DNA of 64,000 nucleotides, taken from NCBI GenBank assembly GCA_964016885.1, contig OZ024747.1, positions 79,918,001 through 79,982,000 of the forward strand. The letters run 5' to 3'. Below are positions 1-64,000 of this stretch, piece by piece; within the stretch, counting starts at the first letter, position 1, and each line of letters begins with the position of its first letter. The position numbers and the translations under genes were made by a program. The notes beneath the pieces were generated by a model. The model worked only from the letters and a program-made list of their open reading frames with translations, was not told the DNA's origin and did not search any database. The DNA comes from Eledone cirrhosa. Lineage: Eukaryota.

Positions 1-1774
1 TTAACATCTTAGAAATTTATGTCTCCGACAACGAATATTCTCTATCATAGTGCTTATTATGTTGCTGCTTTGAAACATGGAGCGAGTGAGTCATTGTTGC
101 TATGAACGTGGATGTTGAAATGCTAGATAATGTATTTTAGGAGCGAGCGTCAAAACAATAACAACAAAAACTACAACAACATCAGTATCAATAACATCAG
201 CTAAAATAAGTAAGCACCAGCAGTTATATTCTGAATTCTATCAAATCTACAGTTGTTGGTAACTCAGGAGATTGCTATCATATAATAGCAATTTTCCTGA
301 ATAAATCCTCTTGTCAATGAATTAACTCTTTCGGTATCACAATTTGCAGTATCACTTATAGAATTACAATAACATGCATGTTCTTCTAACTCTGCTGTTC
401 TGATATTCAGATATTAGTTGGTAAGATCGAAGACAAAGATGGGGCCGGGGTAGTATGTAGTGATGGGGAAGGAAGAAGACCAGGAAGAAGGCATACACTA
501 AACATATGCGACAAAAGATGTATTAGAATAACTATTTTACCGAGATTTTTCTCTACATGTGATTTCCAGTGCTATCTGACATCTCCAGGCCAGGAAAACC
601 TAATAACTAACGAGCCAGCAATAATTTTGTATGATGGATTGGTTCATCATTTGATTAATTTATCGATTTATTAATCAACTGTCACTAAAGAAAATGACTG
701 TTTGCAAGGTTTAGCATGACAAGGTAAGTGAAGCAAGTGAAGATAGATGCATTGTATTTAGAAGATCTGGAAATTAAAACCTTACAAAAATATTGCACAA
801 TCACTTACTACATGATGTTTGCTATTGAAGCATCTAGGAAGGAATGACAATTGCCGAATTACGAAGAGTCTTACTCGTTTCTTTATAATGGAACAAACGT
901 GTGATATTAGTACTGTGAACGGGGATGTCTAAATTCTCGATCTTAATGGATTTCAGCAACAAGTGGCTAATTTATATTGGAAATATCCGGTGTATAGTTA
1001 AGAGTAAGAAACAAAATCTAAGCGCCGAGATGCCGGGGAACATATCTGTTGATTCAATTTAAGGTGGTAAGAGTTCAAATAAATCCAAAAGAACAAAAAT
1101 AGTTAAACTTGAAGGAAAATAATCAATAAACAGTTCATAATTCATAGGTGTTTCTGGAAGTATCCTGAAGTATACCGAAGCGAAATTGACATAATTTACT
1201 AGAAAATACTATTTTATAGTTGAATTAAGTTGAAGAAATGTTTTGAGGTAGTGGAAAAGACAGGGAAATGACAAACACATCATCTGATCAGTGGTGCGTG
1301 TCAAATGTTTAGTGAAATTTTATCCAACCATTTTTTCCAGGTATATTTTATGCGAAACTATATTATCCAATGTGGCTCTTCATTTTTAAGATACTAGGAT
1401 GTGGTTTGAAGGAGATTTGGGTGCTGTTTCTATCAGAGGTCCCTAAAATTAGCTTTTGTTTAGAATATTTCTGTGTTCATCAGCTGCAAATCTCGAAGAC
1501 TTATAAAGAGTAACTACAGTGACGAGAGTTCTTGTGTCTTTTAGAGAGCCATTGTTCAGAGCTGCGGCATATTGATCAACTTTGCCTTTCATCCTTTCGA
1601 GGTCGATAAAACAATAGCAGTCCAGTACTGAGATCGATTCTTCCTCTTTATCTCTTTACTACTTTCTATCTCACACCCTCTCTTCTTTTCTGGAAGAAAT
1701 CGGATGTGTTTTAGATCTGGAGACGGAATGGGCTCCGTTAGGATTAAAGTGCCCAAGGCACATACACACACACG

Positions 1775-2118
<344 letters not shown>

Positions 2119-2364
2119 GGACTATAGAAGCCAAGAAATGAAGCGATAAGCTGACAATTGTTAGGTGTAGTTGATGGTTGATGGTTGACGTCAGACTGAG
2201 TTTTGGCATGTCTGTGTTTAGTTTGGCCAAGTTGGCTCCGTAACGCCATTATCATTTTAACGTCCAGTGCCAAGAACTGAGGCAATAAAACCTGCCGATA
2301 AAACCACAGGTATTACATTAGCATTACCTCTTTACTAACGACAATATCTCTGACACCATTAAAT

Positions 2365-2377
2365 TTGTTTCTTTCTG

Positions 2378-2408
<31 letters not shown>

Positions 2409-2655
2409 CTTCTCCTCCTCATCATCACTATCGTCGTCGTCGTAGTTTTCTTCTTCTTCTTCTTCTTCTTCTTCTTCTTCTTCTTCTTCTTCTTCTTCTA
2501 ACCGCATTCTTTCCTGTTGGTAATCATCATCATCATCAACTCGTCGTTGTCGTTATCATCATCATCATCATCATTACCATCTTAGTCGTCGTCATCATCA
2601 TCGTCATCACCTGATCGCTGTCATCGTCATCATCATCGTTGTCATCGTCATCATA
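2365..2655. repeat. (TTTC)n, (TTC)n and (TCA/TCG)n simple repeats
   Basis: Visible directly in the sequence. Confidence 0.9.
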
Positions 2656-2734
2656 ATCTTCCATGGTCATAGATTAAATTTCCTTAATCCCCTTATTACT
2701 GAGAGGGTCGTGGGGTTAGAGTCTTCAAACACTT

Positions 2735-2970
2735 CTTCCAGGGGGTCATGTCAGAAGCAACCGTCTTCAACTGATCTGGCTGGATCCCCAAGCGAGACCA
2801 GCCAAACTCATCGATGTTATCCAACCATCTTGCTCGGGTTCTACCTCTGGGTCTCCTGCCGTTTGGTTTTACCCGTCAAATCTGTCTAGTGGTTCATTCC
2901 TGAGACATTCTGACCACATGTCCATAAAATCGAAGCTGTGATCTCTCAATTCAGAGAAGTACCACTTTCA
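2735..2970 (-). mobile_element. Degraded 3' end of an RTE-clade LINE
   Basis: Minus strand translates ERSQLRFYGHVVRM...GRRPRGRTRARWLDNI with stops, resembling the RTE C-terminal LRWxGHxxRM / RxRGRPxxRW motifs. Confidence 0.7.
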
Positions 2971-3134
2971 GCTGTTAATTTAAAGGAAGAATTTTGACCG
3001 ACATTCAAATATTAAATTATATAATGTGTGTGTGACAACTCACACCTATGCAGGTTTAGCTGGCCTCCTCCAAGGTATATCTCGTTGGAGGTGTTTTGGG
3101 TGATTTAATGATAGGGACCCCAGTCCTATCATCT

Positions 3135-3275
3135 CATTTCTACAGCTGAGTAAACTGGAGCAACGTGAAATAAAGTGTCTTGCTCAAGGAAACAACACAT
3201 CACCCGGTCCGAGAATTGAAATCACAACCTTTCGATTGCAAGCCCAATGCTCTAATCACTAAGCCATGCGCCTTC
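3135..3275 (-). mobile_element. tRNA-derived SINE (family B, CCTTGAGCAAG-type body)
   Basis: Minus strand has an A-box-like TGGCTTAGTGATTAGAG, a B-box-like TTCAATTC and CCTTGAGCAAGACACTT; similar to 7615-7860 and 52970-53300. Confidence 0.65.
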
Positions 3276-4008
3276 ACAAAATTAATTATATAATGGCAAA
3301 AGATGAATTTGATTGTATTGTTAAATGGATACGATCTCGGAATTATCAAAGTCGAAACAATTTCTAGGTTCAAACTTATATGTAGAATTAATAAAAATAC
3401 AATAATCGAAAGTTGAACTGAGGACGAATGGCAAGTTTAATATAATAACATTAACATAAGATTTTCATTTTAAAATACAAAATTCCCGTCGGTATATGTA
3501 ATGACACAGAACATTCTAGTGAACTATAAACATTTAAATGAACAACACTCAGAAAATAGACCTCATAAACTACATACACTACAACAAACAGAAAAATCTC
3601 CCACAAGCATACTCTGTCAACTAGCCAACATTTCTATAAACATTTTCACAGACAGAACTTCTATACAATTTGTACAGTAAAACACTAAATAAAACTCCTA
3701 CAAACTTCTTGCAGTTTTTCCTACACTTACTGTAATAAAATCAATTAAAATCTTGAAAGCCACACATATATAAATAGACAAAACTGTTGTAAATAGAACA
3801 ACAAAATAAATGAATAAATAAGACAGCAAAAAAACAACAAAACAACAAAGTTAACGGAGGAAAGAAAGCAAATAAAAACACTATTTAGATAAGTATAGCT
3901 GTGTGGTTAAGAAGTTCGCTTGGCAACCACATATACTCTGGTTGTGATCCTCCAGATCAACACTTTGGGTTCACCCTTCACAATTGAGAGGTATTTGTTT
4001 AAAATCCG

Positions 4009-4312
<304 letters not shown>

Positions 4313-4331
4313 ATCTCTCTCTATATATATG

Positions 4332-4538
4332 TCGAAGGAAGTGTGGTAAGGAACCAGGTGGCTCATAACGCACCAGAGTACTTGATACTTTGGGTAGTAC
4401 AGTGGGTAATAGGAAAAGGTTCAGGACCCTGACGGCAGAGCTCAAGCCGTTTCGACGGCTATTTCTGGACTCTTTCAGTCCAGAAATAGCTGTCGAAACG
4501 GCTTGAGCTCTGCTGCCGGGGTCCTGACCATTTTCCTA
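4332..4538. mobile_element. TA-flanked palindromic island, putative PLE terminal remnant
   Basis: Inverted arms 4410-4471 and 4477-4538; second copy of the family at 10691-10838; contains an HHR-like 3' half GAAAC-GGC..GCC-GTC on the minus strand. Confidence 0.65.
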
Positions 4539-4784
4539 CATATATATATCTGTAGACGAGCACATTTGCAAACTTGTGTATCTCTGCAGACGTATGTATA
4601 TATATGTCTATAAGTCTGCATAAATGAAATTAATAGCTCACACTTCTACACAGGTTTAGTTGGTCTCCCTCGAGATCGCATCTGATTAGAGGTGTAATGA
4701 CAGCCCCCCCCCCCAGTTCTATCACGAAAAGCAATGGGAAGTGAAACATCTCGCTCAAAAACATCAACTGTGCATGTTTGCAGA

Positions 4785-4965
4785 TCTGTGTATATTTGCA
4801 GTCAAGGGTATGTTGTGCAGATTTGTGTATATTTGCAGACAAGGGTATGCTCTGCAGGCATGTGTATATTTGCAGACAAGGGTATGTTCTGCAGGCGTGT
4901 GTATATCTACAAGGGTATGTTTGCAAGTGTGTACACGTTTTCAAACGTGTGTATATTCAAAGGTG
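4785..4965. repeat. ~37-bp minisatellite
   Basis: Unit TGTGTATATTTGCAGACAAGGGTATGTTCTGCAGGCA, about 4-5 degenerate copies. Confidence 0.8.
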
Positions 4966-5177
4966 TCTGTATGTATTGCATGGTGGGTAATTTATAGTAA
5001 AATATCCTGACGGGAAATATTTCAACACAATTTGACATGTTTGAAAATTTAAACGTGAAAAATTCAAAATGATGACTGACGTGCCATCTTTTAACAGAAC
5101 ACAGATATTTTATCTTCCTGCTCTTCCACCCCTCTCTCTCTCTACCTCTTTCTCTACCCCCTCTCTCTCTCTCCCCT

Positions 5178-5400
5178 TTCTCTGTCTGTCTTGTATAATT
5201 CTCTCCCTCTCTCTCTGTCTGTCTTCTATAATTATCTTCCCCTCTCTCTGTCTGTCTTCTATAATTATCTCCCCCTCTCTCTGTCTGTCTGTCTTGTATA
5301 CTTTTCCCCCTCTCTCTGTCTGTCTAGTATAATTCTCCCCCCTCTCTCTGTCTGTCTAGTATAATTCTCTCACCGCCTCTCTCTGTGTCTGTCTTATATC
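5178..5400. repeat. CT-rich ~33-bp minisatellite
   Basis: Repeated TCTGTCTGTCT..TATAATT..CCCCTCTC. Confidence 0.7.
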
Positions 5401-6925
5401 TCTCTATTTCTCTCTCTAGTGTCATTCTCTTCCTTAAATTTCCTTCTTTCTCTCCTTTCGTCTCGTTCTTCCATCTTTCTCTCCCCCTTTCTCGTTTCAT
5501 TCAGTCTTTCTCACTCGTTTCACTTTCTCTCCCCTTCTCTTTTCCTTCATGTCATTCTCTCTTCCCCTCACCCACCATTACTCTCTCTCTCATGCCATTC
5601 TCTCTCACCCTCACTCACCCTCACTCTCTCCCTCATGCCACCCCCCTCACCCCCTCACTATCTCTCCCATGTCATTCTCTCCACCCACTCTGTCCATCTA
5701 AACCTCTCAAAATCTCCAACACCAAGATGGCGGCATATCAAATGCAGTTACATTACAATGTCAGAAATGGTTGAATTATGTATCACTTTACTAATTCATA
5801 ATTTTCAGTCGTCAGATATATCTTCCTGGCGACAATTATAAAGTGTAAATGAAGATATCTGAAGCGTTCTCTCAATAAAACAGCACTTCTAATTAATGAA
5901 TGATGAAACAACAACAACAACAACAACAACAATAATAATAACAACAGTAATAATAATAATACGATAAAAAGTTTTGAAATTATTATTTGATAAATTTCCA
6001 ACCGATTTCCCCCCCCCCATTTTCAACACCACCACCAGTCACCATCATTGCAACTCCTACCTCAGTAATCACTCACCCCACATCCCCACCATCATCGCTG
6101 CAACTCCCATACGATAATCACTGAACCCCACCCCCACCACCCCATCGCCACCACCATCACCACCATCCCACCACCACCAATATCATAATCATAACCACCG
6201 ACCGCCATAACCGTAACCACTACCACTACCATCTACTACAAAACAGCAAAAACTGAAATATATCCACACATATACACACACACACACGTACACACATACA
6301 CACACGTACTCACACAAACACGCACACACACCCACACACACACGTACCAACACACACATGCCCGCATACACACACACACACGTACCAACACACACATGCA
6401 CGCACACACACACACACGTACCAACACACACATGCACGCACGCACACACACACACACACACGTATCCACTCTCTCTCTCTCTCTCTCACACACACAGGTA
6501 TCCACACTCTCTCTCTCACACACTCACACACACACACGTACCCCCCCCGCCACATACACAACACAACACAACACGATAGATGCCTACGGTTAAACCCAAG
6601 GGAAGTTGTTATTAGCCATTTGATATTACCTACCACCGTCTTATTGGATTTAAAATCTAAATGCAATCAACCTACATTGTACACGCCATAATTACATTAT
6701 GGCGGTTTCTATGAGAGCAAATTGAGCCTCGCTACTAAAAAGTTCTGTAGTAATGACGGCGAAGAAGTAAACGAAACAGAGAAACTACTAAGGAATGGAC
6801 GTGACTATATTTTTCGAAGCGAACATAGAAGTGAAGTCGCAAAAGCAATAGGAATTAAAACACACACACACACCCTCTCACACACACACACGCACACACA
6901 GATACTCACATACACACAGGCACAG

Positions 6926-6967
<42 letters not shown>

Positions 6968-7614
6968 CACACAAACAGACACACACGCAGACACACACAC
7001 ACAGACACACATAGAGACACAGACACATAGAGACACAGACACACACACATACACAGACACACACACACACACACAGACTCATTTTATGCTTTGTTACTGA
7101 ACGTTAATATATTGTTGTCAACAGGAGAAAGTAAAACAGTCTGATTTATTCCATCGTTATACAGAGTTTAAGCCAAGCACCTTAAATATTCTTATTAAAT
7201 CTTTTCTATAGGAGATCAAAAGCATTGCTCAATTGCTGTCACAGAAGGAGGAAAATTTCTGGAAATTTTTCTAACCGTCTTACGGTCACAATTCATAAAA
7301 ATCGGCTTTAGCCAGTTCTAACTAGTCAACCTCGAAAAATATTTCTCTTTGTCAGCGTAAAACCTTCAGTTGAGCGGTCTTCCTCTTAATCCCTATAGTA
7401 CAAAGAGAGAAGCCGGTCAATCTACAACAAATCTAATTAGATGATCAGCTTTTAACCAACTAGAATTGACCTACAGACAAACATCTTCCACCATCTCACA
7501 CTTTTATTCACAATATCATCTGGAAGGTCACACGTATGCATCTAGTCTGTGTGTGTTACAATCTAGTAAATATGAACTGAATTACTGTTTTACGTTAAAT
7601 ATAAATATATATGA

Positions 7615-7860
7615 AAGCTCATGGTCTAGTAGTTAGGGTGTTATGTTCAGGCTCATGCGTTGGATTCTCAGACATGGTGATGAGCTTTGAATCTGAGCAA
7701 GGCATTTAGTTTCACGTTGCTGTAATTCATTTAGCTGAAAAAAGGAACACCAGCGACAGTTGGGAGTTAACCATGAGATGGACTGGTGTCCTATCCGGGG
7801 CGAGGGTGTATTGTACTTTCAGTTGCTTAGTGAATATGAAAACGGGATAGGCACCCGGCT
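7615..7860 (+). mobile_element. Degraded tRNA-derived SINE (family B)
   Basis: TGGTCTAGTAGTTAGGG A-box-like head followed by CTGAGCAAGGCATTTAGTTTCACGTTGC body. Confidence 0.55.
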
Positions 7861-8074
7861 TCCTCTAACCCAGGGTTTCCCAAACTTTTTCAAACGTGGA
7901 ACCCTTTTTGGTTGAGAAACCTTTGGAGGAACCTCAAAGTCTAATACTGTTATATGGTCGTAATAGAAATATACTCCTCTACCTTTTTTCAAGGAACCTC
8001 AGATATTCCTTTGCAGAATTCACTTTAGGAACCACTGTTCTAACCCATGCAAACACCCCCCCCCCACACACACA

Positions 8075-8107
<33 letters not shown>

Positions 8108-8217
8108 TCTTTCTCTCTCTCTCTCTCACACACACTCTCTTTCTCTCTCTCACACACACACACACTCTCTCTCTCTCTCATACACACACACACACTCTCT
8201 CTCTCACACACACACAC

Positions 8218-8265
<48 letters not shown>

Positions 8266-8324
8266 TCTCTCTCTCTCTCACACACACACACACTCTCTCT
8301 CTCTCTCACACACACACACACATA

Positions 8325-8359
<35 letters not shown>

Positions 8360-9248
8360 TCTCTCCCTCCCTCTCTCTCACACAGATGTGCATAACTTCT
8401 CATAGTCAGTTTTTCTTCACAATCTCCGTACACATATTTGAGTATGTACAGAGGGACAGGACAGGGCAGTACGTGAACGTACGTATGCATGCACACATGC
8501 ATGAGTATATGTGCGCCTGAATAATTGTATGTATGTGTATGCAATAACATTTGTAGGAGAGGGATGGTGGTAGTAGGGTAGAAGGAGAAGTAGCAGAAGT
8601 TCGATGAGAAAAAGTGGAATATTTCTAAAGTTTTTTTTTATATAACAAAAAGAAGCTAGGCAAAACTTAAAAACATGATGCCGCGGACATTGATAGTATT
8701 TGTGACAAAGATTTAATCTAGTATTGTTATGAATATATGTTCAAGAGTTGCTGTGTGTGTCTGTATCTTTCATATAAACAACTTGTTGTTATTATTATAG
8801 TTGTCGTGGTTTTATGAGACGGCTTAGTAATAAGCAGGTATTATTGGCTAGGTTTGTTAAGCTTCTTTTCAGAGAAACCATGATTGACAAATATGACTGA
8901 TTTTGGAGAGAAGTAAGGGATAGAATAGCAAACAGGACCGTTTTTACACACTACACATGCTCGCACACACACACTACACACACACACACACTACACACAC
9001 ACACATACACTGATAGACGCACACATTATAAATATATGTGTGCATATATTTATGTATGCATGTATGTATATATATATCTATATCGATGTGCGTGTATACA
9101 TACGCATATATTATATATATGCGCGCAAACTCACACACACGCATATGTGCGTGCACCCACCCGCATACACACACACACTCACACACTTATATATATATAC
9201 GCATACATATGTACACGCACATTCTCCCACATATATATATATATATTC

Positions 9249-9337
<89 letters not shown>

Positions 9338-9342
<5 letters not shown>

Positions 9343-9523
9343 AAAATAACAGATCAAAGTTTAAGCAAAGAATCGGTGCTTTCACCCTTAACGGGATCTT
9401 CTGAAACTTAAACTTTAATCTGTTATTTTAATAAATATTTGCTCTACGGTTCTTATATATTTGATATATATTTATCCTTATCGAGCCTTCTTTGGATTTT
9501 AGTCTTCAAATTTATTATTATTA

Positions 9524-9526
<3 letters not shown>
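9338..9526. mobile_element. TA-flanked island with short inverted arms and a degenerate minus-strand HHR
   Basis: Arms 9338-9365 and 9407-9434; minus strand reads AAGTTT-CAGAAGA-TCCC..GGGT-GAAAGCA..TGCTT-AAACTT. Confidence 0.5.
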
Positions 9527-9555
<29 letters not shown>

Positions 9556-9715
9556 GATTAGCTTTCACCGTATTTTTGACTAAAGAAATTTTAGCCTGAT
9601 AATGGGGTTTAGAACCCTCAGATAAATGGAAAAAGATGAGTATTGACGTACATGGGAGTCGAACCCACATCTTTGGTTATCCAGACCACTGTGCTACCAT
9701 TACACCAATGTGGGT

Positions 9716-9786
9716 GATGTGTTGGTGTAATGGTAGCACAGAGGTCTGGATAACCAAAGATGTGGGTTCGACTCCCATGTACGTCA
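9716..9786 (+). tRNA. tRNA-like cloverleaf (apparent GGA anticodon, short variable loop), probably element-borne
   Basis: Acceptor GATGTGT/GTACGTC+A, D arm GTGT-AATGGTA-GCAC, loop CT-GGA-TA, T arm GTGGG-TTCGACT-CCCAT, TTTTT at 9796-9800; anticodon stem imperfect. Confidence 0.6.
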
Positions 9787-9864
9787 ATACTCATCTTTTT
9801 CCATTTATCTGAGGGTTCTAAACCCCATTATCAGGCTAAAACTTCTTTAGTCAAAAATACGAAC

Positions 9865-9955
9865 AGAAGTCCGACGAGCTTTTGATTCCTGATTCTGACC
9901 AGATCGATACTGATCGAACCTTGAGCTGATCAATAGCGAAACGCGCGTCACTTCT
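9865..9955 (+). ncRNA. Type I hammerhead ribozyme, long stem II, palindromic stem III
   Basis: AGAAGT-CCGACGA-GCTTTTGAT..ATCAATAGC-GAAAC-GCGC-GTC-ACTTCT; U4>C core variant. Confidence 0.8.
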
Positions 9956-9999
9956 CAATAAGTAATGAAGACCTAACAAATCGTCCTATTTATAATTAA

Positions 10000-10055
<56 letters not shown>

Positions 10056-10335
10056 GCAATAGGTGAAACCTCGAGGTCACTGTCACCTTTCGTTTGAGAA
10101 AATATATATTACACTCTCTTCACATGTATTGGGTGGTCACCCGGTTTATGTTTGAATGTTTTAAGTATACTAGTATGTAATACAACCACTTTATTGTGTA
10201 TATCAAACTCCATTATTCCTCGAAGACCGACAGAAACATGGCTGCGGTAACGATAGCAACAGAGATGGCGGTGCTTCGAATGGCCGCAGCTAGCGAGCTT
10301 ACATCAGTAAAATAATTCAAAGAGATATGTATATG

Positions 10336-10414
<79 letters not shown>

Positions 10415-10420
<6 letters not shown>

Positions 10421-10654
10421 CGATTCTGAATTTGTTTAGCAAGATTCTTTATATGAAAACGTGTGTTGAAACCGATATTGTTATACTTTGGGAGGGTCAT
10501 GTTGCCAATAAGAAACACACGCACCAGTTGCTTTCACTTCAATTTATTATAATAAATTTATAAATTTAGGAATTTATAAATTTATCATAATAAATTGAAG
10601 TGAAAGCAACTGATGCGTGTGTTTCTTATTGGCAACAAGACCCTGCCAAAGTAT

Positions 10655-10662
<8 letters not shown>
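10415..10662. mobile_element. Miniature palindromic copy of the termini of the PLE at 32734-40648
   Basis: Both arms match the pLTR tail (GAAGTGAAAGCAACTG..ATGACCCTCCCAAAGTATAACAATAT); flanked by (TA)n. Confidence 0.9.
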
Positions 10663-10690
<28 letters not shown>

Positions 10691-10833
10691 CGAAGGAATT
10701 GTGGTAAGGAACCAGATGGACCATAACGCACCAGTACTCAATACTTAGGGTAGTAGAGTGGGTAATAGGAAGAGGTATGACCCCGACGGCAGAGCTCAAG
10801 CCGTTTCGACGGCTATGTCTGGACATACCTTTT

Positions 10834-10838
<5 letters not shown>
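10691..10838 (-). mobile_element. Second copy of the 4332-4538 island family
   Basis: CGAAGGAA.TGTGGTAAGGAACCAG..GACGGCAGAGCTCAAGCCGTTTCGACGGCTAT shared; short inverted end. Confidence 0.75.
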
Positions 10839-10894
<56 letters not shown>

Positions 10895-10902
<8 letters not shown>

Positions 10903-11208
10903 AGATCAAAAGATGGTTAAAAGAGTTCCATGTATTTTATTATGCGCATTTCAAAAACAAATATCATCATGCGATGACATTTGCGTTTTCGTCAGATAAA
11001 ATAGGGAAACATGATATGAAGGTGAAAAAACACTTGTGAATAGTGCAGTTTTAAATCAACATATTGAAATACGCATAATAAAATACATGGAACTCTTTTA
11101 ACCATCTTTTGATCTTATATATTATTTATACTCCAGTCCTACAAACTGTAGAGTGGTACTTATCCGATATCTGCATTGCTTTATTGTACTACAATAAAAC
11201 TCACCTCC

Positions 11209-11211
<3 letters not shown>
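10895..11211. mobile_element. Asymmetric palindromic HHR island (family H1)
   Basis: Left arm is minus-sense with an HHR; the right arm restarts at TGAAAT.CGCATAATAAAAT and extends into an ACTCCAGTCCTAC..CCTCCTAC tail. Confidence 0.8.
10933..11003 (-). ncRNA. Type I hammerhead ribozyme
   Basis: Minus: TATTTTAT-CTGACGA-long stem II-GAAAT-GCGC-ATA-ATAAAATA. Confidence 0.8.
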
Positions 11212-11249
<38 letters not shown>

Positions 11250-11280
11250 AGATCAAAAGATGGTTAAAGGAGTTCCATAT

Positions 11281-11349
11281 ATTTTATTATGCGCATTTCA
11301 AAAACAAACATCATCATGCAATAATATTTGTGTTTTCATCAGATAAAAC
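11281..11349 (-). ncRNA. Type I hammerhead ribozyme (mirror copy)
   Basis: Reverse complement of 11470-11538. Confidence 0.8.
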
Positions 11350-11469
11350 AGGAGAACATGATATGAAGGCTAAAAAACACTTGTGGATAGTGCAGTTTTA
11401 AATCAACATATGTTGATTTAAAACTGCACTATCCACAAGTGTTTTTTAGCCTTCATATCATGTTCTCCT

Positions 11470-11538
11470 GTTTTATCTGATGAAAACACAAATATTATTG
11501 CATGATGATGTTTGTTTTTGAAATGCGCATAATAAAAT
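11470..11538 (+). ncRNA. Type I hammerhead ribozyme
   Basis: GTTTTAT-CTGATGA-AAACACAAATATTAT..ATGATGTTTGTTTTT-GAAAT-GCGC-ATA-ATAAAAT. Confidence 0.8.
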
Positions 11539-11749
11539 ATATGGAACTCCTTTAACCATCTTTTGATCTTATATTATGCATACTCCAGTCCTACAAACTG
11601 TAGAGTGCTTCTTATCCGATATCTGCATTGCTTTATTGTACTACAATAAAACTCACCTCCTACATATATATATTTATATATATATATATAAAGTATATAT
11701 ATATATACAATATATTAACAAAAGGAAACTATATTTATAAAACCATATT

Positions 11750-11815
11750 TATTTTATTATACATATTTCAAGGGCCACCAAGGCAAATTATGGTGCGCTT
11801 TCATCAGATAAAATA
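11750..11815 (-). ncRNA. Type I hammerhead ribozyme (mirror copy)
   Basis: Reverse complement of 11972-12037. Confidence 0.75.
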
Positions 11816-11971
11816 CAATACAGATTAGTTTTATAAATAAATATTGACATACTCTGAAAAAAAGACAACCTTAACGGTTGGAGCTTTCACTATCCAGGAG
11901 GTTCCAACCGTTGAGGTTGTCTTTTTTTTTCAGGGTATGTCAATATTTATTTATAAAATTAATCTGTATTG

Positions 11972-12037
11972 TATTTTATCTGATGAAAGCGCACCATAAT
12001 TTGCCTTGGTGGCCCTTGAAATATGTATAATAAAATA
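11972..12037 (+). ncRNA. Type I hammerhead ribozyme
   Basis: TATTTTAT-CTGATGA-AAG.CACCA..TGGTG.CTT-GAAAT-ATGT-ATA-ATAAAATA. Confidence 0.75.
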
Positions 12038-12167
12038 AATATGGTTTTATAAATATAGTTTCCATTTGTTAATATATTGTATATTTACTCCAATAAATTG
12101 TTGAGTGCTTTATATCAGTTATAAAAATATTTTTAAGCTTGTATCCCAACAAATTAAATATAACCTC

Positions 12168-12206
<39 letters not shown>

Positions 12207-12336
12207 ATTTTGATCATGCTTTATTTTTATTTTTATCTTTATTTTTTTATTTTTTCATTTGCACCGTTTCCTTTCGCTATATATCTCTCCACCACTCCCC
12301 TACACACCCTTTGAACTCTGTTCCCACACACTTCTC

Positions 12337-12368
12337 GCCCGAGGAAGGGCTTATGCCCGAAACGTCGT
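12337..12368 (+). ncRNA. Minimal PLE-type hammerhead motif
   Basis: CCGAGGA-A-GGGC-TTAT-GCCC-GAAACGTC; stem I weak; AATAAA downstream; island 12200-12458 is TA-flanked. Confidence 0.55.
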
Positions 12369-12456
12369 CCCCCACCAACGCCCCACTCTCCAGAGCGTGA
12401 AATTAATAAACATTCGTTGTACTGCCTCTCTGTTTTGTCCCTGTTCAAATTTTTCC

Positions 12457-12573
<117 letters not shown>

Positions 12574-12724
12574 GTATATTTTCAATTTGTCAAGCTGTCT
12601 AAACGTATGTTATTACTCTAAGGCCCGACCTTATTGAGTGCTTTGCTGCTCATTCCTAGTTGTAGGTCGTTTTGTTTGGCCACAGCCAAAGCTTCAATTT
12701 TACTAAGCTTCCACTTGTATACAC

Positions 12725-12878
<154 letters not shown>

Positions 12879-13784
12879 GCACACACACACACACGCGCGC
12901 ACATATATATATTATATATATATATGGTTGTCAAGCATGAAATTTGTAGAAATTTATAGAAAAAAAAAGAAATTTATACAAATTTCATACTTGACGACCC
13001 ACTATACTATATATATATAGATAGATAAATAGATATGTGTGTGTGTGTATGTATATAATTTGTGTGTGCGTGTGTATGTGTGTGTGTGTGTGTGTATCCA
13101 TATAATATATGTGTATTAGTATATTGCATGCCCGATAACTATTTTTGAATTTTATACTTAAAATATAATTAACTTTCTGTTCTCTTATAAGACATTGTGT
13201 GTGTGTGTGTGTATTTCCATACAAACACACAAACACACACACACTCACACACACACTCACACACACACACGCAGACGCACACACACAGAGACACACACAC
13301 ATACACACACATACAGACACACATACACACAAACAAACACACACACACACATATACGCCTAAATACTCGCACACACACAAACACATACACAGACACACTC
13401 ACACACACAAACACACAATCACACACACGTACGCGCCTAAATATTCGCACACATATACACATGCATATGTATTTTAGGAGGTCTGCTGAACCCTTCACAT
13501 ATTAAAGTAGTCACGGTGTATAAATATGATGAAAATCCAAAGCAGACGACAACGTCTAAACTGTATAAACTGTATTTATATAAGCGGCTGTTTAACTTCA
13601 GTTATTTTCAAGCTTTAGCTTTTGTGACGGTTGATAAAGTAATATAAGGATATGCATCAGTTAATCTGTATGGAAGACAGGAGAGAGAGATTTACATTGA
13701 ATTGGTCGATCGAATAATAATATAGAAGGGATATATCAACGTTAATTCACCAAATAAATATAAAAGTGTGTCGTGTGGTATGTA

Positions 13785-13824
<40 letters not shown>

Positions 13825-13839
13825 AATCTCTCTCTCTCT

Positions 13840-13914
<75 letters not shown>

Positions 13915-13985
13915 TATAGATACACACACACGCACTCACACACATATATATATATATATATACACATATAAATCTCTCTCTCTCT

Positions 13986-14022
<37 letters not shown>

Positions 14023-14036
14023 CACATATCTATCTA

Positions 14037-14071
<35 letters not shown>

Positions 14072-14227
14072 TTATATAAATATATATTTATATATATATA
14101 TATGTTACGCACACATATTTTATGTCTGCGTGTGTATGTATGTATATGTATATATATATGTATATATATATATATGTATATATATGTGTGTATGTGTGTG
14201 TGTGTGTGTGTGTGTGTCTGTGTGTGT

Positions 14228-14276
<49 letters not shown>

Positions 14277-14529
14277 TGTGTGTGCGTATGCGTGTGCGTG
14301 TGTGTGTGTATGTGTGTATTGGAGAGTTGTGAATAACTTCAAAGGTTGTGTCTAGGCGGGTGGAGGTCGTTTGTAACGGATGGCTCTTGTATTTTCTATT
14401 GACAACTATTTCTAATTTCTTCATTTTGGTTATTTCAAACAGAGAATCGCATCGTTAGATTTCCACCCTCTATTATCATTATTGCTGCTGTTCTGGATGC
14501 TGTCGTTGTTATTATTATTGATATTATAC

Positions 14530-15100
14530 GGTGGTGGACTGGCAGAAACGGTAGAGCGTCGGGTACCATGCTTTATGGCATAGAGTTACAGCCCTTTATG
14601 ATCTGGGTTCAAATCCCGCCGAGGTTAGCTTTGCCTTTCACTCTTACGAGGTCGATAAAATAAAGTACCAGTAACACAATGGGGTCGATTTAATCAAATT
14701 TCTCCTCCCCATCACACATTGTTGGCCTTGTGCTTAAATCAGAAACCATTATTATATAAAATGGTGGATTAGCAGAGATATTAGAGTCTTGGACAAAATG
14801 CTCTCCGACAATTGTTTCGGCTTCTTTAGATTCTGAGTCCAAATCTACCGGGCTAACCTTCGCCTTTAATCATTCTGGGGTCCATAAAATAAAGTACCAG
14901 TTATGTACTGGAATTGATTTAATCACAACTCACCGCTCTAAAAAAAATTGCTGGTCTTGTTCCTAAATTTGAAATTATTATTATATTGCATTTCATTTTC
15001 CCGTAGTCAATAAAATAAAGTATCAGTTATGTACTGAGGTCTATACGATCAACTTTCCTCTTTAACCACATTGCTGGTCTTGTGCCAAAAGTAGAAACAA
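14530..15100 (+). mobile_element. Tandem tRNA-derived SINEs (family A; two full-length plus a fragment)
   Basis: TGGCAGAA..GTAGAGC A-box, GGTTCAAATCCCGCCGAGGT B-box and CTTTGCCTTTCA..GTCGATAAAATAAAGTACCAGT body; ATT tails. Confidence 0.8.
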
Positions 15101-15611
15101 TTATTGCTGCTGCTGCTGCTATTGTTGTTGTTGTTGATATTGTCGTTTTGGAATCTTATTTTAAGCTTCAGAAAGAGCAAGCCAATTTCAATATCTAATT
15201 ATATAATTCATTTTATTTGAAGAGAATTTATTTGCCAATAGAAGAGTAAAAACAAAAAAAAACAATGAAAAAATATTGATACCATTATTTTGTCATTTTG
15301 AACGTATCCTCGATTATTATTATTATTATAAAATAAAGTACCAGTAATGTACTGGGTATTTGCTGGCCTTGTGCCTAAAGTAGAAACAATTATTATTATT
15401 ATCATTAAATGCCATGGTTGACGGAGGCTCGGCTCTGTAAGGTATTGTAATTTTTAACCGCTATAACAATTGTAAATTGTTTAAAACTTGAACCAAATTG
15501 TATATAAAAACACCCTCCTCCTCGTGAGAGGGGTCTTTCTGCCCGTTATTTGGCCCTTCGGCGTTAAATAACCGCTTATTGAGGTTTTGTGCCCAATATT
15601 TATTTACGGAC

Positions 15612-15795
15612 CACCCCATAAAAAACGAGCCCCCAAATAAAAAACGGACCCCACCCCCACCCCCCATCCCACCCCTCCCCACCCCCAAATAAAAAACGGA
15701 CCACCCCCATAGCACCCCCAAATAAAAAAATGGACCCCCCACCCATCCACAAATAAAAAACGAACCCCCCATCCCACCACCAAATAAAAACCGCC
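15612..15795. repeat. CCCCAAATAAAAAACGGACC-type minisatellite
   Basis: About 6 degenerate units. Confidence 0.7.
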
Positions 15796-15797
15796 TC

Positions 15798-15930
15798 GAT
15801 AACCAAAGATGTGGGTTCGACTCCCAAGTACGTCAATACTCATCTTTTTCCATCTCTCCGAGGGTTCTTAACCCCACTATCAGGCTAAATAATTTTCTTT
15901 AATTTCTTTAGTCAAAATACGGTGATAGCT
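15798..15930 (+). mobile_element. 5'-truncated copy of the tRNA-like island family
   Basis: GATAACCAAAGATGTGGGTTCGACTCCCA.GTACGTCAATACTCATCTTTTTCCAT matches 9749-9805; ends ATACGGTGATAGCT like the 9560 arm. Confidence 0.8.
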
Positions 15931-16651
15931 TACATTTATAATTTCAAACTCGCTCGATAATCAACTGTAACCTTTCCCTTGAAATGTGCCACAGGGGGCA
16001 GGGGGGTAGATAGGGGGGGGGGGGTGTCATTGCTGAAATAAATAGCTAAGTAGCTAAATGATAAAAGGTGGCAGATATCAGAATCGATAGAAAAGATGAG
16101 ACAAAATGGTCAGCAGTATTTCGTAACAATTTCTTAAAATTCTGAGCTTATGTCTATGTGTGTGCATGTGTATGTATGTGTGTGTGTGTGTGCTTGTCTG
16201 TGTGTGTGTGTGTAGGTCTATGTGTCTGCGTGTGTGTGTATGTATGTGTGTGTACTTGTGTGTTTGTGTATGTGTGTTTGTTTGTGTATGTGTGTGTTTG
16301 TGTAGGTCTATGTGTGTGTGCTTGTGTGTGTGTGTTTGTGTATGTATGTGTGTGTGTTTGTGTAGGTCTATGTGTATGTATGTATGTGTGTGTGTTTGTG
16401 TGTGTGTGTTAGTGTATGTGTGTGTTTGTGTAGGTCTATGTGTGTGCATGTATATGTGTATGTAATAAATATTCGCTTCTTATGATGAGAATTAGAAATC
16501 CTTACTCAATGTGAAATCAATAAGTTAAGAATGGAGTCCCATTGAGATTGTCTAACACATTTATTTCATGTTGGATCTCTGTTTCACACAATAGGCCTGT
16601 ACTGAGGATTTACTCTCGTTTTTTGAAGGGTTTTAATGCATCATATTTTAT

Positions 16652-17063
16652 ATTTTGAAGGGTTTAATATATCACACATACAGTATCTTTTGAAGGGTTT
16701 AATATATCACACATACAGTATATTTTGAAGGGTTTAATATATCACACATACAGTATCTTTTGAAGGGTTTAATATATCACACATACTGTATCTTTTGAAG
16801 GGGTTAATATATCACACATACAATATCTTTTGAAGGGGCTTAATATATCACACATACAGTATCTTTTGAAGGGTTTAATATATCACATATACAGTATCTT
16901 TTGAAGGGGTTAATATATCACACATACAGTATTTTTTGAAGGGTTTAATATATCACACATACAGTATCTTTTGAAGGGTTTAATATATCACACATACAGT
17001 ATCTTTTGAAGGGTTTAATATATCACACATACTGTATCTTTTGAAGGGGTTAATATATCACAC
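16652..17063. repeat. 35-bp minisatellite
   Basis: TTTTGAAGGGTTTAATATATCACACATACAGTATC, about 12 copies. Confidence 0.9.
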
Positions 17064-17064
17064 A

Positions 17065-19971
17065 AACGGACTAGTTAAGCGGTCGTTGACGGGGTCATCG
17101 TCAACAACAAGTGGTGGTTTGCTATGAAAAGAGCGATTAGAATAGAATCCATTAGGTTTAGTAAGGCTTTAGCAATAGAGAAAAATAGAGCAGAGGGAGA
17201 ATTAGTTAGAAAATTAGACGAGCTTAGCAAAGGCATCGCGACCGACGTACTTGCGGCGAAATTGGCCCTTTACCAATTCTTCAATGCAAAGCACGAAGGC
17301 TGCGTTGTCAGAGCTAGGGTGCGTGCTCTCAGACACGAGGGGACGAAAGCCGTTCAATTGGCCCGAGTGGCGGAGGCGCGTCGTGGCAACAAAACCACGA
17401 TCCGGTCTTTGGTGGACCACGACGGGCGCATGCTACTCGATCCCGGGCAAATGTGTGAAGCTTTCCAGCGACACTTCGCCCAGCTGTTCGGGGGGCAGCG
17501 GCGGGCCGAATCGAGGGATGGACTTTTGTGTCTACCTCGACGGACTGCCGCGGCTCTCGGCCACTGAGGCGGAGTATTGCGAAAAGCCGATAACAGCCGC
17601 TGAAGTACGGGAGGCAATGACTGGTTTCACAATGGCTGGTTTGGATGGTCTGCCCTATGAACTTTACGTACAGATGCCAGACTTGTTCGGAGGCCTCTTG
17701 GCGGACGTCTACTGCAACTGGCAACAGAACGGGAGAATTCCCAGCTCTGTGAGCCGAGGAGCTGTGGCGCTGCTGAGAAAGGATCCGAACAAGGGGGATA
17801 ACAGATAATTTCAGGTCCATAACTCTGCTAAACATAGAGTTCAAGATTTTGGCCAAGGTGCTAGCAAAGAGGTTGGTGCTTGTCGTTGGTGGTCTGGTGG
17901 GAGAGGCGCAGACGTGCGCCATTCCCGACAGATCCATCCACGACAACCTCCACCTCATGCGATACATCGTAGAGAGGGTAACTAGGGAACCTGGCACGGG
18001 TGGGTCCTTGATCAATTTAGATCAGTAGAAAGCTTTCGATAGGGTCGACCATCGTTACCTAGCGGCAGTCCTGAGAGCGGCTGGCTTTGGGCCCGTCTTC
18101 AGAGGCTGGATCGCTGCCATGCACAGCGACATCTGCTCTGTGGTGAGAGTGAACGGTCACCTTTCGGAACTGTTCAACATCATGCGCTCGGTCCGCCAAG
18201 GATGTCCCCTCTCGTCCCTCTTGTACGTATTGACTCTCGAGCCATTACTGCACAAACTGGAGACGTTGAGAGGGGTCCCGCACGAACTAGGATGCGGAAG
18301 ATCCGTGTCAGCATATGCGGACGATGTCACTGTAGTGGTGTCGAACGCCAAACACATCGAGGCGATCGGCACTACACTAAGAGAATACGAAGCGATGACA
18401 GGAGCAATGATCAACCAGGAAAAGTCAGTGGGCCTGCAGCTCGGCACCTGGAGAGGCAGGTCCATGCCGTCCAGCAGCGTCGTCGGGCGCTGGACGGACG
18501 GACCGGTTAAATTGCTCGGGGTCTGGTTCGGTCCGGATCTCCAGACGGACAAAAACTGGGACGAGCTGACGAGCAGGGTGGCTTCTCTCACCCAGAAATG
18601 GGCCGAGAGGAAGCTATCCCTGAAAGGTCGAGCGGAGGTGGCTAACGCGTATATCGTGTATGTCATCTCCTACCGCCTGACCGTCGTACCTTGTCCTAAG
18701 CCCCGCCTGACTGCGCTGGAGCGTTTGCTCTTTCGCTTTTTGTGGAAGGGACGCGCTCCGATGGTCAGGCGGTCCATCTGCTGTCAACACCCGCTACGTG
18801 GAAGGCTGGGGATGCCGTGGCTGATGATGCGCAGACACGCGCTCAGGCTACGACATCTCCACCTCTTCCTCGACGGTGATCAGGTGTGGTCGCCGTTTGC
18901 TAGACGCGTCTTTCCCCAGCTCGTCTCCTTGACGGAGCTGCAGTCCTGGGTCAAGCGAAGACCGAGAGGGAGCGCTTGGAGACTGGAATGTCTTCAGGCG
19001 CTCACAGCCCTCGACCAATCGGGCAATGTGATCGGTGGAAACTCCACCTTGGTGTTCTATAGAGGATTAGTGGAGAGGAAGAGCGACGACGTACTTGGGG
19101 AAACTCTAGGCGTCGACGAAAATCAACTAGCCAATCTCTTCGGAAGAACTTTCGGGCCGGGGCCTATGGACAACTTCCAGAAATCCCTGGCCTGGCAGTG
19201 CTACCGAGGAGCTTTGCCAGTTCGGCATAAACTCTACAGGCATGGAGGTGCCGTCAGCCGGGCATGTCCGAGATGCGCGCAGGGCGACGAAACCGTCCTG
19301 CACGCACTCGTCCAGTGCCCGAGCATTGCTGACTTGTGGGTTTATGTCGAACACCTGCTGTCGCGTGTAGGACGGATCCAGCTATCAGCTGAGTCCATCG
19401 TGAGGATTGCCCCGCCCTCTTCCTTTAGCCGGGAAGGGCAGGCAGTTTTTATCTGTCTGGTGGCCATGGCGAAAGAGATAGTATGGTGGACACGTTTGAA
19501 AGGGCTGAAGACGAGCACTTACCTCTTCGGTGATGTCCTGATTAACTTTTTCAAATTTCATTTGAAAAGGAAAATCAGGGTAGAAAGGGAAGTGCTCTCT
19601 TCCCAGCATTTTGTTGAAAGATGGGTGAGAGAGGCAAGAATGGCCCGAGTGAATGGACCTACTCTGAGTATGTGTTTGTAAATTAAAGGTGGAAAACTGG
19701 GAGAGGGCACTTGCTCTGGTGGTCAGGGTCACTGTGGCTTTTTAATGGGCTTTCTCCACGAATGTCCCTCGGAAGTCTCCCCCCTATTGAGGAATTTTTT
19801 CATTGTTCTATTATTACATCCTTTGTTTCTTGTTTTTTACACGCAGAAATGCTCATTTGTACCGTTCTGTATTGTCCTGTACTGTCCTTAATGTCTACTT
19901 TATGTAAACCCTTGTGGGTAATAAAGAAAGCATTATTATTATTATTATTATTATTATTGTTATTATTATTT
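17065..19971 (+). mobile_element. 5'-truncated L1-clade (Tx1-like) LINE with disrupted ORF2
   Basis: GLDGLPYE, FRSITLLN, DQ*KAFDRV (TAG at ~18026), QGCPLS, YADD and CPRC..ETVLHALVQC zinc motif; frameshifts near 17500 and 17805; AATAAA then a (TTA)n tail. Confidence 0.9.
17124..19681 (+). pseudogene. LINE ORF2 reverse transcriptase / zinc-finger pseudogene
   Basis: Spread over ORFs 17124-17567, 17251-17808 and 18119-19681. Confidence 0.85.
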
Positions 19972-19972
19972 A

Positions 19973-20160
19973 AGGCGGCGGACTGACAGAAGCATTGGAG
20001 CGTCGGACAAACCTCTTGTGGTTTTTCAGTTATGGCTCATTACGCCGAGGTCAACTTTGTCTTTCATCCTTATGGGGTCGATAAAGAAAAGCCCCAGTAA
20101 TGTACTGATGTCAATTTACTCGACTTTTCTCTCTATCAAATTTCAAAGGCTGGAAAGGAT
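19973..20160 (+). mobile_element. SINE family A copy
   Basis: GGCGGCGGACTGACAGAAGC head; CGCCGAGGTCAACTTTGTCTTTCATCC..GTCGATAAA body. Confidence 0.75.
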
Positions 20161-20386
20161 TATTATGTTCTGATCAAAATAAAATATTTAACATCGAGTT
20201 CCGTGGATGAAATAAAATATTGCTCCCCCCCCCCCCCCCCGACATCTTTTTACGTTTAATATGTAAAATAAATAAAGAGAACTCTTTAATCAATGAAGTT
20301 GAACCAATGTTTTCGGTTGTAATAGACACTTGTTTTGCTACTGATTTCATTCACACTCACAGATCAGCTTCTATTCAAATTCAATT

Positions 20387-20447
<61 letters not shown>

Positions 20448-20472
20448 CACAGACACACAGACAGACACACAT

Positions 20473-20559
<87 letters not shown>

Positions 20560-20594
20560 TGTGAGAAAAACCACAGACCCTCCATCTCAACTCA

Positions 20595-20632
20595 CCTTTT
20601 GAAAAGCAGAAGAACTGCGAAACCGGTAAAGG
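20595..20632 (+). ncRNA. Minimal hammerhead, U3-A8 core variant
   Basis: CCTT-TTGAAAA-GCAG-AAGAA-CTGC-GAAAC-CG-GTA-AAGG; lies in TA-flanked island 20558-20781, homologous to 46144-46270. Confidence 0.7.
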
Positions 20633-20775
20633 AACCAAATAAATATATATATTTAAAAAAAAAAAAAAAAAAAAAATGAGACTCCAGTTGCATTTTCGAT
20701 TTCATCTCTTTTTCTTTATACTTTCACTCGTGTAGGACACCTCGGTTATTTTTCATTTTGTAAAAAAAACCTCAC

Positions 20776-20869
<94 letters not shown>

Positions 20870-21006
20870 GTATATAAGGGAGAGGATTAGGAGTGTGTAA
20901 CACTCCACTTATCCAATAGGCAGTATAAGGTTAGCTCGATGTCTGAGGACAGAGCCGTAATATAATTAACAACAAAGAACGCTTAGAACATAGGTATATC
21001 TTTAAT

Positions 21007-21052
21007 TGCTAACAGTGTTTCGTCCACACTATAAGTGGGACTCATCAGAGCA
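21007..21052 (-). ncRNA. Minimal type I hammerhead ribozyme
   Basis: Minus: TGCT-CTGATGA-GTCC..GGAC-GAAAC-ACT-GTT-AGCA. Confidence 0.8.
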
Positions 21053-21253
21053 TAAAGAGTGAGTACATATTACACAAGCATTAACAAAGCCAAGACAGAA
21101 GAATATATATGGGGATGCCATAAGTTGGGAGGAGTTTAAAGAGTAGAGTGAATAGAGTGAGATAGTGTAGAAAATAAAATTGGAGGATAAAGAATAGTAA
21201 AAAGTAAAAAATAAACATTGAAGAAATAAAAAATAAACATTGAAAAATAAGCA

Positions 21254-21394
21254 TTGAAAAATGTCTCGAATAGGAGGGTTCTAAATGCCGGTGAAATGAA
21301 CCAGCAGGGTACCATTAGTCTAAGTAATAGCAATGGTAGGCCCCGCAGCTCCCCGCATAAATTAGGTGAACATAGTAACCGTAGAAATAATAAT

Positions 21395-21441
<47 letters not shown>

Positions 21442-22163
21442 TAGAAATAAAAAGAATAGAAGAAGATTGAATACATATTTCAACCCCCCTTTTAACTCTG
21501 AAGTGGCTACAAATATTCCTAGGGCCTTCTTCTCTGTGTTAGAAAGGAACTTCCCTCCTGGTAATAGGTACCACTCTATCCTCAATAAGAATGTTGTTAA
21601 ACTTTCGTATTCTACAACCCAAAATCTGGCCTCTCATCTAGCCAATAATAATAATAAGAAAATTAAGGAAGGCCTGGACAACCTAAGCCTAGGGGAAAAC
21701 ACTGTAGTGGACAGAGAGAGCCTGGACACACGTGGTCAGCAAGCTGGTGATCATTCTGAGAATAGCATCACCAGAAATTGTAACTGTAGAAGGGCTTCGG
21801 GCTGCCCCCTGAATGGTTTCTGCCTTAGAAACATAGTTTACGCGTGTGATGTGGTAACTACAGCGTCCACTAAAACTTATATAGGATCAACTTCCACCCA
21901 CTTTAAGACCAGGTTTAACTCTCACCAGTGCACTTTTAGACACAATAAACTGAGGAATTCCACCTCCTTGGCAGCGTACGTCCACAACTTAAAAAATGCA
22001 CGAACACATTACACCCTCACTTGGAGTATGTAACCTATGCCTTACTGAATCCCACTCTATTATATTTGCTAAATGCTCTCTACTAAACAGAAAGTCAGAA
22101 ATATTTTCCTCTTGCCCCCACCGAATATTAAGCTCTTTCTTCTACTTTAAACCTATTAGCTAG
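21254..22163 (+). pseudogene. PLE linker plus GIY-YIG endonuclease fragment (same lineage as 60721-62458)
   Basis: YFNPPFNSEVATNI, CNCR..CPLNGFCL and IVY..YIGST..FKTRFNSH; after a deletion/frameshift at ~22028 it resumes CNLCLTE..LNRKSEIFSSCPHR. Confidence 0.85.
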
Positions 22164-23275
22164 CACTTTCTTAATTCTCCAGTTGGGCTATCTTGTGTAA
22201 CTGTCTCTTATTGTGTGTAATTGTTTCCTATTGTTTGTCTTCTATGTATATGAGTCTGTGTGTGTATATGTATGCCTGCGGGAGAATATTGATCTGGATA
22301 TTGAGGTGTACAGGTGAGTTGGTGTGTATGTTAATAAGCACCCCTGTTTGGCACAGTGGATGTGACCCATCCACGCTCGCCTAGCCACCCTTAGTGCATT
22401 GGTGGGTCTATCCCAACGTGTATTTTACGGATCTGTACCTCTGTATGCGCATGAGTTATGATGTAATATATCTATGTAGAGCGTGTACTGCGCTATAAGA
22501 TGCACAATTGATTTGGTTTTATTTAACCTGCCCTTCGTGTTTTATCTTATTTAGTTTACTTTAATCACCTTGTAGACTTGAAGTGGGCCAGTGACCTGTG
22601 CCCATTTGGGATGGAAATCTAGCCTGTAACTGTGAGCGGACCTGTGCCATCTCGCCGTGAGCAGTAGATACGTAGCACATGCACGTGTTACCCTCCTATT
22701 CTGTGGTTTAAGATCTACAGGCTGACTTCGGGGAGCTCTTGCCCGGTGTTGTAGTCTTTCTAGCACAATCGGCCTTCCATATATTGACGGTCGTTGTTAT
22801 TATCCCCAAAATAACGTTTTGGCCCCGATAGCCCTCCGTAGTTATTAACGGTCTGTTTACACTTGAATCGGGTGACTACACGTGGGGACATGCATCTCTT
22901 CGTAAGAATTTACTTTGATTAATTTTGCTGCATCTCCTCGTAAGATTTTATTTTGATTAATTTTGCTGGAAAAAAATATATTATCTGTGACCAGTGTGAG
23001 CGACTGTTGTGGGTTCTGCCTTTTGTTAGCCTGATAAGATATTTCTGTGTAATATATCCGCTTTGACCTGGGTGTCCTACGCTGTGTGTGTGTGCGTGTA
23101 TGTCTGTATATACATTTATATGTGTATGAGTGTAGGTGGTTATATATGTCTATATATAAATATATATATATATATACCGTCTCTGCTTATGCATGTGGTG
23201 TGTGTATATGTATATACGTACTAACCATATTGTTGTGTATATTCTTGGGATGCCTCAATGTTGTGATTTCATGGA

Positions 23276-23925
23276 TAGTGTTGTGTCTGCTGGGTGACTA
23301 GTGTGTGTTTATGTGCTTGTTGTTATTGTGCTTGTGTATGTATTTATTTATCTTATTTATCTTATTTATAAATACATACACAAGCACAATAACAACAAGC
23401 ACATAAACACACACTAGTCACCCAGCAGACACAACACTATACACACTAGTCACACAGCACACATAACACTATACACACACGCAAACGCATGCGCAAAGAA
23501 GACAAAATAAAATAAAATAAACAAACAAGCAAATAAATAAATAAATATATAGACAGACTGAATAAAAAAAAAAATGGCGTAGACATACAACACAACAGGA
23601 GGAAAAAATATAACACCACTGACGATGTTGCAGATGTGCAACGAAAGATTTATGTAAATTATGTAAACTATATATATGTGTTTGTGTCTATATTGTATCT
23701 GTATTATTTTTGACCGTCGGTCAGTCAATGGCAACATTGAGGACCGAGTAAGTTAGATCGCAGATATAAAAGACAGCGAGAAGCGAAAACCAACCAAACA
23801 GTGAGTGTGTTCTGTTATTAATTCTGGCAATATTACGCAAATATGACCCTCCCCAAGTATAACAATATCTGTTTCGACACACGATTTGATATAAAAAACC
23901 TCGCTAAACTAATTCATCGCCGCTA
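23276..23925 (+). mobile_element. Diverged pLTR of a relative of the 32734-40648 PLE, with an inverted 5' arm
   Basis: Arms 23276-23347 and 23369-23440; HHR at ~23616; the end encodes [22 protein letters not shown] from ATG 23843 and then runs into (TA)n. Confidence 0.8.
23616..23655 (+). ncRNA. Minimal hammerhead motif
   Basis: CTGACGA-T-GTTGCA-GATG-TGCAAC-GAAAG; positionally homologous to 40445; stem I weak. Confidence 0.6.
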
Positions 23926-24914
23926 TATATATACATATTGTATATATATATATATATTGTATATATATATACAATCTTGTTGACTAAAAAATAACAGTGA
24001 TTATACAAACGACACTATACTTTAGAAGGTCTGAAGAGTAATTTCCCAGTCGAAATTTACAGTGCTCGTCTATTCAATATTTAAATTCTATGTCTATACA
24101 ATCCCCATTTTGATACCATTCCTGTATGGTAAACAGTCGATTAATCTGTTGAAGTAAAGTCGATGCCTTCAGCATTTGAAGGCTAAACAGAAAAACCACA
24201 AATCTTCTATTCCGATGTTCCGTTCGTCTGAACAAATGCTATTATTTTCTTTTTCTTAACAATAGAAATAAATAAGGAAACATCACAGATGAATTTGCAA
24301 CAAAGGGCTGAGCTTCAGCTATACTTCAAATGCACCAATAGTGCCAACGGAAAAATATATGCATATAGTGAAAAGTGTCTAAATAAATATTGAGTAAAAC
24401 AGTTGCCAGTAAATATTTCTTACAAAGAAACACTATAAGAATGAAGAGAATTGCCTATTCGGATTTTCACTTGAACTTGACAAAGACTAAAATTTAATTA
24501 TATTCATTCATAAAGCTGACCCCAACTGGTACCGATTGAGGGTATATACATAATCTTTTATATTGGAAAGCAAATTAGGCTGCATGGCGTTTACATTTTA
24601 TTTTTCAAGAGCAATATTGAGATAAATAAAAGGAAGGGTTTTCAAAGGAGAATGTTTACAAAGCAATGGATTATGTTTTACAGGTACTTACCTCATTATA
24701 TTAGAAAACTGTTGAGTCAATTATATATACTTAAAATTTTGTGAATGCAGCATAGTCTCATGGATACGAAGTTCGCTTTGCAACATTAAGTCCCGAGTTA
24801 GATACCACTGAAAGTATTATTTGCCTTAGCCAGGGGCTGACCCATGCCATGTGAGTGAAACTGTAGATGGTAAATAGAACCTGTTTGGAAGCTCGTCTGA
24901 TGGACTCTACTTGG

Positions 24915-25150
24915 AATACAAAGGACCAGCCTTCTTACACAGTGTGTCGTGCTGAATCTTCCTGAGAATTACGTTAAGGGCACACATGCTAGTGGAATGC
25001 TCAAAGACTTGCATATTAATTTTATAAGCAGGCTTATTAATTGATGGAACAATTGGAACACTCATCGTCAAAACCAATGGAGATTCATTCTTTACTTTAG
25101 TAACCACATAACTTTGGAAAGAAGGGGTGGAATTGATTGAATCGACTACT
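24915..25150 (+). mobile_element. SINE family B 3' body fragment
   Basis: CCTGAGAATTACGTTAAGGGCACAC..GTGGAATGCTCA matches 53165-53210. Confidence 0.55.
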
Positions 25151-25179
25151 AAAAAAATACCCCCCCCCAAAAAAAAACA

Positions 25180-25500
25180 GGCATGACTGTGTGGTCAAGG
25201 AGTTGGCTTCGCCAGCAGGTGGCTTCGGGTTTAAACTCATCGCGTGGCAACTTAGGCAAGTGTCTTCTACTATAGTCCCAGATTGACCAATGCCTTATGA
25301 ATTTGGTAGACGCGTGCGTGTCCGTGTTTACGTTTACTGTATGTTTATGTGGTTCGACATAGCGGTTCGAGAAAAGGAGATTGATAAGATAAGACAAGTA
25401 CCAGATTTGAAAAAAAAATAAGCGACTGATGTCGATATGAACGACTAAATATATTCAAGGTGGTGCCCCAGCATGGCCGCAGTCAATTGATGGAAAAGAA
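25180..25500 (+). mobile_element. Degraded tRNA-derived SINE (family C)
   Basis: GGCATGACTGTGTGGTCAAGGAGTT head and GGCAAGTGTCTTCTACTATAG body; similar heads near 3895 and 24760. Confidence 0.55.
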
Positions 25501-26652
25501 TAAGAGAATAAAAATAAACAATTTTAGACCCTAGTAATGTATTTAGTCTGATAGTGTACCGTTTCTGTCAGTTCACTGGTTCTTTTAGTTCTAATCATGT
25601 TGGAACTCTACATAGTTTCAATTATGTTAAGATAACAGACTTTGAACAAATCATCACTTTTAAGAAGAAAAACAACATATATAAAAATCTATAGAACATA
25701 TATATAAAAGAAACTTTATATGATAAACGCTGGAAGTATCCTAGATATTAAAAGAGACTCTGCGTATCAAAGATATTATTCTTTTCGAATGAACAAATTG
25801 TTGTCGACGAATCATTACATAATGAATATATTTTGCATGAGATATTTATACATCATCAAAGCTGAATGATCGTTCGCACATATATCACACAAAGATAACT
25901 GTACTGCAAAGAAATTTTACAGAGCGGGTGCCAACAATTAGATCAATGAGTTAAGTCAAAAGGTGAACACCTTAATATAATTTATTAGCTCTCTCTCTGA
26001 ACTCACGTCAAAACATTGGTGTTCAGTTACGAGGAAAAACAGGGAAAAAAAGTTATGAAACGAATATATAGAACATAATCAAACAATGACTACAGCAACA
26101 GAACCAACATCAGCATCAACAGCAGAAGCATCCCCATCAGCAGCAGTAACAGCCGCAATTGCAACTTAGTTCCGTTACAGAAGGCTTAACTTAATTTACT
26201 TACACAGTAGCATCCAATGAGAGGAACGTATGAACGTATAGGGTATTTATAAACACTTTCATGGGTCAAATGTTTAGTGGTTTCGTTGTTTAGTTAGTTT
26301 AACCATTATGGTACTTTACTGAAAGCTTGTGGCTGGTCTATGGTCCTTAAATATTTATAAAAATTAGTGCTACACAAAAACCATTCCAGTTGATCACCAG
26401 CCACTTCATGGAATCAGAAATCGATTCCTAGATTCATGCTGTAATAACGATCGCATTTTATTTCTTCTATCGTACCGTTCCGCATATCAGTAAATCATAC
26501 CTCTGTGAAGTATATATCGCAGTGTATATCATTGAACTACATCTCCTAGGAATCTATATCTCCAACCATATCACTGAACTTATATCTGTGAAGCATATAT
26601 CACTGAATGGTATTTGATATCGTTGCATACAGAGACAGACATACACACAGAG

Positions 26653-26754
<102 letters not shown>

Positions 26755-26922
26755 CTGAACAGAAAGGAAAAACGAACACAGACATATATATATGTGTTCA
26801 AATCGTAATGGACCAAAATCGGTAAGGTGAAAAAAATACTAACTACAGACAATAGGGTTTGTTAGACTCAATTTAAGAATAAATTAAGAAAAATAAATAC
26901 AAACCAGTATTGTGGTAACTAC

Positions 26923-27009
26923 CATCACCCAGACGGTCTTTGATAGAACCGTTTCGCAATATTATTTGTGAAGAGATATACCAAATTCCAGGCTCATCAG
27001 TGGGTGATG
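26923..27009 (-). ncRNA. Full type I hammerhead ribozyme
   Basis: Minus: CATCACCCA-CTGATGA-GC..GC-GAAACGGT..ACCGTC-TGGGTGATG; 9-bp stem I, 5-bp stem III, GUC site; island 26753-27172 is TA-flanked. Confidence 0.85.
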
Positions 27010-27170
27010 AAATGAGTATCCTCCTCACTTCTAAGTGAAATAGAAAACTGGAAAATGTGTGTATATATATATAACGCACATGGTTCCCGAACTTGGCGTG
27101 TCGCGCATACTTACGCCACTAAAAATAGCAGCCGGGTCTACACGACATTTGAAATAGGTCTACGAATTAA

Positions 27171-27296
<126 letters not shown>

Positions 27297-27302
27297 AAAA
27301 AA

Positions 27303-27419
<117 letters not shown>

Positions 27420-29746
27420 TGATATCTGTGAAAGTGTGTTGGCATGTGTATACCAGAGGAAGAGAATGCTCAATACATATTACAGAAATATTTTATTTAT
27501 TCTTTTAAATTGAGAATTAAGTAACATTTTATTTGTTAAAGAATAGTTTCTGAAAGATAGGGAGCACATTCTCCTTAAAGCTTTATTCTGAGTGCTTGAA
27601 TCTAGCCCCACATGTTAAGCTTACAGTATAACTGTTGCTTACATCGGTGAGTTGTTCCTATCTCTTGGAAAATATTTAATGTTTGATGGACTGGGCCATT
27701 TAGGACTTAACTACTTTAGTCACAGACAATGATAAGATACGAATATTTCAGGTGAATGTCCGTTATTCAATTACATCTGCCCTCTTGTGTTTAAATGAGA
27801 TATTTTAGCCTAATAACCCAAAATATATTTCAATTTCTATCAAGCTGCTGGCCGAACTGTTCTGAATTCAAATTACCTCATTAATATATTCTGTCTCCGG
27901 TAGATTATAGAACGGTTAGTTCAGTCCACGAAACTAAAAACAAAAACAAAACAAACAAACAACAACAACAACGTCACTCGGAAAAGTTTCGTAAAAAGAA
28001 CTCCTTTATTCCAAAGATATATAATATCTCGTATGTCAGGTTTTGTGTTTTGGCAATACAAGAGAGCCAAGAAAAATACCTGAGCTCGAAATCGAATATA
28101 TATGACAGGCTTTGTTCACCAGAAGCTTACACCTGTCTATGCTTGCAACATTTGTCAAAAGAAATTCTATTTTGTTTCTATTTTCTATTCCTTTTTAAAA
28201 CAGACTGATAATTAGACTGTTGTGGGTCTTGCATTGTAATTTCTATACCGTAAAGTAAGCGAGAGATATATTTTCATCTGCATAGGATGCTATTGAATCG
28301 TTTATGGAGAGCTGTTACCTAATTCTCAAGTAACATGTGTTTGCACAAAGAGAAATTGGTACCGAAGATACCTTTGATCGTTTGTCAAACTATAAATTAT
28401 CACTCCGATATCAAATTGTTATTTCCACTATCCCAATAGGTGATTATTTGGCCCCTGTCAATCAGAGTCGATATAATTTGTTAAGCATGATTCGATTTTA
28501 ATCATAAAATCCCACACGTAAAACGTGTTAAACGAATGTACCATTATTGGCATTCCCCAATGCTTATCTATCGATATACATTGAACAGTAACAAATATAT
28601 GTTTCCATTACTCTATTTCCATATAATAATCTTGAATATGTCTTCTCTTGTTGAAGGAATATAATCACAATAAATTGAATTGAATTGAATAAGTATTCTT
28701 TATCAAAAATACGGTTTTCCTAAAGAACTATCAAACTAATACATTCTTCTCTGATGAACAGATGTTTCCATTCACAAGAAAACTTGAGCCAAACTGTATT
28801 GTTAACATCTGAATGAACCTTAACAGAGTATAGTAGATGGGTAAAACAGTTATCTAGACTGTATAAATCGCTCGGATACATAGATATTATTTCTGGTTGC
28901 ACGCATCTGATTCCATTTTATCTTCAGAGTACAAACCATTTTAATCTATAGCAGTTCTTCATTCTGAATTAGGAACCAAACATTCACCATTGTGGATAAT
29001 TATTCTTAGGCTTAGGATAGTGCACCTGATTTTCTTAACTCGTCCGACTGCGTTCAGGAAAAGAATTTTATTCTTTCTTTCATTTCTATTATCTTCAAAT
29101 CATGATTTGTAATCGTGCTATTTCGTAACTTCGACGCTTTCCCTTCCTATTGTTGCAATGGACTCTACTTCCTCGACTTTATAAATTTCGAGCCTTTCAT
29201 GATACTATTCGAAGGTGTTAAATTGTCAGATTCATTAGAAAGCCGAGTATTTGCAGTTTCGTTTCCGTTTGAATTCAAATTTCACCGAGGTCAACTTTTA
29301 TTTTCATCATTTCGAAGTAGATAAAAAAAAGTAGCTGTCCAGTACGGGAGTCGATTCTTATATACCTCCTTCTCACTACTTCTCTATCACTATCTCTTCT
29401 ATTCCAGGAGAAATCGGCTTTGTTCAAACATGGAGAGAGGATGGGCTTCACCAGGTTTTAAAATATCCATACGACTACATCAGAAGGTATGGAGCAATAC
29501 ATAAATATATAGTAACTACTCACTCTATGTACGTTTTTGTTTGTCCCCATCTGCAATAAGTGTCTACACACAAAAATCATGCAAACCTTTTGTTACTTCA
29601 AAACTCTTTTTCTGACCTTGCATATCTTTATAAGAATATATATTTCTTGAATGAAGGCATACATTTATTAATTTCATGGACCTGGCTCCTCTTCATAGCA
29701 CAGTAACATAGTAACTTGGATCTAAGTTGAGTATTACTTTCAAAGG

Positions 29747-29794
<48 letters not shown>

Positions 29795-29899
29795 AGCATC
29801 AAGTTGACGCTGAACACACAGACTAACCAACTGAATTTAAACTCCACTTCTGAATTACTGGTATTATATCTGGTGTTGTTCTCATGCTTTCTAGCATGG

Positions 29900-30258
29900 T
29901 TACGTCCCTTTACGATCTGAGTTCAAATCCCGCCGAGGTTGACTTTGCCTTTCATCCTTACGGGTTCAATAAAATAAAGCACCAGTAACGTACTGGAGTC
30001 GATTTAATCGACTTTCCTCTCCCCCCAAATTACTGGCCTTCTGCCTATACTAGAAATCATTATATCTGCTGTTGTTCTGGCAGTATCAATAGAAGGTCGG
30101 ACGCCATGCTTTGACGCATAGAGTTACGGCCCTTTGCATTCTGAGTTCAAATCCCGGGGAGGTTAACTTGTCTTTCATTTTTACGTTGTCGATAAAATAA
30201 AGTACCAGAAATGTACTGGATTATTACTGGCCTTGTGCCAAAAAGTAGAAACCATTAT
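29900..30258 (+). mobile_element. Two tandem SINE family A copies
   Basis: GAGTTCAAATCCCG..GAGGTT.ACTT..CTTTCAT..ATAAAATAAAG.ACCAG occurs twice. Confidence 0.8.
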
Positions 30259-30596
30259 ATCTATGAAACTGTTTTATCATTAGATGTGTATTCAGCTATT
30301 TTATTTAATAGAAAACAGATATAAGTAGAGTAGACGTTTCCCTGGGTAAAATGGTTTCGCTTAAAAGAGATAATGATATTTTCTTTTAATCTTATTCTAT
30401 TATTCTTTTCAGTAATTAGACTGTAGCCATGCTGGATATTACTTTCAAGAATATAGTTAATTACGTTGGACCCAATATTTACTACCTGATCCTAATTTTA
30501 TCGATCTTGGAGGGGTCTCATTTCATAAAAAAATATAGTTCCCCATTAACTCTTTTCATTATCCAAACAAATGAATATATAATTCCATATACTCTT

Positions 30597-31150
30597 ACAC
30601 ACACATACACGTATACATACACAAACATGCACACACATACACGTATACATACACAAACATACACACAGATACACTATACATACGCAAATATACACACACA
30701 TACATGTACATATAGGCAAACATACACACACATGCACGTATACATACACAAGCATACACACACATACACGTATACATACACAAACATGCACACACATACA
30801 TGTATACATACACAAACATACACACGCATACACGTATACATAGGCAAACATACACACGCATACACGTATACATAGGCAAACATACACACACATACATGTA
30901 CACATAGGCAAACATACACACGCATACACGTATACATAGGCAAACATACACACACATACATGTACACATAGGCAAACATACACACACATACGTGTACACA
31001 TAGGCAAACATACGCACACATACACGTATACATAGGCAAACATATACACACATACACGTATACATAGGCAAACATACACACACATACACGTATGCATAGG
31101 CAAACATACACACACATACACGTATACATAGGCAAACATACACACACACA
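30597..31150. repeat. 32-bp CA-derived minisatellite
   Basis: CATACACGTATACATAGGCAAACATACACACA period. Confidence 0.85.
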
Positions 31151-31957
31151 TATTTCTCTTTATTTCTCTCTCACACAGACACCAATCCTGTATAGGAAAA
31201 TATAAGAAAATCATTTATTTTCAGTGCAGCATAAACTTTTATAGCGAGGTTAGTGTGTAAATTCCTTAAGTAAGTTTTCAAGTGAAGGACCAACTATAAA
31301 TGATGACGTCATTAATATTAGCGGGTGGTGGACATCATTCATCATTACAGCTTTTCTTTTTCCGTATTACTAATCTAATCTATTCAACGTTTTCCCCCCC
31401 TTCATTCATTGATATTCTCTTTTTAGACAAGGAAGAAAAATTTTGACACGAGAACAGTTTCTTGTTCTTTTGTTGGAGTTATTTACTAGAAAATCGATTC
31501 CATCTTCCTTCTATATTCAATACTTTGATTCATTTAAGCAACTTTGTTTTCACACAATGCGAGCCACTGGTGAAATCGTACAATATCACAAGAAGACTGG
31601 TGAATCCGACTAGAAAATATATATATCAAATTAAGGAAAAAAAAAAATAATAAAATAAAATAAAATAAAATAAAAATAAAATAAAAAAAGGAGAAAAAAA
31701 AAGGAATACAAATTGAAAAATTAAACAAAAATGTTAGATTACTACTCTTTATTGTCTTTAGTTGTATATTTTTTCTCCTTAGTTTTTGCTAATTTTCAAG
31801 ATTTGCGTTTCAGTTGAAAACTTTGTTGTTTTCACGTTTTGAGTCTATATTGAAACATAGTCTGTCTAACACCCCCCCCCACATGTATACACATTAATTA
31901 GGTTGGTTGAGCACATATATCACATAGATATTATAGATATTATATATAAAGCACGCA

Positions 31958-31964
<7 letters not shown>

Positions 31965-32009
<45 letters not shown>

Positions 32010-32056
32010 ATATATATATGTATATATATATATGTATATATGTATATATATATATG

Positions 32057-32151
<95 letters not shown>

Positions 32152-32316
32152 GTATATATATGTATATATATGTATATATATATATGTGTGTATATATATA
32201 TATATATATGTGTATATATATATATATATATATGTGTATATATATATATATATATATGTGTGTATATATATATGTATATATATATATGTATATGTATATA
32301 TATATATGTATATATG

Positions 32317-32367
<51 letters not shown>

Positions 32368-32733
32368 GTATATATAAATATGTATATATTTGTATATATA
32401 TATATGTATATATATATATGTATATATTTGTATGTATATATTTGTATATATATATTTGTATATATATATATGTATATATATATATATGTATATATATATA
32501 TGTATATATATATGTATATATATATATGTATATATATATGTATATATATATATATGTATATATATATGTATATATATATGTATATATATATATGTATATA
32601 TATATATGTATATATGTATATATATATATGTATATATATATATGTATATATGTATATATATATGTATATATATATGTATATATATATGTATATATGTATA
32701 TATATATATGTATATATGTATATATGTATATAT
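31965..32733. repeat. (TA)n array with G interruptions
   Basis: Left flank of the PLE. Confidence 0.95.
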
Positions 32734-32952
32734 ATATTTCGTTTCTGAATTTGTTTAGCAAGATTCTTTATCTGAAATCGTGTGTTGAAACCGATATTGT
32801 TATACTTTGGGAGGGTCATGTTGCCAATAAGAAACACACGCACCAGTTGCTTTCACTTCAATTTAATTTATTATATATTTATAAATTTACAAATTTATAA
32901 ATTTCTGGTTGGTTGGTTGGTTCCACAACCAGATAGTTGTTTATATATATAT

Positions 32953-32997
32953 AGTCATAGTTCTTTCGTCACGCACTCTGTGACCTCTTCAGTGACT
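32953..32997 (-). ncRNA. Minimal hammerhead in the inverted pLTR
   Basis: Reverse complement of 40445-40489 with one loop substitution. Confidence 0.75.
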
Positions 32998-33294
32998 GGG
33001 GATTTCTTTCTTCGTTTCTGTGCCTTTCCTTTCTTCTATCCTACGCCATTTTGTTTGTGTGTGGGTTGCGTGCTCAGTTTGCGCATGCGCCAGATCCGGG
33101 TGTCTGTGTGTGTTTGTGTTCATTTTTCTATTTTTCTATTTATATTTGTTTGTTTATTTATTTATTTATTGTTGGTTGGTTGTTTGTTCTATGTGTGTGT
33201 GTGTTTTCATTTTGTCTTGTGTGTGTTTTCATTTTGTGTGTGTTTTCAATTGTAAGTTGTTTGTTCTATGTGTGTGTGTGTTTTCATTTTGTCC

Positions 33295-35568
33295 TTAATT
33301 GTAAGTTGTGATGTTGCTGTTCCACTCATATTTTCTATTTAATTTTGGTTTTAATTCTTTTATGCTTACTGCCTCTGTAATTTGCCTAAACATTGCGTCT
33401 TTCTTGTGTGTGGATTCTATTTTTATTTCTATGCTCTCTAATTTACCCCTGTGTTCTATCTTAGCATGTTGGTAGAGCACAGATGATTCTTTACTATCTT
33501 GGAGGTCTCGCCAGTGTTCATTTATTCGTTCCCCTATACTACGAGCTGTCTCACCTATGTACACTATATTTTTGTTTCTACATTGTCCTTCAGTACATCT
33601 TATGCTATATACTACATTTCTAGTTTTACAGTTAATATGGGGGCTTATTTTACAGGTTATACATTTCCTATCTATACATGAGGGTCTTTGGAACGGGTAT
33701 GTCTTGCTAATAAGTGTTTTTACGGAGGTACCAGGTCTTTCTACTATCTTAATATTGAGATTATGTTTCTTTAGGGCCCTTCTAAATTTGTAGGCTAGTT
33801 CGCCTCTAGGGGTTGTATTGATGAACATTACACTCTGGTATTTATTGCTATCATACCATGAGTTTATTCTATTGGCCTTGTTCTTAGTTCTTTCTATTCT
33901 ATTCCAAAATTTGCTCCTATACAAGGGGCAGGTCCCATTTATGTCATTATTTACCATTTTTTCCCATTTGGTTCTGGCTCCTTTATACACTCTGATTCTA
34001 TCTCTCTGATTGTAGCCAGAGAACTGCATACGGTGGATGAAGTGTTGTATGTGTCTCTCTAGTTCTTCGGGGTTGCACATGCGGGACACATTTCTCATCA
34101 CCCGTACCAAATCCGCAATCAGTATGTTGATTTTGGTATGGTCCGAAATGGCCGAGTTTCGGTGGATCAGATGTTTGGAAGTCATGGGTTTGGCATAATG
34201 GGAATGGAGGATTTGTTTTTGGTTGTTAATAGTATCTAACCAGAGCTCTGTGTCTAGTACAGGTAATCGATGGTTGGGGTGTCTACTTGGGTAGTCTATA
34301 GTAACTCTAATGCTCTGGTGGATGGAGTTTGCTATTTGCTGGATGCTTTCCATTGTGTTTTTCTCTGGTTCCTGACTGTTCTTTAGTGGGGGTGTCTTAA
34401 CTACGATGTTTATATCATCTACGTAGCGGGAGTACATTATCAGGGTTAAGCTGTCTTCTAATTGTTCATTAAGTTTTTGTTTAAGTCTACTGTCCCACCA
34501 TACCATGAATAAGTTAGCTATGTCGCCTGCAATGCTAACACCAATGGCTGCTCCTTCCTCTTGGGCATATGTTTTACCATTAAATTTGAACATATGTTCC
34601 TTAAGGGTTAATTTTATGCTGGCCCCTACCGCATGTGCAATCATTTTCTTCAGTTCATCGTGGTTTTCGGGTGTCCGTATGGCTCTGGTCCACCCGTTCC
34701 ATCTATCTGTGTGGGTTTTCTTGGCCATTGAGGTAATGGTAGGTGGTCTGCCTCTTGCTGGTCTTGTAGGGCACAGGTTGCTAAGGTTGTAAGTGTCTAG
34801 GTAACTATTACTATGGGTAAGCTTAAGTAGAAGTCCCAGCTCACTGGTATCAATCCCACGGAACTCAACCTTGCTCTCGCTGATCATTTCGACGCATTTC
34901 TCCACAGCAAAATCCACGTCAATAGATGGATACAGGGACACAACATCCATACTGCCTATTATGCAGTTTGTTAGGTCCCCAGATCGGTTACCCGCGCCGA
35001 TTCTGCTGAGGAGGTCCTCCGTGCTGTCACACACATCTGGGGACATCTCAATGATGGGGCGTATGATCAGGGAGAGGAAGTAGGACAGTCTGTAGTTACT
35101 AGCAATGTTAGCCCCACAGACTGGCCGTGTTGGTGGTCCCGCGACAGGGTCCCAGCCCGTTTTATGGTCTTTTCGAAGCCCATACAACGCCGGCACGTCA
35201 TTGTTCCAGGCCTGGAAGTTGTTGGCAGTCCTTTTGTTGGGCTGCATTATATTTGTCCACATCACCATATGGGCATTGAGGGTTTTTTCTCTATCCTCAT
35301 GCTCCTGTGGTGTTACCTCTCTTGTGTTAGTGATGTGGGGTTGCATTGCCTGGATGTAGTTTGGCAGGCTGTCAACCGACATTCTGCCAGACTTGTCTGT
35401 TGGAAAGCATGCTATCTCTCCATTACGCGAGCGCTGCATGAGCTTACGCAAGCCATTTGCAGATTCTTCTCCCAGTTGCTGGGCCTCTATTCTATTATGC
35501 TTCTTGCTATACTGTTCTATAATATTTCTAAGTTCGGATTTAGCTATCCTAAATTGTGCTTCTGTTTG
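33295..35568 (-). pseudogene. 5'-truncated inverted copy of the PLE RT-GIY-YIG ORF
   Basis: Nearly identical to 37874-40147; the N-terminus of ORF 33295-35673 is a junction artefact. Confidence 0.9.
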
Positions 35569-36158
35569 GACAATGTAGAAACAAAAATATAGTGTACATA
35601 GGTGAGACAGCTCGTAGTATAGGGGAACGAATAAATGAACACTGGCGAGACCTCCAAGATAGTAAAGAATCATCTGTGCTCTACCAACATGCTAAGATAG
35701 AACACAGGGGTAAATTAGAGAGCATAGAAATAAAAATAGAATCCACACACAAGAAAGACGCAATGTTTAGGCAAATTACAGAGGCAGTAAGCATAAAAGA
35801 ATTAAAACCAAAATTAAATAGAAAATATGAGTGGAACAGCAACATCACAACCTACAATTAATGACAAAATGAAAACACACACACACATAGAACAAACAAC
35901 TTACAATTGAAAACACACACAAAATGAAAACACACACAAGACAAAATGAAAACACACACACACATAGAACAAACAACCAACCAACAATAAATAAATAAAT
36001 AAACAAACAAATATAAATAGAAAAATAGAAAAATGAACACAAACACACACAGACACCCGGATGTGGCGCATGCGCAAACTGAGCACGCAACCCACACACA
36101 AACAAAATGGCGTAGGATAGAAGAAAGGAAAGGCACAGAAACGAAGAAAGAAATCCCC

Positions 36159-36209
36159 AGTCACTGAAGAGGTCACAGAGTGTGTGACGAAAGAACTATA
36201 ACTATGACT
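36159..36209 (+). ncRNA. Hammerhead in the 5' pLTR with a 6-nt loop III duplication
   Basis: AGTCA-CTGAAGA-G-GTCACA..TGTGAC-GAAAG-AACTATAA-CTA-TGACT. Confidence 0.75.
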
Positions 36210-36342
36210 ATATATATATAAACAACTATCTGGTTGTGGAACCAACCAACCAACCAGAAATTTATAAATTTGTAAATTTATAAATATATAATAAATTAAA
36301 TTGAAGTGAAAGCAACTGGTGCGTGTGTTTCTTATTGGCAAC

Positions 36343-37164
36343 ATGACCCTCCCAAAGTATAACAATATCGGTTTCAACACACGATTTCAGATAAAGAATC
36401 TTGCTAAACAAATTCAGAAACGAAATATCGTAAGCCTTAGCCAGGCTAACAAGATACTGAAAACCACCATGTTCTGTTGTCTACGAAAAACCATAACATC
36501 TCGACAACTACACTTCATAAAACTGTGCACCACTTCTAGAATCTACACCAACACCACCAATACCGACGTTAGAAGATTACAACTCACCAAAAAACAAGCA
36601 GATAGGCTAAAACGAACTTTAATTCTAAACATAAAAAAGAAGATCTATAGAGAATTAAGTCATCAAGAAAAACTAAAGCGTAACCTAATAGATGAAATAT
36701 CTAAAATCACCACACCAGCAGAAAAACTAACATTTATAAGCCTTATACGCCCCGAAGAACAGTACATTACTCAAGAATGTAATAAGCACTTTAACAGAAA
36801 ATTAAAGTGGCTTAAACAGGCAAAGCTAAATCGGGATACTATAGAGTATACCAATAGATATCCCGACAAAATTGACGGTATCAACATGGCCGACACCTCA
36901 TTATCTGAAGAGTTCAACAATGAAAATACCAACATTTATGGAAACACGGAAATAGATAATAATGAAATGTCTGTGTTACGTCTGCCACCCAAATTTGCGA
37001 CATTCAAGAAGGTAAATATGATTAGTTGTCTGTCAGAAATAGAAAAATCATTTACGAAACTACGCTGGAGCATCAAAAAACAAAAACAAAAGCAACAATA
37101 TACGCACACACATATACAACACACATCCCAACAACAACAGACACACAGACACAAACAACAATAA
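36343..37164 (+). CDS. PLE polyprotein N-terminal segment
   Basis: ATG 36343 (MTLPKYNN) is conserved in the diverged copy at 23843; VLRLPPKFA resembles the PLE N-terminal LGPKF-type motif. Confidence 0.7.
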   Translation: MTLPKYNNIGFNTRFQIKNLAKQIQKRNIVSLSQANKILKTTMFCCLRKTITSRQLHFIKLCTTSRIYTNTTNTDVRRLQLTKKQADRLKRTLILNIKKKIYRELSHQEKLKRNLIDEISKITTPAEKLTFISLIRPEEQYITQECNKHFNRKLKWLKQAKLNRDTIEYTNRYPDKIDGINMADTSLSEEFNNENTNIYGNTEIDNNEMSVLRLPPKFATFKKVNMISCLSEIEKSFTKLRWSIKKQKQKQQYTHTHIQHTSQQQQTHRHKQQ

Positions 37165-37438
37165 CAACAACAATAGCAACATACCCAGATACAACAACAA
37201 CAATAGCAACATACCCAGATACAACAGACACGCAGACACAAACAACAATAACAACACACACGGAGACAACAATAACAACAACACACACATCAAAAACAAC
37301 AACAATAGCAACATACCCAGATACAACAACAACAGACACGCAAACACAAACAACAATAACAACACACACAACAACGATAACACACACACACACGGAGACA
37401 ACAACAACACACATCAACAACAACAACACACGCATTCA

Positions 37439-40147
37439 ATGCCTCTCACCACCACCACAATCTTAACAAACACACAGACACAGAAAACAAGTAATGACAG
37501 TAGCACAGAAATCAGAGAAATAAGAGAAAGTAATAGGATTAAAAGGAAAAGGAGATGGGAGACTAAGGACAAAGAGAATAACCAAGACGAACACACAGAC
37601 ACACAAAATAGGGTAGATAACAACATTGAGCCAGTGGAAAGAGACAGGAATAATTATGAGAGACATAGAAACAACCATGAAGCTGAGGCTGCTGCTGTTG
37701 GTGGAAATAGAAACAACACAACTAACAATAACAATAGCACTAGTACACATAAAGCAGCAGCCTGGAACTCTCCGTTTTATAACCCCTCCGATAAATCATT
37801 CGACCTACGACGAGTCCACGCCACGACTTTGCCATTTAACAAACGCACGCAGTTGCCGTCGCAGGTCGATGAACAAACAGAAGCACAATTTAGGATAGCT
37901 AAATCCGAACTTAGAAATATTATAGAACAGTATAGCAAGAAGCATAATAGAATAGAGGCCCAGCAACTGGGAGAAGAATCTGCAAATGGCTTGCGTAAGC
38001 TCATGCAGCGCTCGCGTAATGGAGAGATAGCATGCTTTCCAACAGACAAGTCTGGCAGAATGTCGGTTGACAGCCTGCCAAACTACATCCAGGCAATGCA
38101 ACCCCACATCACTAACACAAGAGAGGTAACACCACAGGAGCATGAGGATAGAGAAAAAACCCTCAATGCCCATATGGTGATGTGGACAAATATAATGCAG
38201 CCCAACAAAAGGACTGCCAACAACTTCCAGGCCTGGAACAATGACGTGCCGGCGTTGTATGGGCTTCGAAAAGACCATAAAACGGGCTGGGACCCTGTCG
38301 CGGGACCACCAACACGGCCAGTCTGTGGGGCTAACATTGCTAGTAACTACAGACTGTCCTACTTCCTCTCCCTGATCATACGCCTCATCATTGAGATGTC
38401 CCCAGATGTGTGTGACAGCACGGAGGACCTCCTCAGCAGAATCGGCGCGGGTAACCGATCTGGGGACCTAACAAACTGCATAATAGGCAGTATGGATGTT
38501 GTGTCCCTGTATCCATCTATTGACGTGGATTTTGCTGTGGAGAAATGCGTCGAAATGATCAGCGAGAGCAAGGTTGAGTTCCGTGGGATTGATACCAGTG
38601 AGCTGGGACTTCTACTTAAGCTTACCCATAGTAATAGTTACCTAGACACTTACGACCTTAGCAACCTGTGCCCTACAAGACCAGCAAGAGGCAGACCACC
38701 TACCATTACCTCAATGGCCAAGAAAACCCACACAGATAGATGGAACGGGTGGACCAGAGCCATACGGACACCCGAAAACCACGATGAACTGAAGAAAATG
38801 ATTGCACATGCGGTAGGGGCCAGCATAAAATTAACCCTTAAGGAACATATGTTCAAATTTAATGGTAAAACATATGCCCAAGAGGAAGGAGCAGCCATTG
38901 GTGTTAGCATTGCAGGCGACATAGCTAACTTATTCATGGTATGGTGGGACAGTAGACTTAAACAAAAACTTAATGAACAATTAGAAGACAGCTTAACCCT
39001 GATAATGTACTCCCGCTACGTAGATGATATAAACATCGTAGTTAAGACACCCCCACTAAAGAACAGTCAGGAACCAGAGAAAAACACAATGGAAAGCATC
39101 CAGCAAATAGCAAACTCCATCCACCAGAGCATTAGAGTTACTATAGACTACCCAAGTAGACACCCCAACCATCGATTACCTGTACTAGACACAGAGCTCT
39201 GGTTAGATACTATTAACAACCAAAAACAAATCCTCCATTCCCATTATGCCAAACCCATGACTTCCAAACATCTGATCCACCGAAACTCGGCCATTTCGGA
39301 CCATACCAAAATCAACATACTGATTGCGGATTTGGTACGGGTGATGAGAAATGTGTCCCGCATGTGCAACCCCGAAGAACTAGAGAGACACATACAACAC
39401 TTCATCCACCGTATGCAGTTCTCTGGCTACAATCAGAGAGATAGAATCAGAGTGTATAAAGGAGCCAGAACCAAATGGGAAAAAATGGTAAATAATGACA
39501 TAAATGGGACCTGCCCCTTGTATAGGAGCAAATTTTGGAATAGAATAGAAAGAACTAAGAACAAGGCCAATAGAATAAACTCATGGTATGATAGCAATAA
39601 ATACCAGAGTGTAATGTTCATCAATACAACCCCTAGAGGCGAACTAGCCTACAAATTTAGAAGGGCCCTAAAGAAACATAATCTCAATATTAAGATAGTA
39701 GAAAGACCTGGTACCTCCGTAAAAACACTTATTAGCAAGACATACCCGTTCCAAAGACCCTCATGTATAGATAAGAAATGTATAACCTGTAAAATAAGCC
39801 CCCATATTAACTGTAAAACTAGAAATGTAGTATATAGCATAAGATGTACTGAAGGACAATGTAGAAACAAAAATATAGTGTACATAGGTGAGACAGCTCG
39901 TAGTATAGGGGAACGAATAAATGAACACTGGCGAGACCTCCAAGATAGTAAAGAATCATCTGTGCTCTACCAACATGCTAAGATAGAACACAGGGGTAAA
40001 TTAGAGAGCATAGAAATAAAAATAGAATCCACACACAAGAAAGACGCAATGTTTAGGCAAATTACAGAGGCAGTAAGCATAAAAGAATTAAAACCAAAAT
40101 TAAATAGAAAATATGAGTGGAACAGCAACATCACAACTTACAATTAA
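37439..40147 (+). CDS. PLE reverse transcriptase plus GIY-YIG endonuclease
   Basis: TDKSG, LYGLRKDHK, RPV, SMDVVSLYPSI, QEEGAAIG, RYVDD, LPVLD, C-x4-C-x2-C linker and NVVY..YIGETARSIGERINEH; no internal stops. Confidence 0.92.
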   Translation: MPLTTTTILTNTQTQKTSNDSSTEIREIRESNRIKRKRRWETKDKENNQDEHTDTQNRVDNNIEPVERDRNNYERHRNNHEAEAAAVGGNRNNTTNNNNSTSTHKAAAWNSPFYNPSDKSFDLRRVHATTLPFNKRTQLPSQVDEQTEAQFRIAKSELRNIIEQYSKKHNRIEAQQLGEESANGLRKLMQRSRNGEIACFPTDKSGRMSVDSLPNYIQAMQPHITNTREVTPQEHEDREKTLNAHMVMWTNIMQPNKRTANNFQAWNNDVPALYGLRKDHKTGWDPVAGPPTRPVCGANIASNYRLSYFLSLIIRLIIEMSPDVCDSTEDLLSRIGAGNRSGDLTNCIIGSMDVVSLYPSIDVDFAVEKCVEMISESKVEFRGIDTSELGLLLKLTHSNSYLDTYDLSNLCPTRPARGRPPTITSMAKKTHTDRWNGWTRAIRTPENHDELKKMIAHAVGASIKLTLKEHMFKFNGKTYAQEEGAAIGVSIAGDIANLFMVWWDSRLKQKLNEQLEDSLTLIMYSRYVDDINIVVKTPPLKNSQEPEKNTMESIQQIANSIHQSIRVTIDYPSRHPNHRLPVLDTELWLDTINNQKQILHSHYAKPMTSKHLIHRNSAISDHTKINILIADLVRVMRNVSRMCNPEELERHIQHFIHRMQFSGYNQRDRIRVYKGARTKWEKMVNNDINGTCPLYRSKFWNRIERTKNKANRINSWYDSNKYQSVMFINTTPRGELAYKFRRALKKHNLNIKIVERPGTSVKTLISKTYPFQRPSCIDKKCITCKISPHINCKTRNVVYSIRCTEGQCRNKNIVYIGETARSIGERINEHWRDLQDSKESSVLYQHAKIEHRGKLESIEIKIESTHKKDAMFRQITEAVSIKELKPKLNRKYEWNSNITTYN

Positions 40148-40444
40148 GGACAAAATGAAAACACACACACACATAGAACAAACAACTTACAATTGAAAAC
40201 ACACACAAAATGAAAACACACACAAGACAAAATGAAAACACACACACACATAGAACAAACAACCAACCAACAATAAATAAATAAATAAACAAACAAATAT
40301 AAATAGAAAAATAGAAAAATGAACACAAACACACACAGACACCCGGATCTGGCGCATGCGCAAACTGAGCACGCAACCCACACACAAACAAAATGGCGTA
40401 GGATAGAAGAAAGGAAAGGCACAGAAACGAAGAAAGAAATCCCC

Positions 40445-40489
40445 AGTCACTGAAGAGGTCACAGAGTGTGTGACGAAAGAACTATGACT
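40445..40489 (+). ncRNA. Minimal hammerhead in the 3' pLTR
   Basis: AGTCA-CTGAAGA-G-GTCACA-GAGTG-TGTGAC-GAAAG-AA-CTA-TGACT. Confidence 0.75.
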
Positions 40490-40648
40490 ATATATATATA
40501 AACAACTATCTGGTTGTGGAACCAACCAACCAACCAGAAATTTATAAATTTGTAAATTTATAAATATATAATAAATTAAATTGAAGTGAAAGCAACTGGT
40601 GCGTGTGTTTCTTATTGGCAACATGACCCTCCCAAAGTATAACAATAT

Positions 40649-43297
<2,649 letters not shown>

Positions 43298-43341
43298 GGA
43301 GGAGTGGAGAATAACACGGATAAGCTATACAGTAGGGACAC

Positions 43342-43403
<62 letters not shown>

Positions 43404-43596
43404 GCATCAACAAGTGTGTGAGTGTTAGACATATGTATATTGATATAAATGCATAAATATTTATATGTATACATATATAATTTCATTACATATTCATATA
43501 TGACCGTTACATCTATAATTATATATAAACATATATATATATACATATATATATACATATATACATATATATATACATATATACATATATATATAC

Positions 43597-43680
<84 letters not shown>

Positions 43681-44329
43681 TTAAATAAATATGATGTTTG
43701 TTGGGGTGTCAATACCAATATATAATGCAGTCTCACACGCACATGTTTAAACTGCATTATATGTAACAAATTAGTCTTGTTAAAATACTGCTCCTTTATT
43801 TGATTGAGTATTGATTTCCTGCAGAGAACTTAATTACTGTAAATATTTCAATAATTAAATGACAAGCTGGACAGAGAATTGGCTTTATCAGCTACACGGA
43901 ATCTGAAGGTGAGGGTTTCAATTGTTACTTTTAGGTACTTTCTATCTAGCTTTATTTTATTTGATCGAACAACCACGTTTGAAGTTAGCCTTTCGTTTAT
44001 TCTACTAAGGAAGACTTGATCCAATAACATACATTCCCCCCTCTCTCTCTCTCTCACACATACACACATACATGCACGCAGACAGGCACACACACAAACA
44101 TACAAATATACATACATAGTCAAACACAAATGCATACACATTGCAAGCAAACGGACATGTACTATCCACACACATACACACTTACAAACACGCACGCAGA
44201 CCCACACATACACTTTATACGTATAGGCACCATTCGACATGTTTGTTATGTTATTTTTTAATAGTGTGGAATGGGAGGAAACTACAAGAAGAGTTTCTAA
44301 TAATCCATTGTATGTAGGTCTAGTTATCG

Positions 44330-44540
44330 GACTTGTATGACTAAAACATTTTGGTATTTGTTCCTGCTAACTGCGTTCTGAGTTCAGACCCTGCTGAAGC
44401 AAACCTTGCCTTTCAACCGTCCGGGGTTGATAAATAACGTATCATTTCAGAGGCGGTGGATTGGCAGAATTGCTATAGAGTCTGGCGGGTTGCTGAGTGG
44501 TATCTGATCCGGCTCTGTGCATTCTGAGTTGAAATCTCTC
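44330..44540 (+). mobile_element. Degraded SINE family A copies
   Basis: TTCTGAGTTCAGACCC..CTTGCCTTTCA..GGGGTTGATAAA; GGCGGTGGATTGGCAGAAT head; a similar pair at ~45095-45240. Confidence 0.55.
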
Positions 44541-46143
44541 TTCTTTCTGACAGGAGTTGTGACCGGAAGATAGCATCCTCTTGCAATAGAAGTAACAACT
44601 CATTGCAGTAAAGCAGTCAATAGAAAAAGTGATGAAGTCATGATTTCATCACAGCTTCACCTTCCGAAAGGATTGGATGAAACACAACGACGACGAAATC
44701 CAGTTAATTCCGCACTGAAATGCCTTTCTACTTTATATGCACGATATTATTTCAGTTCGATATTTCAGGCATGGCAACTATGGGGCTTCGGATTCAATCC
44801 CACTGAATGGCACCTTCGGCAAATGTCTTCTACCCTATATATGTCGTGGTAGAGTTTATCAGTCTAATAGATTAATATTAAGTTTATGGTCTTTAAAAGT
44901 AAAATAAGGGTGTCTAGTTACAATACACTGCGTTCGGGCGTAAATTTCTAATCCAGTAATGTTTTAATCCTGAATATTAATTTAATAGACTCAAATTCTT
45001 TTTTCTTTTTCCGAATTGGTGGAGCCCTTAAGGTTTCGAATTAAATGCTGTTATTTTTTCCGAGTCACTGTGCCCCGATTTCAAATCTCGCCGTTTTCGA
45101 ACTTTGACTTTCATCCTTCTGGGTGTCGATAAACAAATCACCAGTCCATATGTTGTTGATTGGCAGAATTGTTACAAAGTCAGGAGGGGATCGCTTTGTG
45201 GTATTTGATCCGTCACTATGCATTCTGAGTTAAAAACCCATCTCTTTCTACCAGGAGTTGCGACCAGCTGTAGCTATTATCAACAATGGAAATATAAATG
45301 GAAATATTGTTTCCTTGGTCAAATCTGTTGATTAAAAAAACAACATATATATATATGCTTGTTATATTATGCTTGTAGCAGACCTGTCATCTCTCCCCAT
45401 CCGGTGGGAAGATCGCCCACCAAGTTTTGGGTGGGTGAGATATGTCTTCTCTTGTGAAAATGGGTATAGCATTATGTAAAATCTCCCCATTTTGCCTCAT
45501 TTCTCCCTGTTTTGGGGGTACTTTGTTTCATGATACTCTCCGTTTGGGATTTTAGAAGTTGGATTTTAGAACTTTGGAGTCGTTGGGGCAATGGGGAATA
45601 GATCCTGGTTTCGATCTGGTAAGAAAAAAAGAAGGGAAAATAGGAATAACATTGTGAGTTGTATTTTGATGTAAGACTTTTGTCAGTTATCAACGATTCC
45701 GTAGCGAGTCAATGATTAGTCAATAAAATTCTCATATATTCTAGTAATTCAATAATTATTTTAAAAATAGTAATTTAATTTTTCTTATTACTATACATAA
45801 TTATTCCATCTCATTACTTTATCTTGACAGTCGACAATGCATTTTATATTCCTCGTATTTTCCTTTCATAACTCTTCTACGGTTCAATAACAATTTAGCG
45901 CGTCATATGATAACATTCCCAAAATAACTAATGTCTGTAAACGTTTTCAATTCTACGTGTATCTATATTTCTGTTTGTAAGCTGTTATTTACGTATCGAT
46001 CTTGTTTGATGCTCTATATGAAAGGTTCTCAGAGTGGGGGCATTGAGAAGGTACACACACACACACGCACACGCACACGCACACACACATACATACATAC
46101 ATACATACATACATACATACATACATACATACATACATACATG

Positions 46144-46270
46144 CGAGAAAAACACAAACGCTCCATCTCAATTATATTTTTGAAAAGCATAAGAACTGTG
46201 AAACCGGTAAAGGAAACAAATAAATATTCTTAAAAAGACTCCAGCTGCATTTTCGATTTCATTTTTTTCC
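46144..46270 (+). mobile_element. Second copy of the 20558-20781 HHR island with a degraded HHR (~46176-46213)
   Basis: CTCCATCTCAA..TTTTGAAAAGCA.AAGAACTG.GAAACCGGTAAAGGAA..GACTCCAG.TGCATTTTCGATTTCAT shared. Confidence 0.75.
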
Positions 46271-46271
46271 T

Positions 46272-48604
<2,333 letters not shown>

Positions 48605-48825
48605 TTCATTTAATTTATTGATTTATTGATTTTTTATCTGATTGTCCCGAATCTTCCAGATCGCAAATTTTCGATCGTACGGTTGATTATAGACTTGTTC
48701 TATGTGTGACGGTATTTTAACGACAGTTATAGCTCTGATTTATCTAAATTATGGAGCCCTCTGCGCTCATATCGAATTTTGTTTATCGTGAACTCGTGCG
48801 CCGATTTTTCGATACTCGATTATTC

Positions 48826-49305
<480 letters not shown>

Positions 49306-49306
49306 A

Positions 49307-49789
<483 letters not shown>

Positions 49790-50110
49790 ATATATATATA
49801 TATATATTTGTATATATATATATATATATTTGTGTATATATGTGTGTATATATATATATGTATATGTATGTATGTATATGTGTATATGTACGTGTATGTA
49901 TGTATATGTTGCGTGTGTTTTTATTTATTTTTATGTATGTGTGGGTTTGTGTGTGGGTGTGTGTGTGTGTATATATGTGTGTGTGTTTGTATTTGGTTGT
50001 GCGTTCTTTTGATATATACGTATTTGCATGTGTATAATTGTTTAGCTATGTATGTATATGTGTGTTTACGTATTTATATGTGTGTGTGCGTTTATATTTT
50101 TATATTTTTG

Positions 50111-50169
<59 letters not shown>

Positions 50170-50567
50170 GTGTGTGTGTGTGTATATAATTACATATACA
50201 TGTGTGTGTTTATATTGTATACGTGTACGTGTTTGCGTATGTATGTGTATGTACGTGTTTATGTATTTGTATATGTATATTTATGTGTGAGAGTGTGTGT
50301 ATGTGTTTACTATTTCGAACGTATGTATATGCGCTTATGTGTGTATTACTTACCACGCGTGTCTGTCCTGTTAGCTGGGGCATGTATCGCTGTCAAATAT
50401 TTGTTAATATTATTTATATATTTTTTTCTTATATTTATTTGCGTGTGTTAATATGTAGTGGAGTGCATTCATGTATGTGTATGTATGTACGTTGTATGTT
50501 TGTGTGAATGTATGTATATATGTGTGTGTATATATATGTGTGTGTGTATGTGTAGGCTTGTACACAC

Positions 50568-50605
<38 letters not shown>

Positions 50606-50696
50606 ATATGTGTATATGTGTGTATATGTATGTGTGTATATATATGTATATATATATATATATATATATGTATGGATATGTACATGTGTATATATA

Positions 50697-50734
<38 letters not shown>

Positions 50735-50835
50735 CGTGTGTATGTATGAATATATGTATGTGTATATGTGTGTATATATATGTGTATGTGTGTGTAGGTG
50801 TACGCTCTTTATATATATATATGTGTATGTATGTG

Positions 50836-50900
<65 letters not shown>

Positions 50901-51110
50901 GTATGTGTATGTGTATATGTGTATGCGTGCAAATTATATGTGTATATATGTGTGTGTGTGTAAGTATGGTTTTTGGGTTTTTTTGTGTGTGTTTGCATGT
51001 GTAGTTTTATTTTATTTTATTTTTCCTTTCCTTCTCCCTTTTCCAGCCTCACTTTCATATAGATTGCATTTTCGTTTTTAGAATCCATATTCAATAAACA
51101 AACCAGGATT

Positions 51111-51170
51111 TTTCATTCTGAGGATTGAAAGCAAAACCTTTTGCTTTTAAGAAACCACTGGTAAATGGAA
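51111..51170 (+). ncRNA. Type I hammerhead ribozyme
   Basis: TTTCATT-CTGAGGA-TTGAAAGCAAAA..TTTTGCTTTTAA-GAAACC-ACT-GGTA-AATGGAA, just upstream of (TA)n. Confidence 0.8.
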
Positions 51171-51194
51171 TAATTGCCTTATGTTGTTTATTAC

Positions 51195-51328
<134 letters not shown>

Positions 51329-52969
51329 ACTCTTCTGTCGATATCCGACGTATGAGTGTTCAACAAAAGTTAAATGTGAGAAAGTGAACTGATGTTGAAC
51401 TACCCACACAAAATTTTGTTTTAAGTGGTGAAGGCTTGTATAGGGCCAACCGCACATTTTGGAACTGACGTCACATATCTTCAGTGCAAATGTTTGCCAC
51501 GGAAAATACGACAACCTTCAGACTTTTATGCCTCGGAGTTTAAACTCTCCGTATATAAAATAAGTAATAGTATATATATATATATATACATACCTACATA
51601 GCGTGCTTTACAGAATTCACACAAGACACAACACTTTAGAATTGAAAGCAATAATACCATTGCTGTAGCGACAACACTGTCTAGTACTCACATATTTTAA
51701 CCGCCTCTCAATAACTGATGACAAGACTCATATTTTGAACTCTATTAGGATGAAAAATCTGTACTGCAAAATAATTCATCCGAGTTTTTACCATTTTGCT
51801 AATTCCCTATCTATACTTGGATACCTTCATAATGGAATGGAATGAACCTCCGTCGGTTTAGACAATTAGTGTTCCAGTTGTTTGATTACCGGAACAACCT
51901 GCTTGTGAAGTTAATGCGTAAGTCGTTGAGCGTTCCCTGACACGGGTACCCTTAATGTAATTCTCAGGAAGATCCAGTATGACGCAATGTGTGACAAGGT
52001 TGACTCTGATTTGTAGCTACAGTCTATCTGACTAACCTATAAGCAGTTTTCGTCAAACCAGTTATACTTACAAGGTTTGGCTCGATCTGAGGTTATAACA
52101 AATACCATTGACAAGTCAGTCAATCATATTGGTGGCCTCCCCACAGCCTCGGCGGACAGAATAGAGAAGGCGTTTCCCTGGAGGACGGCAAAGGAGACGC
52201 GCTGGAAAAGCCATTCCAACTCGCGGGGCTCACATCTGCGGCTGGCCAGCTCAGCGCCTATGGTGGTATTTATTAAATATTCGAATTTCTTATCAATTCA
52301 GCCTCTCCTCATCCACAGTCCGATAATAAATATTTTGAAAAGACCCGAAATAAAAATACTATAAGGAAAAATGGATAAAATAGATGAAACATAATGTTGG
52401 AAATTAATTTAAGCCGTGTAATTAGTTTATCCAGTGTAATATTAATTTGAAGAGCTTTTTACTTGTTTTAAAAATAAATATTAAAATGATATTAAAATTT
52501 ATCCGATGAAATAAGATAAGAATTTGTGATGATTACATTTTATAACAAGCTTAAAATTTACTTGTATATAGTAAGTTAGATCTGAAGCTTAGTCGTTTGA
52601 AAAACTGTGGCGCTAAATTAAATTAAAGTTTAGTTGTTTGAACTTAAATAAGTATTCGTTGCTTAGCAACTTAATGACTATATGATTAAACTCTTAATTT
52701 TTCGAATGTAAAATAATTACTTCAGAGCAAAAAAGCTGTTTTTTCTAGATAAGCAATAAGCAAATGGCAGTTTATTTTTATGTAGTATGAAAATGCTCTT
52801 TTTCATTACTAGTTTTATTGAGGTTTTATCTCGTGATTTTTTTTTATTTTCGGAGAAGTGGAGAGTGTTCTATAGAGTGTACTATAGTTAAAATATATTT
52901 GGTTTGAGAGAAATCAATAGTGATTCTGTCGAAAACTGAACTAAACGTTTCCACTAGTTCACTGCAGTG

Positions 52970-53500
52970 AAGGCAAATGGTTTCGTGGTTAGTGTGTTAA
53001 ACCACGATCGTAAGGTCATGAGTGGAATTCCCAAACCGGGTGGTGCGTTGTATCTTTGAGTAAGGCGCTTCTTTCGCTTTGCTCCAGTCCACTCAGCTGA
53101 TAAAAATAAGTTGTACATCTAATAAAGATGCTAGCCGTGTCACACATTGTATAACGCTGAATCTCCCGGAGAACTACGTTAAAAGTACACGTGTCTGTGG
53201 AATGTTCAGCTACTGACACGTTAATTTCACGAGCAGGAAGTTCTGTTGATCGAATCAATTGGAGTACTCGATGTCGGAAACGACAGAGGTTCAACAAGAA
53301 CAACAGTTGACTTCATTAATTCTTGCCTCAACGTGTTTCTGTTTAAAGGTACACGTGTCTGTGGAATGTTCAGCTACTGACACGTTAATTTCATGAGCAG
53401 GAAGTTCTGTTGAAAGAATGAACTGGAGCACTCGATGTCGGAAACGACAGAGGTCCAACAAGAACAACAGTTGACTTCATTAATTCTTGTCTCAGCGTGT
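52970..53500 (+). mobile_element. SINE family B with a tandem duplication of its ~160-bp 3' part
   Basis: TGGTTTCGTGGTTAGTG head; GTACACGTGTCTGTGGAATGTTCAGC..ATTAATTCTTG occurs twice (~53185 and ~53349); minus-strand relative at ~51850-52005. Confidence 0.75.
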
Positions 53501-54029
53501 TTCTATCTTCTGCTATAATTTTCTTAAATTATCTTCAGTTAGAAATTTCTTGAACCGGCTCTTCCAGCGTATCTCCCTTACTATCTTCCGGGGCTCACCA
53601 TACGGAGAGATGGGGAGGGCGAGAGAGGTGGAGGCGATGACAGTGGGAGTTCGGCTCTTCCACGTTCGGACCATATCCTTGTGGTTGTGTTCATCAAGCC
53701 CTAGTGCAGTAATGGGATTGAGTTAATCCTAGTTATAAAGAAATTATTAATAGTTTGTAGATAATTAGACCGAAGCCATTTCTATATTGTTATGACTAGA
53801 GAAAGGGAGAGAGATTGAAAGATGTAAGACTACAGCATTGATGTTATGCAATCTCATGATATTTTAGCAATGAGATATGTAATATCTTCATAATACATAT
53901 CGATTATTGTAGTTTAGTTCTCGTTTAGCCCCGAGTAAGCCGGCATTCCAACTGCCAGCATCCGGCTTTTTTTTTACACCGAGGACAATACATTGTTTAA
54001 TGTGTCTTTTCTTATTTTAAGACTGTACA

Positions 54030-54183
54030 GTTATGACCCTTTATGTTGTGAGTTCAAATCTCGGTGAGGTTAGCTTTGTCTTTTATCTTTACGGGGTCGA
54101 TAAAGTATAGTACCAGTAATGCACTGGTATCGATTTCATCATCTTTTCCTTTCACATCACTGGCCTTGTGCCAAATGTAGAAA
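54030..54183 (+). mobile_element. SINE family A fragment
   Basis: GAGTTCAAATCTCGGTGAGGTTAGCTTTG..GGGGTCGATAAA..TGGCCTTGTGCC. Confidence 0.7.
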
Positions 54184-54214
54184 AAATAATATATATATAT
54201 GCTGATTGATAAGA

Positions 54215-54300
<86 letters not shown>

Positions 54301-54460
54301 AGTTGATGGGACTAGTATAAGTTTCCCTGTTAGTACCGGTTGCATATATATACACATATATACGTATTTGTGTGTGTGTATCTGTGTCTGAGTTTGGATG
54401 TGTGATCTTGTATATGTACACATATGTATATAATCAAATTTTCTGCACATCCTTTCATCA

Positions 54461-54559
<99 letters not shown>
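54461..54559. repeat. (ATCT)n tetranucleotide repeat
   Basis: Visible directly in the sequence. Confidence 0.95.
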
Positions 54560-54985
54560 CCATAAATGCGCTCAAATACAGCCATCCCTGACACACGTAC
54601 ATCTGAAATTATCTACACTTATAATTGAAAAGTGTCAAAATGCTTACACAGTCTAACAATGTCTATTGTGTAAGAATATTCACAAGATAGTTATTTTTTT
54701 ATATTCCTTGAGAAATGTGTTTGTAACCGAAATATAAACGTATCAAGCCACAAACAAGCAGCTGGCATCATTATGTTGAGACATTCAACCAAATATGATA
54801 CATTATTTGACACACATCTTTTAGCAATTTATTTTGACAGGAATAATTACCAAACTTGAATACTGAAAATAGTTTGGTTTATTGTCACACAAACTCTCCA
54901 ACCACGTAACAACAATAATAAAGAAGAAACATACAAGAAACGAAACAAGGAATAAGGAAAATTTTTTCTTTGTTTGTTTATTAAA

Positions 54986-55027
<42 letters not shown>

Positions 55028-55207
55028 GTTGTTGTTGTTGTTGTTGTTGTTGTATTTTAATTTATTTATGTTGTCAGTATTCATTATAAACAAGAATTTA
55101 TTTGTAAAAGTTATATTTAATATATATATTAATATTCTCCACCATCATTATCATTCTTCTTCTTATTATTATTCTTATTCTTATTCTTATTCTTCTTATT
55201 ATTATTA

Positions 55208-55651
55208 TGAAAGGGCTGAAGACGAGCACTTACCTCTTCGGTGATGCCCTGATTAACTTTTTCAAATTTCAGTTGAAAAGGAAAATCCGGATAGAGAGGG
55301 AAGTGCTCTCTTCCCAGCATTTTGTTGAAAGATGGGTGAGAGAAGCAAGAATGGCCCGAGTGAATGGGCCTACTCTGAGTATGTGTCTGTAAATTAAAGG
55401 TGGAAAACTGGGAGAGGGCACTTGCTCTGGTGGTCAGGGTCACTGTGGCTTTTAATGGGCTTTCTCCACAAATGTTTCTCGGAAGTCCCCCCCCCCCCCC
55501 CCTATTGGGGAATTTTTTGCATTGTTATTTTTTGTTACATCCTCTGTTTTTGTTTTTTTACACGCAGAAATGCCCATTTGTAACCTCCTGTATTGTCCTG
55601 TACTGTCCTTAATGTCTACTTTATGTAAACCCTTGTGGTTAATAAAGAAAG

Positions 55652-55684
<33 letters not shown>

Positions 55685-55685
55685 C
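55208..55685 (+). mobile_element. 3' fragment of the L1/Tx1-like family at 17065-19971
   Basis: KGLKTSTYLFGD..NGPTLSMCL and the 3' UTR are near-identical to 19497-19932; (ATT)n on both sides. Confidence 0.92.
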
Positions 55686-56324
55686 ATCATCATCATCATC
55701 ATCATTATAGATGTTATTGTGAATGTTATTTGTTATTATCATTTTTATGAAAAAGTTATCGCTATACATTTTTTTATGATAGTTTATTATTTTTTGTATT
55801 TTTACATATTTTTCTTTGTTCAATGGATCGATTTTCCGAATTATAGAAACTTGGAAAGCTTTTGATTCGACAACAAAAGTCTTCTAATTAAATCTTGAAT
55901 TGAAAGAACCACAACCGATTTCTAACCAAAAGATTTCCTTTCACCATTCGCTTATCTAAGTGTTATGTTTCTAACAATATGGTTTATTTCTACTTGAATT
56001 CTGATTCTGATTATGAAGAAAGTTGAGGCAGAAAATGGAAGGCAAAGAATCCTTTCTTTATCGACCACTATGGTCGAAATATAAAGGACAATACAAAATA
56101 GGGACTGTGGGAACTTACAAAACAAGTGTAAAAATAAAAAAAACAAAACATGTAACAATGATAAATAAGTTACAACAGAATTTGCGAATAGGAAAGAACG
56201 TCACCCAAGGGTAGTTTAAGAACCTCACAGACCCGAAATCATCATAATCGCCAAGAGCTCCCTAGGTAGGTGCCCCTATCCTTTCTGAACTATCCAGCAT
56301 ACAGAAGTATGGTCATTACCGAAT

Positions 56325-56675
56325 TTACCCATCTTTTAAGATATACTGTGTGGGAGGACTACTTCTCTCTCCACCCTCACTTTTCTTTTCAAGTGGAACT
56401 TGAAAATGTTGATGAGGGATTGGTCGAAGAGGAACATGTCTGTCTTCAGCCCTTTCAGTCGCATCCACTATAAACCTCGTTTGTTACAACCACCAAACAG
56501 GGAAACTGCCTGTCCTTCCCGATCAAGGAAAGATGGATAGCAGGAACCGTATTACACGAGACAATAACTGTTCGACAAAACTCCACAAGTCAACACTACC
56601 CGGACACTGGATGAGTGTGTACGGAACGGCTTCGTCGCCCTGTGCGCATCTCAAACAGGTCCATTTCCCCCGCTG
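56325..56675 (-). mobile_element. Older diverged L1/Tx1-like fragment
   Basis: Minus strand translates CAQGDEAV..LIQCP and LINIFKFHLKRKVRVERE. Confidence 0.75.
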
Positions 56676-56752
56676 CCCATCCATATTTTATTTGGGGATT
56701 TATTTTGTACTTTATATACTACATCAACTCCTTGTTATTATTTCAAACAACA

Positions 56753-56945
56753 GGGCGTTGGATTGGCAGTATCTGTAGAGGATCGGACGCCATGCTTTGC
56801 AGCAAAGAGTTACGGCCCTTTATGGTCTGAGTTCAAATCCTGCCGAGGTTAACTTTGCCTCTCATCCTTACGGAGTCGATAAAATAAAGTACCAGTAATG
56901 CACTGGGGTAATTGCTGACCTTGTGCCAAAAGTAGAAACAATTAT
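56753..56945 (+). mobile_element. SINE family A copy
   Basis: TTGGCAGTATCTGTAGAG A-box and GAGTTCAAATCCTGCCGAGG B-box; standard body. Confidence 0.8.
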
Positions 56946-57252
56946 TTCAAACAACTACGAAATATGGAGTATTTGAAGTAAGTATTGTTTTGTTGCTATT
57001 AAAGTTGTTTTGGTAGTCTTCACAACTATTTATACAAAATATCCTTAAATTTAACGGTGAAACATATACTATTGAAGTTAAAGCTACCTCTGTGAACTAT
57101 CATACGATGAATATTAGTATAATACACTAACACCCGGGCTTAAATTCTTACTTTACACATGAGGCACACAGTTTTAAAATAATGTTGATCAGAAAATTAC
57201 ATTGCAGATTAAGACTTTATCTTCATACATACATACATTCATTCATACATAC

Positions 57253-59118
57253 AGTTAGCCAAAGTCCCACAACCACTGGTAGCTGCTGTTGAACGTCTGA
57301 CCAAGAACTGGTACACCAATTTGATTCTTAGAGGTGAGAAGGAGCAAGTTAAGACTGATAAGATACATTACCAGAAGGGCATCTTTCAGGGTGATAGCTT
57401 GTCAGTGCTACTCTTCGTTATCTCACTAAATCCACTATCTTACCTACTCAGGAAACAAGGTGGACAAGGAGAAGTGGGTCCAGAAGTATCTCCTATCTTT
57501 TCTTTGTTGATGACTTGAAGTTGTATGGGCCAAATATCAATGACATCAAGAAACAATTGGACCTCATTACACAATTTTCAACAGACATCAAAATGAAATT
57601 TGGTGAGTCCAAGTGTGCATATTTGGCAGTAAAACGTGGAAGAGCTGTGCCCTCCTCTAGAAATCTAGAGATGAACGGCCTGACAATACAACCTCTACAG
57701 TCAGGTGACAACTACAGATATCTTGGACAGGATGAGAATGTCAGATATGATAGGCCCATAAATAAGGAGAGAACCAGAACTGAATACCTCAGAAGAGTAA
57801 AGAAAATATGGTCATCAGAACTGTCAGCGTACAAAAAATTCATTGCCCACAATACTTATGCTGTGCCAATTCTAACGCCAACATTTGGCCTGCTGAACTG
57901 GTCATTGCAAGAACTAAGTGAAATGGATGTTAGAACTCGAAAACTTCTCAGTGTTACTGGGAACTTTAACATCAATGGTAATATGGATAGGCTATACTTC
58001 TCACGCAAGGAAGGTGGCCGGATCCTAAAATCCATATTAACATCATATGAGACCCGGATAGTAACACTGAAGCAACATCGTCAACAGAGGAAAAAGGTTG
58101 GCAACCATCTTGCCCAGGTTTGTGAGCATGAAAAAAAAAGTATCATTAGAATAGCCACTGATCTGGAGGAGAGATATGGAATAAAGCCTGATATAAATCT
58201 CTCACCCAGAGAAATCGGAAGATCCTATTCAATGTTCAAACAAGATGAAAAAATTGACCAATTTACAGAAAAAGTTGTGCATGAATACTTAAGACGTAAA
58301 ACACAGACCATAAGGGGATAAACCACTCAAAAAGCCTGGCATGGGGTTCCGACAAGTTTATGACATCACACCTTGAGGGATATCTCTATGCAATACAGGA
58401 ACAAGAACTCCCTACCAAATATCTGCTACACAAAAGAGGAGGGCCATCAGCTGACAATAAATGTAGGCTATGTAAAACAAAGATCGAGGATGTAAGCCAC
58501 ATTGTTGCCAGCTGCGAAAGAATGTCATCTCGCTACTACCTCCCCATGAGACACGATGGGATAGCTAGAACCATCTGGAACGCACTTCGGAAAACAAAAT
58601 TAAGAACAAACGAGGAAGAATATATTGAGACAGATGGCACTAAGGAATACTGGTGGAACCTGAAAATAAAAACTGCCACCAAATTAAAGCACAACCGGCC
58701 TGATATTGTTGTTTGGGACCACACATTGAAAACGTGTTCTGTTATGGAGATCAGCTGCCCACTTGATGTAAACGTTGTCAGAAAAATACAGGAGAAGGAG
58801 GACATCTACGGACCATTGATGAGGAGTTTACAAATCCAGTATCCAAGATACACCTTTAGCTTCATACCCATCATTATTGGAGCTACGGGTTATATACCAA
58901 CCCGCTTGGACCAAAGTATGACTGAAATTGAATTTGTGGACAAAGACCGCAGCTCCCTAATTCATAGTCTGCAAATGGTTGCGATAGCTGGCACCTTCAA
59001 AATTTGCAAAACATTCTTGCGATTCAAGGGATGACAATTTCTTTTCTTTTACAACCTTTTACAACCAGGAAGGTGGCCGGTCAAAAATATATACTCGAAA
59101 TTAAGAGAAAGAGATAAA
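57253..59118 (+). mobile_element. 5'-truncated RLE-type non-LTR retrotransposon (R4/Dong-like), frameshifted
   Basis: GIFQGDSLS, FVDDLKLY, YRYLG, CRLC..HIVASC, RHD and NRPDIVV..MEISCP..K (PD-D/ExK); frameshifts near 57490 and 58320. Confidence 0.88.
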
Positions 59119-59527
59119 TATACATATATACATATATATATATATACATATATACATACATATATACATATATACATACATATATACATGCATACATACA
59201 TAGATACATATATACTTACATACATATATACATACATAAAAACATACATACATACATATATACATACATATATGCATACATATATACATATATATATATA
59301 CATATATACATACGTACATAAAAACATATATACATATATACATATATACATACATATATACATATATACAAAAAAACATACATATATACATGGTGGCTGC
59401 CAACTCGTTTTCGAGTACGGCCACTACTTTATATCCATGTAGGAGAACCTCTACTGATGCGCTGAACGAGTGTGACTTTTTAGTCCAGCCAGCGACTTGA
59501 AAACTCTGGTACAAACACTACACTTGT

Positions 59528-60025
59528 TATATGTGTGCATGTATGTATATATATACATACTACTGTACGTCTGTATACATATATGTATGTACGTGTACAT
59601 ACTTATATTTAAGTAACAGCCGTACTAAGAGTGGGAAATGAAATTTCGTTTCATTTTTTCCGTTTATCGTTTTCGGTGCACCCGGCCGATTAATCCACTC
59701 GATATGCAAATTGGGCTACTCAGCCGTTAATATGCATAAGGTAAGTATATACGTTCAACAATCTGGCAGGAAGGTATACGTTGCTGACGATAGCTAATAA
59801 GCTCGAAACTAGTACAGCGTTCCTTTGTCAGTGTTGAACAAACGAGCAACGATGGTTGCTAGACACTACGGCTTAATACGGGATGTTTGTTTACAAACAC
59901 ACCGAGCATTATAATAAATGTTCGGTGAATCCATACGTACATATATATATATATGTGTGCATGTATGTATATATATATACATACTACTGTACGTCTGTAT
60001 ACATATATGTATGTACGTGTACATA

Positions 60026-60027
<2 letters not shown>
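59528..60027. mobile_element. HHR island bracketed by ~76-bp direct repeats
   Basis: Repeats 59528-59603 and 59950-60027 enclose unique sequence with an HHR. Confidence 0.65.
59778..59820 (+). ncRNA. Minimal type I hammerhead ribozyme
   Basis: ACGTTG-CTGACGA-TAGCT-AATA-AGCTC-GAAAC-TA-GTA-CAGCGT; palindromic ACTAGT stem III. Confidence 0.8.
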
Positions 60028-60110
<83 letters not shown>

Positions 60111-60210
60111 GTGTGTATGTATATATGTATGTATGTATATATATATATATATACGTGGGAAAGTAAAAAATCGGAGAATAGACCGTTAAAACATGTTTAT
60201 TTAAAATATC

Positions 60211-60247
60211 ACCTACGTACGTTTCGCCCAGTTGGGCTTCTCAAGGG
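60211..60247 (-). ncRNA. Minimal hammerhead (mirror of 62760)
   Basis: Reverse complement of 62760-62797. Confidence 0.65.
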
Positions 60248-60720
60248 CATAAATAATCACAAGTGTTTCTTATATTGCTCGGAAAGAGTTTTGCGGGTTA
60301 AATCCACATCAAGGTTCATTGCTCGCAAAAATATCTTGTTTTGATTTTGCAGCAGGTCAAGGGAGGTAACTCTGGCCGGTGTTAGGGCAGTCTTTCCCGG
60401 ACAATTTTTTTTTTTTTTTTTTTTTTTAGCCGCATCCGTTTGTCTGAGGCTGGGTCTGGTATGCAAGGATTGTTTTCTGGGTGTTATTTTGCAGCGCCTC
60501 ACTCAGAGGCCACACTCCGAGAGTAGGGGGGTGGGGGTGGAACCATAGGACGTTACGGTGGCGATTACGTGTCATTGTACTTTTGCTACAGGTGGTTCCA
60601 TCTAAGTGACAGCTCTTATGTGTGTTAATGCGCAGTCGCCCGTTCGGTGCCCCTTTCACTTTATGCTCGGGTGCACTCTTTCTACCTCTTCCATGTTTAT
60701 GTACACGAAGATGTTGGTTG

Positions 60721-62458
60721 GGATATACCTCCTACATAAGCTTAGGGAAGAAATACCGGCCCTACAACGAGGTGTATATAGGGACGACGCCCTGTTTACC
60801 GTTAGGAACCATAGCCCCCGTAGGATAGAGAACCTTAACAAACATATACACAGGTTCTTTAAGTCATACGGCCTATCCGTAACTATGGACCTCAACCACA
60901 GGGTTGTCAACTTCCTAGACGTGACCCTGGAGTTGAGTACGGGCTTATACAAGCCATACCATAAGCCTGGAGAGTGCCTCTCTTATATTAATTATGCCTC
61001 CAACCACCCTAAGCAGACTCTCAACTCCATTGTCTATAGTATCTCACATAGAATCTCGAGGCTATCCGCCAATGAGGATATCTTCAACCAAGCGGCTGAT
61101 TACTACAATAGGGCCCTGATAAGCGCCGGCTTTAACCGAGGAATTTCCTACATCCCTAACGCTAGCTCTAGAAACCACCCCCCTCATAAAACTAACGTTA
61201 TAGTAAGCAATACCTATAACCGATCACGCGGCGACCTCGTTGAAGTCGGATATAATAGAATAGATAACCGCACCAAAGATCACGTCCCCGGCGACGGTGA
61301 ACACTGTAGATTACTCAAACTATTCCCCTATTACAAAACCAACAAAGGCGACGGCCTACTACCAACGCCTTCCAACCAACATCTTCGTGTACATAAACAT
61401 GGAAGAGGTAGAAAGAGTGCACCCGAGCATAAAGTGAAAGGGGCACCGAACGGGCGACTGCGCATTAACACACATAAGAGCGGTCACTTAGATGGAACCA
61501 CCCGTAGCAAAAGTACAAGGACACGTAATCGCCACCGTAACGTCCTATGGTTCCACCCCCCTACTCTCGGAGTGTGGCCTCCAACATACCCCGGATGTTC
61601 TTCGAAGCCTTAGAGAAGAACTTCCCGCCCAACCATAGGTATAGAAAAATTCTTAATAGGAACAATATAAAAATATCCTTCTCTACTACTCCTAACCTAG
61701 CAGACATCATAGGAACAACGAACCACAGTAATATCACCAAGACACAGCACCTCGACACAGACGCACCTACACCTGACAATAACTATATCGGCCTTAACAA
61801 CTCCCTGGCAGCATCCAATAGTGTTGGCAACGGCATCCGCAGACGCAACCAGAATGACCGCGAAATGACTGGGGAACATGCAGAACATGACGTGCGGAAT
61901 AACAATCGCACCATCCCGCGTGCTGTGGGTTGTAATTGTGCTAACGACAGCTGCGGTAGCGTAGGTAACAACGTAGGCAGCAACAATGATAGCCTTACCG
62001 TGGGAAATAGACGGAACCGCGACAGAAATTGCAACTGCCGCGACAGAGGACGCTGCCCCCTTAGAGGATACTGCTTGACTGATAGGGTTATATATAGATG
62101 CACTATTACTAGCCACAATAGCGTTAAACATTATATAGGGGCCACCTCCGGCCCGTTCAAAATTAGGTTTCGAACACATCTCCACTCTTTCACAAATAGA
62201 AAACTAAGGCACTCCACTTCGCTCGCGGACTACATCACATCACTAAAGGACTTAAACATCAGCTTCTCCACGCACTGGGAGATTGTCGGCAGGGCTGCAC
62301 CGTACAACTTCAAGAGGAAATGCGATCTTTGCCTCATGGAGCTCTACCACATCATAACTGCACCGCACGATCTCATCAACAGCAGAGCTGAAACAGCGAT
62401 AAGTTGTACACATCGCTTAAAAATATCCTTCTTCAGATGGGTTAAGGATGAAGAGTGA
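60721..62458 (+). pseudogene. PLE RT C-terminal half plus GIY-YIG, frameshift in a C-run at ~61560
   Basis: YRDD, VNFLDVTL, YHKP, SNHP, WFHPP/YS, CNCR..CPLRGYCL, VIY..YIGAT..FKIRFRTH and CDLCLME. Confidence 0.88.
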
Positions 62459-62759
62459 AATAGTACACTGGATCTCCCTGCAACAAGTCTTAACACCCCG
62501 GCGGGCAGGAGCTGCAAAATAACACCCAGAAAACAATCCTTGCATACCAGACCCAGCCTCAGACAAACGGATGCGGCAAAAAAAAAAAAAAAAAAAAAAA
62601 ATTTGTCCGGGAAAGACTGCCCTAACACCGGCCAGAGTTACCTCCCTTGACCTGCTGCAAAATCAAAACAAGATATTTTTGCGAGCAATGAACCTTGATG
62701 TGGATTTAACCCCCAAAACTCTTTCCGAGCAATATAAAGAACACTTGTGATTATTTATG

Positions 62760-62797
62760 CCCTTGAGAAGCCCAACTGGGCGAAACGTACGTAGGTG
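62760..62797 (+). ncRNA. Minimal hammerhead, U3-A8 core variant
   Basis: CC-TTGAGAA-GCCCA-AC-TGGGC-GAAAC-GTAC-GTA-GG; palindromic ACGTACGT; short stem I. Confidence 0.65.
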
Positions 62798-63012
62798 ATA
62801 TTTTAAATAAACATGTTTTAACGGTCTATTCTCCGATTTTTTTTACTTTCCCACGTGCTTACGCTCTGCTAACTCTCTAGCCCACTAAATATTAACACTT
62901 CGAATATTTAATACTGCCGGCACTAGTATCGAGCACCTTTGGCATACGCTAATTGGCAAATAACTATATGTATCACCTATCCCCCCTTTTTTTCTCTTTC
63001 TCGATACGTAAA

Positions 63013-63099
<87 letters not shown>

Positions 63100-63877
63100 C
63101 ACACATATGTAGACATAAAAATGTACATACTCACATATTACACACGCACATGCATAACCACACATACACACACACATATATATATACAACGTTTTCTCTG
63201 TTTAGCGTTATTCAAATTAGATTACAGCAACAACAAACAAACAAAAAAAAGAAGAAAAAAAAAAGAATAAGAAAAAGACAAAGAAATCACACCAGATTGA
63301 ATTTCGCTGTGACGATCGTGTCTAACAACAACGACAACAGCACAAATACCTACAACACAGCCACGTCTTTAGCTTCTCTTAGTGTTTCTATTTAAATAAA
63401 AATCTAATTCACAACTATATTATAAAAGCCCAATAGAATTCTATTGGCTATAAGAAGTAGTTAAAAAAAATAACATTAGAATAAAATGCTGTCATAGACA
63501 AACAGCTTTACATGATAAACAACATCGACAAGAAGCATTTTGTATTGCCTTAGGGTTGCAGACGTTCCAGTCGTGACAATCGCGTCTTATTTACATGTGT
63601 AGTATTAAGGAATATGATATCCGAAGCGTCTATTATTTTTTACAAAACGGTATGGTGTCATTTGAGCTTTGTCTACTCTCTTTATCAGCTTCAACTGCTG
63701 CTACCTTGAGGCCCACTGGTTGGTTACAGGTGTGGCTGGCTACATTAGTTCATCCTTGAATGGTATGGTTTGGTAATCAGAGGTCGTGTATAGGGGTTCG
63801 GTTTACGTTTGCTTGGATTCGTGGCTGGCGTTGATTTAATTGGATATACTTACGTTAATGATAATTGTCAGTCTTAG

Positions 63878-63913
<36 letters not shown>

Positions 63914-63959
63914 CGACACATACACACACACTCACACACACATATACACGTACACATAG

Positions 63960-63995
<36 letters not shown>

Positions 63996-64000
63996 AAACA

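Follow-up and report, generated by a model that had tools for sequence, protein, structure and literature searches.

A single join of a tRNA-bearing tandem repeat and a hammerhead tail at a TA microsatellite in the genome of Eledone cirrhosa

The tRNA-like sequence and the hammerhead ribozyme motif that adjoin each other at positions 9550-10003 of the window, i.e., the 64,000-nucleotide stretch of the Eledone cirrhosa genome analysed herein, belong to two separate and abundant repeat families, and their join is unique to this locus. The flagged join is very probably a one-off chimera, and we put at roughly 80% the probability that the locus represents a unique join of two TA-inserted families, with template switching by the reverse transcriptase (RT) of a Penelope-like element (PLE) as the likely cause. 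Both TA microsatellites and PLEs are abundant in this genome of 2,996 Mb.

The insertion lies between two (TA)n tracts (9525-9550 on the left and 10004-10051 on the right), which constitute its target. Adjacent to the left tract is an inverted arm (9550-9708, − strand) corresponding to positions 169 to 11 of a 260-nt tRNA-bearing unit and having the normal TA ending, followed by a direct arm (9712-9861, + strand) that corresponds to positions 1-150 of the same unit and stops where the hammerhead tail starts. Sequence comparison assigned this tail (9862-10003, + strand) to a separate PLE-derived family, as the 3' tail of a copy truncated at its 5' side. The inverted and direct arms matched a natural monomer at another locus (L088) at 98.7% over 159 nt and 98% over 150 nt, respectively, and differed from each other at 2 of 140 positions (9569-9708 vs 9722-9861, inverted), which bears out both the inverted duplication of the tRNA part and the TA-flanked palindrome described earlier in a sequence-only reading of this DNA. 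The 3' ends of both arms point outward with TA on either side, and the TA target, the inverted arm and the 5' truncation are the marks of the PLE machinery that the same reading had invoked. Its second family copy (15798-15930) was also found, at 15795-15955 (+ strand), as an older, 5'-truncated copy (unit positions 35-187) that begins within the anticodon loop and lacks the A box; because it runs on into the normal family tail without a hammerhead, however, it belongs to the tRNA family alone. Rfam searches over the whole window returned mainly microsatellite-driven miRNA noise, and repeat finding was swamped by the TA repeats.

The 71-nt cloverleaf (9716-9786, + strand) scored 41.4 bits against the Rfam tRNA model (gathering threshold 29), and ARAGORN called tRNA-Ser(gga) on both arms. 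The A box (9723-9733), the B box (9765-9775), the anticodon GGA (9748-9750), the variable loop of 4 nt, and the TTTTT located 10 nt downstream (9796-9800, + strand) were all present as originally described; the last is a predicted Pol III stop and in whole units lies also within a leader-trailer helix. On the + strand, the cloverleaf of the window copy carries a private change at 9742 that disrupts an anticodon-stem pair and has U at position 37, and its predicted folding was no better than that of shuffled sequences (z 0.19). Among 48 distinct calls in the family, the anticodon was GGA in 37 and GGT, CGA, GTA, TGA, AGA, or CTG in the rest. A functional tRNA-Ser(GGA) would have a fixed anticodon, a purine at position 37, and a long variable arm, none of which was observed here, in support of the earlier view that this is not a normal tRNA. 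Since the anticodon drifts among the copies, the cassette is best regarded as a pseudo-tRNA, and such repeats populate genome annotations with spurious tRNA-Ser(GGA) genes. The D arm of the cloverleaf resembles that of tRNA-Gln, and natural tRNA-Gln genes match it in the D arm only; with few isotypes compared, these genes were identical to the cloverleaf at 44-47 of 72 positions, against 45-48 for an unrelated tRNA-like repeat. Tandem clusters of tRNA-Thr and tRNA-Gln genes were seen on contig C1 (L098 and L100; L114-L118). Another tRNA-like cassette occurs in loci L099 and L101-L109 (approximately 1170-2890 in the tRNA orientation) inside a 1.7-kb AT-rich repeat, which is flanked by (TA)n and has an internal inverted repeat and no ORF; its anticodons vary (GGC, GAC, AGC, GGT, and GTC), and leader-trailer complementarity around the cloverleaf was discernible by eye.

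The hammerhead motif (9865-9955, + strand) is of type I and of the PLE kind, with a long helix II and a palindromic helix III. Motif anatomy placed helix I at 9865-9870/9950-9955, the core at 9871-9877, and the GUC at 9947-9949, with a predicted cut after 9949. This layout, including the GUC, agrees with the previous description, but the term "well-formed" needs qualifying: core position 4 is C (family-wide, 29 of 31), helix III is minimal, and the Rfam score was 17.4 bits (gathering threshold 34; E 0.084) and in another register. The motif is therefore not fully canonical. Its fold gave a z of -1.84, and the perfect 6-bp helix I of the window copy is a variant, a mismatch being present there in 30 of 34 family matches.

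Metazoan PLE pLTR hammerheads (PMC4209133) resemble the 9862-10003 tail in being of type I with a long helix II, a G10.1-C11.1 pair, and a small palindromic helix III, and likewise occur mostly as single 5'-truncated copies. Unlike in them, core position 4 is fixed as C instead of U in the present, putatively self-cleaving family. The tail further shares with them the position of helix III near the 3' end and an upstream RT, the latter at one locus (L128). There, the upstream region of the hammerhead family reaches a decayed PLE RT remnant (tblastn E ~1e-17 against the 766-aa ORF of L140; RVT_1 E 1.5e-10); as this was the case in one of 12 long loci, the connection of the hammerhead family to PLEs depends on that single locus. 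No clear PLE ORF was found beside the hammerhead tail in five upstream-extended loci. Copies of the hammerhead family are 87-90% alike to the window copy, have 500-800 nt further upstream in common, frequently terminate in TA or TTA repeats, and are sometimes paired tail-outward. The PLE of L140 (1-2298, − strand) and L143, which has a 766-codon stop-free RT frame, ends at its 3' side in a sequence unlike either repeat family.

The independence of the two families was evident from genome-wide searches. Motif matches numbered 2,742 for the tRNA-unit part and 2,347 for the hammerhead part, while a 20-mer spanning the junction, which represents one breakpoint, matched once in 2,996 Mb at up to one mismatch. 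A search with 9712-10000 gave 54 entries among the matches listed, all of which, except for the locus itself and one tail-only match, fell within query positions 1-151, the matches of the tRNA part ending at 150-151; a search with 9862-10000 returned a different set. The sequence-only reading had proposed to search with the two parts separately for co-occurrence. Among the best 40 candidates per search, the hammerhead tail was absent within ~1.5 kb of all 28 other tRNA-family loci, and the tRNA part was absent from all 29 other hammerhead loci (28 places) as well as from all 12 longer ones. Given the single breakpoint and this number of candidates, rare joins elsewhere may exist. On C1, the closest pair of a tRNA motif and a hammerhead motif was 14.7 kb apart among the 100 and 46 exact places listed. 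Sequences extending past 9861 in public runs of three organisms (X1, X4, X5, and X10) continued into the normal family tail (17 of 17 reads in X10). One X1 contig of single-copy depth (4.5) matched 9832-9892 without a difference, with 30 letters to the left of the join, one under the threshold; X1 may be the source sample. This exact single-copy contig indicates that the join, which is blunt and unique at 9861/9862 and retains no TA, is probably real DNA rather than an assembly error.

These results bear directly on the proposal of a single active non-autonomous element, driven by Pol III and cleaving itself, that would comprise both the tRNA and the hammerhead, or of a founder copy of such a family. 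In its favor, both motifs are in the sense orientation, 78 nt apart, and apparently intact, the X1 contig supports their join as real DNA, and the same design exists in the Sm-alpha elements of Schistosoma (PMC6765202, PMC2770079). A tRNA-plus-hammerhead retroposon would, however, carry both parts as a repeated unit, and we found one junction in the genome and no partner at other loci. The TTTTT lies between the two parts, 65 nt ahead of the hammerhead, and an RNA made by Pol III is expected to stop there. Furthermore, metazoan PLE pLTR hammerheads require dimers and cleave weakly, and a single minimal motif did not cleave in vitro (PMC4209133), whereas the present hammerhead is a lone one with a minimal helix III. 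With the TTTTT ahead of it and no dimer partner, the chimera probably does not function as a unit, and we consider the hybrid element very improbable. The sequence-only reading had itself named adjacency at this locus only as the observation that speaks against such a hybrid, and the reading of a single Pol III-promoted, ribozyme-processed element consequently fails by its own standard. As a family, the tRNA-hammerhead hybrid has no importance, being one accident of a design already known from schistosomes.

The join is most readily explained by a template switch of a Penelope-like RT during one insertion. A GIY-YIG endonuclease would have cut the TA repeat, cDNA synthesis would have started by priming at the hammerhead family's 3' tail, and after approximately 140 nt had been copied the RT would have jumped to position 150 of a 260-nt-unit RNA; filling of the other side with another unit copy would have produced the palindrome. 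We infer the order of cut, priming, jump, and fill-in, and a later tail insertion combined with a small deletion would give an identical join. The latter route corresponds to a nested insertion, in which a young 5'-truncated hammerhead copy landed on the right end of an existing palindrome and deleted its last 10-70 nt. PLEs often insert into or beside older PLE copies (PMC6765202), and a 97% identical sister of the hammerhead tail, inserted independently and alone, lies 44 kb upstream (L026). We nevertheless regard the nested insertion as unlikely, because the junction has no TA, in contrast to 81 of 90 unit 3' ends, which border (TA)n, and because the same tail swap was found in several other copies. 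Indeed, among the 9 unit 3' ends without TA contact, foreign repeat tails were detected also in L065, L071, and L086 (BLAST, 92-95%), and the unit end in L024 appeared by eye to continue into an antisense stretch similar to the hammerhead family. Such copies ending in foreign repeats suggest that tail swaps are a recurring accident, consistent with the favored template switch.

The 260-nt family that contributed the arms is non-coding and young; its near-identical copies number in the thousands, and its non-tRNA half is 96-98% identical among the best of them. Whole units carry the tRNA-like cassette with intact A and B boxes, and the 19 nt ahead of the cloverleaf pair without a gap with the 19 nt behind it, TTTTT included; the window copy is without most of this leader. 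The natural leader-trailer stretch folded with a z of -3.83 for the + strand, against -1.51 for the − strand, and circular folding of three + strand monomers gave -1.3 to -2.5, which falls short of demonstrating circular RNA. No ribozyme was detected in the unit: Rfam on a natural trimer reported only the tRNA, and a motif scan found no CUGANGA-type core on the + strand and a single core-like 7-mer on the − strand.

The insertion pattern of the unit was compiled from 54 insertions at 51 loci, with duplicated places and the array locus L029 left out. An inverted arm was present in 36 of them, with the tails directed outward in all 36, and 39 crossed the monomer junction, where unit position 260 lies directly upstream of position 1. 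Within this sample, the latter arrangement speaks against a pLTR of a longer element, as in the earlier suggestion of a pLTR that had captured a tRNA. The 3' ends fell at unit positions 150-220 in 84 of 90 cases, 30 of them at 219-220, while the 5' ends were scattered and no poly(A) tail was seen; since the loci had been picked by two queries (unit positions 1-151 and ~142-260), these end statistics are biased. A tandem array of ~27 diverged units extends over 6.9 kb on C1 (L141 6812-10000, L029, and L142 1-730) and is a possible source of multimeric RNA. PLE copies have been described as 5'-truncated, partly tandem, biased toward microsatellites, and provided with an inverted copy at the 5' side, and head-to-tail families of PLEs that are non-autonomous are also on record (PMC8557442); the unit likewise shows 5' truncation, partial tandems, an inverted 5' arm, and a microsatellite target.

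Two simpler origins were weighed for this family, namely an ordinary tRNA-headed SINE and a satellite spread by DNA-level events. The tRNA-like head with its A and B boxes, the ~27-unit array, and the failure to find a PLE partner with unit sequence across 0.5 Mb (143 loci) and the window would be compatible with them. The tRNA is, however, internal to permuted multimers with outward-facing inverted arms, unlike in an ordinary SINE, and the clustered 3' ends, scattered 5' ends, and missing poly(A) tail follow the PLE pattern (PMC8557442); either origin thus appears highly doubtful. No similarity was found between the unit and the 3' ends of the PLE ORFs of the window or of the L140 element. 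In one case, at L017 (873-1280, duplicated in L018), the 5' end of a unit dimer is fused at position 31, without TA, to the middle of a PLE RT fragment, possibly as a result of a template switch onto a PLE mRNA.

Rather than a SINE or satellite, we infer that the 260-nt unit is a non-autonomous parasite of PLEs, copied from a multimeric or circular + strand RNA. Its PLE-like insertion pattern points to the + strand as the likely RNA, and as the copies reach far past the TTTTT and across the monomer junction, the template would be a read-through multimer or a circle. Rare variants were common to 19 of 332 direct and 53 of 492 inverted unit pairs within an insertion vs 669 of 79,694 pairs between insertions, counts that include the duplicated loci L017/L018 and L089/L090. 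Sharing was accordingly 7 to 13 times higher within an insertion, yet neighbours often differ (e.g., L075); this fits repeated copying of one template, as in a rolling circle, and is not decisive.

As to the function of the cassette, the intact A and B boxes together with the drifting anticodon lead us to tentatively favor, with somewhat less than even odds, a role as internal Pol III promoter, with the template perhaps supplied by read-through transcripts; the TTTTT 10 nt past the cloverleaf argues against efficient read-through. It is less probable that the cassette provides a cutting signal for host nucleases, and slightly less so again that it is a mere passenger. One speculative and rather unlikely scheme places the 260-nt family in a widespread and so far unpublished class of PLE parasites that lack a ribozyme and have a tRNA mimic where others have the hammerhead. 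In this scheme, tRNA-processing nucleases of the host would cleave the multimers at each cloverleaf, held on the 19-bp leader-trailer helix, and the resulting monomers or circles would be copied by a TA-targeting PLE. If so, the chimera would be a fossil of one RT handling both RNAs, and the partner of the unit should be sought among the relatives of the hammerhead family. The origin of tandem and inverted PLE insertions and the substitute for the hammerhead in clades devoid of one are given as open questions in PMC8557442, and this young non-coding family offers a small test substrate for both.

Comparison with known systems places the two families as follows. The design of a tRNA promoter combined with a hammerhead is already known from Sm-alpha and Sj-alpha of Schistosoma, SINE-like tandem repeats in which a type I hammerhead lies behind a tRNA-related Pol III promoter (PMC6765202, PMC2770079). 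Sm-alpha-like copies have been reported as tRNA-Gln related, and the cloverleaf here has a tRNA-Gln-like D arm; in Sm-alpha, however, the combination is the family unit, whereas the present one occurs as a single chimera, no hammerhead having been detected in the tRNA family. Animal non-LTR retrozymes are ~300-nt non-coding AT-rich units occurring as dimers to multimers and have been proposed to be non-autonomous PLE derivatives (PMC7229834; bioRxiv 10.64898/2026.07.22.740005). The 260-nt unit similarly forms short, non-coding, dispersed tandem multimers, but while the definition of retrozymes calls for a hammerhead per monomer and for circular RNA, the unit has the tRNA-like cassette instead and is known from DNA alone; the available part of the latter account does not mention a tRNA. 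Non-autonomous Chlamys PLEs such as MRC1 (PMC8557442) generally have a 3' end in common with an autonomous family, which was not found for the 260-nt unit in the 143 loci plus the window, and, unlike the unit, are described without a tRNA cassette in the accessible portion of that source. Searches of the open literature turned up no description of a ribozyme-free, tRNA-bearing tandem element of the PLE type, and Repbase or Dfam may catalogue the family. Within the literature searched, the tRNA-bearing family would thus represent a previously undescribed variety of non-autonomous PLE parasite.

The window contains further repeats of related kinds. A 1034-codon stop-free frame at 37043-40147 (+ strand) has RT and C-terminal GIY-YIG matches (weak Pfam scores), and an inverted, 5'-truncated copy lying upstream (32794-35568) is 100% complementary to this PLE over 2775 nt; the pair is a very young insertion. 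Broken retrotransposon frames, LINE-like and PLE-like by motifs, are located at 17079-19681, 21251-22033, 57398-59034, and 60606-62458. Palindromic or repeated inserts lie between TA runs at 9340-9525, 10480-10660, and 10900-11460 and are apparently the tails of further TA-targeting families, the one at 10480-10660 resembling the 3' end of the PLE at 32794-40648.

Follow-up and report, generated by a model that had tools for sequence, protein, structure and literature searches.

The element analysed here is an ordinary Penelope-like retrotransposon (PLE), two copies of which stand head to head in a TA microsatellite within a 64,000-nt stretch of Eledone cirrhosa DNA (the window; positions are numbered from its first letter). 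Another 74 loci of two families were retrieved from this genome, and 45 inverted pairs were obtained (14 of family 1, the window pair among them, and 31 of family 2). The strict orientation of these 45 insertions and a terminal tail carried on one side only likely record both cut ends of the target priming reverse transcription in one event. The near-obligatory rule of one tail per pair may be new.

Structure of the window pair

Two copies of a 4.3-kb PLE with a putative reverse transcriptase (RT) and a GIY-YIG endonuclease (EN) occupy 32738-40648: on the left a minus-sense one, 5'-truncated, and directly beside it a plus-sense one that is a partial tandem. The pair and its flanks comprise the following features.

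31957-32737: left target flank, a (TA)n/(TATATG)n microsatellite abutting the left arm (tandem repeats, junction sequence)
32738-35568, minus strand: left arm, a 5'-truncated family-1 copy including the outer 56-nt tail (inverted repeat, truncated ORF 33295-35673)
35568-36362, plus strand: start of the right arm, an upstream partial copy (ORF end and 3' UTR) that forms the pseudo-LTR (aligns to 39854-40648)
36363-36422, plus strand: tail sequence at the internal tandem junction, between two AATAT|CG termini, site 1 and site 2 (sequence)
36343-37164, plus strand: 273-aa N-terminal ORF, in a frame different from the RT/EN frame and overlapping the stop-to-stop frame 37043-40147 (ORF translation)
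37439-40147, plus strand: 902-aa ORF of the RT/EN frame (ORF translation, Pfam scans)
40148-40648, plus strand: 3' UTR/pseudo-LTR ending at site 1 (AACAATAT), with a hammerhead-like core at 40450-40478 (sequence, core pattern)
40645-43679: right target flank, a (TA)n-type microsatellite abutting the right arm (tandem repeats)

The inverted repeat spans 2775 nt (32794-35568 against 37874-40648) with 4 mismatches (0.14%). The original prediction of a minus-sense left arm and a plus-sense right arm was borne out by the reading frames, the right arm having the 902-aa ORF at 37439-40147 (+) and the left an inverted, truncated version of it at 33295-35673; the flank and junction sequences confirmed that both 3' ends face (TA)n and that the arms overlap by 1 nt at 35568. 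The outer end of the left arm carries 56 nt (32738-32793) that are absent from the right arm and that we call the tail, a term Arkhipova is said to have defined in 2006. The right arm is a partial tandem, in which 39854-40648 is repeated at 35568-36362 with 3 substitutions and one 6-bp indel, and family 1 thus shows a pseudo-LTR. Tandems also occurred beyond the window (L015, L016, L023, L028, L032, L047, L051, L052, L073).

In family 1 the GIY-YIG domain (PF01541) scored 24.8 bits, above the cut-off of 22.6, when the last 152 aa were scanned alone; it was not among the matches of the whole 902-aa protein at E <= 0.01. The reverse transcriptase domain RVT_1 reached 20.8-22.6 bits, under its cut-off of 29.6, and a YVDD motif is seen in the translation. 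A Cx4CxxC motif (CIDKKCITC, read from the translation) precedes the C-terminal endonuclease, for which the best PDB sequence match was the nuclease domain of I-TevI, a weak one (E = 0.21). A Pfam scan of the 273-aa N-terminal ORF returned 0 matches. The family-2 protein (60155-63016) gave no match in a Pfam scan and no result in a search for longer homologous proteins, and its BLASTP alignment with the family-1 protein was confined to the GIY-YIG motif and not significant (E = 0.43). An ESM Atlas lead placed it in a cluster with GIY-YIG in 31% of the members (score 0.95), and YRDD and YIGAT motifs are visible in its translation.

The putative hammerhead-like core pattern CUGANGA...CGAAA matched five times in the window against 0.08 expected, and the hairpin that it would enclose appears to differ by two two-sided changes between 40450-40478 and 23619-23646. 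The Rfam hammerhead models gave no match at the gathering score nor at E <= 10. The tail-region RNA of both families showed no significant fold by which the two start sites could be brought close to each other (z of -0.12, 0.51, -0.01 and -1.63).

Other pairs and palindromes in the window

The same layout had been predicted for several smaller sites. It was found at 60155-63016, 10419-10658, 23272-23920 and 9569-9861, and no separate island was detected at 11703.

10419-10658: small family-1 pair between (TA)n tracts, with a tailed minus arm on the left and on the right a plus arm that ends at site 1 (sequence)
60155-60721, minus strand: family-2 left arm, tail-less, lacking 925 internal nt that are present in the right arm (arm alignment)
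60715-63016, plus strand: family-2 right arm, 5'-truncated, with the 160-nt tail at 62857-63016 (arm alignment)
23272-23920: related family, in which a plus-sense 3' end adjoins an inverted arm of 76 nt (23272-23347) (sequence)
9551-10002: tRNA-derived repeat, a head-to-head pair between two (TA)n tracts (Rfam, palindrome 9569-9861)
10888-11662: two non-coding palindromes, 10888-11130 and 11242-11577 (sequence)

The inverted arm at 23272-23920 is 99% complementary, and its plus-sense partner carries the hammerhead-like core and a tail and abuts (TA)n. Rfam placed the tRNA matches of the 9551-10002 repeat at 9652-9707 (-) on the left and 9716-9786 (+) on the right. The islands 10888-11211 and 11242-11662 each contain a palindrome to which a tail of about 85 nt is added only at the right end, next to (TA)n; their sense cannot be set independently. 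The palindrome at 11242-11577 is perfect (100% over 336 nt). A genome search with 11410-11662 as query, by a method that ignores common words, gave 0 matches.

Sampling of further loci

The family-1 query was the 353-nt 3' end without the tail; it had at least 21 matches, of which loci L001-L017 were taken, and the other family-1 copies matched it at 75-92%. For family 2, more than 2000 first-look candidates at about 98% identity were found and 57 loci were taken. Since the genome searches score the best candidates only, the pair counts given below are those of samples and not of a full census.

One tail per pair

The tail (56 nt in family 1, 160 nt in family 2) was present on exactly one arm in 41 of the 45 pairs. 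Thirteen of the 14 family-1 pairs had it on one arm and one (L013) on both, while in family 2 a full tail was combined with a tail-less partner in 28 of 31 pairs; two full tails, or complete pairs without any, did not occur in the latter family. Departures from the rule were seen at L013, at L043 with its partial second tail, and at L063, the left arm of which is without a 3' end. In samples that were collected blind to the tail, 25 of 26 complete pairs had exactly one (13 of 14 in family 1 and all 12 new family-2 loci). If the arms chose independently whether to carry a tail, at most half of the pairs would be expected to have just one, and by our own arithmetic the p value for 25 of 26 is ~4e-7.

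Single arms, which together make up about half of the sampled (TA)n insertions, the pairs being the other half, use both ends: six with and two without the tail in family 1, and one with and six without in the unbiased family-2 sample. Both start sites of family 1 read AUAU; those of family 2 match (TA)n over 5 nt at one site and over no more than 1 nt at the other. The one-tail rule suggests that use of the two start sites by the two DNA ends is mutually exclusive.

A second arm might also be made by self-priming, in which one cDNA or an antisense template would snap back and copy itself. According to the accessible part of the Adineta vaga study this is the preferred reading of palindromes at inverted Penelope junctions (PMC3846280), and it would suit a nearly symmetric minority of our pairs (10419-10658, L011, L014 and L002b in family 1; L019, L040 and L061 in family 2) as well as the perfect 336-nt palindrome. 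Since a fold-back copy continues until its template ends on the 5' side, the two arms would be expected to share the same terminus, but the tail is one-sided in 41 of 45 pairs, including symmetric ones. Furthermore, in 16 pairs each arm has element sequence that is missing from the other, the tail-bearing arm being the shorter one. Five of these belong to family 1 (window, L003, L004, L010, L015) and 11 to family 2 (L021, L023, L030, L036, L057, L062, L064, L066, L068, L070, L074). Because each arm of these pairs holds private element sequence, neither can derive from the other. We regard self-priming as an unlikely origin of the pairs.

Orientation, flanks and similarity of the arms

All 45 pairs were head to head, with the inverted 5'-truncated copy adjoining the 5' end of its partner, and all had the minus arm on the left and the plus arm on the right (14/14 in family 1, 31/31 in family 2; opposite orientation 0). 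Random orientation, named beforehand as a result that would contradict two-sided priming, was thus not seen in the sample. A plus arm followed by a minus arm was seen only across at least 322 nt of (TA)n. The outer ends adjoin (TA)n everywhere except on the left of L063, including 28 of 28 ends in family 1. No (TA)n separates the arms, which meet directly although their 5' truncation points are unequal in every pair. Their sequences overlap at the central junction, a check that had been proposed with the prediction, by 1-11 nt in 25 of 31 family-2 pairs and by 1-30 nt in 8 of 14 family-1 pairs.

A target-site duplication of about 14-15 nt surrounds the whole pair in all five informative cases (L020, L021, L057, L060, L061). 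Only these family-2 pairs, which lie in imperfect repeats, are informative; the family-1 cases sit in periodic TATATG repeats, and the automatic duplication finder gave spurious 4-nt results in pure (TA)n.

Partner arms differed by 1.05% compared with 1.53% for shuffled partners, and none of 20,000 shuffles reached the observed value; arms of different age, the other outcome named in advance as contradicting a single event, were not seen. In a column-based sister-arm test in family 1 (about 190 nt, low power), the closest arm, ties included, was the partner for one or both arms in 7 of 12 pairs and for both in 5 of 12; local alignments, being of unequal length, misranked partners. A point against taking likeness as the mark of a single event is that gene conversion between the arms could likewise make partners alike. 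Mixed-family pairs, which would show the use of two RNAs, were not found next to the 5' ends of 11 single arms; the neighbours there were other repeats in plus sense or internal repeat fragments.

The same observations make it very improbable that the arms arose by two separate insertions, the second copy landing beside the 5' end of an older one through an endonuclease that homes to junctions between element and (TA)n. According to PMC11167929, in the portion available, PLE endonucleases recognise the tail region of their own elements, and one microsatellite does host several independent insertions at L002 and at L045. Separate insertions would nevertheless have to account for arms that abut at differing truncation points with no (TA)n in between, for a uniform orientation, for a duplication that flanks the whole pair and for partner arms closer than shuffled ones. 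In the window the arms differ by 0.14% over 2775 nt, whereas other family-1 copies are 75-92% similar to the 353-nt query.

An origin without reverse transcription, by fold-back duplication at the DNA level or by faulty assembly where (TA)n is prone to hairpins, is equally hard to credit: hairpins do form in (TA)n, long palindromes are difficult to assemble (PMC8557442) and no contig in four public sets bridges 35568 over 35100-36100 (a result uninformative on the junction, near which the contigs stop with loose ends of normal element sequence from other copies), but fold-back or chimeric reads would give identical outer ends, not a fixed 56- or 160-nt asymmetry at two element positions in 41 loci, and would leave the duplications in imperfect (TA)n unexplained.

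Proposed mechanism

These are canonical EN-bearing PLE insertions in (TA)n, and we consider it probable that each pair is the product of one event, reverse transcription having been primed by the two 3' ends of a staggered break. The GIY-YIG endonuclease of the element would cut both strands about 12-14 bp apart, and each 3' overhang would be extended on the element RNA, starting at one or the other of two fixed internal sites; the interval between these sites would appear as the tail. The two minus-sense cDNAs may then be joined at variable 5'-truncation points, through microhomology or through a switch of template to the opposing cDNA. More speculatively, start-site use might be mutually exclusive because the two ends share one ribonucleoprotein, perhaps one RNA. 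It is possible, and we propose it only tentatively, that one dimeric PLE particle loads the staggered-cut 3' ends onto the two start sites of one RNA, one end per site, and that about half of the insertions in the genome are made in this way. With one end per start site, every double-primed event would carry exactly one tail.

The original prediction of two-sided priming in one event thus agrees with the uniform orientation, the abutting arms, the duplication of about 14 bp in five of five cases, the similar partners and the 16 reciprocal pairs. Its proposed cause, the self-complementarity of (TA)n, was not supported as necessary. About half of the (TA)n insertions are single arms, and one family-2 start site has next to no match to (TA)n. 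The published in vitro start sites are non-homologous to their target (PMC11167929, accessible part), and Adineta vaga has head-to-head Penelope copies with 8-10 bp duplications, one of them within another Penelope element (PMC3846280, likewise in part). The pair counts, taken together with published two-strand cutting and extension from two start sites, indicate that two-sided priming itself is likely right.

Comparison with known systems

In L1 twin priming, reportedly described by Ostertag and Kazazian in 2001, both DNA ends of one integration prime cDNA synthesis and joining by microhomology produces an inversion; the second primer is said to anneal internally on the same RNA, the resulting segments being non-overlapping. 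The window arms differ from such a product in having 2775 nt in common, with the 3' region duplicated.

The layout of the pairs is already in print for PLEs: an inverted truncated copy, a pseudo-LTR, a one-sided tail and a preference for (TA)n (Craig et al. 2021, PMC8557442; Arkhipova et al. 2013, PMC3846280, the latter here and below as far as its accessible part goes). Canonical EN+ PLE insertions in these reports resemble ours in the partial-tandem pseudo-LTR with an upstream inverted 5'-truncated copy, in the short tail at one end, in the (TA)n target, in the duplication around the whole unit and in the C-terminal GIY-YIG endonuclease after a Cx4CxxC motif. The tails are longer here (56 and 160 nt compared with 30-40 nt), and they are described there as 'optional' or 'often at one end', whereas we find exactly one per pair in 41 of 45. 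Also unlike those reports, pairs account for about half of the sampled insertions. The palindromes at 10888-11662 resemble the short, non-coding, pseudo-LTR-related repeats of animal non-LTR retrozymes and non-autonomous PLE derivatives (bioRxiv 10.64898/2026.07.22.740005, in the part available) in their one-sided tail and (TA)n flanks, a likeness drawn from sequence. As for annotation, ordinary PLE insertion of the kind described here would explain many palindromes between 100 bp and 8 kb that are flanked by (TA)n.

How PLEs build tandem and inverted insertions is a named open question (PMC8557442). In the literature searched (subscription papers lay outside its scope) we found no paper in which two-sided priming is proposed for the inverted copies of PLEs. 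In vitro work comes from a single system, PAc, the Poseidon element of Anolis (Frangieh et al. 2024, PMC11167929; statements on it refer to the accessible part of the article). Its purified protein, a predicted dimer, cuts and extends both strands, and two internal RT start sites on the RNA bound the tail. PAc is like the present families in its AT-rich target and in that the interval between the sites corresponds to the genomic tail; its start sites are non-homologous to the target, while both are AUAU in our family 1 and share 5 nt and at most 1 nt with (TA)n in family 2. At the population level no difference in start-site use was seen between the two strands, from which alone a single tail per pair would not be expected. 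That article does not discuss inverted copies in its accessible part, where 'inverted' occurs once, in a '3' inverted dT' target block, and two-strand extension and two start sites are thus reported unconnected to them. With thousands of young copies, the genome holds a natural record in which the link between these in vitro features and inverted copies becomes countable, through the strict orientation, the duplications that enclose whole pairs and the single tail of a pair. Should this single-tail rule hold for the whole genome and for other species too, it would limit how the integration complex can be arranged and offer a simple readout for in vitro tests.

Structure of the insertion at 32738-40648

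The Penelope-like element (PLE) at 32738-40648, here family 1, is present as two copies in opposite orientations. Its main features are:

31957-32737 and 40645-43679: (TA)n-type microsatellites (tandem repeats), flanking 32738-40648 on both sides
from 35568, plus strand: right arm, holding a 902-aa ORF at 37439-40147
40644-40648: site 1, the AATAT terminus
56 nt downstream of site 1: site 2, visible at the internal tandem junction 36414-36422

The two copies form an inverted repeat of 2775 nt (32794-35568 versus 37874-40648) with four mismatches, and in the junction as assembled the arms overlap by a single G at 35568. The left arm corresponds to 37874-40648 in reverse complement, with 56 additional nt at its outer end (32738-32793). 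The right arm starts with a partial upstream copy, 35568-36362 duplicating 39854-40648 with three substitutions and one 6-bp indel, and is thus a partial tandem (pseudo-LTR) of a 4286-nt unit. Both outer termini carry AATAT, followed by CG within the element. The 56 nt separating the two sites are the "tail" of the PLE literature, described in the consulted part of Frangieh et al. 2024 (PMC11167929) as the interval between two reverse-transcription start sites.

The last 152 aa of the ORF matched the Pfam GIY-YIG family with 24.8 bits (cut-off 22.6), and its middle gave a weak match to RVT_1 (22.6 bits, below the cut-off of 29.6). In this copy an N-terminal ORF (36310-37164) and the RT/EN frame (37043-40147) overlap by ca. 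120 nt in different frames, so that the 902-aa ORF is without the N-terminal part of the published PLE protein. The overlap is closely followed on its downstream side by a long CAA/ACA-rich repeat (37116-37432). Over 35100-36100, runs X1-X8, labelled as organisms A-E, contained contigs 95-100% identical to family 1, and in one of these runs the summed contig depth was very high.

Self-comparison of the window combined with reading of the sequence located further structures of the same layout:

10419-10658: family-1 pair, tail on the left
60155-63016: family 2, 160-nt tail on the right, left arm with a 925-nt deletion
23272-23920: related family, same layout
10888-11211 and 11242-11662: non-coding; both carry a ca. 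85-nt tail on the right side
9569-9861: tRNA-derived repeat, tRNA-like heads meeting centrally, minus left and plus right

Family 2 is assigned as a putative PLE solely by its layout, by motifs visible in its sequence and by an Atlas lead. Two more small inverted structures (9339-9436 and 4322-4538) adjoin (TA)n or (CA)n, and a 145-nt repeat at 10680-10824 was also found after (TA)n in three fetched loci (L005, L006 and L031); all three lie outside the sites listed with the original prediction. Outside the analysed elements, 21018-21048 on the minus strand also fits the hammerhead core pattern and has a hairpin of its own.

Census of inverted pairs

The 3.0 Gb genome from which the window derives was searched for family 1 with the last 353 nt ahead of site 1, excluding the tail, which gave at least 21 matches. 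Mapping of 17 loci of 10 kb each onto the window copy yielded 14 inverted pairs, a total that takes in both window copies and, in L001, an arm of 41 nt missed by BLAST. Family 2 gave more than 2000 first-look candidates at ca. 98% identity. It was sampled with a tail-containing query (38 loci, in which the index arms are tail-bearing by selection) and with a tail-free query (19 new loci), and the loci were mapped onto a natural 3332-nt unit (L032:5169-8500). These samples contained 18 pairs, including that of the window, and 13 pairs, respectively; a further pair in L062, cut by the locus end, was excluded from the total of 31. Since the genome searches score the best candidates only, the counts for both families are samples.

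All pairs, 14/14 in family 1 and 31/31 in family 2, had a minus-strand left arm and a plus-strand right arm. In family 2, a minus arm to the right of a plus arm was seen solely where 322 nt or more of (TA)n separate the two, an indication of separate insertions. In family 1 all 28 outer ends adjoin (TA)n and terminate at site 1 or site 2, the tail of L004 being 10 nt short. Exactly one arm carried the tail in 13 of the 14 pairs (7 left, 6 right); both arms did so in L013, and in no pair was it absent from both. In family 2, one full tail with a partner ending at site 1 was found in 28/31 pairs and two full tails in none. The partner stops 40 nt before site 1 in L053 and terminates within the tail in L043, and the left arm of L063 lacks its 3' end, the flank there not being (TA)n.

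At the central junctions of family 1, as placed by local alignments, 8 pairs showed an overlap of 1-30 nt and 6 had 1-19 nt of unassigned filler. The plus arms have recurrent 5' end points: those of L003, L013 and L002 begin at unit positions 40446-40451, the CUGAAGAG box of a hammerhead-like core, and those of L007 and L010 at 39764. In L002 (ca. 2514-2700) and L006 (ca. 4750-4865), differently truncated arms follow a shared, unrelated repeat that ends at roughly one position, which may represent a template jump onto the RNA of another element; this repeat itself forms head-to-head pairs in L049 and L052. In L008, the 5' end of a family-1 arm is separated from (TA)n by 156 nt (7507-7662) that come from the interior of a larger dispersed repeat. 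In eight of the 31 family-2 pairs, one arm but not its partner shows an internal deletion or a short duplication (L021, L023, L036, L060, L061, L066, L067 and the window copy, whose left arm lacks 925 nt at 60499-60506), and these may reflect discontinuous cDNA synthesis.

One tail per pair

In the family-2 sample drawn with the tail-free query, exactly one tail was present in 12/12 complete pairs. Considering only the samples that are independent of the tail, the proportion was 25/26, whereas independent choice by each arm predicts at most half (p ~4e-7 by our arithmetic). Single arms end at either terminus: 6 of 8 carried the tail in family 1, and 1 of 7 in the family-2 sample from the tail-free query. 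We infer that, within one event, the start site taken by one DNA end is not taken by the other, as expected if both ends were served by a single particle and perhaps by a single RNA. No significant fold joining the two sites was found in the tail of either family. No partner arm of a different family was found at the 5' ends of the 11 single arms examined, an absence that cis preference would equally explain.

Origin of the pairs

In all five informative cases (L020, L021, L057, L060 and L061) 14-15 nt of imperfect microsatellite are duplicated on either side of the whole pair, a length that includes a 1-nt overlap at each terminus. The divergence between partner arms is 1.05%, compared to 1.53% for shuffled partners (206 shared columns), and none of 20,000 shuffles reached the observed similarity. 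Equal age would not by itself bring down this mean, which points to a shared source variant or gene conversion. In 16 pairs (5 of family 1 and 11 of family 2) it is the shorter arm that bears the tail. In these, each arm has element sequence absent from the other, so neither is a copy of its partner.

The original prediction was that, (TA)n being self-complementary, both ends of a break prime cDNA synthesis and the products are joined. Its core, two-sided priming and joining, fits the structure better than the published model of self-priming on an antisense template (Arkhipova et al. 2013, PMC3846280, as consulted in part). If one arm were a fold-back copy of the other, it should share the outer end of its template; in 41/45 pairs, however, the arms differ there by exactly the tail, and in many pairs the arms cannot be copies of one another.

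The self-complementarity of (TA)n found no support as a necessary cause. Roughly half of the (TA)n insertions are single arms, and site 1 of family 2 has at most 1 nt in common with (TA)n (5 nt at its site 2, 4-5 nt at both family-1 sites). Furthermore, the consulted part of PMC3846280 describes a pair inside another Penelope element rather than a microsatellite.

Comparison with published PLE systems

How PLE insertion structures form has been named as a question still to be answered by in vitro studies (Craig et al., PMC8557442). According to the part of PMC11167929 consulted, a purified PLE protein, a predicted dimer, cleaves both strands and extends them, which gives two-sided priming a biochemical basis; reverse transcription begins at two internal RNA sites non-homologous to the target, which also speaks against self-complementarity as a necessary cause. 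That part holds no discussion of inverted copies, and no statement of a two-sided priming model for them was found in the openly accessible literature searched. In the consulted part of Arkhipova et al. 2013 (PMC3846280), head-to-head is the commonest arrangement. The layout is thus already known and the window adds further members to it; the regularity of one tail per pair is possibly new.
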